Below are positions 1 to 64,000 of a stretch of DNA of 64,000 bases, piece by piece (the first letter of the stretch is position 1; each line of letters opens with the position of its first letter). The translations under genes were made by a program, and so were the position numbers. This DNA is from Eledone cirrhosa. Its lineage: Eukaryota. The stretch lies in the NCBI GenBank assembly GCA_964016885.1, contig OZ024743.1, positions 289,416,001 through 289,480,000 on the forward strand. Reading direction: 5' to 3'. Under the pieces are notes generated by a model, which did no database searches, had not been told where the DNA came from, and worked only from the letters and a program-made list of their open reading frames with translations.

Positions 1-595
1 TAACGATGGATGGAGGAGATATATGGCGTGTGGTGGTGAGGGTTAAGGTGAGGAGTAAAGACATGTAGTTGGTGGTTCGTGTAAGTAGGGTACATATGAT
101 GTGTGTGTGCATGTGTAGAGTAGATGAGAACGAAATTGTGGGTTAGTGTTAACCACAGAAAGTAAGGGGGTGTGTATATGTGTGTGCATATAAGAGAAGG
201 GGTGGCATATACATATTGTTATACTTTGGGAGGGTCATGCTGCCAAAAATACAACAACAAAAACACCCGCACCTATTGGTTTTCAATTAAATTTATTATA
301 AATTTCCAGTTGGTTGGTTCCATAACCGGATGATTGTTTAGAGATACAAAAACAAGATGGTGTAGTGGTGTAGGACAGAACAAAGCAGAGACACACATTA
401 AAATCCTAATCACCTAGTCGTTTATATATATATATATATATATATGCATACATAAACGATGGAATTCAAGTAAATTTATGTTGAATTACAATTCTTTTTT
501 TTTTTTTCAATAATAAAGAATGGGGTGTGTATTGGCAGAATCTTTAATGAATCAGAGAAATGAATCATATGTACCCCATATATATATATATATTA

Positions 596-629
<34 letters not shown>

Positions 630-953
630 TTATATTTGGGGAGGGTCATATTGTTATAATATTGCCAGAAATAATAACAGAACACACTCACTGTTTGGTT
701 TGGGTTGGTTTTCGCTTCTGTATCTTTTATATCTCCATAGTTAATTTATTTGGCAATCGATTTTTATCATTGATTGACCAACGGTTGAAAATACAGATAT
801 AAACATCTTAAAACAAGTAAAAAACCACATATATATATATTTATATATATCTCCATGTGTGTTTATTTTTATAATTCCACACGAGGTGAACTAGCCTGCT
901 TTTAAATTCCCTTTTTGGCATATTCTGGCAGTGGGTTGGGTTATCGTTTTTGA

Positions 954-1034
954 GCTCTACTGACGAACGACTCCAACCATGACCATCCCCACTGAAAGGT
1001 TTCGTGAAATAGTCTTTTTAAGACTATATAGAGC
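954..1034 (+). ncRNA. Type I hammerhead ribozyme motif with full stem III
   Basis: GCUCUA CUGACGA ACGA..UCGU GAAA UAGUCUU-uuu-AAGACUA UA UAGAGC; stems I, II and III all pair; predicted AUA cleavage after 1028. Confidence 0.85.
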
Positions 1035-1260
1035 ATTTGTAGTTTTTCCAAATTGAAGGATGAGTATTTAAGCTTAATTTTATTCTGAATTAAGACTCTA
1101 GTGGTTTTTCCCTGGATTTCACAAAATCTGTGGATAAAATCTCTGTCTTGATTTTTTTTTAATTGAGTTTGAATTTTTTTCCCATATCTTACGTTAATTA
1201 TTTTCCATTTTGACGTTCTAGTCACTTATATATTATGCTCACAATAATTTCTATATTTTC

Positions 1261-1327
<67 letters not shown>

Positions 1328-1748
1328 AACCTTGGAATTCATGTAAATTCATGCTGAATTGCAATTTTTTTTTTGTTTCAATAAAGAAAGAGGTATTGAC
1401 AGAATCGTTATTGAATCGGACAAATGCTTAACAGTATTTGTTCCCGTTCTTTCCGTTCTGTGTTCAATTCCCACCGAGGTCAACTTTGTCTTTCATCCTT
1501 CCGAGCCGAGGAGAGTAAACGCTCTCCGACAGGTTTGCGGTCTATCCCATAGCAGTGGAGACTTCTAGTGTCCTTGGCCCTAGGACCACTCCCTACTCAC
1601 CACCATCGGTATGGAGTTGGCTATCTGCTGATGTGCACCTCGCGACCTGGAATGACTCCTCCAAAGTGTCTCCCTCTCCATCATCTGGGGAAAAGCCTTC
1701 TCTAGTCTCTGCTCCGCGTCCCAGGGCGGCCAGTGCGTAGGCCCTTAT

Positions 1749-1826
<78 letters not shown>

Positions 1827-1984
1827 TTGAGGGCATGACCATACCAGTATTGCTGAAGTATTTTGCAGAGCCAATGGTTAGGTGATAATGCTAATCGATG
1901 TCACAACTTATTTTTCGTGTTTTTTAACAGTATACAATTCAGCTGTAGTCAGCTGGACAACAGCTTTCAGATGTCATGTATGAG

Positions 1985-2345
1985 TAGAGGGTCGGATGCC
2001 ATGCTTTACAGCATAGAGTTACGCCCCTTTATGGTCTGAGTTCAAATCCCGCCGAGGTTAACCTTGCCTTTCATCCTTATGGGGTCGATAAAATAAAGTA
2101 CCAGTAATGTGCTGGTGTAATTGCTGGCCTTGTACCCAAAGTAGAAACAATTATTATTCAGTTGGATTGGCAGTATCGGTAGAGGGTCGGACGCCAATTT
2201 ATGCAGCATAGAGTTACGGCTCTTTACTGTCTGAATTCAAATCCCGCCGAGGTTAACTTTGCCTTCCAGCCTTACGGGGGTCGATAAAATAAAGTATCAG
2301 TAATGCACTGGGAAAATTGCTGGCCTTGTGCCAAAAGTAGAAATT
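1985..2345 (+). mobile_element. Two tandem tRNA-related SINEs (major family)
   Basis: B-box-like gagttcaaatccc followed by ctttgcctttcatccttacggggtcgataaaataaagtaccag; >15 copies or fragments in the window. Confidence 0.85.
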
Positions 2346-2844
2346 ATTATTATTCACTATTTCATATTGAAAGTTTCCCTGAAAATTATTTCGATTTCTA
2401 CAACACCAATTTGTTTGAATATAATTCTGAAATATTTGTAAAAATGTTTGACTTTGGAATATTTTACAACTTATTGCTTCTTAAAATCATCTTTCAAGAT
2501 ATTTTAAATCGCTCCATTCTACAACGTATAGATAAATACTCACGTGCAAAATATATATATGCGTGCGAATACATGTATCTATAAACACATGTAGAGCAGA
2601 ACTTTCAAACAGCCGAGTAGCATAATGTCCACAAATATCGTCATTCTAAAACATAACAACATACACACTCACACACTCACAAATTCAGGCGATTGTACTG
2701 TTCCTAACTCATAAACATAGTTTTGTATACACAGACACAAACCAAGATATGTATGTGTGAATGTGGATAGGTATGTATGCATATATGTAAGTATGCATAT
2801 ATATGTGTGTGTATATATATATACATATATATATACATACACAC

Positions 2845-2895
<51 letters not shown>

Positions 2896-3289
2896 TCTAA
2901 CAAATCCTCACTGCCAATTTTCAGTAACTTGTCACCAATTATCCCAACATCCTCACCCCACCATTTTGACTCTTGTTTTTATTAAATTAACCACATTCTC
3001 ATCCATTGTCTATCATCAACCACAGAGGATCATATGTTTTATATCTGCATTGAAACATATTTCGAATTTTTGTTTTCTTTTGTTTTTTAATGCCATTTAC
3101 TGACAAGTCATCAGCCCTACATTTTAGATCTTCTTCTTCTTCTTCTTCTTCTTCTTCTTCTTCTTCTTCTTCTTCTCACCATTATTACCATCAGTATTAT
3201 ATTTTTTTTCACTCATTATGCGAATCACCTGCCTAATCACTTACACTACGCGATGTTCAGTATATTCTACAAACCTTAATATTCGAAAT

Positions 3290-4200
3290 GATAAGGACCA
3301 CCGACGAAGTTTCTACAAAGCCTAAAATACCATGTGGCCAAGAACGAACGTATACGCCGCACCGACGTTTGCGACGTGGCCACCTAAGCAAAATCCTTGC
3401 TAAGCAGCTTTCGGCAACTGCTGTCAAAACGAGGCCATGAACACCGCGTTTGTGTTCTATTCTTATACTTGTTATCAAAAGTATAAGAGGAGAACACAAA
3501 CACAGTCACAGACATTACACAACAACAGCAACCAGCACCCTTAGTTCTAATAGCAACCCCAACCGATCGTGGAACAACAACTAAGAAAGAAACAGCATCA
3601 ACAAGAAGAAGAAGAACGAAAAGGAAAGAAAGAACCAATAAAATAAAGATAAAACCTGGGTCTACATTGATCTGCCATACCAAGGAGTACAGACAGAAAA
3701 TTGTCTTATAAACTGTATCAGAAGATATGGCCTCCTTGTGCGAGTAACAAGGGGTAGAAGGACATTGAGGCAGCATCTCACGCAGGGCGTCGAAGAAGAC
3801 GCTTACTGCCTTTGGAGATGCCCTGTCAGGGAATACACAGCCACATGCGCGTACCGAGCCAAAAAACATCGGTTCCCCACTTCATAACTCGACCATTTTA
3901 AAAGCAAATCCTCCAAGCGCAAAGAAATATGTGGAAGAAGAATAGCCAGGAAAATACTTGCAAAGATAAGAGACACGGTTAACCTAAGAATAACGGAGGC
4001 CCTTTTTATTACGAAGCGGCTGCCTATCCTAAACCACCGGAGTGACCTGGACACATGGAAACACATATACACGTAATTAGACGGTAATGGATTTGCCAAA
4101 CAAGGAATTAGATTAACATAGTTTGAAGAAGGGTTATAAAATCCGAAAGCACTTACTCGCAAATGAACTATACTAACCCAGCAACAATAGACAGCTCGTA
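3290..4200 (+). mobile_element. Degenerate Penelope-like element 3' fragment with decayed HHR
   Basis: VYIDLPYQG (~3660) resembles the PLE RT thumb; KILAKIRDTVNLRITEALFITKRLPILNHRSD (3951-4046) resembles the PLE GIY-YIG C-terminus; UUGAAGA-a-GGGUU/AAUCC-GAAA at ~4123-4148. Boundaries approximate. Confidence 0.6.
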
Positions 4201-4598
4201 GACAGTAGCCACGTGACAAACCTGTAACTTGGCAAACGTGACTTGGCTACTAAAATAATATTAACAGTAATTCTAATCCTAACTCTAGCTCTAACCCTAA
4301 TTTTAGATCTCACAGCTTTCTGCATTTCTCTACACTTCTACTTTCATCTAAACGAACAATAAAACACAAAACGTATACCATTTTTACATAGGTTTTATCT
4401 CGTTTATTATATCCTAGCTTCTCCATCTCCGCTCCCTATAGCTTACTCTTCTTACTTTGCCCTAAACGGCACACACTACTAAGAACTAAACAATCCACCA
4501 TACATATCCATGTATGTAAATATGTGTGTGTACGCACGCGCGCGTGAGTGTGTGTGTGATAAATATATTTATTGATATATATATATATATATATATAA

Positions 4599-4770
4599 TA
4601 TAGAAATGGCTTCTACAGGACTACAACTGTTTCATTCGAAGGGCTTTCGTGATGATTTCCTTCGAATGAAATAGTTCTAGTCCTGTAGAAGCCATATCTA
4701 TATTAAATATTTACACTCTGCTATGTATTGAGTACCTTACTTACTGTGGTTACCCCCGATAGAACCCGGG
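4599..4770 (+). mobile_element. Short fold-back insert in microsatellite with decayed HHR (relative at 34875-35105)
   Basis: ~42-bp inverted arms around gctttcgtgatgattt; the 34.9-kb copy retains CUGAAGA..GAAA; shared 3' tail. Confidence 0.6.
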
Positions 4771-4837
<67 letters not shown>

Positions 4838-5242
4838 AACTCATAGTATTGGCATGAAATTATGTGGGAGGGCAGAAATCGATTATATCGAACTAGGACA
4901 AAATGCTTTTCAGTATTTAGTTACGACTAGGCCAACTTTGCCTTTTATCCTACCGGGTTCGATGACATAAAGTACCAGTTGAGTACTGGGTACTCTATTA
5001 ATATCTTACGCTCTCTGGATTCTGCCAATCCGCTGCCCTCATCATACATATACATAATAATGCACATACACACACTTGCATACACATAGCTCGAACTATG
5101 ATGGAGGTATTTATATAAGGTAAAAACTATTATATATATATGTGTATATCTGTATTTATATATATATTCGTTTATATACACATACGCACATACTTGCACT
5201 TATATATAAATGCATGTATGGGCGTATTTTGAAACTCTGCTC

Positions 5243-5333
5243 CATATCTGAGGATCTTGGGATTTCAGAGTCAGGTTTGATCATTGCATCGATCGTGCCT
5301 CGAACTATTCGCCAGAAAAACGATTGTAATATG
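5243..5333 (+). ncRNA. HHR-like motif lacking G12 (relative at ~24385-24680)
   Basis: CAUAU CUGAGGA long stem II ..AAAA CGAUUG UA AUAUG; GAAA replaced by AAAA in both copies. Confidence 0.5.
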
Positions 5334-5445
5334 TCTAATAAATCTTATTCGTCGCACCACTGATTCTCCGTTTCTTATGTGATATTTATTTATATATATA
5401 TATATAAGAAAAATGGAGCGCTGCGTGGTTGTAAATGGGTTACAT

Positions 5446-5546
5446 ATGAATAAAATTAGTCCTTCATCAGTGATCTTCCCACTTTCATTGGTATATGAAA
5501 TACCAATGAAAGTTGGAAGATCACTGATGAAGGACTAATTTTATTT
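5446..5546. repeat. Fold-back palindrome in TA-flanked insert (family relative at ~41610-41710)
   Basis: taaaattagtccttcatcagtgatcttcc..ttcattggtat / ataccaatgaa..ggaagatcactgatgaaggactaatttta. Confidence 0.8.
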
Positions 5547-5751
5547 ATTTATATATATATATATATGTATATACATATATATGTTGGGGTCGTGGTATAT
5601 ATTTACGTTGAGCCTCTGCTGTTTCCATCAACCAATTTGTACTCGCACGGTATTGGTCAACATGAGGTTATTGTAAAAGACGCTTGCTGAATATGCCGCG
5701 CCGTGCGAAACTTAACCCACAACTACATTCCTTTACCACACATGCACGCAC

Positions 5752-5785
<34 letters not shown>

Positions 5786-6229
5786 CATACCTACATTCAT
5801 ATCCGAGTAACTACATATTACTTGTTTGTGTAAATACATCTACAGATACATACATGAAGATTTACATAGATGTATAGATATATAATGCATGAAGAAATAA
5901 AAGCCGTGATAAATATTTAGAAGTTAATTGGTGAAAAAAAGCAATTACTTTGAGACCTAAACATAGAGATAGGTATGGAGAGAATTATGGTAAAGAGTGA
6001 AAGATGTATAGAGAAAGGTATTCGGAGAACTTGGCAAAATAATTCTCTTGGAGTTCCAAAATAAAAATAAACCGAAGACCTATATTCTTTGCTTAAACAG
6101 CTGTTGACACAGTGACAAGGCTGAAGAATTTCTTATTATTATTTCTAAAAGACAAAGTCAAAATACGTATCTAGAAATTTCTTTGTTGTTAATAATGTAG
6201 GTTTAGAGGGCGGTAGTTGGGGGTTGTCG

Positions 6230-6635
<406 letters not shown>

Positions 6636-6690
6636 ATATATATATATGATAAAGAACACAAGAGCGTCTACAACATCAAAAGATTTTTAT

Positions 6691-6739
6691 TGGCTTACAA
6701 TGTTTCTTCCTTACATAACCGTAGGATTCGTCAGAGCTA
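6691..6739 (-). ncRNA. Minimal type I HHR motif
   Basis: UAGCU CUGACGA a UCCU..AGGA a GAAA CAUUG UA AGCCA followed by AATAAA. Confidence 0.7.
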
Positions 6740-6807
6740 TAAAAGGGGTTTGATTCGTGTTATGGACTCTACCGACCAAACATTCAAGAACAAAGAGTAA
6801 AGATAGT

Positions 6808-7055
6808 ATTGTTATACTTTGGGAGGGTCATGTTGTCAATAAGAAACACACGCACCAGTTGCTTTCACTTCAATTTATTATAATAAATTTATAAATTTAG
6901 GAATTTATAAATTTCCGGTTGGTTGGTTCCACAACCAGATGGTTCTTTCGTCACACATTCTGTGACCTCTTCAGTGACGGGGGTTCTTTTCTTTGTTTTT
7001 TGTGCCTCTCCTTTGTTCTGTCCTACGCCATCTTATTTTTGTGTGTTTTTGTGTT
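6808..7055 (-). mobile_element. Dispersed TA-associated repeat with HHR-like core (relatives ~216-420 and ~28845-29160)
   Basis: Shared ttgttatactttgggagggtcatg..ggttggttcca segment; CUGAAGA-g-GUCACA/UGUGAC-GAAA on minus at ~6946-6974. Confidence 0.55.
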
Positions 7056-7159
7056 ATATATATATATATATAAACAAATAGTAGAAAGGAAAAAGATTCT
7101 TTCAGTAGAAAATGTTCAAGAGATTTTTTTCAGTGAGATATCAAAACATTAATTTATTT

Positions 7160-7197
7160 ACAATACCGGTTTCAGCATTTTATGCATTGTCAATTGC
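7160..7197 (-). ncRNA. Minimal type I HHR, U3-A8 variant
   Basis: GCAA UUGACAA u GCAU-aaa-AUGC u GAAA CCGG UA UUGU; palindromic stem III ACCGGU; lies within a ~1-kb insert bounded by ~80-bp inverted arms (7072-7150 / ~7976-8054). Confidence 0.7.
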
Positions 7198-8135
7198 GGA
7201 TATGTAGAATATTGTTAAGTTGCATGTTTGTACAAGTAGTGATAATAATAATAATGAAGAAAATGAAAATAAAAAGGGAAGAAAAATTGATTTTCACATA
7301 CATGTTCATTCAGAGACGAGAGTTCATTTCTCTGTCCATCCTTCTCTGCTTATATCCTGGTTGTGACAGGTAGTAGGAGAAGGTAGAGGAAGGAGGAGAG
7401 AGGAGAAGAGGAAGGAGATGTGTTAGCAGAATGCTGTGAGAAGCCCTTTGAGGAGTGGATGCAAATTCCAGCTGGGATTGGTTTGAGAGGCCGGGTACCT
7501 TAGAGTTGACAGGTATTTTTTCTTAGAAGAAGTCATCAACATTGACCTTGTTTTTTTGCCACAAAGAAGATTAAGAGTTATTGAGATACTAATTCCATCC
7601 CTACCAGAAATTTCAGGTTTAGGGGAATGGAGAAAATGTTGCCACAAAAGGGGGTTCAGAGTTACTGAAATGCCCATTCTCTCTTCAGCAGAAACTTCCA
7701 GGTTAAGGGGAATGTAAAGCATTTAGTTTGACACCTGAATGCTTCCATTTATCCGAGTATCTTCGTGGAAGACCTCCAGGGTTAGCTGATTTGGATGTTT
7801 CTATGTGGTTGCTTGATCTGCATTATATAGTTGTCAGAGGTTGCTGGAATCTTGGAGAAGGTTAGATTGCTAAAGGGTTAATTTGTCTAGGGTGTTATTT
7901 TTAAATGTTAGTTTAGTCGGAAGTGGAAGCATTTAGAAGGGGTTCGTATTTGGCGATAAATTGGGATTCCTTGCAAATGTTTTGATATCTCACTGAAAAA
8001 AATCTTTTCAACATTTTCTACTGAAATAATCTTTTTCCTTTCTACGATTTGTTTTTATATATATCAACTCGTGTGGTACTTTTCTACATTATATATATAT
8101 GAGAAAGAGGGAGAAAGAGATAGAGATATAGAGAG

Positions 8136-8204
<69 letters not shown>

Positions 8205-8258
8205 ATAGACATATAGACATACAGATAGATAGAAAGATAGGTATTTGTGTGTGTGTGA

Positions 8259-8291
<33 letters not shown>

Positions 8292-8838
8292 CGTTTCTAT
8301 AATGTGCATAAATAAACTTCATACTGTTATATTTAATGTGCACCTTCACTGCAGATATGTAAGACATATATAGCTTTCCAGTAGAATAGACCGAATCTGT
8401 TTTGTTTGAGGCTTTTTCTGTACACCGAAATATTTACTTGACTGCAAATCTATACATACATACATGGTGGCTGCAAACTCTGCTAAAGAGTATTGCAATC
8501 GCTTATCAGATTACAGCAAATGTTGCACTCTTAGGCTACAGCCAGCCACACGAACCTGTAACAGATCCTGAACAAGCAATGCCTGTGCTTTGAAGGTCGG
8601 GTCTTGTATTTCATCCCACAGGGTGTCCAAATATCACAATAATGAACATTACTTTCACTTTGGATCCGTCTTCGTTTGGTGAAATTCCAGGCCCATTGTT
8701 TACCACACTTCCGACGGGAAGAAATTGCAAAGAAACCTTAATCTGCAGGAGTTTGTACATGGCTTCTATGATGATATCTAGGACTTGTTTTACTGAGGCA
8801 TATTCAGCTATACACAACCACACACACACACACAGACA

Positions 8839-8879
<41 letters not shown>

Positions 8880-8889
8880 ATACACACAC

Positions 8890-8943
<54 letters not shown>

Positions 8944-8989
8944 TCTTTTTTTTCTTTTACTTTTTTTACTTCTTCGCCCTCTTATTCCT

Positions 8990-9360
8990 GTGAGAGTTGT
9001 GGAGGCAAAGTCCTTAAGCATGCCTTTCAACGGGTCCTCTCAGAAGCAACCATCTCCAATTGATCTGATTGGATTCATTCAAAAGCGAGTCCAAACATCT
9101 TTCTCTGGGTCTCCTACTGCTTGGTTTTGCCCGTAAAATCTGTCCAGCCATTATTTTCTGAGATATTATGACCACACGCTCTTTTTCTGATGACCGAATG
9201 ATGAAGCTGGCACATTACTGCAACAGCTCCTGCAATTCTTGCATTTCACCACTCGTGAACACGACAATGAGATACTTGAACTTCTCCACCTACTCCGGTG
9301 GAACTCCAATCACGGGTAGAGTGCACTGCTCAGGCTTCCTTTAGCGGACTAGTATCTCAG
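8990..9360 (-). mobile_element. RTE-like LINE reverse transcriptase C-terminal fragment
   Basis: Minus-strand VEKFKYL..VFTS and RIAGAVAVM.QL motifs; degenerate. Confidence 0.65.
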
Positions 9361-9459
9361 TTTCCCCAGTCTTCCTCCAAGGCTACAATGACTATCGATG
9401 GACATTCGACCTGAAGTGGGAGGCGTGGAATTAACGCACAAATGATACGGAAGGTAGCA

Positions 9460-10163
<704 letters not shown>

Positions 10164-10607
10164 AAGATAATAAATTTGAAGACTAAAATCCAAAGAGGGC
10201 TCCATAAGGATAAATATATATCAAATATATAAGAAGATCCCGTTAAGGGTGAAAGCAGCGATTCTTTGCTTAAATATTAATCTGTTATTTTAATAAACAT
10301 ATATATATAAAGATGTAGTTCCTGTCTGTTTGTTTGTTTGTTTGTTCACGAACTCCTCCTATGGTTTTGGAGATAGACCCCCCATAACCATATATATTCT
10401 GAAACTACAGTGCCCAGGGTACTTGGATAAGTACATTTCATTTTAATCAAAGGGATTCCCGGGGGGACAAACCCCCGCTGAAAATGTTTTCACTTCGATT
10501 TATATGAAATTTAAACCATAGGTAAACGACAAGATATGGTGCCTATTCACAAAATTTCAGGAAATTTTAATAATATTAAGACACTCCTATAACGAAACTT
10601 TTGGCCA

Positions 10608-10950
10608 ATAAATGGAACAAGATGTGTTGTAACAAGATTGCATGAGAACTTGATTGAAGCAACCATTATATAAGGGGCTTACAAAGGTCAAGCTCTTCTC
10701 ATTCCGAGGATTCCACTTATACCAAGTGATAACGAGTTGCCTTCTAAATTTAAGAGGCTGCAGTTCCCAGTGAGGCCATGCTTTGCCATGAGCATCAATA
10801 AGAGTCAAGGTCAAACTTTCAAAACTAGGTATAGATCTGACATATTTCAGTCATGGCATGTTTCAAGGACTGGAACTTCAAAAAATATCTACATTTAGCC
10901 AATCAAAGAAAGACGAGAAATGATGTTTACTCTGAAGTTCTTCATTAGGA
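10608..10950 (+). mobile_element. Helitron PIF1-type helicase C-terminal remnant
   Basis: NGTRCVVTRLHENLIEATII*...IPRIPLIPSDNELPSKFKRLQFPVRPCFAMSINKSQGQTF; stops and deletions present. The element probably extends over ~10300-11260. Confidence 0.85.
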
Positions 10951-11259
10951 CAAAGTATGAGATATATTTTCAAGTATTTATTATGTTAAAAAATAAATAA
11001 TTAAATTTGATTTCTAATTTGAAAATAATGCTTTACACAAAAATGAAATGATCAAGTTTTGATCTGATATTTTGACAAAAATTATTTACAAGAAACAAAA
11101 TAAGATTCGATAATGTAATTTTGATTTGATATATTACAAAAAATAATGTTTTCCAATTTTTCATGAATTTCATTTTCCATTGAGTAATATTGATATGCAG
11201 AGTTTTTCTCCATAAATTATATCACTGATTTGAAATGAATCATCATTTTCTTACAAAAA

Positions 11260-11330
<71 letters not shown>

Positions 11331-11333
<3 letters not shown>

Positions 11334-12077
11334 TATAATGTATGTCCATAGAATCATTTGATAATATATATACACCATTTCCTCTCCCAATTAGCATAAT
11401 CAACCACATAAAAAATCAATTAGACCAGGCTATAAGATTAAAAGGCACCTATGAAGAAATATAAGATAAATAAACGACAGCAATCTCTTCGCGGCCGACC
11501 GCCATAGAATATGTACCCAACATTTCAACCGCACGTGGAAATCGACTAAATATACCGTCACCCATACACAATTAGGTATAAAATTAAAGTTAGAAGAAAT
11601 GCGTACACCCTCATCAGGATTATGTCTTTACCCTCGGGTTTCGTTCGCATTTTGAGATATCCTATTAAGGATAAAATCTCGAGCTTCGAACTCGTCAGGA
11701 AACAAACTTATAGAACAAGTAATTTTCTAAAATGATCCCCGCCAGAAACAAATTCAAAATGGCTAAAAATCGTGACGTGGCAGTGGTCAAGTCAGAAAGA
11801 ATGTGATTGGTTGCTTACGGCGAGTGGGCTGGTTGCTAGAAAGCGCAGCCCAATATTGCCCAAATTGCATCTCAACCTAATGGGAGATTATTAAATATAA
11901 AGATTTACATATACACAAACTAAACAAAGTCACAGATATATATGTTTTGGCAACCATTCACGACGTGGCTCAATGATGAATTAATAAATTAAATAATCAG
12001 AGCAATATACTATAAAGTATGTCCATAGAATCATTTGGTAATATATATACACCATTTCCTCTCCCAATTAGCATAAT
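11331..12077 (-). mobile_element. ORF-less HHR element, 677-bp unit with ~70-bp terminal redundancy, in (TA)n
   Basis: 11331-11400 is repeated at 12008-12077; HHR at 11623-11704. Confidence 0.75.
11623..11704 (-). ncRNA. Type I HHR with branched stem II
   Basis: UGUUUC CUGACGA GUUCG..CGAAC GAAA CCC-ga-GGG UA AAGACA; one mismatch at the base of stem I. Confidence 0.75.
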
Positions 12078-12082
12078 ATATA

Positions 12083-12154
<72 letters not shown>

Positions 12155-12362
12155 GAAAGAAAGAGATTAGATGAGTTGATAATACAACTATATATGGCAG
12201 AGAAATATTCAAAGCTCGAATATGATTTCGAATTGTTTCGTGTTTGGAGACATTCGGACTTGCGGTTGGTTAAAAATCTATCTTTTTTGTATTATTCAAA
12301 TTTGAAAGAAACGCGTGTAAATCAATTGAATAATTTATTAAACCCTCGTTATTTATTTATTA

Positions 12363-12425
<63 letters not shown>

Positions 12426-12481
12426 GCGCACATATATATATGTATATGTGCATGCATATATATATATATATATACATATAT

Positions 12482-13039
12482 ATAGGAAAATGTTTAACCC
12501 CGACGGCAGAGCTCAAGCCATTTCGACGGCTATTTCTCGACTAAATTAGAATTTTTAGCATGGTAATAAATAGCCGAACTTTTCAAGGGGTAATTCCTCA
12601 TATGGGAAGATTGTAGTTGTCAAAAAGATTGGTCAAAATTTCTTGTAATCACAATTAAATCTTTCATGGTGGTGGGTGGAAGGTGGGGGTGGCTGAACTT
12701 GCCTGTATAACAATGACGGAGTGGGTGGAGCCGGTCAAGCGTTGAAAGTGAATTCTATACAGCAAATTCTAAGGAGTGTGTATGAAATTAGGCTAGGTAG
12801 AAAGCAGGCGAAAAAGCAATCTGAGAGTGGGACGTTATAAAATTAAAAGGTTAATGATTTGAGATTAAAAGAAAAAAATCAGAAAAAAATTAAATAGTAA
12901 AAAAATGATTAAAAAAGTCTCTAGATTCTAAAGCAGCTGCTATCGGGTTTAAACATTTTCCTATTACCCACTCTACTACCCTAAGTATTGAGTAATCTGG
13001 TGCGTTATGGTCCATCTGGTTCTTTGCCACACTTACTTC

Positions 13040-13045
<6 letters not shown>
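12482..13045 (+). mobile_element. TA-targeted repeat 'family A' (7 copies: also 21310-21498, 25088-25282, 38881-39290, 46060-46252, 46600-46730, 60643-60822)
   Basis: Shared tail ctattacccactctactacc..aagtattgagtac..tggtgcgttatggtccacctggt..ttaccaca ending in (TA)n; most copies have a 5' inverted duplication. Confidence 0.85.
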
Positions 13046-13122
<77 letters not shown>

Positions 13123-13228
13123 TTTTTTTTTTTAAATAGAGTTGTGATATATTAGTAAAAGGGAAAAGAAAATGCTGACAAATTTTTCACTGGGAAAAAT
13201 TTGTCACCATTTTCTTTTCCTTTTTACT

Positions 13229-13355
<127 letters not shown>

Positions 13356-14749
13356 ATGTAAAAAGTAAAGAGAAATAACAAACCATGTGACAAAGTACAA
13401 TGAAGAAATATATTGTTTAACGCTGGAAGTAATTGGCGACGAGCCTTCACGTTTTGGAAACTAATCTTTCACCAGAAGATAGAATGAGAATAGAGAAATA
13501 AAAGAGGAAATAAAAACATCGTGAGTGAGAGGAAGAATCAACAGAGAAAAATGCGAAAATATCACACGTGCGTATTCAGTCAGCCATATACGAATACATG
13601 AAATATATATATATAAATGAGTGTGTGGGGGCGATTTGTGCGTGTGCTTGTTTACTTCATGATTTATGAATGTAATTGTCTGCATGATTCTGTATATTAT
13701 ATAAACAACATTTTAAGGTGTACAGTAAATTACAAGCTGTTCTGTTGTTTGATTTTTGAAATACATTTTTTATGTTTATTATATATATATAGTTTATGAC
13801 GCAGTGGCGGATGTATGGAGCTAGTGACTGGGCTGTCACCGAAGCCCCTCCTCCCCCCCCCTCCCCATATATAAAGGGTACCGAATTTATTTTTTGTGAC
13901 CATAGATATCACTTAATGGCGCCGATGAAACGTTCAGCGAGGAGCTCCATCCCGAATGACAGGTGCGATGTTTGTGTTTCTTTTTTTTATATACACTTAC
14001 CTACAATTCTACGATTAGCCTATACATATTCTAGTTCCATTGGTATTCCAGACAGAATGAAAAAAATAAATGGATCATGCAATTATAGTGTACAACACTA
14101 AAAGCATATAAACATTAACACATATTTACATATAAATATTTAACTTCAAGGGTTAGAATTAGCAGCTAAATTACCTTCAAATTAACCGATATCATAAATA
14201 ATATATAGAATAAGATTTGGTATAATGCAGAAGCCTCGAAAATGTTCAAATTCTTGTATGATTGTGGCTAGGTTCATAGGTTTGCACGTCCAGTGCTGAC
14301 TTCCCACTGTAACTAAAAAAGAAAGTAACAAGATCAATGGCACTAACTACAACAGCAACAGCATAAAACAACAATAAAAACAACGATAACATAATAAGCG
14401 ACAACAGTAAATTCATCAGCTAAATCTGGTTTATATTCTGACTGAATGGCCAATAAAAGAACAAATATCTCCTTCAATTCTTCTTCTTCTTCTTCTTCTT
14501 CTTCTTCTTCTTCTTCTTCTTCTTCTTCTTCTTCTTCTTCTTCTTCTTCTTCTTCCCTGCTTGTACCGCAAGTGCAAGAAGGAAGATTTGTCTACAAGTC
14601 AATATTTGTAGGTCTACTTCTTTGCTCGGATGGCATCTTTGACCCCTTGATATAACCATAGAGTCCACCTGCCATCGGACGCCACCCCAAGCCTCTTTTG
14701 CCCGCAGTATATAACAGCTGAAGCAGAAACTACTGAGCTGAATAGTTAC

Positions 14750-15290
14750 CACTCTGTCTCAACGTCATCAGTTTGCTTAGGCAGTTCTAAGAATTTGGCT
14801 GCAGTTGTATATGCATACCTGGTCTTGAGTTCCTTATGCCCAAACTCTTCCCACTTTATTTTGTAGGCCAACCTGGACCTGCCAGCTTTGTGGGCTTCTT
14901 TAGTTTTAGGTAGTCATGAGTTGCAGATAACTAGATGGTGATCAGTTGAAGGCTCAGCCCCTTTTGTTTGGTGCATAAACTTGCACCATCCATAGAGACT
15001 TATTTTTCAACCCAAGATTCAAGAAGCAAATCCTCACTCCGTATCCAGTCCATAACACATTCTGATAGACAGGCCTTGTGAGTATCCCCACTCCCGCCTG
15101 TGCAAGCATTTCTAGCGCTACACTTGTAATAGAGGAATTTCCATACTCCATCCAAATCTTCAGTACGAGAACCACAGATCTTTGTTGACGAAACCCTGAC
15201 TATATCTAGCCGGTAGAATCCGCCTCCTCCATCAGATCCTGCTCTTAACCTGCAAGGTTAGTGATGTCCCATTTTCCAATTGATAAATGT
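14750..15290 (-). mobile_element. RTE-like LINE AP-endonuclease fragment
   Basis: IGKWDITNLAG, RLDIVRVSSTK, AQAGVGILT, MVQVYAPN, STDHHLVIC motifs. Confidence 0.75.
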
Positions 15291-17321
15291 TTTCTCCTTT
15301 CTGAACCCTGTTTGGGATCTCGGCAGATTTGTTCTACCAGGGAACGGATCACGATGTGACCCCCAGATATGATGGTTAATTGCGATATAAGTGGGTAGCT
15401 GCCGGACGAATAAGTAATCCCCAAATCAATAAACTACTAGGGAAGATGGAGCAATGTGTGACCCCTGTAGCTTCCAAGAAAACTCTCACAATCAATTGAT
15501 GTGGCGGGTTAACAAGGGATGCATTCAGGTCTTAAATAGATGGGACTGTTCGAAATATATATTGAAATCTCCATTTCATGCCGTGAAAATGGTGATGGCC
15601 TGCGGCCTGTCCTGGGAGGCGTGGGATGGATGCTCAAAGATTGCCTATCCTTCAAATCCTATCATGCTATAATTAGTATACGGAAGAGACGTGACTATGT
15701 AGTCCATGTTATTCGAAATGATCTGATGCTTTTAGTTGGAACTCCTTTGATCATAGGTTTTCTTGCTCTAGTTTGACTAAACAAAGCACTAGCAGCAACA
15801 TTAGCCGCAGCAGTAGAGTGACAAGTTAAATGACCGTTAATACTTACAGTATCTAACATATTTATTCTAAACTTACTATCTCGAAACTACTAGATTCTTT
15901 AGACATTTAGTGCGAGAATTTACTGGTTAATCAGATGCGCAAATGCAGTGCCCATTACCTTTTCCGAGCATCTTCCTGGTGACTTAGACCGAATTCTTGT
16001 AAGAAAGTGAACTCGCTTGATAGCACCCAAGGACGATGTGATGGCGATAACCAGAATAATGGATACCACCCAATTAGTTTAGATGAAATACCACAAACAA
16101 CTCGCCAACTACTCTAAAACTTCCGCTTATCAACCACACTTCACTTCACTTTATTTTATCGAACCTGAAAAGATGAGAGGCGAAATTGACCTCGTGAGTA
16201 TTTGAACTGGAAGGATAGATACCACACGGCCGTTTTACCCAACGCTCCAGTGACTCAGTCTATTTGACATCGAATTCGTTTTCTTTTCTCTCTTTTTCTC
16301 GTGTCAACTAAGCTATAATTTTCATTTATGATCTCATGAAGAGGTAGTTAAGGGAGATAATCTTCTTCATCTGTCATCTGTCAAGCCATGGGGCACAAGA
16401 GGAGGAAATAGTAATCTGGTCCTGTAGGTTCCACCTCACGGTAAGAGTAAACCTGTTGGATATCATATCGAGAAGCAAGATACTGCCAATGGATGGCAAT
16501 GTTTGACAGGTAATCGTTGAAAATGTATTCTGTTGCGTTGGTCAGGACCGGAACTCGGCCTGACTACCTACCTAGTGCAATGTTTAAAATAAATTTAAAA
16601 AATCTTCATATTTGATTTGGAAATAGTTTTCTCGTATCGGTTATTTTTAAGGATAGAAAATTATTTGTATGTGTTTAGTAAGATTTCTACAAGTCTATCT
16701 TCATCAAATATGCTATCTAATTTCAATTGGAGAATCAAGTATATAACTGGGGATTTATCAAATGGAGAGAAAATTCTGGAAAATGAAATTTGTTACTTTG
16801 ACTCTAGCAGGGGCTGGCCTAACTAACTATGGGTTGGCACACATAATATTCACTGTCAGGCACTTGAATACTAGTGAGATTGATGCTGCTGATATTCAGG
16901 TTGAACATGTGTACGTTAACGACTGCGCAGGAATAACATGGCCGAAAAGAGAGGTCACGTCCTGTTCAAACTCATAAATCATTTGTATGAAAAGAGATTT
17001 GTCAGTTTGACTAATTTATTAATTAAACTTCACTCCGTATCTATTGAACATAACAAAATAAAAAGAATGTATTTCGGTAATTTAACCCTAACGAAAGAAA
17101 AGATGCGGTAATCTATAAAAGAAGAATTTTACTTATATTCTGATTGGCACTATTTTGTATCCTTCTTTCTTTCATTTTATTCTTCGCCATTTTCAGTATT
17201 TCGCTATTACAGGTAACAATTACTTTTCTGACATTTCCAATATGTACAGTACCAGCACAAACAAGTACACAACAAACACCCATACACCCCCCCCACACAC
17301 ACACACATACACACACACACG

Positions 17322-17357
<36 letters not shown>

Positions 17358-17822
17358 CAGTTAGAAACACTCACAAACAGACACACATATACATACATAT
17401 ATACATACATACATACATACATCCGTACATACGTACATATATACATATATATATATACATATATTAATTGTATTTATTTGGGCGAAACAGTGAGACTTGT
17501 TACTCTGGAGTTTCGCCTGTTTCAACAGCAGACACAGTTTAAATAACGGAAGACTCGAGGTGGGGGAGGGGATTTAATTGATAAGGGTTAATTAAGATAA
17601 GGAATACATGGTGGTGATGGCAGTAGGAGAGCATAGACTGTGAGGAAAAAGAAGGTGAAAATGAGTGATAGTGGACATAGCCATAGAATTGTATCTGGTC
17701 AGTAGGGGGCAGGTGATGAATGTAAAGGTGGTTATATATAGAGGTTAGTGAAAACTATATATATATAAATTAATAAAAACAATGAATAAAAACAAAGAAA
17801 CAGTTCCTTATATTAAAAATTC

Positions 17823-17954
17823 ATCATTTTACGATCGTTTCTAGGATGTATATGTGCGTGTTGGTATGTATATCATAGATCTATGTAAACATTTTACAAA
17901 CTATCAGAGGAAATATACATACCTACACATATATATGCTGTCTTCAGAAATAAT
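17823..17954 (-). ncRNA. Type I HHR with ~99-nt stem II
   Basis: AUUAUUU CUGAAGA [uauaugug..gguauguauau / auauacauacc..cacauaua] GAAA CGAUCG UA AAAUGAU. Confidence 0.7.
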
Positions 17955-18300
17955 TGATTCTACTTTAAGCACAAGGCCAACAATTACCCAGTGCATTACT
18001 GGTACTTTATTTTATCGACCCCGTAAGGATGAAAGGCAAGGTCAACCTCGGCGGGATTTGAACTCAGATCGTAAAGGGACGTAACTATGCTGGAAAGCCA
18101 ATCCACCAAGAAATAATTGTTTCTACTTTAGGCACAAGGCCAGCAATTACCCAGTGTATTACTGGTACTTTATTTTATCGACCCCGTAAGGATGAAAGGC
18201 AAAGTTAACCTCGGCGGGATTTGAACTCAGAATGGCAAGGGCTGTAACTCTATGCGTCAAAGCATGGCGTCCGACCCTCTACCGATACTGCCAATCCACC
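17955..18300 (-). mobile_element. Two tandem SINEs (major family), target agaaataat triplicated
   Basis: Reverse complement of the family consensus; agaaataat at ~17946, ~18109 and ~18302. Confidence 0.88.
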
Positions 18301-19201
18301 AAGAAATAATGATATTTGTTTATTGAAAAAAAACAACAAAGATTTAATATAATAGGTCTGTTTGGGAACAGGTTTTGAATTGACCAATAGAAAAGTAGTA
18401 AGTGGTCAAGTTGATAGAATAGTAGTAGTAGAAATTTAATTTAGGGGTAGAGGAATGCAGACTTATGTTTTGAATGGAAAGAATACTTTGAATGAAAAGA
18501 TTACTTTGGGGATGAAAAGAGGTCAAGCCAGTGAAAGGTACACGAATATTTGATTTTATTAAAGAATAATGCTACTGTTAAAATCGAAGGAGAATAACAT
18601 TTTAGGGTAAATGTGTTAGTGAGAAATACCAATCTTATTTAAAACACAAGGAATTTAGATCTATAACAAGAAATTAAATTAATTTAATTGATATGTATAC
18701 TTATAGGGATAAATTTATATTAATTCATATAGATGTGATAAATAAGAGTTAGATGTTATTAAAGAATGTTGTTAAAAACGAAGGAAAACATTTTTTGGGA
18801 TAAATGTATTAGTGAGAAATAACAAACTTATATAGACTACAAAGAATTTATATTCATAACAGGAAATTAAAATAGTTTATATGTATACTTATAGGTATTG
18901 AAACAAAATGAAAACGAAATTTCATTTCTCACTCTTAGTATGGCACTTACTTAAATGTAAGTATGCATGTATACGTACATACATATATGTATACAGACGT
19001 ACAGTAGCATGCACATATATATATATATATACATATATATATACATATGCATACAGGTACACATACATATATGCACGTATCAGTTTAGCGGCGCTTATTA
19101 TAACGTCGCTTTGTTCGTTTGTAAACAAACTGAACAGCCTGAATTTATGCCATACGGTGTTAAGGCAACCACGTCACCTTTTTGTTCAACACTGACACAG
19201 G

Positions 19202-19246
19202 AACGATGTACTAGTTTCAAGCTTGTTAGCTATCATCAGCACCGTT
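19202..19246 (-). ncRNA. Minimal type I HHR, copy 1
   Basis: AACGGUG CUGAUGA u AGCU-aaca-AGCU u GAAA CUAG UA CAUCGUU. Confidence 0.88.
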
Positions 19247-19677
19247 TACCCATCTGCCAGATAGTTGAACGTTCGAAAGTATATACTTTCCTTATGAAAA
19301 TTAACGGCTGAGCAGCCTAATTTGCATATTGAGTGAGTTAAATCGGTCAGGCATACCGAACACGATAAATTGAAACAAAATGAAAACGAAATTTCATTTC
19401 TCACTCTTAGTATGGCACTTACTTAAATGTAAGTATGCATGTATACGTACATACATATATGTATACAGACGTACAGTAGCATGCACATATATATATATAT
19501 ATATATACATATATATATACATATGCATACAGGTACACATACATATATACACGTATCAGTTTAGCGGCGCTTATTATAACGTCGCTTTGTTCGTTTGTAA
19601 ACAAACTGAACAGCCTGAATTTATGCCATACGGTGTTAAGGCAACCACGTCACCTTTTTGTTCAACACTGACACAGG

Positions 19678-19722
19678 AACGATGTACTAGTTTCAAGCTT
19701 GTTAGCTATCATCAGCACCGTT
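19678..19722 (-). ncRNA. Minimal type I HHR, copy 2
   Basis: Same sequence as copy 1. Confidence 0.88.
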
Positions 19723-20165
19723 TACCCATCTGCCAGATAGTTGAACGTTCGAAAGTATGTACTTTCCTTATGAAAATTAACGGCTGAGCAGCCTAATTTG
19801 CATATTGAGTGAGTTAAATCGGTCAGGCATACCGAAAACGATAAATTGAAACAAAATGAAAACGAAATTTCATTTCTCACTCTTAGTATGGCACTTACTT
19901 AAATGTAAGTATGCATGTATACGTACATACATATATGTATACAGACGTACAGTAGCATGCACATATATATATATATATATACATATATATATACATATAT
20001 ATATACATATGCATACAGGTACACATACATATATGCATTCAATTTATCGTTTTCGGTATGCCTGACCGATTTAACTCACTCAATATGCAAATTAGGCTGC
20101 TTAGCCGTTAATTTTCATAAGGAAAGTATATACTTTCGAACGTTCAACTATCTGGCAGATGGGTA

Positions 20166-20210
20166 AACGGTGCTGATGATAGCTAACAAGCTTGAAACTA
20201 GTACATCGTT
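20166..20210 (+). ncRNA. Minimal type I HHR, copy 3 (inverted segment)
   Basis: Same sequence; predicted GUA cleavage after 20203. Confidence 0.88.
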
Positions 20211-20598
20211 CCTATGTCAGTGTTGAACAAAAAGGTGACGTGGTTGCCTTAACACCGTATGGCATAAATTCAGGCTGTTCAGTTTGTTTACAAACGAACA
20301 AAGCGACGTTATAATAGGCGCCGCTAAACTGATACGTGCATATATGTATGTGTACCTGTATGCATATGTATATATATATGTATATATATATATATATGTG
20401 CATGCTACTGTACGTCTGTATACATATATGTATGTACGTATACATGCATACTTACCTTATAGGTATTAATTTTAGGAAAAGAGAGCTGTAAAAGGGAAAT
20501 AAAATTATGAAGTTCTCAGTAGTAAAATACTAATTATAGGTTAACTAAATTAAAAGAACTAATTATAATAATTTGTAAAGTATAAGAGTAATTATATA

Positions 20599-21030
20599 TT
20601 AATTAGGTTTATAATATTTGAAAGTTCTTCTAATTCTATGATTGCACGATATAATTAATTCTAGTCGCTTATTTAATAGGATATCCTTAGATTTCATTAT
20701 TTCAAAAAGTTCTTGGGAACATAATCTACACTCATATCTGTTATTTTGATAAGGGGTGGCCCTTTTGATCACACTCCAGGTAGGGTTATAATCGATATTC
20801 TTTTTTCTATAATTATTAATTATTTCAGCTAAGGATGTTGTATTAGCTAATGCGGCATTTTTTAAAATATGTTTGTGGATATTAAATCTTACTTTAAATT
20901 GGTTAGAAGTAGTTCCTATATATGAATAAGTGAGTCCTTAGTGCTAATTTTACATTTATATACTATGTTATTAATAAGGCAATTTCCTTTTAATGGGCTA
21001 TTCCCTTTGTTTCTACAGTTACAACCATTC
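20599..21030 (-). pseudogene. PLE GIY-YIG endonuclease domain (frameshifted)
   Basis: CNCRNKGNSPLKGNCLINNIVYKCKI../YSYIGTTSNQFKVRFNIHK..WSVIKRATPY..CRLCSQELFEI..LLNKRLELIISCNH. Confidence 0.88.
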
Positions 21031-21253
21031 GTGAATATTAGGAGTGTTAATCAAATTTTGTGTGGAATTTACTCGACTTGTTATATGTGAAGGAGATGGT
21101 GGTTTGTTGCGGTTTATTTCAGTATTATGGTTAGTTTGATGCGTTGGTGGTATATTCATGGTTTTTTTACATTTAAATGCATTGTGGGCACTTATATTTT
21201 GTTGTATATTTATATATATATATTGTGATTTATATATATATTATGATTTATCT

Positions 21254-21315
<62 letters not shown>

Positions 21316-21683
21316 CAAAAAAGGTGTGGTAATATACCAGGTGGATCATTAGGCGCCACAGTACCCAATACTTAGGGTAGTAGAGTGTATAATAGGAAAA
21401 GAGTCAGGACTCGACGGCTGAGCTCCGGCCGTTTCGACAGGTAGACCCGAACCAGCTGTCGAAACGTCGGAGATCAGCCGTCGGGGTCCTGACTCTTTAT
21501 ATATATATAAAGGTAGAACAATGGAAGATAATATCCGTAGTGTTAGAGCACTCAGTCCATGGGACGAGTTTGGTAGAAGTGGTAACACAACAGTTAGTTC
21601 ACCATACCGAGAACAATTGTTTCACCTTATGCATGCGGATCTTCAGCTCGGACTGGTAATGATTCCGTATAACCATTACCAGT

Positions 21684-21724
21684 CCGAGCTGAAGATCTGC
21701 ATAGGGTGAAACAATTGTTCTCGG
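21684..21724 (+). ncRNA. Minimal type I HHR (mirror copy 21607-21651 on minus)
   Basis: CCGAG CUGAAGA ..stem II.. GAAA CAAUUG UU CUCGG; arms 21577-21661 / 21674-21754. Confidence 0.85.
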
Positions 21725-21751
21725 TATGGTGAACTAACTGTTGTGTTACTA

Positions 21752-21795
<44 letters not shown>

Positions 21796-22053
21796 ATATT
21801 AACAAATAGAAACTATATTTATAAAACTATATTTATTTTATTATACATATTTCAAGGGCCACCAAGGCAACTTATGGTGCGCTTTCATCAGATAAAATAC
21901 AATACAGATTAGTTTTATAAATAAATATTGACATACCCTGAAAAAAGACAACCTTAGCGGTTGGAGCTTCCTGACTGTCTAGGAAGCTCCAACCGTTAAG
22001 GTTGTCTTTTTTCAGGGTATGTCAATATTTATTTATAAAACTAATCTGTATTG

Positions 22054-22119
22054 TATTTTATCTGATGAAAGCGCACCATAATTTCCCTTGGTGGCCCTTG
22101 AAATATGTATAATAAAATA
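22054..22119 (+). ncRNA. Type I HHR (mirror copy 21834-21899 on minus)
   Basis: UAUUUUAU CUGAUGA AAG-c-GCACCA..UGGUG..CUU GAAA UAUGUA UA AUAAAAUA, within a palindrome with ~185-bp arms centred on 21973-21980. Confidence 0.8.
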
Positions 22120-22761
22120 AATATGGTTTTATAAATATAGTTTCCATTTGTTAATATATTGTATATTTACTCCACTAGTTTGTTGAGTGCTTTATATCAG
22201 TTATAAATATTTTTAAGCTTGTTGAATCCCAACAAATTAAATATAACCTCTGCATATATATATATATATATGAATATAAAATATACGATGGGCGAGTGGG
22301 GGTATGGGTACTGTGGTGGGGGAGGGGTAGTGACGGTGACGGCGGTATCGTTGGTGTAGTGCGAATGAATAAAGACTATAAAGTGATGTAGTTTAAAAAT
22401 TAAAGATTCAATTACGATGAAGATTATGGGAGCATAAAATTATAGAAGCTGTGATGGGTGAATGAGTGAGTGATCGCAGGGTCGTATTGGGGTTAAGTAA
22501 ATCGGTGAAATATATAAGATATATGAATATAACTTATTGAGGTATAAAGGAATTAACTACAATGAAGGTTATGGAAATATTATAGATTTATATATGATGA
22601 TGATAGTTGTGGTGTCGCTGTGGTGTGGCTGTTAGGCTTATATAAGATATAAGGTATGGGGAATAAAGGAAGTAAAGAACAATGAAAAACCTGAAAAATA
22701 GAGAATAAATAAAAAATGGAAAAAATAAAAATTTGAAAAGTTGGAAAGATAATTGTTTCAA

Positions 22762-22930
22762 CTTTTGGCGCAAGACCAGCAATTATCCCAGTGTATTACT
22801 GGTACTTTATTTTATCGACCCCGTAAGGATGAAAGGCAAAGCTAACCTCGGCTGGATTTGAACTCAGACCGTAAAGGGCCGTAACTCTATGCTGCAAAGC
22901 AGGGCGTACAACCCTCTACTGATACTGCCG
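22762..22930 (-). mobile_element. SINE (major family)
   Basis: Consensus match. Confidence 0.85.
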
Positions 22931-23324
22931 ACAGAATGACCAATTAGAAGAAAAGAAATTTAAAATTAAAAAATTGGAAAATCATAAGAATAATATAATA
23001 TAAAGTAAACTAAAATATGGTAGAGGTAATGGAATTATAGAGTATAATGTATGGCATATGACATAAACATAAGAGTGGCGGAATATATGAAACATTGTTT
23101 TTAATGCTGGGTTACCCACAATTAATGTGGCTTAGGGGTGGCAGTGGTTACCGAGATTTCGAGTCTCGACTAGTGTCTTCCGACATTTAAACAATCCGGC
23201 ACACATCAATATCTGGTAGGTAATCAGTGGGGTAGTGGGTTATCTGGTGTACTGTCCATTAAATCCTTCCCCCTCACAGCGAATCCTCCTTTATTTATAC
23301 TGTGTCTGCTTTCGAAACTTTAGT

Positions 23325-23374
23325 TCTTGGCAGATGACCTTGTGATAAATAGGCGAAATTCTAGAGTTTCAAGA
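23325..23374 (+). ncRNA. Decayed type I HHR (U4>A)
   Basis: UCUUGG CAGAUGA CCU..AGG c GAAA UUCUAGAG UU UCAAGA; a core-deleted relative lies at ~17470-17540 on minus. Confidence 0.6.
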
Positions 23375-23456
23375 CTCACTATTTAGCCTTAATAAAATGA
23401 ATGTTAACACTCTACTTCGATACTGAGCAATATTTTCTCACAGCCGTCAACCACAT

Positions 23457-23489
<33 letters not shown>

Positions 23490-24337
23490 CGAGATGTGTC
23501 AGAAACGTTCCAGGACTGATGTCACAAAAGATTTATTTCAAACCCAAACTTCACATATAAGGGGGTTTTCTCCTTCAAAGTAATCCCCCTGGAGTCTAAT
23601 GCACTTTTCCATCCTTTTCTGCCACGCTTGCATGCACTCCTGGAAGGATTCTTCCGGGATCCTCCACAGTTCCGTCGTCACGGCCTTTTTTGTACTTGAA
23701 GATCCACGACTCATCACCGGTAATGACTGTCCCTAGCAGTCTGGTTTGGTTTCAAAACGCTCGAGGATGTCCTGGCACACTTGCATGTGTGGACCCTTCT
23801 GGTCATCGTTCAGCAGTTTTGGCACCATCTTCGCGCAGACTTTCCGCATGTCCAAATCTTCAGTGAGAATCTTCCAAAAGCTGTCCCGATTCATGCCCAG
23901 CTCATTTGCGATCAGTCGAACAGTCAGCCGACGATCCCTGACGCGCTCAACGTTGACATCAGTCCTGGTTGTTGAAGGCCTTCCGCTCCTGGGGTAATTT
24001 TGCACGCCCTCGCGTCCTTCTTTAAACCTCTTGCACCACTCAAAAACACGTGAGCGTGACATCGTCTCATCTCCATACACTTGCTGCAGCGGAGTTTTCC
24101 CCAACCGTAACAGAAACTTAAAGTTTGTTCGTTGCTCTGTGCTCATTGCTTGACGACCTGAAACAGAGGACATGTATATAAAATTATGAAGAAAAAAGTT
24201 TGATCGCTGCAGAGAGCTAAGATTACAGTTACATACTCCAGGGGAATTACTTTGAAGGAGAAAACTCTTAGTGTGAAGTTTGGGTTTGAAATAAATCTTT
24301 TGTGACATCAGTCCTGGAATGTTTCTGACACACCTCG
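23490..24337 (-). mobile_element. Internally deleted mariner transposon with ~105-bp TIRs in TA
   Basis: TIRs cgagatgtgtcagaaac.. / ..gtttctgacacacctcg; transposase HTH (EQRTNFKF..VFEWCKRFKEGR..RSGRP..RKVCAKMVPK), ITGDESW and C-terminal GDYFEG. Confidence 0.93.
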
Positions 24338-24697
24338 TATATATATATATTTTATATATATATTATATATATATATTATATATATATATCACATAAGAAA
24401 CGGAGAATAAGTGGTGCAACGAATAAGATTTATTAGACTTATTACAAACGTTTTTCTGGCGACCAGCTCGAGGCACGATCGATGCAGTGATCAAACCTGA
24501 CTCTGAAATCGCAAGATCCTCGGATATGTCTCGTTTCTACGATTGTAATATGTCTAATAAATCTTATTCGTCGCACCACCGATTCTCTGTTTCTTATGTG
24601 ATATTATACTCTGCTCTGTCAGAGCATCGAGTGCTCAAACGGCATACTGCTTACGGACGCTTTAAGCATCCCACACCAATTATATATATATATATAT

Positions 24698-25013
24698 ACG
24701 ATATTCACGGGTGTTACGTTCCTAAAGCGCCCTCGCAAAGCAAGAAAACGCGAATATTGGATGTAGTCAATAAAATGCCTATAAACGTCCAAACATAACG
24801 TAAAATATAGGCCGGCAAACACGGTATATTGTTATTAATAATTTAGCGTTAAAAAGCGGGAAAAAAATATATATTGCCACGAAAAAAGCCATAAAATATC
24901 GCGGAAGATATTTTTGATTCCCCGAATATACGGTGGTTTCCACGAACAATTATTAGTTAGGTTCTAAGGAAAATTCCGTGAACAACCTCGACCGTGAATG
25001 CCGGGGGTTAACT
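24698..25013. mobile_element. Pogo/Tigger-like MITE remnant
   Basis: Imperfect terminal inverted repeat cgatattcacgg / ccgtgaatgccg in a TA context. Confidence 0.45.
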
Positions 25014-25056
25014 TTAAATATATATATATAAATTGTAAATATATATATATAAACTG

Positions 25057-25088
<32 letters not shown>

Positions 25089-25277
25089 ACGAAGGAAATG
25101 TGGTAAGGAACCAGATGGACCATAACGCACCAAAGTACTCAATACTTAGGGTAGTAGAGTGGGTAATAGGAACAAGTATGACCCCGACGGCAGAGCTCAA
25201 ACCATTTCGACGGCTAATTCTAGTCCAGGATTAGCCGTCGAAACAGCTTGAGCTCTGCCGTCGGGGTCATACTTGTT

Positions 25278-25323
<46 letters not shown>

Positions 25324-25897
25324 TCTTAACTATAATAAAGAAAGGAGTGCGGGACTGCATCCAGAATATATTTTTTTTACCCCGTTTGTAAAATAAGTTG
25401 GATTACTTTCAATAAATAATTGTTTCTACGTTAGGCACAAGGCCAGCAATTACCCAGTGTATTACTGGTACTTTATTTTATCGACCCCGCAAAGTTAATC
25501 CTTACGATAAAATAATGAATGAATATTACATAATTTATCTACTAAATTTCGTGGCTGTTGATTAAACATATTTTATAGCTTATTTAAAGATTCCCTTTAA
25601 AATTGTCAAATGTCAACACTTACGGTTAGCGGCCGTTATATTATAACACTTATAATCGCATATATTTCCGTCGCTAATTTTCCCCTAATGCAGTTTATAT
25701 ATAATATCGTCCTTTTTTAAATGTATCATGTATTAGGTTATTGGTTACAGAAGACAGTGTAACACAGTCTTCGTTCAATTTCTGTGTATATTATCAATTA
25801 TAATTTTATTTACATGCATATATATTTGTGTATAATATACACACTACACATGCTAGCAGAAAACCACCCGAAGGGTGTTTTTTCTACTTGTATATAT

Positions 25898-26195
25898 AAC
25901 AACAGCAATGAAAAGTATGTCTTCAATAATAATGATGACGATAATAGTAAAATTATATTTTTTATTACAAGTTACAATTGATTTTTTTTCATGTATACAT
26001 ATATATACATGAAAAAAAATCATTTGTAACTTGTAATAAAAAATACAATTTTTCTATTATCGTCATCATTATTATTGAAGACATACTTTTCATTGACATG
26101 AAAAAAAAAATCAATTGTAACTTGTAATAAAAAATACAAGTTTTCTATTATCGTCATCATTATTATTGAAGACATACTTTTCATTGCTGTTGTTA
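25898..26195. repeat. ~90-bp unit present once forward and twice inverted in tandem
   Basis: 25898-25997 versus ~26005-26095 and ~26096-26195, centred on a short TA run. Confidence 0.85.
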
Positions 26196-27218
26196 TGAAA
26201 TAAGTTTTTATATCTTAAGTTTTAACGAAATGAAATCGTCTCAATTTCCAAGTATATTGCTAAAGATTCCGCACAGATAGGCACAGCAAAGCTGATGGGC
26301 GTGTGTTTAACATGTCTGCATCAGATTTAATTGAGAGTACCATATTAAAATGCTGGATCGTGCAACAGAAAAATAAATATTTCTGCTGGCATGATGTATG
26401 TGTTAAAAAACAAAAAACAAAAAAAAAACATCACAAATAGAAGAATGGAAAAAGAAAATTAAAAAGATAAAATAATGGGATGGTGGACTTCAAGCTGTCG
26501 TGTCTGTCCTAAATAGAAAGCTAATCATTGCTATCATAAAATTAAAACAATGTTGTTTCTGATCGAGATGAAGCGAGATTGTATATGAATACATATAACA
26601 TTTAGAAAAATTAAAATCGTGCAAAACCATTTTGCTGGTTTGAAATCTGAGGAAGGTTTGTGTAAACTTGTCTTGTACTTTATTCATTTCTTTCTTCCAA
26701 TCACTTCTGTGTGCCAGCGTACTTTTCCTTGTGCTCCTCCTATTTCAATCTTTTCTCTATTTCATCTGCCCGTTGCTCACCTTGTGGATTGTTACGTTGT
26801 TGACCATAGCTCTCTTCTCTCTGTCCTCTGGGGTATTTTTACCCATCGTTGTCTTTGGTGGTGTTTGGCTGTTTGAACGGCTGTTCTAGCGATGAATTTC
26901 TCATTTTTATATATATTCAAATACACTCTCACTTCGTCTCGATCAGAGGCAACATTGTTTATATATAAATATAGAAAGAGATAAATATTTATATACGTAG
27001 GTATGTATGAATGTATGTATGTTTGTATAGATGTATGTCTACCACGTACCACAAAAGACAAAGTAGGTAGCAGAGTCACAGAAACAAGATGAAGGAAGTC
27101 GATAGTGAAAAACAGTCGACATCGCACAGGTGGTTATTTGTTTTCACTTTCGTAATATATAAGATATGTATAAGCGTTCACACGCATATATATATATATA
27201 TATATATATATACTATAT

Positions 27219-27324
<106 letters not shown>

Positions 27325-27407
27325 TATATACTATATATACATACTTACACACACACACACATTATATATATATATATACTATATATACATACACACACAC
27401 ACACACA

Positions 27408-27441
<34 letters not shown>

Positions 27442-27469
27442 AACATATATGCATACTACATATACATAC

Positions 27470-27501
<32 letters not shown>

Positions 27502-27946
27502 CTGTGTAGGTACACATTTATTTTTGCACATGTGTATTCATACACATATACGCAAACACATATAGATATGTGCAAAAGCCAAATAAGTATCTTTTTCCCA
27601 AGAATGTTAATGATAATTAAATATTTTTTTAAATGTTAAATGTAATAAACAAAATCAATGTAGAAAGATAATTTAATTTGAAAGTTGTGAATTAATTGCA
27701 GCAATTAACAAAATTTAAATGTAATTTCTGATTTCAAAAATGATATAGTTGAGATGAAAATTTAACTAGAAGAGCAACAATAATACAATAAAATAAAATA
27801 AAGGGATAAGACAGAGATATAACAGAATAAAAGATTAAAGGTTTTATCTAATTAAATGTTGCACGTGTACATTCTCAAAAGCATCGGCATGTTAAAAACA
27901 AACAAACTTATATCTGAAGTGTATTTAGTGACTGTATTTAAGTATG

Positions 27947-28046
<100 letters not shown>

Positions 28047-28570
28047 TATGTGTGTGTATGTGTGTGCGTCTGTGTGTATGTATATATATATATTTATATA
28101 TACAGAGAGAGAGAGAGGGGGCAACTGGTGAAGTTGGAAATAGCATGGAAAATATATTTTTGGGTCTGTTTTTTTCCCATATTCCTTGCTCAGAGGTGGA
28201 CTGAAGAATGAGTTCTTGTGTATAGAGAGAGGAGTGTAGCCATAATAGTAGCAGCATTGTTGGTAGTTTATTCATTGACTGGTCACGAATTCAAATGGGA
28301 ACTCTTGACCAGTCAATTAACACAATCAGATATACACACACATATTTACAGAATATTTCCTTTGCCGCCAAAAAACAATTTTATTCTGTGAAGAAACACA
28401 ACCACTGCTACTATTATGACTACACACTTCTCTCTCTATACACAAGAATTCGTTCTCCAGTCCCCTTCTGAGCAAGGAAGATGGGGAAAAAACTTACTCC
28501 AACACTTAATTTTAAATATTTAATTCTTAACTTTTAATTCCTATTAATTATTTTTAATTGTAATACTCAA

Positions 28571-28615
28571 CATTTGATAAGATGAATTTTAATAATACAT
28601 CGAAACCGGTAATAC
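28571..28615 (+). ncRNA. Minimal HHR, U3-A8 variant, stem I decayed
   Basis: cau UUGAUAA GAUG..CAUC GAAA CCGG UA auac. Confidence 0.6.
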
Positions 28616-28793
28616 TTTATATACTTTATATACTTTATATACATTATAAAACTCTTTTTTTAAATAATTGTCCCTATCATGTTTTCAATAATGTTACTTT
28701 GACGAATCAAAGAAAGGATAAAAAAGAAAAACAGACCCTAAAATATATTTCCGTGCTATTTCTAACTTCCCCTTTTCTCTATATCCACTGTTT

Positions 28794-28846
<53 letters not shown>

Positions 28847-29267
28847 TTTGGCAGGTTCGTGCTGCCAATAAAAACATACGCACCTATTAGTTTTCACTTC
28901 AATTTATTATACATTTCAAGTTTGTTAGTTTAATAACCGGATGAATGTATATTTGTTTATTGTCACACATTCGTCACACATTCTGTCACCTCCTCAGTGA
29001 CTAATTTGTTATTTTGTGTCTCTCCTGTGTTCTGTCCTACACCGTTTTCTCATAAAATTAACCAACTGGAAGTTTAAAATAAATTAAAGTAAAATCTAAC
29101 AGGTACGTGTTTTTTTGGGGGGGGGGGGGCAGCAGGGCCCTCCCAAAGTATAACAATATCTGTTTCAATACACGTTTTCAGATAGAAAATCCTTGAAAAC
29201 AACTACAAAAAACGAAGTATATATATGTATATATCAAGAGTCGGACCAGATCAAAACAGATCGAACC

Positions 29268-29300
29268 ATGAGCTGATCAATAGCGAAACGTACGTCACCA
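29268..29300 (+). ncRNA. HHR 3' half truncated in the core
   Basis: AUGA GCU-gaucaau-AGC GAAA CGUACG UC followed by AATAAA and TA. Confidence 0.55.
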
Positions 29301-29363
29301 AGCAATAAACGTAATTAAGGCATAACGAATCGTCCTTGTATTATATATATATGGGGGGGGGGC

Positions 29364-29400
<37 letters not shown>

Positions 29401-30249
29401 TAATGTGGCGTTCATAATTTCTGGATTGTTTTCACTGAAACTGAGGAAGCAGTATTTGTGCAGAAACCTGCTAGGGAGTTGATTCCTGTGGTAGCAACAG
29501 GCATGGTTAACACGTTCATTCAGTATGTTCATTACATAAAGAGTAAGTACAATTGCATGCAATAAACTTATCCGCGTTTATGATAATCTCATTAACTATG
29601 CAGTTTAGTTGATTGAACAACTAGTATGCGCATCCTGGACGTGGCATCTATTTATTTTGTATATAGAGATGGTGAGAGTGGGAGAGAGATATACACACAC
29701 ACGCGCACACATACACGTGTGTGTGTGAGTAGTAGGTAAAGATGACGCAACGAACAGGGCAGGTGAGCAAACATTCAAAAAGTAAAAATAGTGAGAGTAT
29801 GTAAGAGAGAGGGTGTAATGGGAGAGTGAAAGGGGGAGAGAGTGACAGGTACACAGGAACGCTAAAAGTAGCTCACCAACTAGTCCGTCATTTCTAACTC
29901 AGCCGAAAAGGAAGTGTAGAGCTACATGAAGTAATGAGCAAAAATGACCAAATGTACCATTGATTGTTCAATGAAAAGTTGCTAAAATAAACTAAACTCA
30001 GAGAAGTCAATACAAGGGAAGCCCGAGCAAAATAAATTTAAAGTAAAGGAGTGAAAGCCAACAGGTGCCAATACGACCACGTCTTAGAAAAAATGGAAAA
30101 ACAGACATTTATAGGAACGTGATATTGATGTTGCTGTCACTGATGTCACCTTAGGTGGCTCATCAAACCAGGAAATGACTTACGCACGTATGTTTTTCGC
30201 CAGCTTCAGTTTGATTGGCTTGGCATATTTTGTGATAACGTGTTAATCC

Positions 30250-31700
30250 ACCTGTAGTGTGACACATTTTGGTACAGATATCACATACAAAATGAAGATG
30301 TATGGGGTATTCAAAGGGTTTATTTCTATGAATATGAAATCTGGATCCCTCATAGGTAAGGGTCCTTTTGACGTTCTGGGAGCGGATTAACAGCCCTCAT
30401 AGATTTAGCTACTTGCTTCATTTCACAAAAGCCCCTCCGCTTCTGTTGAAATTCTTTAATACCAATAGCAATCAGATTTCACCACTAACTTCTGTCCGTT
30501 TCAATATGTTCCCAATTTTGTATTTCTGTTGATCTTCTTCGAATTATCCCTCATGTAATCTTTAAATCGCTTGTGTGACTTGCACTGTGGGCTTTTGCCT
30601 TGCAACAGCCCTCCATGCATTACTTGTTTTGGGAGTCTGCTGTCCTCTAGGCGTACTATGTAACCTGAACACCGAGCACACCGTTTCACGATCATGGTTT
30701 CTATGCTTCGCAAACAGACCCGCCACAGCACAGCAGTATCTGGTTTATTATCCTTCCATAAGATTTTTAGGTTGGAGCGCAAGTATTTTTGGCGAAAACG
30801 TTTCTAGTCACTGGATATGTCCACAGTATACCCCACTTTCATACAGCAAGGCTGTAAGTACACATGCATCATATACTTCAACTTCCTTGTTCACACTAAT
30901 ACCTGACTGTGAGCGTGGCTAACAAGATCACTGTCGTCTGCATAAAGATCACGTATCAATTTAATATATATATATATACTATAGATGCAACTGGTACTAG
31001 CAGTGAAACCCATGCTAGTCTCGTCAACCTATTATTTATATATATATATATATACATTCGATGCAGCAAGGAATTGTCAGGTGTTAAAGAGACTTCCTGT
31101 TGTTCGATAACGTATATCTATGCCTACATCGGTATTGGTGACTGATTTTAACATAACAACTGCAAAGTATATGGCAAACAGATTGGGAGTGAGCAGGCCA
31201 CTTTGTTTCACTCCTGTCTCAACTGAGAAATGTTTTAGTAGCTTACCATTGACACAAAACCAACCCTCATGCCATCTTACGATGAATGTATAAGCTCTGT
31301 GAATTTTATCATACTATCCCAGCTTTAAGGGAATACTCCAAAGAGCTTGCTTCTTCACGGGGTCAATGATCTTCGTGAGATCATTAAAGCAATTGTACAG
31401 ATCAAGATGTTTCTCACTATACTTCTCCATCTGCTACGCAGTGAAGATTATATCTACAGTGCCCCGATATGGTTGGAGACCACACTGAGGTTCCAGCAAA
31501 AGTTTAGGTGCAACGTGTATCAGTAGAATATTATGTAGAATTCTGGCACAAATTTTACCAACAATTACTAGTTAAGAGATCCCAGTGTAGTTGTCATAAA
31601 CATCTGTGTAAGTCTTCTTGAAGAGGAAGGTGAGAATGGCATTCTTCCACACCTGTGAGACTGCATCCTTTAGATATGGGTTAACCTTAGAATTCAGATG
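30250..31700 (-). mobile_element. RTE/BovB-like LINE relic
   Basis: LRSNLKILWKD..SIETMI..R.SGYIVRLEDSRLPKQVMHGGL.QGK..KRFKD; upstream RT fragments (PQCGL..RGTVDIIF). Confidence 0.8.
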
Positions 31701-33129
31701 CTGTGGCAGATGGATTTGTCTACAGCAACAACAATATCAGTCCAGGCTGTATCGAAGATACCTCAGTTAAATAGGAATTGTTAGTGGTACTCGACATCAG
31801 TGACCGTAGTAGTAGTGACAGTAGTGATAATATAATATGATATAACTAGTCTAGCCAGTATGTAGTACAATATAGATTAAGTGAGAATTAGTGTTGACAT
31901 ATGAAAATGACAATAAAATTAACATAACATTCTCGTTGAAGATAGATGACTATTAAATAAATAAGGAATAGATAACAAGCGAAAAGTTAAAATAAATGAT
32001 ACAGATGTAGAAAAATAAGAAAGAAAAAACAACAACAAAAGGAACAAAATGTTGAGATTTGCTAAAAGTACCAAGATTAGACTATGCCAACACCTAATAT
32101 GTATCACAAAATTGATGTTCGTACAGAGATATAGAATATGCTAAAAACGTATAAAATAGATTTAGACACGATCCTGAGGTGTAGACTTGATTCCTAAGGA
32201 GGTTGGGTGGATAAGCTAACCAGCCCTTAATAGTAAATCAAACAGCACCGCCTCGTGAAATCACACGTTGCCTATCCAGGATAGTTGGTCGGAATGCACG
32301 AGGGAATGCATGCATGGAGGCAAGGTATGAGTCCTACTAGGTGTTTAGGGTGGCCTCAGGAGGTAGTTAGAAATAAATAAAGACAAAAAGAAATAGAAAC
32401 AGGAGAAGTGGGTGATCCACCTAGAACCATGAGAGGAAGGGTTATTTACCATAGAGCTTAAGGAAAATTCAGCCTTTCTGTTAAGCATCTGCGTTCCCTC
32501 TCTAAGTATTTTAAGGGGCTCACTCAGACAGTGGCTGTAAATGCCTGAGCCACCTCCGTCTGGGAGTACCTCTCGAACATTGGACCAAACCAAAGAGTAT
32601 GGGGTCCTGTCCTACTTAATCTTCCAGATCAGTTCCGAAGGGGCCATGCTTTTACGTTTATCGGTTCTATTAAAGGAGTGTCGGCGATTATACCATCTGT
32701 CCTTGAAGCATGTCAACGCAACTCTTATCGTATGCATCTATTAGATTACAAGAATCTAGGACAAAATGTCTGGCAGAATTTGTTCTGACTCTTTTCAATC
32801 TGACTACTTATACCACTAAAGTCAGCTTTGCTTTTCATTTTTTTTTTAAACGATAAATCACCATTCAAGAACGGTATATTGTTAGCGTGTCAGATGTGAA
32901 ACTTTGTGTTAATTTTCGACTCTTTGCGTTCTGAGTTCAAATGTTGCTATGAGCTGTTTGAGTTGTAGACATATCCTCACCTAGTTCATGTGTACCTTTA
33001 TCGAGATCCCCTGTTGCGAGCATTCAGACCGGATCTTCTGTTTGAGGATACCACAACAAATACCATGAAATGTGCTTTTTCTGACTAATCGATTCGAAAG
33101 TTATAGGAAATCTTCTTGAGATTGCGTAA

Positions 33130-33445
33130 GACTGGATATATAATGTAGTGCCCGGCACATAGCTAGTAATATGCACAGATCAGATGTAAAATATAAATTC
33201 CCTGAGCTGATAATTATCCTAGGCCAGAAGTAAAATGTATTTCCCCAAAGTTGGTTATTATTCCCTGCCAGACGTAAAGAGTAGGCTCTAAAAGTTGGGA
33301 ATAAGCCCAGGCGAGATGTGAAATATAGTCCCCCAGCCAAGCTTATAATAGGGCCAAACCAGATGCAAAAGATAGGCTTTTAATACACCCAGCAATGTCT
33401 AAAATGTAGTCTCCACACAAAGCAGATAATACGCCCAAAACATTA
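33130..33445. repeat. Degenerate ~44-bp minisatellite
   Basis: ccagatgtaaaatatag-like motif recurring at ~33181, 33224, 33268, 33312, 33359. Confidence 0.55.
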
Positions 33446-34359
33446 CGTATTTTGGTAATCAGTGCTAAAGACATGATTTATCTATGTAATTCGAGTATAA
33501 AGATCTAAACTAACGCAGAGTTTAACATCCCCACCTGGGTCTCGGGTGCCTCTAGTAAAGTCAACTCCAATGTAAACTTCACACCAGGTTTCTGTTTTGT
33601 GGATAACTACTTCCATCCTTCCTTTCTTCTAAACTGACACTGAGGTCCTGAAATACGCCATAGATACTTCCCTTTCCTTCTTCACTAAAAAACAAAACAA
33701 AATTCACGTTAAATGTTATACTTACAAATAACAGACGAGGATAAATCTTCTAGACCTTAACATAAAAAGACACCCTAAAAATCGTAGGCTAATACCAACA
33801 TGCTTACCTAGGAATCTATCTACTATGTACTGATTATCTGGGGTAGTTATAAAAGATAGTAAGTTCAATTCAATTTAATCAAATACCATTCTTGCAAATG
33901 GCTAAAATGCTTTAGTAAAAAAATACCTAGCCAACTAAATCTTAATGTTTTCTCACTTGCAGTGATTGTCACATTTATTTGCCTACGATGTTATGGTTAT
34001 AGAGGTTGTTGTTATTGTTTTTATTAGTGGTGGTGGTGGTGGTGGTCTGCATAGGTTTATTGCTGTTATTGCTTTTTTTATAGTTTTTGTTGCTACTACT
34101 GCTGTTCTTGCTGTTGTTGTTCGTAACATTAGCTGACAGCTCGTCCATCATTTCATTTGTGATATGTCTCAACAACACCCGAATTTTAGAAACGAAAGAT
34201 CCTTTAAAGACATATTACAGTATACACATGTGTGTGTATGTATGTATTTATGAATATACGTATATACATATATATAATGTATGTATATATATATAAATGT
34301 ATATATATATATATATAAATGTATATATATATATATATATATATAATGTAGGTATATAC

Positions 34360-34462
<103 letters not shown>

Positions 34463-34537
34463 CATACATACATATATACACATATGCACAGATACTCATA
34501 CACAGATATATATATATACATGTACCAATATACATAT

Positions 34538-34626
<89 letters not shown>

Positions 34627-35141
34627 GTGAGACACCACATGAATATCTGTGTGCGTTTGTATATATTGTTATTTAACTGTTTATTATACGACTAAGAAAG
34701 GAAAAATCATTATCTCCAGCAGAATTGAGATGTACATGCATCAAACATGACAAGCACAGAATATATTGCAGTCAGCAAAACAATCTAAGTGTAAAGCTGA
34801 TGTATGTATAGAGAGATTTATATATATGTACGTATGCATATATGTATGTATGAGTGTGTATATATATATATTGCTTTCCTGAAGATTTCGTTCGGATGAA
34901 ATAGTTCTAGTCCTGTAGAAGCCATTTCTATATTAAACATTTTATATACTCTACAGATCTGGAGAGCTATGGGCTCTACCAGGTTTAAAATTCCCGTATG
35001 TCAATGAGTCGCTCCTACGACCGTATCAGCAGTTACGGGACCATACTATACTGTACTATGTATTGAGTACCTTACTTACTGTGGTTACACCCGATTGAAT
35101 CCAGAATACACACACACAGACACACACACAGACACACACCC

Positions 35142-35172
<31 letters not shown>

Positions 35173-35280
35173 AAGAGAGAGAGACACACACACACACAGA
35201 CACACATATATATATATATGTATATACACACACACACATGTATATATATATATATATATGTATATACACACACACACATG

Positions 35281-35311
<31 letters not shown>

Positions 35312-35317
35312 TGTAAT

Positions 35318-35367
<50 letters not shown>

Positions 35368-35915
35368 GTAATAGGAAAACACGATGAAGATTCGTTTACA
35401 TATTCTTAATGATTATCGACCTGTTACGTAGGTTTCACAGAAGATTGTCTCAAGGTCACATATAAAAGCTATGAACACTAGTCCAACATCGATCTCCACT
35501 TCAGACACTTGCGTCCTCGAGGCTAGCGAGCACATCGATGCTGGAATCGGGTCCACAGCTTCCAAATGTGACCATGAGCCAATCATCTGTAAAACGTACC
35601 TGACATGTCAATAATCAACAAAAACATGTAAAGGAAACCTCATCGTTTTTTCGTATTATATACACTATGCCTGTATATTGACTGCCTATATTTATTACTA
35701 CCACCAGTAATTCACGGAATCACCTCCCTTGATAATGGGTTTTTAATATTTGTGATTATTGAATTTGCTCCGGTAAGATTCTATTGTTATCTTGTCAATT
35801 TTAATATTCTAGTGCACTGTATGATTTTCAAAATTATTTAAATTCGTGTTTCCTGTTCAACAATGCTTCTAGCAAACTAGAATACTCTGTTATATATATA
35901 TATATATATATATAT

Positions 35916-36958
35916 ACAATACAAATAAATACACAGACACATGCGAATACATACATATACATGCATATACCCACATATATCCCTGAATTTGTGTGGTGCC
36001 AACCTTAACCGTTGTTGCTCTATGAATAATAGGGACAACATAATGTGGATGGTTTAGATTGATTCAGTATCAGAGCTATATAATACATTATAAAGAAAGA
36101 AGAAACATTAGATATAAATAAAAAGATATAATATACCTAAATTCCTTCATTATCCTCGACTACGTAGTTTCGTGGCTGTTATGCAAAAACATTACATCAT
36201 AGAGATGCAGTATTTTTGTGAGGTTTGCTGACTTATCAAGAGGATACTTCATTTAGAGTTTCAAAACACGTCCGTAGGACGCGAGATAGAATCCCGAAAG
36301 GCGGAGGGGGAACTTATCACGTGTTACAGCGGTCAAGAAACAGAGCTAAGCCAAGAGAAAAATACCACAAAAGGCGGAGGGGGTATTTATGCCAAGGCCG
36401 TAGAAGAGTTGGCTAGGAGGGCGAGAAGTGTAATTAGTGTAAGCTTAACAGCAGTCACTATACTTCAGTGGTTACTCTACCATAGGGAGTTATAAACAAT
36501 ACAAATAAATACACAGACACATGCGAATACATACATTTACATGCATATACCAACATATATCCCTGAATTTGTGTGGTGCCAACCTTAACCGTTGTTGCTC
36601 TATGAATAATAGGGACAAAATAATCTGGATGGATTAGATTGATTCAATATCAGAGCTATATAATACATTATAAAGAAAGAAGAAACATTAGATATAAATA
36701 AAATGATATAATATACCTAAATTCCTTCATTATCCTTGACTACGTAGTTTCGTGGCTATTATCATATAGAGATGCAGTTTTGAAACTCTAAATGAGGTAT
36801 CCTCTTGATAAGTCGGCAAACCTCACAAAAATACTGCATCTCTATGATGTAATGTGTTTGCATAATAGCCACGAAACTACGTAGTCGAGGATAATGAAGG
36901 AATTTAGGTATATTATATCTTTTTATTTATATCTAATGTTTCTTCTTTTTTTATAATG

Positions 36959-36963
<5 letters not shown>
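35916..36963. mobile_element. ORF-less HHR element: 580-bp unit, partial tandem copy and inverted segment, in (TA)n
   Basis: 35916 is repeated at 36496; inverted segment ~36778-36963; HHRs at 36151-36246 (-) and 36798-36893 (+). Confidence 0.85.
36798..36893 (+). ncRNA. Type I HHR, U3-A8 variant, extended stem II
   Basis: UAUCCUC UUGAUAA GU-c-GGC..GCC-AC GAAA CUACGUAG UC GAGGAUA; perfect 7-bp stem I, palindromic stem III, GUC triplet. Confidence 0.85.
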
Positions 36964-37034
<71 letters not shown>

Positions 37035-37204
37035 CATTATAAAAGTATATATATTTACAGAGAGAGAGAGAGAGAGAGAACAGAATTAGGATTTAGAATA
37101 TATATATATATACACCGTATATTATGTCGGAGTACAAGGCGACCTTATAAAGTCCTCCAAAAAATGCATGAAATGTGAACCTTAAATTTTTGTTGTTGGA
37201 GTTT

Positions 37205-37415
37205 ATGTACATGTCAACGAATGGATGGATGAAGAAGGGATTAAGCTATGGCTCTATCACACATGGGGCAGGCGACCACGTGGACATAATAAACAACGTA
37301 GCCTTTTGGTGTGGGATATGTTCAAGTCTCATTTAACTACCAACGCAAAGAAACGGCTGGCAATAATAAATACAGACGTGGCAGTTATTCCTGGAGCATT
37401 GACGACATTGGTAAA
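37205..37415 (+). mobile_element. Pogo-family DDE transposase fragment
   Basis: WMDEEGIKLWL..W.RRP..RSLLVWDMFKSHLT..VAVIPGALT. Confidence 0.85.
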
Positions 37416-37677
37416 ATCAGGGACCTCGTTTGCCTTAAAAATGTGAGAGGGACAAACCAACATTTGTTGATTCTTAAAGGAGCATGTTAGTATTACTTAT
37501 GATGCCTTTTCCGGACCCTATCACATGAGTAAAATTTTACGCTAATTAAATTTTATATATTCAAATGAAGTTCAGATATAAAAAGAAATAAGCTTAAAAA
37601 AAATTTATTATATCAAATAAACAAAAAATAAAACAGACGTTTGAATAAAAAAAAATATAAAGTAAATTTACTGTCTT

Positions 37678-38190
37678 TTAGAACTTTCCAAATGTATTAT
37701 ATCTCGCAGCATTGCTGTCAATAAATAATTTAGCAATTTCTTCACAACTAATCTTTTTGAAAACATCTCTATGAACGTAGCATATTAGAATATGGTTCAA
37801 CCTTTGCTGAGTCATGGTCGATCGCAGCCAAGTTTTGAGTCTCTGCAGAGCGCTCAAAGAAGTTTCAGCTTCACAAGAACTGGTTGCAAACATTAAAGGT
37901 AGCCTGAGCAATCGCTCAATATTTGGAAACATGCGACAGACTTCTGGTTGCATTTCACCGGCTATTTTACGATGATCCTCTAGAGTTGATCCACTATCAT
38001 GATTTCTATAAAAAAAAGTATTTCGTTCCTTAAATAAAATTCATCAAGCTGTGGATACTGCACAAAAATTTCCATTGAGTAAAATATTGTTCGGTTTTTC
38101 CTAATCTGCTAAATCCTGAAAAAAAAAAAATCTTTCAAATTTTCTATTGCGGTATCCACTACCCGCAAATACTGCACTTTGTTTCTTTTA
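37678..38190 (-). mobile_element. hAT transposase C-terminal dimerisation domain remnant
   Basis: MFPNIERLLRL..ATSSCEAETSLSALQRLKTWLRSTMTQQRLNHILICYVHRD. Confidence 0.88.
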
Positions 38191-38240
38191 AATTTATTTA
38201 AGGTACACCGTCGTATTAATTTCCCCGCCTGTATATATAC

Positions 38241-38885
<645 letters not shown>

Positions 38886-39286
38886 AAAAGAGTCAGGACC
38901 CCGACGGCTGAGCTCCGGCCGTATCGGCAGCTAGATCCGAGCTACACCACATGTATTAGATCGGCGGGAATCTAGCTGAACTTATCAAGAGGTACAGTCC
39001 ATATATGGGTATGCAGTCAAAACAAAAAAAAAGAAGAAATATTTAAGCAAAAACTCCTAAATTTTTTTTGTTTTTCTTGTCTGTCACGGGGAGTGGTCAA
39101 TGACCTGGGATGTCGTGTACATAGTTAAATTCCTTCATAGCAGTGGCTAAGTTCGGATCTAGCTGTTGAATCGGCCGGAGCTCAGCCGTCAGGGTCCTGA
39201 CTCTTTTCCTATTACCCACTCTACTACCCTAAGTATTGGGTACTCTGGTGCGTTATGGTCCACCTGGTATCTTACCACACCCTCTT

Positions 39287-39367
<81 letters not shown>

Positions 39368-39504
39368 TGTGTACGTGTGTTTACAAATCGACTCTTCGAA
39401 AAACTCTTTCTCAGGAACAGACTCCAAGTCTGCCTGATCCTCAGACCAATGTTAACATAACAAAAATCACATCAAATCCTGATATGATTTTCACTGTGTT
39501 AACA

Positions 39505-39581
39505 CTGGTCTGATGATCAGGCAGACTTGGAGTCTAGTCTTGGGGTGCCATACCAACTACTTGAGAAACATTTGTAACCGG
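39505..39581 (+). ncRNA. Type I HHR with branched stem II
   Basis: CUGGU CUGAUGA UCAGG..CUUGA GAAA CAUUUG UA ACCGG; AATAAA ~8 nt downstream; variant mirror arm at ~39380-39475. Confidence 0.8.
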
Positions 39582-39713
39582 GATGGAGCAATAAATCTCC
39601 CATATAACATCGCCACTTTGTTCTTATTGTATTCACTCTGCATCGAGTGCTGACTTTGGTTCTCTCACCAGTTTTCTTCCGATTTACTGAACTTTCTACA
39701 TACATATATACAT

Positions 39714-39763
<50 letters not shown>

Positions 39764-39785
39764 CACACACACACACACATACACA

Positions 39786-39849
<64 letters not shown>

Positions 39850-40285
39850 TGGACAGACCGGCAGACACATTAACACAAACACTGACAGACAGTGAGACAG
39901 ACAGAGTTGATAGATAGATAAATAGATAGGCAGAGTGAGGGGGAGAGAATGAGAGTAAAGAGAGTGAGAGAAAGAGACTGAGGGAGACATCAGAAAAAAA
40001 AACACGAAAGACCACATACCAAAAGTAAAAAAAAAAGAACAAAAAAAAAATCAATTATTAAGCGTGAAATAAGAATTCATAGAAACATGATTTAGTCTCT
40101 CTCCATGTGATGAAAAGAATGTGAAGTTTATAAATCAATTCCTATTTCCTACCAAATCCAATCACTAAAGAATAACACCAGATATTCTTTGCAACAGCTT
40201 CGATTGCACTGTTTCATGTTTTGTCTACTTTTGTTTAATTATTGTTTATATTTTTTCTAAATTCTCTATCATGGACGATTACAAT

Positions 40286-40470
40286 AATTGTTTCTACTTT
40301 TGGCACAAGGACAGCAATTTTTCCAGTGAATTACTGGTGCTTTATTTTATCGACCCCGTAAAGATGAGAGGCAAAGTTAACCTCGGCGGGATTTGAACTC
40401 AGAACACAAACGGCCATAACGCTATGCAATAAAACATGGTGTCTGACGCTCTACCGATACTTCCAATCCA
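40286..40470 (-). mobile_element. SINE (major family)
   Basis: Consensus match. Confidence 0.85.
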
Positions 40471-40846
40471 AATAAGAACACATCTTACTTTGATACTTTA
40501 TTAGCTGAGGGAACTTGTGTTAACCAATATTTACGAGATTTGTGAAAGCGTTTTGGGGTATTTATATGGGGTTTTTGCGTGCCCTGTTCAAATACCGCCA
40601 CTATCTATTTTGTCTTTCGTCATTTCTGGGTCGATAAAGATAGTATCACCGTTTAGCAGGTGCAGGCCGTCTTTCTTTCCAGCAGTCACATCCTAGATGA
40701 TGTTCAGTGGAATCGAACTGGTGACGGTCGAGAGGGTGTCAGCGTCTGTTCGTGATTGCTTGGGTACCTATAATCCTTAGCAAAACTATTGTGACGAGTG
40801 TAGACATATATAAGAATCTCTCCTCTCTCTCTCTATCTCTCCTCCT

Positions 40847-40929
<83 letters not shown>

Positions 40930-41164
40930 CTATCACCGGTTTAAAACTAAATGATTCAGAATCAAACCTAGAGTAGTAGAGATATACAATAATAATTGAA
41001 AAGAGGGTTATAACCCTGGAATAACATGTTGAAATATACAGGGAATTACAGTTTTGTTTTATTTGTCAACCATTGCTTTTAATATATTTCTACCGCATTG
41101 TAATGGCTTATTGAAACTTATCATTTATTTATTTATTTATCTATTTATTTATTATCATTATTAT

Positions 41165-41214
<50 letters not shown>

Positions 41215-41708
41215 CTGTTTCTCTCTTACTGCTTCCCCGCTCTCACTGTTTCTCTCACCTTCTTTCGCCCCCTCTGTCAGTTACACTTTCTCTCGAGTGA
41301 CCTCTTCCTCACACTTCCACTCACTCACTCTCTGTTTCTCCCCTTCTCACTTCCCCCCGTTTGGCTTGTGTGGGTTTCTTCTTGCTCACATCTCACACAC
41401 ATCAACACGGTCTGTAGCTCTCTCGATCATGAAATCCACCCAGATTATGGTGACTGGACAACCATGTTGCTTGTTTATTTTCCTATCTTCGGTTTGCTTT
41501 TATCCTTCTATGTTGTTTACTTGTCCCCCTCGCCTTACGCGAATTCTGGTCCCAATAACCTTTTTTAGTTATTGCTCGCACCAACCTGAGGTATCTGATT
41601 TTTAATGCGATGAAATACCGATGATGGTTGGAAAATCACTGACGAAGGACGATTTTTATCATATGTAACCCATGTGCAAACCACACAGTATTCTTCTTTC
41701 TTCTCATG

Positions 41709-41795
<87 letters not shown>

Positions 41796-41799
<4 letters not shown>

Positions 41800-41970
41800 T
41801 TCCGTTATAATGAAATTCACGGGGTATAAAAAAAATTCGTTGTAACGAAAAATTCTTTATAACGAGATCAACCTATCCCATCGGGCGTGTGGCCGGGTAT
41901 TGAATAAAAAAAAATTTCGTTATACTGAAATTTTTTTTATCAGGGTATTCGCTATAACGGAATTTTACCT
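41796..41970. mobile_element. Pogo/Tigger-like MITE
   Basis: TIR aaaattccgttata / tataacggaatttt with internal ttcgttataacga subrepeats. Confidence 0.65.
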
Positions 41971-42176
41971 ATATATATAATAACTGATAAGTAATATATA
42001 TGTGTATATGTATATAAATATATAATATTCAAATGTAGAAACAATTATACGAGGTATGAATCGAAGTTGAAGCTGCCATATAGCAGATATTAATCGAGTT
42101 GTTTGAGGCAGTCACAAAACACTCGATAGAGGGGTATGTTAATACATTACCGTCCAGAGGATACACAACAGTTAAA

Positions 42177-42250
<74 letters not shown>

Positions 42251-42274
42251 CTGTGTGTTTGTGTGTTGTATCAA

Positions 42275-43085
42275 TTAATTGTCTCTAATAAATTATTTCC
42301 TCAGAGAAATAATGAAATACACTAAAACCTAAGCCAAAAATCTCTATTTGGGGGTCTATATACTAGACCGACTAAAATAAGATGTCTAAATATCAAAGAC
42401 AGCTTTATAAATTGATTCACTCCTCCATCATTTTTTAGCAGATTTTGACGGTTTTGACTGCTATTTCCAGCGTCAATATAAACCCGTCATGTTATCCTAA
42501 TACATTCAGTGGGATATATTCATATAGTAATTGAGCGACACAGCACATTGTACACCATGTGGCTCGGCAACGACATAATATGTATGATATAGATTCAGCT
42601 TCTCTTATTCCAAAGAATCCTACTCCTGATGACGGATTTGTAATTCTTCCAAAATTGGTTATTCCATGTTTTGGAATGATCAATGTTGTTTCTTGAATTC
42701 CAGTAACCTGGTCGGGGACCTCTATGAGTAAAATCGAAGTCCCCTAAAAAAGAGATTTTTGTTTAAGTTTTAATATATTTTATTACATCTGTGAGAAGAT
42801 AATTTATTGAGCTGTCTAAATATAAGAGACAATTAAATATATATATTGATTATCAGCTCCATCATTTTTTAGCAGGTCTAGACGGTTTTGGCAACTTCTC
42901 TTATTCCAATGAATTCTACTACAGATGATGGAATTGTAATTCTTCCTCTATTGGTTATTCCAATGTCTTGGAATGGTCAATATTTTTTGTTGAATTCCAG
43001 AATCTATGAGTAAAACTAACTTGTTTTAGTCGGGCTAGCTTCTAGCTCCCTAAATAGAGCTTTTGGGTTGTTTTAATATATTTCA
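42275..43085. mobile_element. Old MITE-like element with long inverted ends and an internal tandem duplication
   Basis: ~42285-42360 is inverted at ~42740-42810 and ~43020-43085; ~42380-42740 is partly repeated at ~42810-43010. Confidence 0.55.
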
Positions 43086-43124
43086 TATATATATATATGA
43101 AATATATATTATTATTATTATTAC

Positions 43125-43156
<32 letters not shown>

Positions 43157-43157
43157 T

Positions 43158-45327
<2,170 letters not shown>

Positions 45328-45410
45328 TACCTCCGATTCAACCCGGAATAACGTACCTATATATATATAAATATCTATATCTATATATCTATATCTATAT
45401 ATATATATAC

Positions 45411-45477
<67 letters not shown>

Positions 45478-45500
45478 TATACATATGTATATATATATAT

Positions 45501-45554
<54 letters not shown>

Positions 45555-45559
<5 letters not shown>

Positions 45560-45964
45560 GAAGATATATTTAAATTGTTGGGATACAACAAGCACATATT
45601 TTTATAACTGATATAAAGCACTCAACAAATTATTGGAGTAAAAATACGATATATTAACAAATGGAAACTATATTTATAAAACCATATTTATTTCATTTTA
45701 CATATTTCAAGGACACCAAGTCAAATTATGGTGCGCTTTCATCAGATAAAATATAATATAGATCAGTTTTATAAATAAATATTGACATACCCTTAAAGAA
45801 TGCGACCATTTCTGTTGCAAGCTTCCGGATATTTATAAAACTGATCTATATTATATTATATTTTATATGATGAAAGCGCACCATAATTTCACTTGGTGTC
45901 CTTGAAATATGTATAATGAAATAAATATGGTTTTATAAATATAGTTTCCATTTGTTAATATATC

Positions 45965-45966
<2 letters not shown>
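45555..45966 (-). mobile_element. Second copy of the 21.8-22.25 kb HHR family with a different fold-back point
   Basis: HHR at 45689-45753 (-); inverted arm ~45830-45966. Confidence 0.85.
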
Positions 45967-46063
<97 letters not shown>

Positions 46064-46250
46064 AACCAGTAAGACCCCGACAGCTGAGCTCAAGCCTTTA
46101 CGACGGCTAATTCAGTCCAGAATTAGCCGTCGAAACGGCTTGAGCTCAGCTGTCGGGGTCTTACTGGTTCCTATTACCCACTCTACTACCTCAAGTATTG
46201 AGTACTTTGGTGCGTTATGGTCCACCTGGTTCCTTACCACATTTCTTTCG

Positions 46251-46312
<62 letters not shown>

Positions 46313-46317
46313 GTTAT

Positions 46318-46520
46318 AGGGCGATGGTGTAGCATTGGTAGAATCGTTAGAGTGACGGACACCATGCTTCGAGGCAGAGAGTTTCGTCCCTTTACGTTCT
46401 GAGTTCTAATCCCGCTGAAGTCAGCTTTGCATTTCATCCTTACGGAGTCGATAAATTAAAGTACCAGCAACGCACTAGGGCCGATTTCATCGACTTTCAC
46501 CTCCCCACAAATTGTACAAT
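46318..46520 (+). mobile_element. SINE (older subfamily)
   Basis: Consensus match including the central domain. Confidence 0.8.
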
Positions 46521-47172
46521 TTCTATAGTGTAAATCATTATTCACACACACACATACATACATACATACATATATATATTATATATCGGAAAATATTGTA
46601 TATCGGCTGAACTCCGGCCGTTTCGACAGCTAGATCCTGACTCTTTTCGTATTATCCACTCTACTACCCCAAATATCAAGTATTCTGGTGCGTTATGGTC
46701 CACCTGGTTTCTTACCACACTTTTCTTGTTATATTATATATATATATATTACGAAGTTTCTGCAGTTAAGTTACCTGTAATGAACATTTGCACGCACACA
46801 ACCACATGAAGGCGTATCGTACCTACATATATAGGTATTACTGCACACGTATGTGCCTTTGTGTATGTTTAATGTACGTGTCTTATTGGGAACCTGTGTA
46901 TGTGGGAAATATATAAAGCGTGCACTATTTTTTTCTCTTCCGCATTATGAATTATATTTGATCTATCTATGTATAGTGATACACACATATAAATAGTCAC
47001 ACTCTATCTAAGTGAATTATCTGATGCACCCCACTTTCCCTGCTTACATATATAATAATATTCATACACATGTGTAAATGCGCATCATTACATATGCATA
47101 CATGCATACATATATACGTACATACGTACATACATAACATATATATTTACACGCACACACACACATATATAT

Positions 47173-47244
<72 letters not shown>

Positions 47245-47313
47245 GTGTGTCTGTTTCTTTATGTATATATATGTATATATATATACATATATACACGTGT
47301 GTGTCTGTGTCTT

Positions 47314-47551
<238 letters not shown>

Positions 47552-48791
47552 ATATTATATATATATTTTCATACAAATATACATACGCATGTGCACACAT
47601 TTTTATTATTAGTGTATATGTTAGCATATATACTAATAATCTGACTGTTTATCTAATTGTACTTATATTTTCTTGCGATATATACAAATTGCAAAAAGAT
47701 AAATAAAAATAAATGAAAGAAAACAAAATAAAGAGGAATAAATATAATAAAAATAACTAATAATATATATAAAATATGAAAAATAAGTAAAAAGAAATAT
47801 ATATGTATATAGGGATTAATATTATGGAAAGAGAGAAAGAAAAAAATAGAGAAAGTGAGAATGGGAAACGGTGAGAGAGGGCATTATCTATTCATATATG
47901 TTTGTCATATATTGTTATACACACTACAAAATTCTCACTACGATACGTCCACAAATGCTCTCATATATACATATCTCCACACACTCATATATGTATAAAT
48001 ATACATGGTTATATTACTCCTTTTTCTTCATTGTTTGGTACATATAATTTGTTTTTGTTTGTATTTTACAATCCAAATTGCTACTCACTCTGATAATCTC
48101 CTTTGGGAAAAACATTTTGATTAGTTCTCGCCTATTGTTTCTTTCATGTCATTCATTTTGTTTAGTTTTGTTATTAATTTCTTGCCTGTTTTTCGTCATC
48201 TTTTTTTCTTCATCAGATATTTTATTCTAGCCTCTTCCATTTCCTTGTATATTTTTACATATTTTATAGCGTTATTTGTTATTTTATCCCTGAACGTCCA
48301 TCTTTATCAGCACCGCCATTGTGTTTCTTGCTTATGTTTTGTTGTAATCATTTTGTTCTCTCATATTTTTTCTCAGGGATATCATTTCACCATTTGTCTT
48401 TTATTATTAGACATTATAATTATTTATATTATTATTGTCATTATCATCATCATTATTATTATTATTATTATTATTTTCTTATTAATATTGTTGTTGTTGT
48501 TTTCCTTCAACAGCCATCTACTATCATCAGATATCTTCACTTTACATCGTTGATATACTTAGCAATTTGAAATGTTTTTGGAAATAATATACTAGTTTAT
48601 TTTTCTTTGAATTATCTTCTAGTTTCGGGGGTCTGTTCTCCGTTATTTTCATTTTACAAATCTTGTTTTCTATATTTTACCAATAATGTCTAATATTTCT
48701 ACGCTACTCACTATGAATATAAGTATATATATGTATAAACTCATATGTATACACACACATATATATATGCTTATGTATATATATATGCTTA

Positions 48792-48866
<75 letters not shown>

Positions 48867-49526
48867 GTTATGTTCATGTATATGTATTATGTAGATTTAA
48901 ACATACATGCATTTATATAGGTATGGGGTACCTATATAATACAGATGTATACACACACAAATATGTTTATATATATATACTCATACAGAGAATTGTGTAT
49001 ATATATATAATTATTTTCAAGTTTTTGCAATTTCTTTTTGTCTTGCATTTTTGCTATTTACATTTTGGTTTTCTTTCAACGTTGTTGCCTTTGTTCTTCT
49101 CATTATTATCGTTAGTCTTTGACTTTGCCTTTCATCCTTACGGGGTCGATAAAATAAAGTACCAGTAATGCACTGGGTAATTGATGGCCTTGTGCCTAAA
49201 AAGTAGAAACAATTATTATCGTTAGTCTTATCATTATTGTTATTATAATTGTTATCCTCATTATTATTATTATTGTTGTTGTTGTTGTTGTTAAGAGGGT
49301 GTTCATGCGTAAATAGGTTTCTGTAATTGGGTGCATAAATGTGTATATGCATATTTTTTTTGTGTGAATGTGAATCTGTTTGTAGAATACACAATATGTG
49401 TCTTATCTAAATATTTAAATGTCTTGTATTAGTGTTGTGTTGCTCTTGCGGCACCATAATATTAATAATAATAATATTAATAATAATAATAATAATAATG
49501 GTATTAATAATAGAAATAATAATAAT

Positions 49527-50482
49527 GATTTCTTTATTAACCACAAGGGTTTACATAAAGTAGACATTAAGGACAGTGCAGGACAATGCAGGACGGTACA
49601 AAACGGTACAAATGGGCATTTCTGCGTGTAAAAAACAAAAACAGAGGATGTAACAAAAATAACAATGAAAAAATTCCCCAATAGGGGGGAGACTTCGGAG
49701 GGACATTTGTGGAGAAAGCCCAGTAAAAAGCCACAATGACCCTGACCACCAAGGCAAGTGCCCTCTCCCAGTTTTCCACCTTTAGTTTACAGATATATAC
49801 TCAGAGTCGGCCCATTCACTCGGGCCATTCTTGCTTCTCTCACCCATCTTTCAACAAAATGCTGGGAAGAGAGCACTTCCTTCTCTACTCTGATTTTCCT
49901 TTTCAAATGAAATTTGAAAAAGTCAATCAGAGCATCACCGAAGAGGTAAGTGCTCGTCTTCAGCCCTTTCAAACGTGTCCACCATACTATCTCTTTCGCC
50001 ATGGCCACCAGACAGATAAAAACTGCCTGCCCTTCCCGGCTAAAGGAGGAGGGCGGGGCAATCCTCACGATAGACTCAGATGATAGCTGGATCCGTCCTA
50101 AACGGGACAGCAGGTGTTCGACATAAACCCACAAGTCAGCAATTTTCGGACACTGGACGAGTGCGTGCAGGACGGTTTCGTCGCCCTGCGCGCATCTCGG
50201 ACATGCCCGGCTGACGGCACCTCCATGCCTGTAGAGTTTATCCCGAACTGGCAAGGCTCCTCGGTAGCACTGCCAGGCCAGAGATTTCTGGAAGTTGTCC
50301 ATAGGCCCTGCCCGAAAGTTCTTCCGAAGAGATTGGCTAGTTGATTTTCGTCGACGCCTAGAGTTTCCCCAAGTACGTCGTCGCTCTTCCCCTCCACTAA
50401 TCCTCTATAGAACGCCGAGGTGGAGTTTCCACCGATCACATTGCCCGATTGGTCGAGGGCTGTGAGCGCCTGAAGACATTCC
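49527..50482 (-). mobile_element. 5'-truncated L1/Tx1-clade LINE, C-terminal CCHC (zf-RVT) domain, 15-bp TSD
   Basis: AWQCYRGALPVRDKL..CPRC..DETVLHALVQC..LW; AATAAA at the 3' end; TSD agaaataataataat at 49512-49526 and 50483-50497. Confidence 0.9.
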
Positions 50483-50804
50483 AGAAATAATAATAATACA
50501 ATATAAATATGTAGAAATAGCGATAACATGAGTGTGGATGATGAAAACAGAAGCAATCCCTATAATATTTGATGCTATGTGTATGATAAAACACAGACAG
50601 ACAGATGCATGACCAAAACCTCCAGGACATACAAATATACACATCATACAAAAAATACCTAGGCACTGCACACATATTATGTAAAGTACTTTCAATACAA
50701 TGGAAAGAACAACGCCGAAACATAACATTGCACATACCCCATGGCCGCAGCGCTGTGCCCGGCACACAATAAAAATAAAACTAATGATAATAATTGATTT
50801 TTCT

Positions 50805-52105
50805 TTTGACACCCGGCCAGCAAATTGAAGGAGAGGAGTAATCCATTAAATATCCCCAAGTGCGTTACTGGGACTTCATTTGATCGATACCGTGAAAAGG
50901 AAAACTAAAGTTGGCAGGATTTAAACTCAGAACATAAAGGGCCGTAACTATATCCCACAAAGCTCTACTGATACTGCTAATCCACCGCCCTTCGACTAAT
51001 GATAATGACAATGATTTCTGATTTAGGCACAAGGCCAGCAATGTTTTGGGGGAGGGGCAGGTCGATTAAATCGACCCCAGTACGTTACTGGTGCTTTATT
51101 TTATCGACTCTGTAAGGATGAAAGGCAAAGGTAACCTAGGCAGATTTGAACTCAGACCGTAAAGAGCCGTAACTCAATGCCACAAAACATGTTATCCGTT
51201 GCTTTACCGATATTGCCAATCCGCTGACCTTAAACTACTGATAATAATAATGTTTTTGTTTTTTTATTTAAGCACAAATACCACAGTTTAGTGGCATAGT
51301 AAAGCCCCTTACATCGATTCCTATACTTGACAGGTACTTTAGATTAGCGACCACGAAGGATGAAAGGCATAGTTCTCAGCGGGTTTTGAGATTTGAAACG
51401 TAAAGGGTCACAACTGTGTGCCACTAGGTATTTAATTGATGTTTTAATTATTCGGCCAATCCACTGATAAGAATTATATTGGATTCTACTCATATCTCAA
51501 GGAAAGGGGAAAGTTAATGAACTAGAGTTCAGTGCTTGACTACACTTTTAACGTCCCGGGGAGAATAGAAGGTAAAGTTGCGCGAGGTGGGAGTTGAATT
51601 CAGAAAATAAAGAACTGGAAGGAATAATTCAGAGCACTTCTTCGACGCTATAACTATTCTGCTACTCCACCACCTTCAACATCATTTCTAGTAATTGTTT
51701 CTTCTTTTGGCACAATGCCAGCAATTTGAAGGGAAGTGGAATATCGATTAAATAGACCCCAGTAAACTATTGCTTTGTTTTATCAACCCCGTAAGGGTGA
51801 AAGGCAACGTTAATATCAGGATGTAGAAATGTGTACCTAAATATCGTAAAGCAGGCATGTCAAACTGAGGGTCCCTCGAGGGCCACATAGGTCACATATA
51901 TGTTGTCTGAGGGCCACACATGACAACTAATTGCGCACATTACAACTATTTTTTTATTTTATGTAACGCTCGTGCTGTAAAAACCTTTGTGCAAGCCGCA
52001 AGTGTGCTTGTAAAGAGCCGCATGCAGCCGCGGGCCACATGTTTGACATTCTTGTCGTATTCCGTTTTGTCTAAAGTTCTACCGATATTACCAATCAACC
52101 ACCCT
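50805..52105 (-). mobile_element. Cluster of about five head-to-tail SINEs of different ages
   Basis: Repeated ttatcgaccccgtaaggatgaaaggcaaag-like domain. Confidence 0.75.
51852..52054. mobile_element. hAT-type MITE nested in a SINE
   Basis: TIR caggcatgtcaaac / gtttgacattcttg; partial 8-bp TSD tcgtaaag/tcgtattc. Confidence 0.7.
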
Positions 52106-52344
52106 AATTAGAAGTAATGGTAGTATCTTTATTACTGCTATTGTAATTGTCCTAAACCCTATCAGAAATGGAGTGCATATTGCTGGTATGGGTCTATAAG
52201 TGACGCCATATATGTATTCGGTTCTTATTATATGCTTGCATTTCATCTCCTTAGGGGCACGCATACACACGGGGCGCACAAATGCACAGAGATGTATGTA
52301 TGTATGTATGTATGTATGCATTGCTTTATATCTGGAGATCTCTC

Positions 52345-52545
52345 TGTACTTGTCGTCACATGGAACCATGGGCCCAGCACTATGTGTCAATAATTGTCAC
52401 AAGTGTAGTGTTTGTAGCAGAGTTTTCAAGTCGCTGGCTGGACTAAAAAGTCACACTCGTTCAGCGCATCGGTAGAGGTTCTCCTACATGGGTATAAAGT
52501 AGTGGCCGTACTCGAAAACGAGTTGGCAGCCACCATGTATGTATG
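52345..52545 (+). mobile_element. RTE-like LINE 3' end with C2H2 finger and (ATGT)n tail
   Basis: HKCSVCSRVFKSLAGLKSHTRSAHR*, short UTR, ATGT repeats on both sides. Confidence 0.7.
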
Positions 52546-52742
52546 TATGTATGTATGTATGTGTGTATGTATGTATATAGATTGACAGATAAATACAAAT
52601 ATATGTACATGTGTTTGTGTATGTGTGTGTAGGTGTTTATGTACCTTTGTGTGTGCACGCGCGTGTGTACAGTGTCAGGTTTTCGGAGAGATCATTTACT
52701 CACGTAATACATAGATTTTATCGCTACATAATATATACGGAC

Positions 52743-52827
<85 letters not shown>

Positions 52828-53092
52828 ATATGTGTGTGTATATATATATATAAACGGAAGTAACTTTTCATTGGAACATATTGAATGTAAGACGTGTTAG
52901 AGTTTAATCTAAAGGATATGTGAATATGTGAAAAATCTTTACTAAAAAAAGATTAAACTCGAAAAGACACACAAATACACATGCATATAAGTATGATATA
53001 TATATGTGTATATACATGTATATATATATATACACACACATATATATACAATTATATATACATATATGTATACATTTATATATATATGTATG

Positions 53093-53172
<80 letters not shown>

Positions 53173-53248
53173 GTATATATATATATATATGCACTCACAC
53201 ACGCACATGTGTATATGTGTGGGTTTGTATGTTTGTGTGTTTATATAC

Positions 53249-53290
<42 letters not shown>

Positions 53291-54479
53291 TATATATTTA
53301 TGTATATATACATTGTTATTTATATATATTGTTATATATACATATATATATGCATACATATATATATGTATATATATATACAATGGTCATAAATCTAGAT
53401 ATGAATCAGTATAGTGTGTGATAATCACAGTTTCCGATGGTTGTTAAGTAAGAAACATCTTGATCGATAAATGTTAAAGAGCTGGCCAATATTATCGACA
53501 TTCCTCAGATAACATTCCTCCATTGAGCATTTTTTTTTCTTTCTGTGAGACATTATTACCGGGGCTTTTTTGTACCATTATCATCATCATCATCGTCGTC
53601 GTTGTTGTTGTTGGTGGTGGTTGTGTTATTGTTGTTGTTGCTATTCTTTTCGTTGTTTTATTGTCATAGTTGTTGGTATTGTCCGCTCGATTGTCTTGTT
53701 TTATTACGTTGTCTTACTATTTCCTTTTCTGGGGAGGGTTTGGGTTGTCAGATACTGCACTCTTCATGAATGTTTGTGTGTAAATATGATGTTGTTGTTG
53801 TACATGTGATTGTGTGTGTCATTGCTCCTGTCTTTCATTTGCTTTGTTTTGGTATATTTGCGAAAAATTATGTTTCTTTATGCAAATGTTTTGTGTTTTC
53901 CTTCTAATATGTCTTGTATCAAGCAATGCTATTCATTTCGCCATCTATGCTTTGCTGTGTATCTGTGTAACTTATACAACACCTGCAAACTCGTTCTTGT
54001 TTATTACACTTTATACCTAATACTGATATCATTATGAAGATCAATTCTACTTTTATCCCTCTCATTTAGTTCATTTCTCTCTTTTCTAGCGGATAACTCT
54101 ACAACAATCTTTCTCAAAGCTGGTTCTCCAAAAATTATTTGGGTTGCAGCCAGATGAAGTGTGTTTTCATAAATTTTAATCAAAAGTTACTGCTTATTTA
54201 CATTGATAAACTCGCTTACTGAAATAATTTTTGTTTTAATTAATGTCCTGTCAAATCGGACTGTACTCCATTTTCAGTAAAATGTACCACGAATTTTAGA
54301 AAATCATATAAATGTTGATGAACGTGACTGTAAGAAAAGAGTGGTAGTAATGAAAGTGGATCAATTTAGAAAGCCAAAAAAACACACGACAAAAGATCTT
54401 GTGGGAAGACATGTAAGCCAGGTTGTGTGAGGAAGAGATATAGAGAGTAAGCCAAAATGAAGAAACTTGTCATTGAGCC

Positions 54480-54800
54480 TGTATGTCTACCACCAAAGAG
54501 TTAAACTGTTCGAAGGATTAGTCCTACCAGCCAATCCTTAAACCAGTTGACGAATTATGTCTATCACACAAGAGTCAAAATGGAAGATAGATTAAGTCTA
54601 CTACGCAAGTGTTAAACCGAGTATAGGAATCAGTCTGCCAACAATGAGTTAAAACACTGAAGATTTAAACAAAGCTACGAATAAAAAGTAAATCTGCACA
54701 ACAGTTTAAGTAAAACACCAAAGTGTTCAACGGAAGGTGGTTCAAGTCTATTACATATGAGTTAAACTAGATGACGGATTAAGTCTGACACATGGAGAAA
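54480..54800. repeat. Degenerate 37-bp minisatellite
   Basis: gagttaaac-like motif at 54498, 54535, 54572, 54609, 54646, then 54723, 54759, each followed by a ggattaagtcta-like segment. Confidence 0.7.
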
Positions 54801-55213
54801 TCAAAGATAATATCAAGACATTTCTCACCTGCTAACGTGCCACTGCGTTACAATATGACCAAATGTTAGCAACGCAATTTTATTTATATATAGAGATACG
54901 CACACGTAGCTGAAAATAAAACAAACAAGAAAAGTAAGAAAACAAATATAACATAAAGAGCATCAGGCATTACCAAATGTTGATTCCCTTGGGTTATGTC
55001 TATAAGGTTTTATATTATGTGAGGTATTTTGACGTAAGTCGCAGACTACTAAATCATTGTATATTACGGAGTAGCAGCAAACAAGTTTCATTTAGATTTG
55101 ATGTGATTTTATAAACACATACACACGGAAACGTTTTGGAATGTGGATATGTATGTATGTATGTATGTATATATGTATGCATATATATATATATATATAT
55201 ATAAATATTACAT

Positions 55214-55391
55214 ATCTTTGATGATAAATGATTCCTAGACTCTAGTTAACAGAATGTATTTATATGTATGCATTGGGTTGTTTGTGCGTGTATGTGTGTA
55301 AGCCATTGCATACACAATCTCACATATATAGATATTTATACGTAAATATATAATATATGTATATATATTATATATGTATATTTATATATAT

Positions 55392-55427
<36 letters not shown>

Positions 55428-55625
55428 GCATATATATATATACATATATATATGTATATACACACACACATATATATATACATATATTATATATACACTT
55501 GTAAATATCTCAATGTGAGATTGTGTAAGCAATGGCTTACACACATACACTCACAAACAACCCAATGCTTACATATAAATACATTCTGTTAACTAGAGTC
55601 TAGGAATCATTTATCATCAAAGATA
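55214..55625. repeat. Inverted repeat, ~125-bp arms around a TA-rich spacer
   Basis: atctttgatgataaatgattcctagactctag.. is mirrored at ..ctagagtctaggaatcatttatcatcaaagat. Confidence 0.85.
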
Positions 55626-56139
55626 AGCAACATATGTATTTCAGGATAACTAACATTGCTATGATTAAATTCATGTAACAATATATATGTATGTATGTGT
55701 GTGTGCGCGCGTGTGTATGTCCTGTCAAAACTGAGCAACAACTACAGAAAAATCAAACTACTATCATGTAAACATATATATATATATATATACAAAACGT
55801 AACCGAACTTTGGCTAGGAAATACAAAGTCATGTACTTTGTGGAGTTCAATTTCTAATGTTTTTTGAAAGTAGACTCCTCGTGCCTCCTCACAATTAGCG
55901 CAGCAATCCTTACATTGTTGGAATGCTACATACGGAATTACTTACATTCCCACCATCGCCGTCTGCGTATGTGCTCTTGGGGCTCAAAGTGGGAGCCTTT
56001 TCATGAATTCTTCATTTTTGAGAACGACCAAAAGTCAGATGAGTCTGCAGAGTAAGCTGCCTGATGAATGAGCGAAATACATTTTTTTAAAATTAGAAAC
56101 CTTGGATGAACGGTGACGAATGAACGTTGTCATGATGTA

Positions 56140-56310
56140 CGAGTGTTGGCTGAAAGGTTCATAGATTGACTATGAAGATTTAATATTAGAGTTGTGAAAT
56201 ATTACATACATTAATTCCAACACTTCTTATTAATAACTGCAATGTTTCTATCATTTGGTCATTCCATGAGAGTATCTTGGTCAGCCAATAAACTTTTCAG
56301 TTGACCCTCG
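56140..56310. mobile_element. Mariner-type MITE within an older mariner relic (~55800-56790)
   Basis: ta-cgagtgttggctgaaaggtt / aacttttcagttgaccctcg-ta; the flanking minus strand shows DFW.F.KMK-like remains. Confidence 0.55.
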
Positions 56311-56833
56311 TAGCTACCAGATTTGGAAAGGTCAATGTTTTGGTTCCTTGCGCCGAACTGCATTACGAATTCTTTGAAGGACTTCTTGGTAGAACTCCTT
56401 TCTTACCGTTTGTCCTTCTGGTGCGTTTTTGCAATGCAACACAGTAGTCAAATAAAAAATTAAAAAATCAGTACTTTGATCTTTTTCTGACCCAGACACG
56501 CCTTTTGGGACGTTGGATGCTTATCAGTGATAACTAACATTTGGTTTCCATATTAGATCCGTATACCTACTACTCAATTCCAGAATTCGGGAGCCCTGTC
56601 GGCAGTATAGAGTTAAATGAAAAGGCGATGAATAAGTAGTACAGCAGCTAAGACGATGGCTGCCTGACAGTGACTGAAGCATCCAACAAACTCGTCAAAA
56701 ACCACTTCACTCTAAATATATTGTTTCCCTAACGTTATTACATCCCACAGGAAATAAAAATAAAAATCGAATACTTTTCGACAGACACTATGTGTGTGTG
56801 TGTGCGTGTGTGTATATATGTATATATATATGT

Positions 56834-56898
<65 letters not shown>

Positions 56899-57593
56899 AA
56901 TATAGATACATACACGCACCAGCAATCCAAATGAGAAATAGCAATAAAGAATTAAAACAAAATAACAAAATAAAAGTAACAAAACTCCACACAATGAAAC
57001 AACAGATTCACAAACACACCACCATCATCACCCACTACCACCACAACCACCCCTAACATCACCCACCACCACCACGAATAACAAAGTCCTCATATAAATA
57101 TATATATAAACGAAACAATTACGATGTTGAAATGGGAATTGCTAAAATAAATAAACAAATAAATAGATAAGTAAACATATAGCTATATACATACGTAAAC
57201 ATGTAAGTAAATACACACATAAATATGTAAGTAAATAACAAAATCTATGGCATATGATATGTTTTTCTGTGTGTTCAACGTTGGCCAACATAATTAGCGA
57301 CAAATTCAATGGAATGATGATCAAATCGGTAAAGAAATTCTCCTCTAATCTCTTTCTCTCATCTCTACATTGTTAGTTCTTCAGCATTATATTATATAGT
57401 TCAACTATTTCAAGACAGATTAGCAGCAATATATGTAAAAGTGTGAGAGGGTATACATATATAAATGCGTATGTGTTTTTATGACCGTATGTATATATAT
57501 ATATACACACACATAGTATATACATACACATATAAATACATATAGTATATATATATACACACATATATATATATGTGTATGCATATATATATA

Positions 57594-57624
<31 letters not shown>

Positions 57625-59560
57625 CGTATATTCACACACGCACACATATATATATTTCATTGTTAATACTAACACAAAGGAAACGTACTCAATGCATAAC
57701 GTAGAGTTAATTAAGGGGCTATCACAATTGATTATTCATGTTGTTACTTCTTGAAACAACATATTGATGGAGATAATTTATAACATAGTTTTGGAGCTAG
57801 TTTGACCTTACTAGAGCAGGAGTTAGCCTTGAGGTCTACAGGATTCATGCAGATTATGGGGTTCTTTTTGAGGCAAAATTTATAGCTTGAATTCCATCTT
57901 TCTGGCAAACCTTATAGCCACCTCTTATGTCACTCAAGGAAATGGTGCACCTATTTTTAAATGGACACATGCATAGGTACAGACATAAAATTGTCATAAT
58001 CATATGTACAAAGTATATGTTCCATTTTCTAAAGAAACAGGTGGCCGTAACTTCAAAGTTCCAACAATGGTGCCTCCACAGATTGACGTGGCACCATTTG
58101 AAATATTTGTGACGTTTCCTCATTTTTGCTTGTTTGCTGTTATTTTAATGATTCCAAACATATAGAGAGTAATACTCATGTCATACCAGTTTTAAACTAC
58201 AAAAAGTGATATATTGGTATTTATTTGAATTTTTATTTTCTAGTGCAAGTGCAAACTCAAAATTCTTGGTACCACAAATGGAGACAAACATTTTTCGTGT
58301 CAGCTGAGGTATCCTGAAAGTCTGTGACACTGAAATGCCACCACTTATGTAGTTTCTACTCTCACGAAGGTACACAGAATATATCATATATTCAGTAACC
58401 GTCATTATCCTCCAATCATAAATATCTATTATACATTAATAGGATGGTAATGAGGTGAGGATAAGTTCTGAAATTTAGAATTCGGAAACATTATTCTAAA
58501 GATGTAAAAATAAAATTTCTAAATGTCAGAAATGAATTTTCAAAAAACTGTTTATCAAGTTTTCAGGCAGGCACAGTGTCCATAGCTTTCATAGATCTCT
58601 GAGAGAGGAGAGATTAATGCTGCTCACAATGAAATTAAATAGTTGCAAGTCAACAGTTGATTTTTATTTTCATTTTTTTCTTTGGTGCATGTATTTCTAC
58701 CAGGTAAGAGTTACAGAAGATGAAGTCGACAATCTGTGATACTACATACCACATGAGATCTGTTTCATATTTTAATAATATAGGCCACATGGATGAACTC
58801 AAATTAAACAGAAGAGAAAAAGATACAGCAAATAATATCATCGAACACTAACAATTCTGCAAATGGATGGCTCTGTACTGCTACTTCATTTAGTGGTACC
58901 AAAAGTATGAAAGGCAAAGTTAACCTCAGCAAGATGAGAACTAACAACTCACAGAACTAGAACAGTTACTGCATGTCATATTTATATTGACACTAACCAC
59001 TTTGTCAATTTGCTGCCTTGAATATGAGTAATATTTAATACAGTCTTCCTCTAGTTCCAGTTATTGGACTACTACCTTGCTAGGGCACCAACATTGAACA
59101 TGTCAACACCAGCACAAACTTTTAAAAGTCTTGAAATCTCTGTTTATCAATACTACTAAGTTACAAGATATAATCAAGTAACATCAAATTTGAAGCATTA
59201 TGGACATAAGAACAGACATGGACACACAAACACTCTTTCTAATACGGCTGACATTTGATCACAAAGTTCTTTCTCCCTTTCTTTATTCCCTGTCCATTTT
59301 CTTCACTCTTGAAAAATCTTCAGAACATTCAAGAGGAACCAATGAGAAAGAATAACAAAAAATACAAGATGTTATTATGAGAAAAGAGGGAAATGCAAAA
59401 ACAAAAAAAAAACATTTAATAAAGATAGGTATAGTAGATTTTAATATCAAATTCTGATATATGCCAATTAGTAGGAAGATATATTTCATTACATCACACC
59501 CAACGTTTGACTAGTTCTTTATTTTATCAATTAGATTTTGATATTAAATACTATATATAT

Positions 59561-59705
59561 GGAGGCACATGGCTTAGTGGTTAGAGCATTGGCTTTGCAA
59601 TCGAAAGGTTGTGACTTCAATTCACAGACCGGGTGATGTGTTGTTTCCTTGAGCAAGACACTTTATTTCACATTGATCCAGTTTCCTCAGCTGAAATGAT
59701 GATAT
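59561..59705 (+). mobile_element. tRNA-derived SINE, second family
   Basis: A box tggcttagtgg, B-box-like region, ccttgagcaagacactt domain. Confidence 0.8.
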
Positions 59706-59940
59706 ACCTGAGTATAAGTCCCAACACCATTTTACATTCAACATTTACCATATAGCATATATTTTGAACTGAGGTTTCATAAATCCAGTAGATAAGTCAT
59801 ATGTGTTTTTACATCGTATTTTGATCGATAAAGGCGTGACTTTATACATGAGTATATACAGCATACATTCTGCATATAAGTGTGTATAAGTTGCACTGGG
59901 AGATGTGTTAAACCTCCATTATATATACAATATATATATA

Positions 59941-60131
59941 GGGCGGTGGATTGGCGGTATTGGGAGAGGGTCAGACGCCATGCTTTGCAGCAAAGAGTTA
60001 TGGCCCTTTATGGTCTGAGGTCAAATCCCGCCAAGGTTAACTTTGCCTTTCATCCTTACGAGGTCGATAAAATAAAGTACCAGTAATGCACTAGGGTAAT
60101 TGCTGGCCTTGTGCCAAAAGTAGAAACAATT
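59941..60131 (+). mobile_element. SINE (major family), near full length
   Basis: Consensus match. Confidence 0.88.
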
Positions 60132-60289
60132 ATATATACAATATTTACAATAAACCAAACATATTTATTTTGACTTGAGCTATTGTAGGTCCAGTAAACA
60201 TGCTGATTTTTCGTGTATTTTTGTGGCAGAAGGTGCAACGTATACACAAATATATATGGTATGTTTTAATTGCACACACACACATATAT

Positions 60290-60627
60290 ATCATCATCAT
60301 CATCATTTTACGTCTGCTTTTCCCTGCTTGCAAGGGTGGGACGGGCACAGATTCTGGCTTGATTTCTACAGCTGGATGCCCTTCCTAACACCAACCTCAT
60401 TTACAGTGAGTGCTGGGTGCTTTTTTGCAGTGGCACCTCCACAACCACTTTGCAGTGGAATGATAGGGACCCCAGTCCCTATCATCTCATTTCTACAGCT
60501 GAGTAAACTGGAGCAATGTGAAATAAAGTATCTTGCTCAAGGAAACAACACATCACCCGGTCTGAGAATTGAACCCACAACCTTTCGATTGCAAGGCCAA
60601 TGCTCTAACCACTAAGCCATGCGCCTA
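60290..60627 (-). mobile_element. tRNA-derived SINE, second family, full length with (GAT)n tail (3' half also at ~61885-62056)
   Basis: ggcgcatggcttagtggttagagc head; 3' half nearly identical to the 61.9-kb copy. Confidence 0.85.
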
Positions 60628-60820
60628 CATATATATATATATAACAAAGTAAATGTGGTAAGGAACCAGGTGGACCATAACGCACCAAAGTACTCAATAT
60701 TAGGGTAGTAGAGTGGGTAATAGGAATGAGTAGGACCCCGACGGCTAAGCTCAAGCCGTTTCGACGGCTAATTCTGGACTGATTTAGTCCAGAATTAGCC
60801 GTCGGGATCCTACTCGTTCC

Positions 60821-60852
<32 letters not shown>

Positions 60853-60913
60853 AAGAGAGAGACAAACAGAAATATGCCATCAGTTTTGATTCTCAATGCT
60901 ATATTTTATTGCT

Positions 60914-61123
60914 TTATTTTCCAGTCTCTAGTTCCATCTCTGTATTCTCACCATCATTGTCATCAACATAGTGTTCCTGGATGTCTTTGATTTTCTCATA
61001 CTCAAACTCAGCTCCAATGGCACATGACAGTAAAGATTGGATGTTCCGTTCCTCTGTATCACCAAACATATATCCTACAGCTTTATCTACAGTCTGCAGG
61101 ACACGTAACATACTACTGTTTTG
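60914..61123 (-). CDS. GPN2: GPN-loop GTPase 2, terminal coding exon
   Basis: Translates QNSSMLRVLQTVDKAVGYMFGDTEERNIQSLLSCAIGAEFEYEKIKDIQEHY...*, matching the GPN2 C-terminal pattern (RVLQAVDKANGYCFG..E.R.L...S.A.GADF). Acceptor ttccttgcag ends at 61124; AATAAA at and just after the stop. Confidence 0.92.
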   Translation of the reverse strand, partial: QNSSMLRVLQTVDKAVGYMFGDTEERNIQSLLSCAIGAEFEYEKIKDIQEHYVDDNDGENTEMELETGK

Positions 61124-61491
61124 CTGCAAGGAAAATAAATAAACCAATAATTATTTATGTAAATAAATGGGTAAGTATATATAAAGAAAATATTGAAGCA
61201 AATAAAAACAATATATACTTTTCTATCATTCACACACAAAACACACTAATGTGTGAAAGTAGAGGATCAGGTGCGAGCTCGGTGGTTTTGGTAGTTACCT
61301 CAAGATTTCTCTTTGTGAAAAGGTAACAAGCCGAAATCACTGAGCTTGCACTTGTTTCTTTACTTTCACTAATATACATACTCTGCCTCATACCATGTAC
61401 TGAGGACTTCTCTGATTTGTGGTCTTCCCAGTCGCTGTACTGCAGACTACCAATATATACATATACATATATAAGTGAGTGTTGAAGTTTG

Positions 61492-61530
<39 letters not shown>

Positions 61531-62932
61531 CAGGAAAGAAGAGTGACACGGTTTGCTATACAAAAAAGGTTTTTAATCTCATTGCTGACAATTGTTTCTC
61601 TGAACTGGTAGGTCTAGAGATCGCTACTCGCTTGTTTTCATCGGAGCTTGTGAGAATGAAAGGAATATACAGGCATGGCTACTATATATAGTAGTAATGG
61701 CATTCAATCAGAACAATAACAACAATACTAACAATGCTAGCAATAAATTATTTGAAATAATCACAACATCAATCTAGGTGGGAAGTATAGTATATCTACG
61801 ATTTTAGTGTATAAAACTAGCTGACATGAGGCAGATGTATAAAATTGACATGTAAATGTATATATATATATATATATATATATATCATCATCATCATCAT
61901 CATTTTAACGTCCGCTTTTCTCTGCTTGCAAGGGTGGGACGGGAACTGATTCTGGCTTGATTTCTACAGCTGGATGCCCTTCCTAACACCAACCTCATTT
62001 ACAGTGAGTGCTGGGTGCTTTTTTGCCGTGGCACCTCCATGACCACTTTGCAGTGGTATATATATATATATATATATACTTGTTATCAGTACTAGACTGG
62101 CATCTATTTACCAACTCCATAAGGATGAAAGGCAAAGTTGACATCAGCAGGATCTGAACTCAGTGTATAGTGTTGGAACCAATACCACAAAAATTCTAAC
62201 ACTGACCGACTGTGTTTCTTTGCTGGAACAATTAGTGCAAGTTGTCTTGTTCAACACCTTAACAATCCTGCTATCCTCTGCCCTAGGATGGCCCTCTATT
62301 TTATTGACTAAGATCAAATGAAAGGCAAATCTGACCTCAGAGGGATTTGAAATCAGAGCACAGAGAGCTGGAACAATTACCATACGGCATTTTGTACTAC
62401 GCTCTAAAGGCTCTGTCAGCTAGGCTCCAAGATACATTTCAGTATTTGAAATAAATCATTTGCAAACATAGATTTGGCAATTACTGTACATGAACAATTG
62501 TGTAATACACCAGAGCGTGATGGTATTTTTAACAGAGCATAGATAACAGTTACATAATTTACCGCAATACAACACAGAGAAACATACAAGAAAAATAGTT
62601 TACACTTTCATCCAGCCAACCTCTGGAAACTGTTTGCAGCATGAAAACAAATGAACATTATAACATCCATAATAATGACAATCATCATCAGTATCATCAC
62701 CGTTTAATGTCCATTTTTCCACTCTAGCATGGGTTAGATGAGTTGTCCCATTGTGAGACAATTCAGATCAGATGACTGTGTCTTGCTCATACAAAACTTT
62801 TGGATGCCCTTCTTATGCCAACCACATTTACAAGAAAAACATCTATATATATAATTTACAATAAAAAATGTTGTTGGCAATGATGATGATGTAGATGATA
62901 AAGTTACAAATTTACAATAGTGAAATCCCTAC

Positions 62933-63031
62933 CTTAATGTTGAGAGCCACAAAAGAGACCAGACTGTAATCCTCTATGATGCCAACCATGGCAGCATTCA
63001 TTTTCTTATATTTTCTGAAGATTTCATCATC
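62933..63031 (-). CDS. GPN2: GPN-loop GTPase 2, penultimate coding exon (99 bp, phase 0)
   Basis: ttttag|GATGAT...ATTAAG|gtaggg; translates DDEIFRKYKKMNAAMVGIIEDYSLVSFVALNIK (GPN family IEDYSLVSF..LNI motif) and joins the terminal exon in frame. Upstream exons are not seen in the window. Confidence 0.92.
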
Positions 63032-64000
63032 CTAAAAGCAAGCAAGCAGAAAAATAGAATCACAAACAAGTTTATTTAAATATGAGGAACAAAGCATTTA
63101 TGTCCACTTTCCATGCTGGTATAGGTTGAATGAAATATTATAGTCTGAATCAGAGTTATCCCCAAATACTTTACTGTGTGTGCTGGGTGTATTTTATCAG
63201 CGTACTAGCACTAGAGAGGTTTTCATGTCCCCAACAAGACTCATGAGCCTTCTCAAACCTATGTTGTCTTTGTTCAATTACCAACCATTTTACAGAGTGC
63301 TGATTTGCACACTACATGGCATCCTGTCCAAAGAGTCATTACTGTACATATAGCCAATAGGTAACATTGGTATAATAATGTATTTTTTTTAGATGATCAT
63401 CAAGATCCCAGTCCTCATTCACTTACCGCGTGGGGTGGAATCTGTTAGATCGGACCAAGGAAACAATGTTTCCATTGGCTAATACTATCTACCAGATGCA
63501 ACTCAAGTACCTAACACATTGCCCAGTCTAGAAATCGAACTCACAACCTCTTAATTGTGAATCGAATTCTCTAACCACTAAGCCATGCAACTTCACATAT
63601 CATAATATAACAACAGTAATAATAACAAATCTAATGTAATAGAAAGGTGACAAACTGGCAGAGGCATGAGAGTGTCAGATAGAATGTTTGTGGAATCTTT
63701 TTTAGTTCTCTACACTCCGAGTTCAAATCAAATTGAAGCAATTTTTTCTTTTCATCCTTTTAAGGTCAATAAATAAAATACCAGTCGAGCACTAGGATTA
63801 TTTCTTCTTCTCTCTCTATTTCACTGGAAGAAATCAGCTGTGGTTAAAATTGAAGAAAGATGAGTGCTGTCAGGTTTCAAAAATCTCCATGGCATGCTAA
63901 ATGTCTTAATAGTGCCCCTATCACTTCATTAAAAGCAATGGAATCAGTTATCAGTTGTTGTAGTCAGTTGAGTTGATGATTGTTCAATTTATTTGACCAA

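Follow-up and report, generated by a model that had tools for sequence, protein, structure and literature searches.

The insert at 18900-20455 of the window is 1556 bp long and very probably represents a footprint of Penelope-type double priming. The window is the whole stretch of 64,000 nt that was analysed (Eledone cirrhosa, assembly GCA_964016885.1, contig OZ024743.1, positions 289,416,001 to 289,480,000). On balance, it appears that a single RNA, probably a ligated circle of one unit, was copied by the reverse transcriptase (RT) and endonuclease of a Penelope-like element (PLE), with both broken strands of the target serving as primers.

Structure of the insertion and of its target site

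The insert is flanked on both sides by a 12-bp target site duplication (TSD), CTTATAGGTATT, delimited by sequence, repeat finders and script (Table 1). The minus arm, read 20037->18900, consists of full units of 476 and 472 nt followed by 193 nt. Its 3' end lies at unit position ~473-476 and its 5' truncation falls inside the TA-rich hairpin; the last 3 nt of the left TSD copy also fit the unit, a microhomology at end B. The two arms meet at 20037/20038 without microhomology; most family members have 1-6 nt at this junction. The ~59-nt tail is found on just one of the insertion's two ends and is predicted to fold into two hairpins, and the TA-rich segment differs in length between units. The unit has a GC content of ~0.33 and only short microsatellite-driven frames. 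The arrays run unit after unit, with no LTR/PBS/PPT layout. An Rfam scan of the window gave nothing at the gathering threshold.

Unit coordinates (U1-476) are given in ribozyme sense, the reference unit U being the reverse complement of 19369-19844. Landmarks of U: core, U130; predicted cut, after U160; site A, ~U416-421; site B, ~U476-U4.

Table 1. Features of the insertion and its target. Positions refer to the window.
Feature	Position	Strand	Basis or remark
Interrupted target: older coding Penelope-like element (3' part)	18311..21200	-	ORFs, paralogues
TSD, left copy	18888..18899		single copy at paralogous empty sites
Tail, ~59-nt interval between start sites A and B	18897..18956	-	family ends, folding
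B arm, 2.4 units, 3' end at fixed site B	18900..20037	-	script, end comparison
TA-rich self-complementary segment, long predicted hairpin	18963..19075	-	repeat finder, folding
Hammerhead 1 (minimal type I), cleavage predicted after 19209	19203..19245	-	core starts 19239
Reference unit U, 476 nt	19369..19844	-	U1 = 19844; basis of all family coordinates
Hammerhead 2 (minimal type I), cleavage predicted after 19685	19679..19721	-	core starts 19715
Head-to-head junction of both 5'-truncated arms	20037..20038		sequence, arm comparison
A arm, 418 nt, U471 to fixed site A (~U416)	20038..20455	+	script, arm comparison
Hammerhead 3 (minimal type I), cleavage predicted after 20203	20167..20209	+	core starts 20173
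TSD, right copy	20456..20467		single copy at paralogous empty sites

The initial annotation had described a 1556-bp insert with a 12-bp TSD, non-coding units of 472-476 nt and one inversion, and this anatomy was reproduced with its coordinates. It had also assigned to each unit one minimal type I hammerhead with the palindromic stem III ACUAGU; the three cores were located, and the cleavage that it predicted after 20203 agrees, as a prediction, with the core at 20173 on the plus strand. Its reading of the two outer ends was revised. The left end, taken for a breakpoint specific to this locus, is the fixed end B of the family. At the right end, the likeness of gcatactta to gtatactta, which it had noted, did not serve as a simple priming overlap, because the whole TSD comes after the element end (...CATACTTAC); this end lies inside the normal range of A ends in the family.

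The host PLE retains the C-terminus of its endonuclease (20599-20937) and its 3' non-coding region. It is unrelated to the retrozyme, and no sequence similarity of the unit to it was found. We take it to be Penelope-like partly from its motifs; the Atlas hits of a relative were also used. Both flanks are contiguous, with one copy of the site, in 17 of the 19 host paralogues in which the junction anchor was found. The 12-bp TSD is therefore real, the paralogues serving as empty sites. The target is AT-rich and not a microsatellite, an exception to the TA-rich flanks of the family.

Several other elements lie near the insertion. A second minimal hammerhead family forms a head-to-head pair ending in (TA)n at 21574-21757 (cores at 21646, minus, and 21689, plus), with a palindromic stem III and U.U at the base of stem II. 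A third hammerhead family forms an inverted insertion at 21790-22260, with a short left end and a longer right end, both in (TA)n; judged by eye it obeys the same rule of one short and one long end, and it also occurs near the host PLE copies L158, L159 and L161. A short inverted fragment of another TA-ended repeat family is present at 21405-21500; this family is also joined head to head with the retrozyme in L038 and L059. A transposon remnant with inverted ends in (TA)n lies at 23480-24340 (209-aa frame at 23733-24362, minus) and is presumably Tc1/mariner-like. A tRNA-like SINE, which we take to be of the octopus SINE type, occurs in tandem and single copies at 17946-18310, 1984-2356 and 22760-22930. 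Two motifs that resemble hammerheads but have altered cores, each with a palindromic stem III, lie at 17480-17530 (minus) and 23325-23390 (plus) and are probably the ends of further PLE families.

Family size and sample

The 37-nt ribozyme pattern, with at most one mismatch, has 12,940 matches in the genome, and a degenerate pattern of the ribozyme core has at least 24,427 exact matches, mostly in (TA)n; the reversed controls gave 0. With the 12-bp TSD, these matches (12,940 and at least 24,427) correspond to the dispersed copies with a TSD of >4 bp that are characteristic of retrozymes. TSD length is unreadable in pure (TA)n targets.

The sampled loci, <2% of copies, comprise four parts: (1) loci L031-L080, behind the first 100 listed of the 12,940 matches; (2) 40 loci behind the 100 matches listed first, out of 474, to the pattern of the window subfamily, three clusters being omitted; (3) the 10 best DNA hits; (4) 50 loci of older subfamilies. 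The 10 best DNA hits and the window are excluded from the end counts because the query selected a break at U9. In L084-L090, 5' ends seemed to accumulate at U9, an artefact of this first query that was discarded.

Fixed ends of the arms

The 3' ends of the arms lie at two sites, A (~U416-421) and B (~U476-U4), ~59 nt apart and nearly always followed by (TA)n. The A and B intervals make up 8.4% of the unit, yet in the 90 loci sampled without bias they contain 140 of the 158 3' ends of arms. The B interval was widened from U470 to U462 after the ungapped extension of an older subfamily stopped early; gapped alignments reach B. Head-to-head pairs number 51, of which 39 are classifiable (12 have a broken or unclear end), and 37 of these 39 have one A and one B end (p 1.4e-9). 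In older subfamilies, 13 pairs are A+B and one is A+A among 24 (one locus counted twice). The inverted 5'-truncated copy placed head to head, with the tail at one end only, is a feature of PLEs and is found here in 37/39 and 13/14 pairs. Flanks are TA-rich in 36 of 45 inverted insertions.

The inner ends of the arms are distributed uniformly and without a peak (scan p 0.5-0.75). Near site B, 5' ends were slightly over-represented, but this failed the scan test and was rejected. The median arm length is 372 nt for A arms and 477 nt for B arms. Since most B arms far exceed the 59 nt to site A, B cDNAs overlap the A-copied region on the template.

In the model presented in PMC3846280, head-to-head copies are attributed to an antisense template that primes itself. 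In this family the A+B rule and the random inner ends instead favour priming from the two target strands. The target-primed insertion from both strands that the initial annotation had proposed is supported by 37/39 pairs and by the TSD with its empty site. A PLE enzyme, proposed at the same time, is also probable: the one-sided tail, the fixed ends and the TA-rich targets fit a PLE footprint.

Hammerhead ribozyme

The ribozyme has the features of a minimal type I hammerhead: the core CUGANGA...GAAA...UH, stems I and II and a short stem III, the palindrome ACUAGU (predicted duplex, -4.8 kcal/mol). Stem II is closed by U.U, invariant across three subfamily groups, in place of the usual G10.1-C11.1. 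Excerpts of PMC4209133 describe a conserved G-C closing stem II and minimal PLE hammerheads that cut poorly in vitro, even as dimers; in those of 10.64898/2026.07.22.740005, 8 of 9 Xenopus dimers did not cut.

Conservation was counted at 26 positions, taken from the core, stems II and III, the U.U pair and the cut. Between the window unit and a subfamily differing from it at 71 of 339 columns (21%), none of the 26 is changed, vs 67/296 outside (p 0.002); for the intermediate subfamily group the counts are 0/26 and 40/315 (p 0.03). Within the ribozyme, only N7, loop II and a single pair of stem I (G.U, A-U or U.G) differ. Low core substitution within young copies was not accepted as evidence of conservation, the loci having been picked by that motif. 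Folded as a circle, the unit is far more stable than shuffles (z -8.7; z -5.0 without the TA hairpin), and the MFE structure of the monomer lacks stem III. In one unit of L086 (4644-5093), an 18-nt deletion takes out the ribozyme GAAA, stem III and the cut site.

At least two cores are crossed by 21 of 74 arms. No inner end lies at the cut site (U155-167, within 6 nt), 0/74 vs 2.0 expected, a difference that is weak by itself. The junction at the cut site is precise, with one indel opening in 269 units. Read-through of ribozyme sites by an RT, as the initial annotation had it, is borne out by the arms that cross cores and by the lack of 5' ends at the cut site. A conserved cutter that is always read through intact would most simply correspond to a junction that was cut and religated.

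Haplotypes and growth of the arrays

At 25 diagnostic columns the two arms agree completely in 16 of 19 insertions; among 422 cross-locus pairs, 8.8% do so. Only 12 of 1703 unit cells differ from the majority of their own insertion, six of them in one locus with two insertions. Among 44 insertions of three or more units, 24 majority haplotypes are found. Units of one insertion never belong to mixed subfamilies. Differences within an insertion are mostly single-unit; a variant is shared by only some of the units in 5 of 53 insertions (three or more units). The shared haplotypes and the mostly single-unit differences indicate that arrays are mostly born homogeneous and that the lineage often passes through a one-unit bottleneck.

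Some arrays were modified at the DNA level. L165-L170 (G000:C1:49584024-49588766) contain ten alternating units of 422 and 420 nt of an older subfamily, forming a two-unit higher-order repeat; a rolled two-unit circle was considered and rejected, since the inverted arm is mostly ancestral and the repeat therefore grew at the DNA level after insertion. L191 has undergone a later DNA-level duplication. L090, considered as an 11-unit insertion of a single haplotype, is weak evidence, being part of a palindrome that includes >600 bp of inverted flank; the palindrome extends across the whole locus (L090:2400-8725) and both of its arms end at B. No parent unit for the private haplotypes of L077 and L090 was found elsewhere in the assembly; a source that was edited or lost would account for these sourceless haplotypes, and duplication at the DNA level would do so equally well.

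Editing-like variants

Rare variants fixed across the covering units of an insertion are enriched in A>G (RNA sense): 12/37, vs 31/305 for single-unit variants (p 0.0006). The test was performed after a lead; the count omits five loci with mixed insertions. The A follows U in 10/12 fixed vs 14/31 single-unit A>G variants (p 0.025; mirror class, 2/6). ADAR enzymes prefer a 5' U. A fixed A>G variant is present on both arms in 7/12 cases; for example, L032 has three, and one is found in all six covering units of L075. The strand test among fixed variants, 12 A>G vs 6 T>C, is not significant (p 0.12), and G>A is also common among them (8). The A>G-rich fixed variants after U resemble RNA editing; selection on RNA structure could shape the spectrum. 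A monomer at the RNA level is favoured over late DNA duplication because the fixed variants differ from post-insertion DNA mutation.

Alternative templates and modes of priming

The circular RNA template of the initial annotation does not follow from the window locus, whose units carry the majority haplotype of their subfamily (mean divergence 0.5%) plus single-unit changes. It draws indirect, family-wide support from the conservation of the ribozyme, the lack of 5' ends at the cut site, the single haplotype per insertion and the editing-like A>G variants. A covalent circle of one unit is, from this evidence, a probable template.

It is unlikely that the same A/B double priming took place on a linear, uncut, multi-unit template, with arrays lengthened and homogenised by early DNA-level duplication and the hammerhead kept for protein binding or for release of the RNA from read-through transcripts. 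Excerpts of PMC11167929 report that an anole PLE needed no cleavage and that uncut RNA was its main template in vitro. DNA-level amplification is visible in some arrays, and in L080 both arms carry a two-unit motif, the pattern expected from a mixed multimer template. Such a template should, however, leave partial sharing of variants, which is absent from 48/53 insertions of three or more units; many haplotypes are fixed over both arms, the A>G-rich spectrum of the fixed variants differs from that of post-insertion mutations, and 5' ends do not pile up at any transcript start. Linear copying by itself only shortens arrays.

A circle in function only is distinctly improbable: an RT on a linear RNA, either one unit long after ribozyme cutting or terminally redundant, would jump precisely from the 5' end to the 3' end. 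The monomer bottleneck, the editing-like scars and the conservation of the ribozyme would be explained equally well, and a bacterial defence RT reportedly makes repeated precise template jumps on linear RNA. Jumps should nevertheless fail or add bases at times, which neither the 5' ends (0/74) nor the cut-site junctions (one indel in 269 units) reflect, and subfamilies are unmixed within any insertion.

Twin priming in the manner of L1, in which a second primer would invade one contiguous 3.3-unit template at a random internal position, is very improbable. L1 twin priming also uses primers from both target strands and also leaves an inverted 5' part between TSDs. The second start of L1 is random and upstream of the first, whereas that of the retrozyme is fixed and downstream of the first, its arms overlap on the template (median B arm, 477 nt) and there is no poly(A) tail. 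Twin priming predicts that the inner end of one arm abuts the outer end of the other on the template. The insert in the window appears to conform, since its plus arm starts at U471 and its left end is only 5 nt away, at U476, and an enzyme at A could stall at a second primer; yet the left end is the fixed site B, and the two ends lie 5 nt apart by chance. Among 37 clean inverted pairs, 4 are contiguous to within 10 nt (3.2 expected) and 6 to within 15 nt (4.7 expected); the unfiltered set gives 4 of 51 pairs (4.4 expected). With contiguity at chance level, the insert is assigned to Penelope-type double priming and not to L1 twin priming. Two claims of the initial annotation are accordingly given up: that undoing the inversion restores one contiguous ~3.3-mer, and that the breakpoint geometry is a signature of twin priming; outer ends are fixed family-wide and inner ends are uniform.

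Coding elements and chimaeric junctions

Had the unit always been the pseudo-LTR (pLTR) of a coding PLE, as the initial annotation had considered, an ORF sharing it would be expected; none was found in 151 fetched loci (101 + 50; <2% of copies). No ORF with RT and GIY-YIG between pLTRs, the mark of an autonomous PLE, was found in the insert or in these loci. The search for a partner in 20 loci with a single ribozyme or widely spaced ribozymes and at the 5' junctions of 60 solo arms gave no coding element with the unit, and comparison of the unit with nine long-ORF host PLE loci gave no similarity.

Several TA-targeting coding PLE families neighbour retrozyme copies. Two young coding families have (TA)n targets and two 3' ends, ~90 and ~75 nt apart (L033:871-3370, L034:600-2860 and L039; L059, L152, L159 and L085). 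One of the young families has a hammerhead-like motif with the core CAGAAGA in place of CUGANGA. The PLE protein of L033 groups with RT, GIY-YIG and HTH_animal clusters in Atlas; Pfam and PDB searches with the PLE proteins gave nothing. The young coding families are candidate sources of the mobilising enzyme, with no sequence likeness to the unit. The young coding families are presumably 'Neptune-like', a label that we base on motifs. A passage of PMC8557442 also lies behind it.

Six of 40 solo arms are fused 5' to 5' with a TA-ended arm of another family (L038, L059, L077, L117, L127, L144), with no (TA)n between the arms. By eye, L077 joins two long ends and L117 two short ends, two cases that run against the A+B rule. 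These fusions may be two-template events or insertions with deletion. Two further solo arms of the 40 (L044:4276-5150; L150 from 4962) are fused 5' to same-strand PLE endonuclease sequence, possibly by a template switch to the RNA of a coding PLE.

That the unit is a pLTR, its copies being the 5'-truncated ends of a coding PLE, is hardly credible: Xenopus retrozymes match PLE pLTRs (10.64898/2026.07.22.740005, as excerpted), and the L044 and L150 fusions might be so read, but these two lie at different unit positions, in different PLE families and mid-ORF, the arms in 101 + 50 loci pass from one unit to the next and in no case reach a shared ORF, and the unit is unlike the nine long-ORF host PLEs (sample, <2% of copies).

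Comparison with known elements

The element is, by the features that can be tested from sequence alone, a non-LTR retrozyme or non-autonomous PLE of a described kind: it consists of tandem non-coding units with a type I hammerhead and a GC content <50%, and the retrozyme-like tandem unit of the initial annotation is retained. Metazoan non-LTR retrozymes (PMC7229834; 10.64898/2026.07.22.740005; excerpts) are alike in their non-coding low-GC tandem units with a type I hammerhead each, thousands of dispersed copies and TSDs of >4 bp, and mobilisation by a PLE and a circular template have been proposed for them. They differ in their canonical hammerheads, shown to give circles; the hammerhead here is of the minimal PLE type with U.U in stem II. 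In the excerpted accounts, insertion ends, the two arms and fixed starts are not analysed. Circles from other retrozymes are reported in PMC7229834, and a circle as template was already proposed in PMC4209133 and PMC7229834.

EN+ PLEs (PMC3846280; PMC8557442; excerpts), including non-autonomous Chlamys elements such as MRC1, share the head-to-head inverted 5'-truncated copy, the tail at one end, (TA)n targets, palindromes at some junctions, TSDs of 8-12 bp and non-autonomous arrays, head to tail according to PMC8557442. Their tail is 30-40 nt long; that of the retrozyme is ~59 nt, and the retrozyme has no ORF and arms of up to 15 units. Earlier papers already contain the inverted arms, the tail on one side, the (TA)n targets, the head-to-tail arrays of non-autonomous elements and the hypothesis of a circle.

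In Poseidon PAc of Anolis (PMC11167929, excerpts), too, the RT starts internally at two neighbouring sites, between which the tail lies; both strands of AT-rich target DNA are nicked and extended in vitro, the protein is a predicted dimer, and a protein-assisted hammerhead lies upstream of the starts. PAc differs in being autonomous, in needing no cleavage and in showing no difference in start site between strands. The retrozyme, unlike PAc, has strictly one A and one B end, and a conserved ribozyme in a non-coding unit. No description of the family or count of A+B ends was found in the literature searched, subscription papers and preprint supplements aside.

Proposed mechanism

A tandem array would be transcribed. 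Adjacent minimal hammerheads would pair via their palindromic stem III and cut, perhaps with the help of a protein, as conservation and the literature suggest, and the one-unit RNA would be ligated into a circle. A PLE enzyme supplied in trans, a predicted dimer, would nick both strands of a TA-rich target; the targets themselves are observed. One nick would start synthesis at A and the other at B, on either flank of the tail hairpins, in keeping with the fixed ends and the one-A-one-B rule. Each cDNA would then run a variable distance; the arms extend over ribozyme junctions. The cDNA ends would be joined head to head, the joints usually having 1-6 nt of microhomology, and a TSD is left, as in the window. 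A more specific picture is put forward tentatively: a dimeric PLE enzyme holding a single pair of hairpins on an A-to-I-edited ligated 476-nt circle, with two RTs setting out around it from the two target strands, one on each side of the tail.

Significance

The insertion route of tandem and inverted PLE copies, and retrozyme circles as templates, are open questions in the excerpted parts of PMC8557442, PMC7229834 and PMC11167929. The family bears on them as a test of mechanism and not as a new class; the element is a genomic parasite. Being young and having thousands of copies, it yields rules that can be counted: A+B ends, uniform inner ends, a single haplotype per insertion and fixed editing-like variants. 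It also supplies a defined 476-nt substrate with known start sites. If true, the geometry of a dimer on an edited circle would by itself account for the tail of PLEs, for their inverted pLTR and for the tandemly arrayed retrozymes of animals. Edits fixed throughout the units of both arms would then document, in the genome, reverse transcription around a rolling circle.
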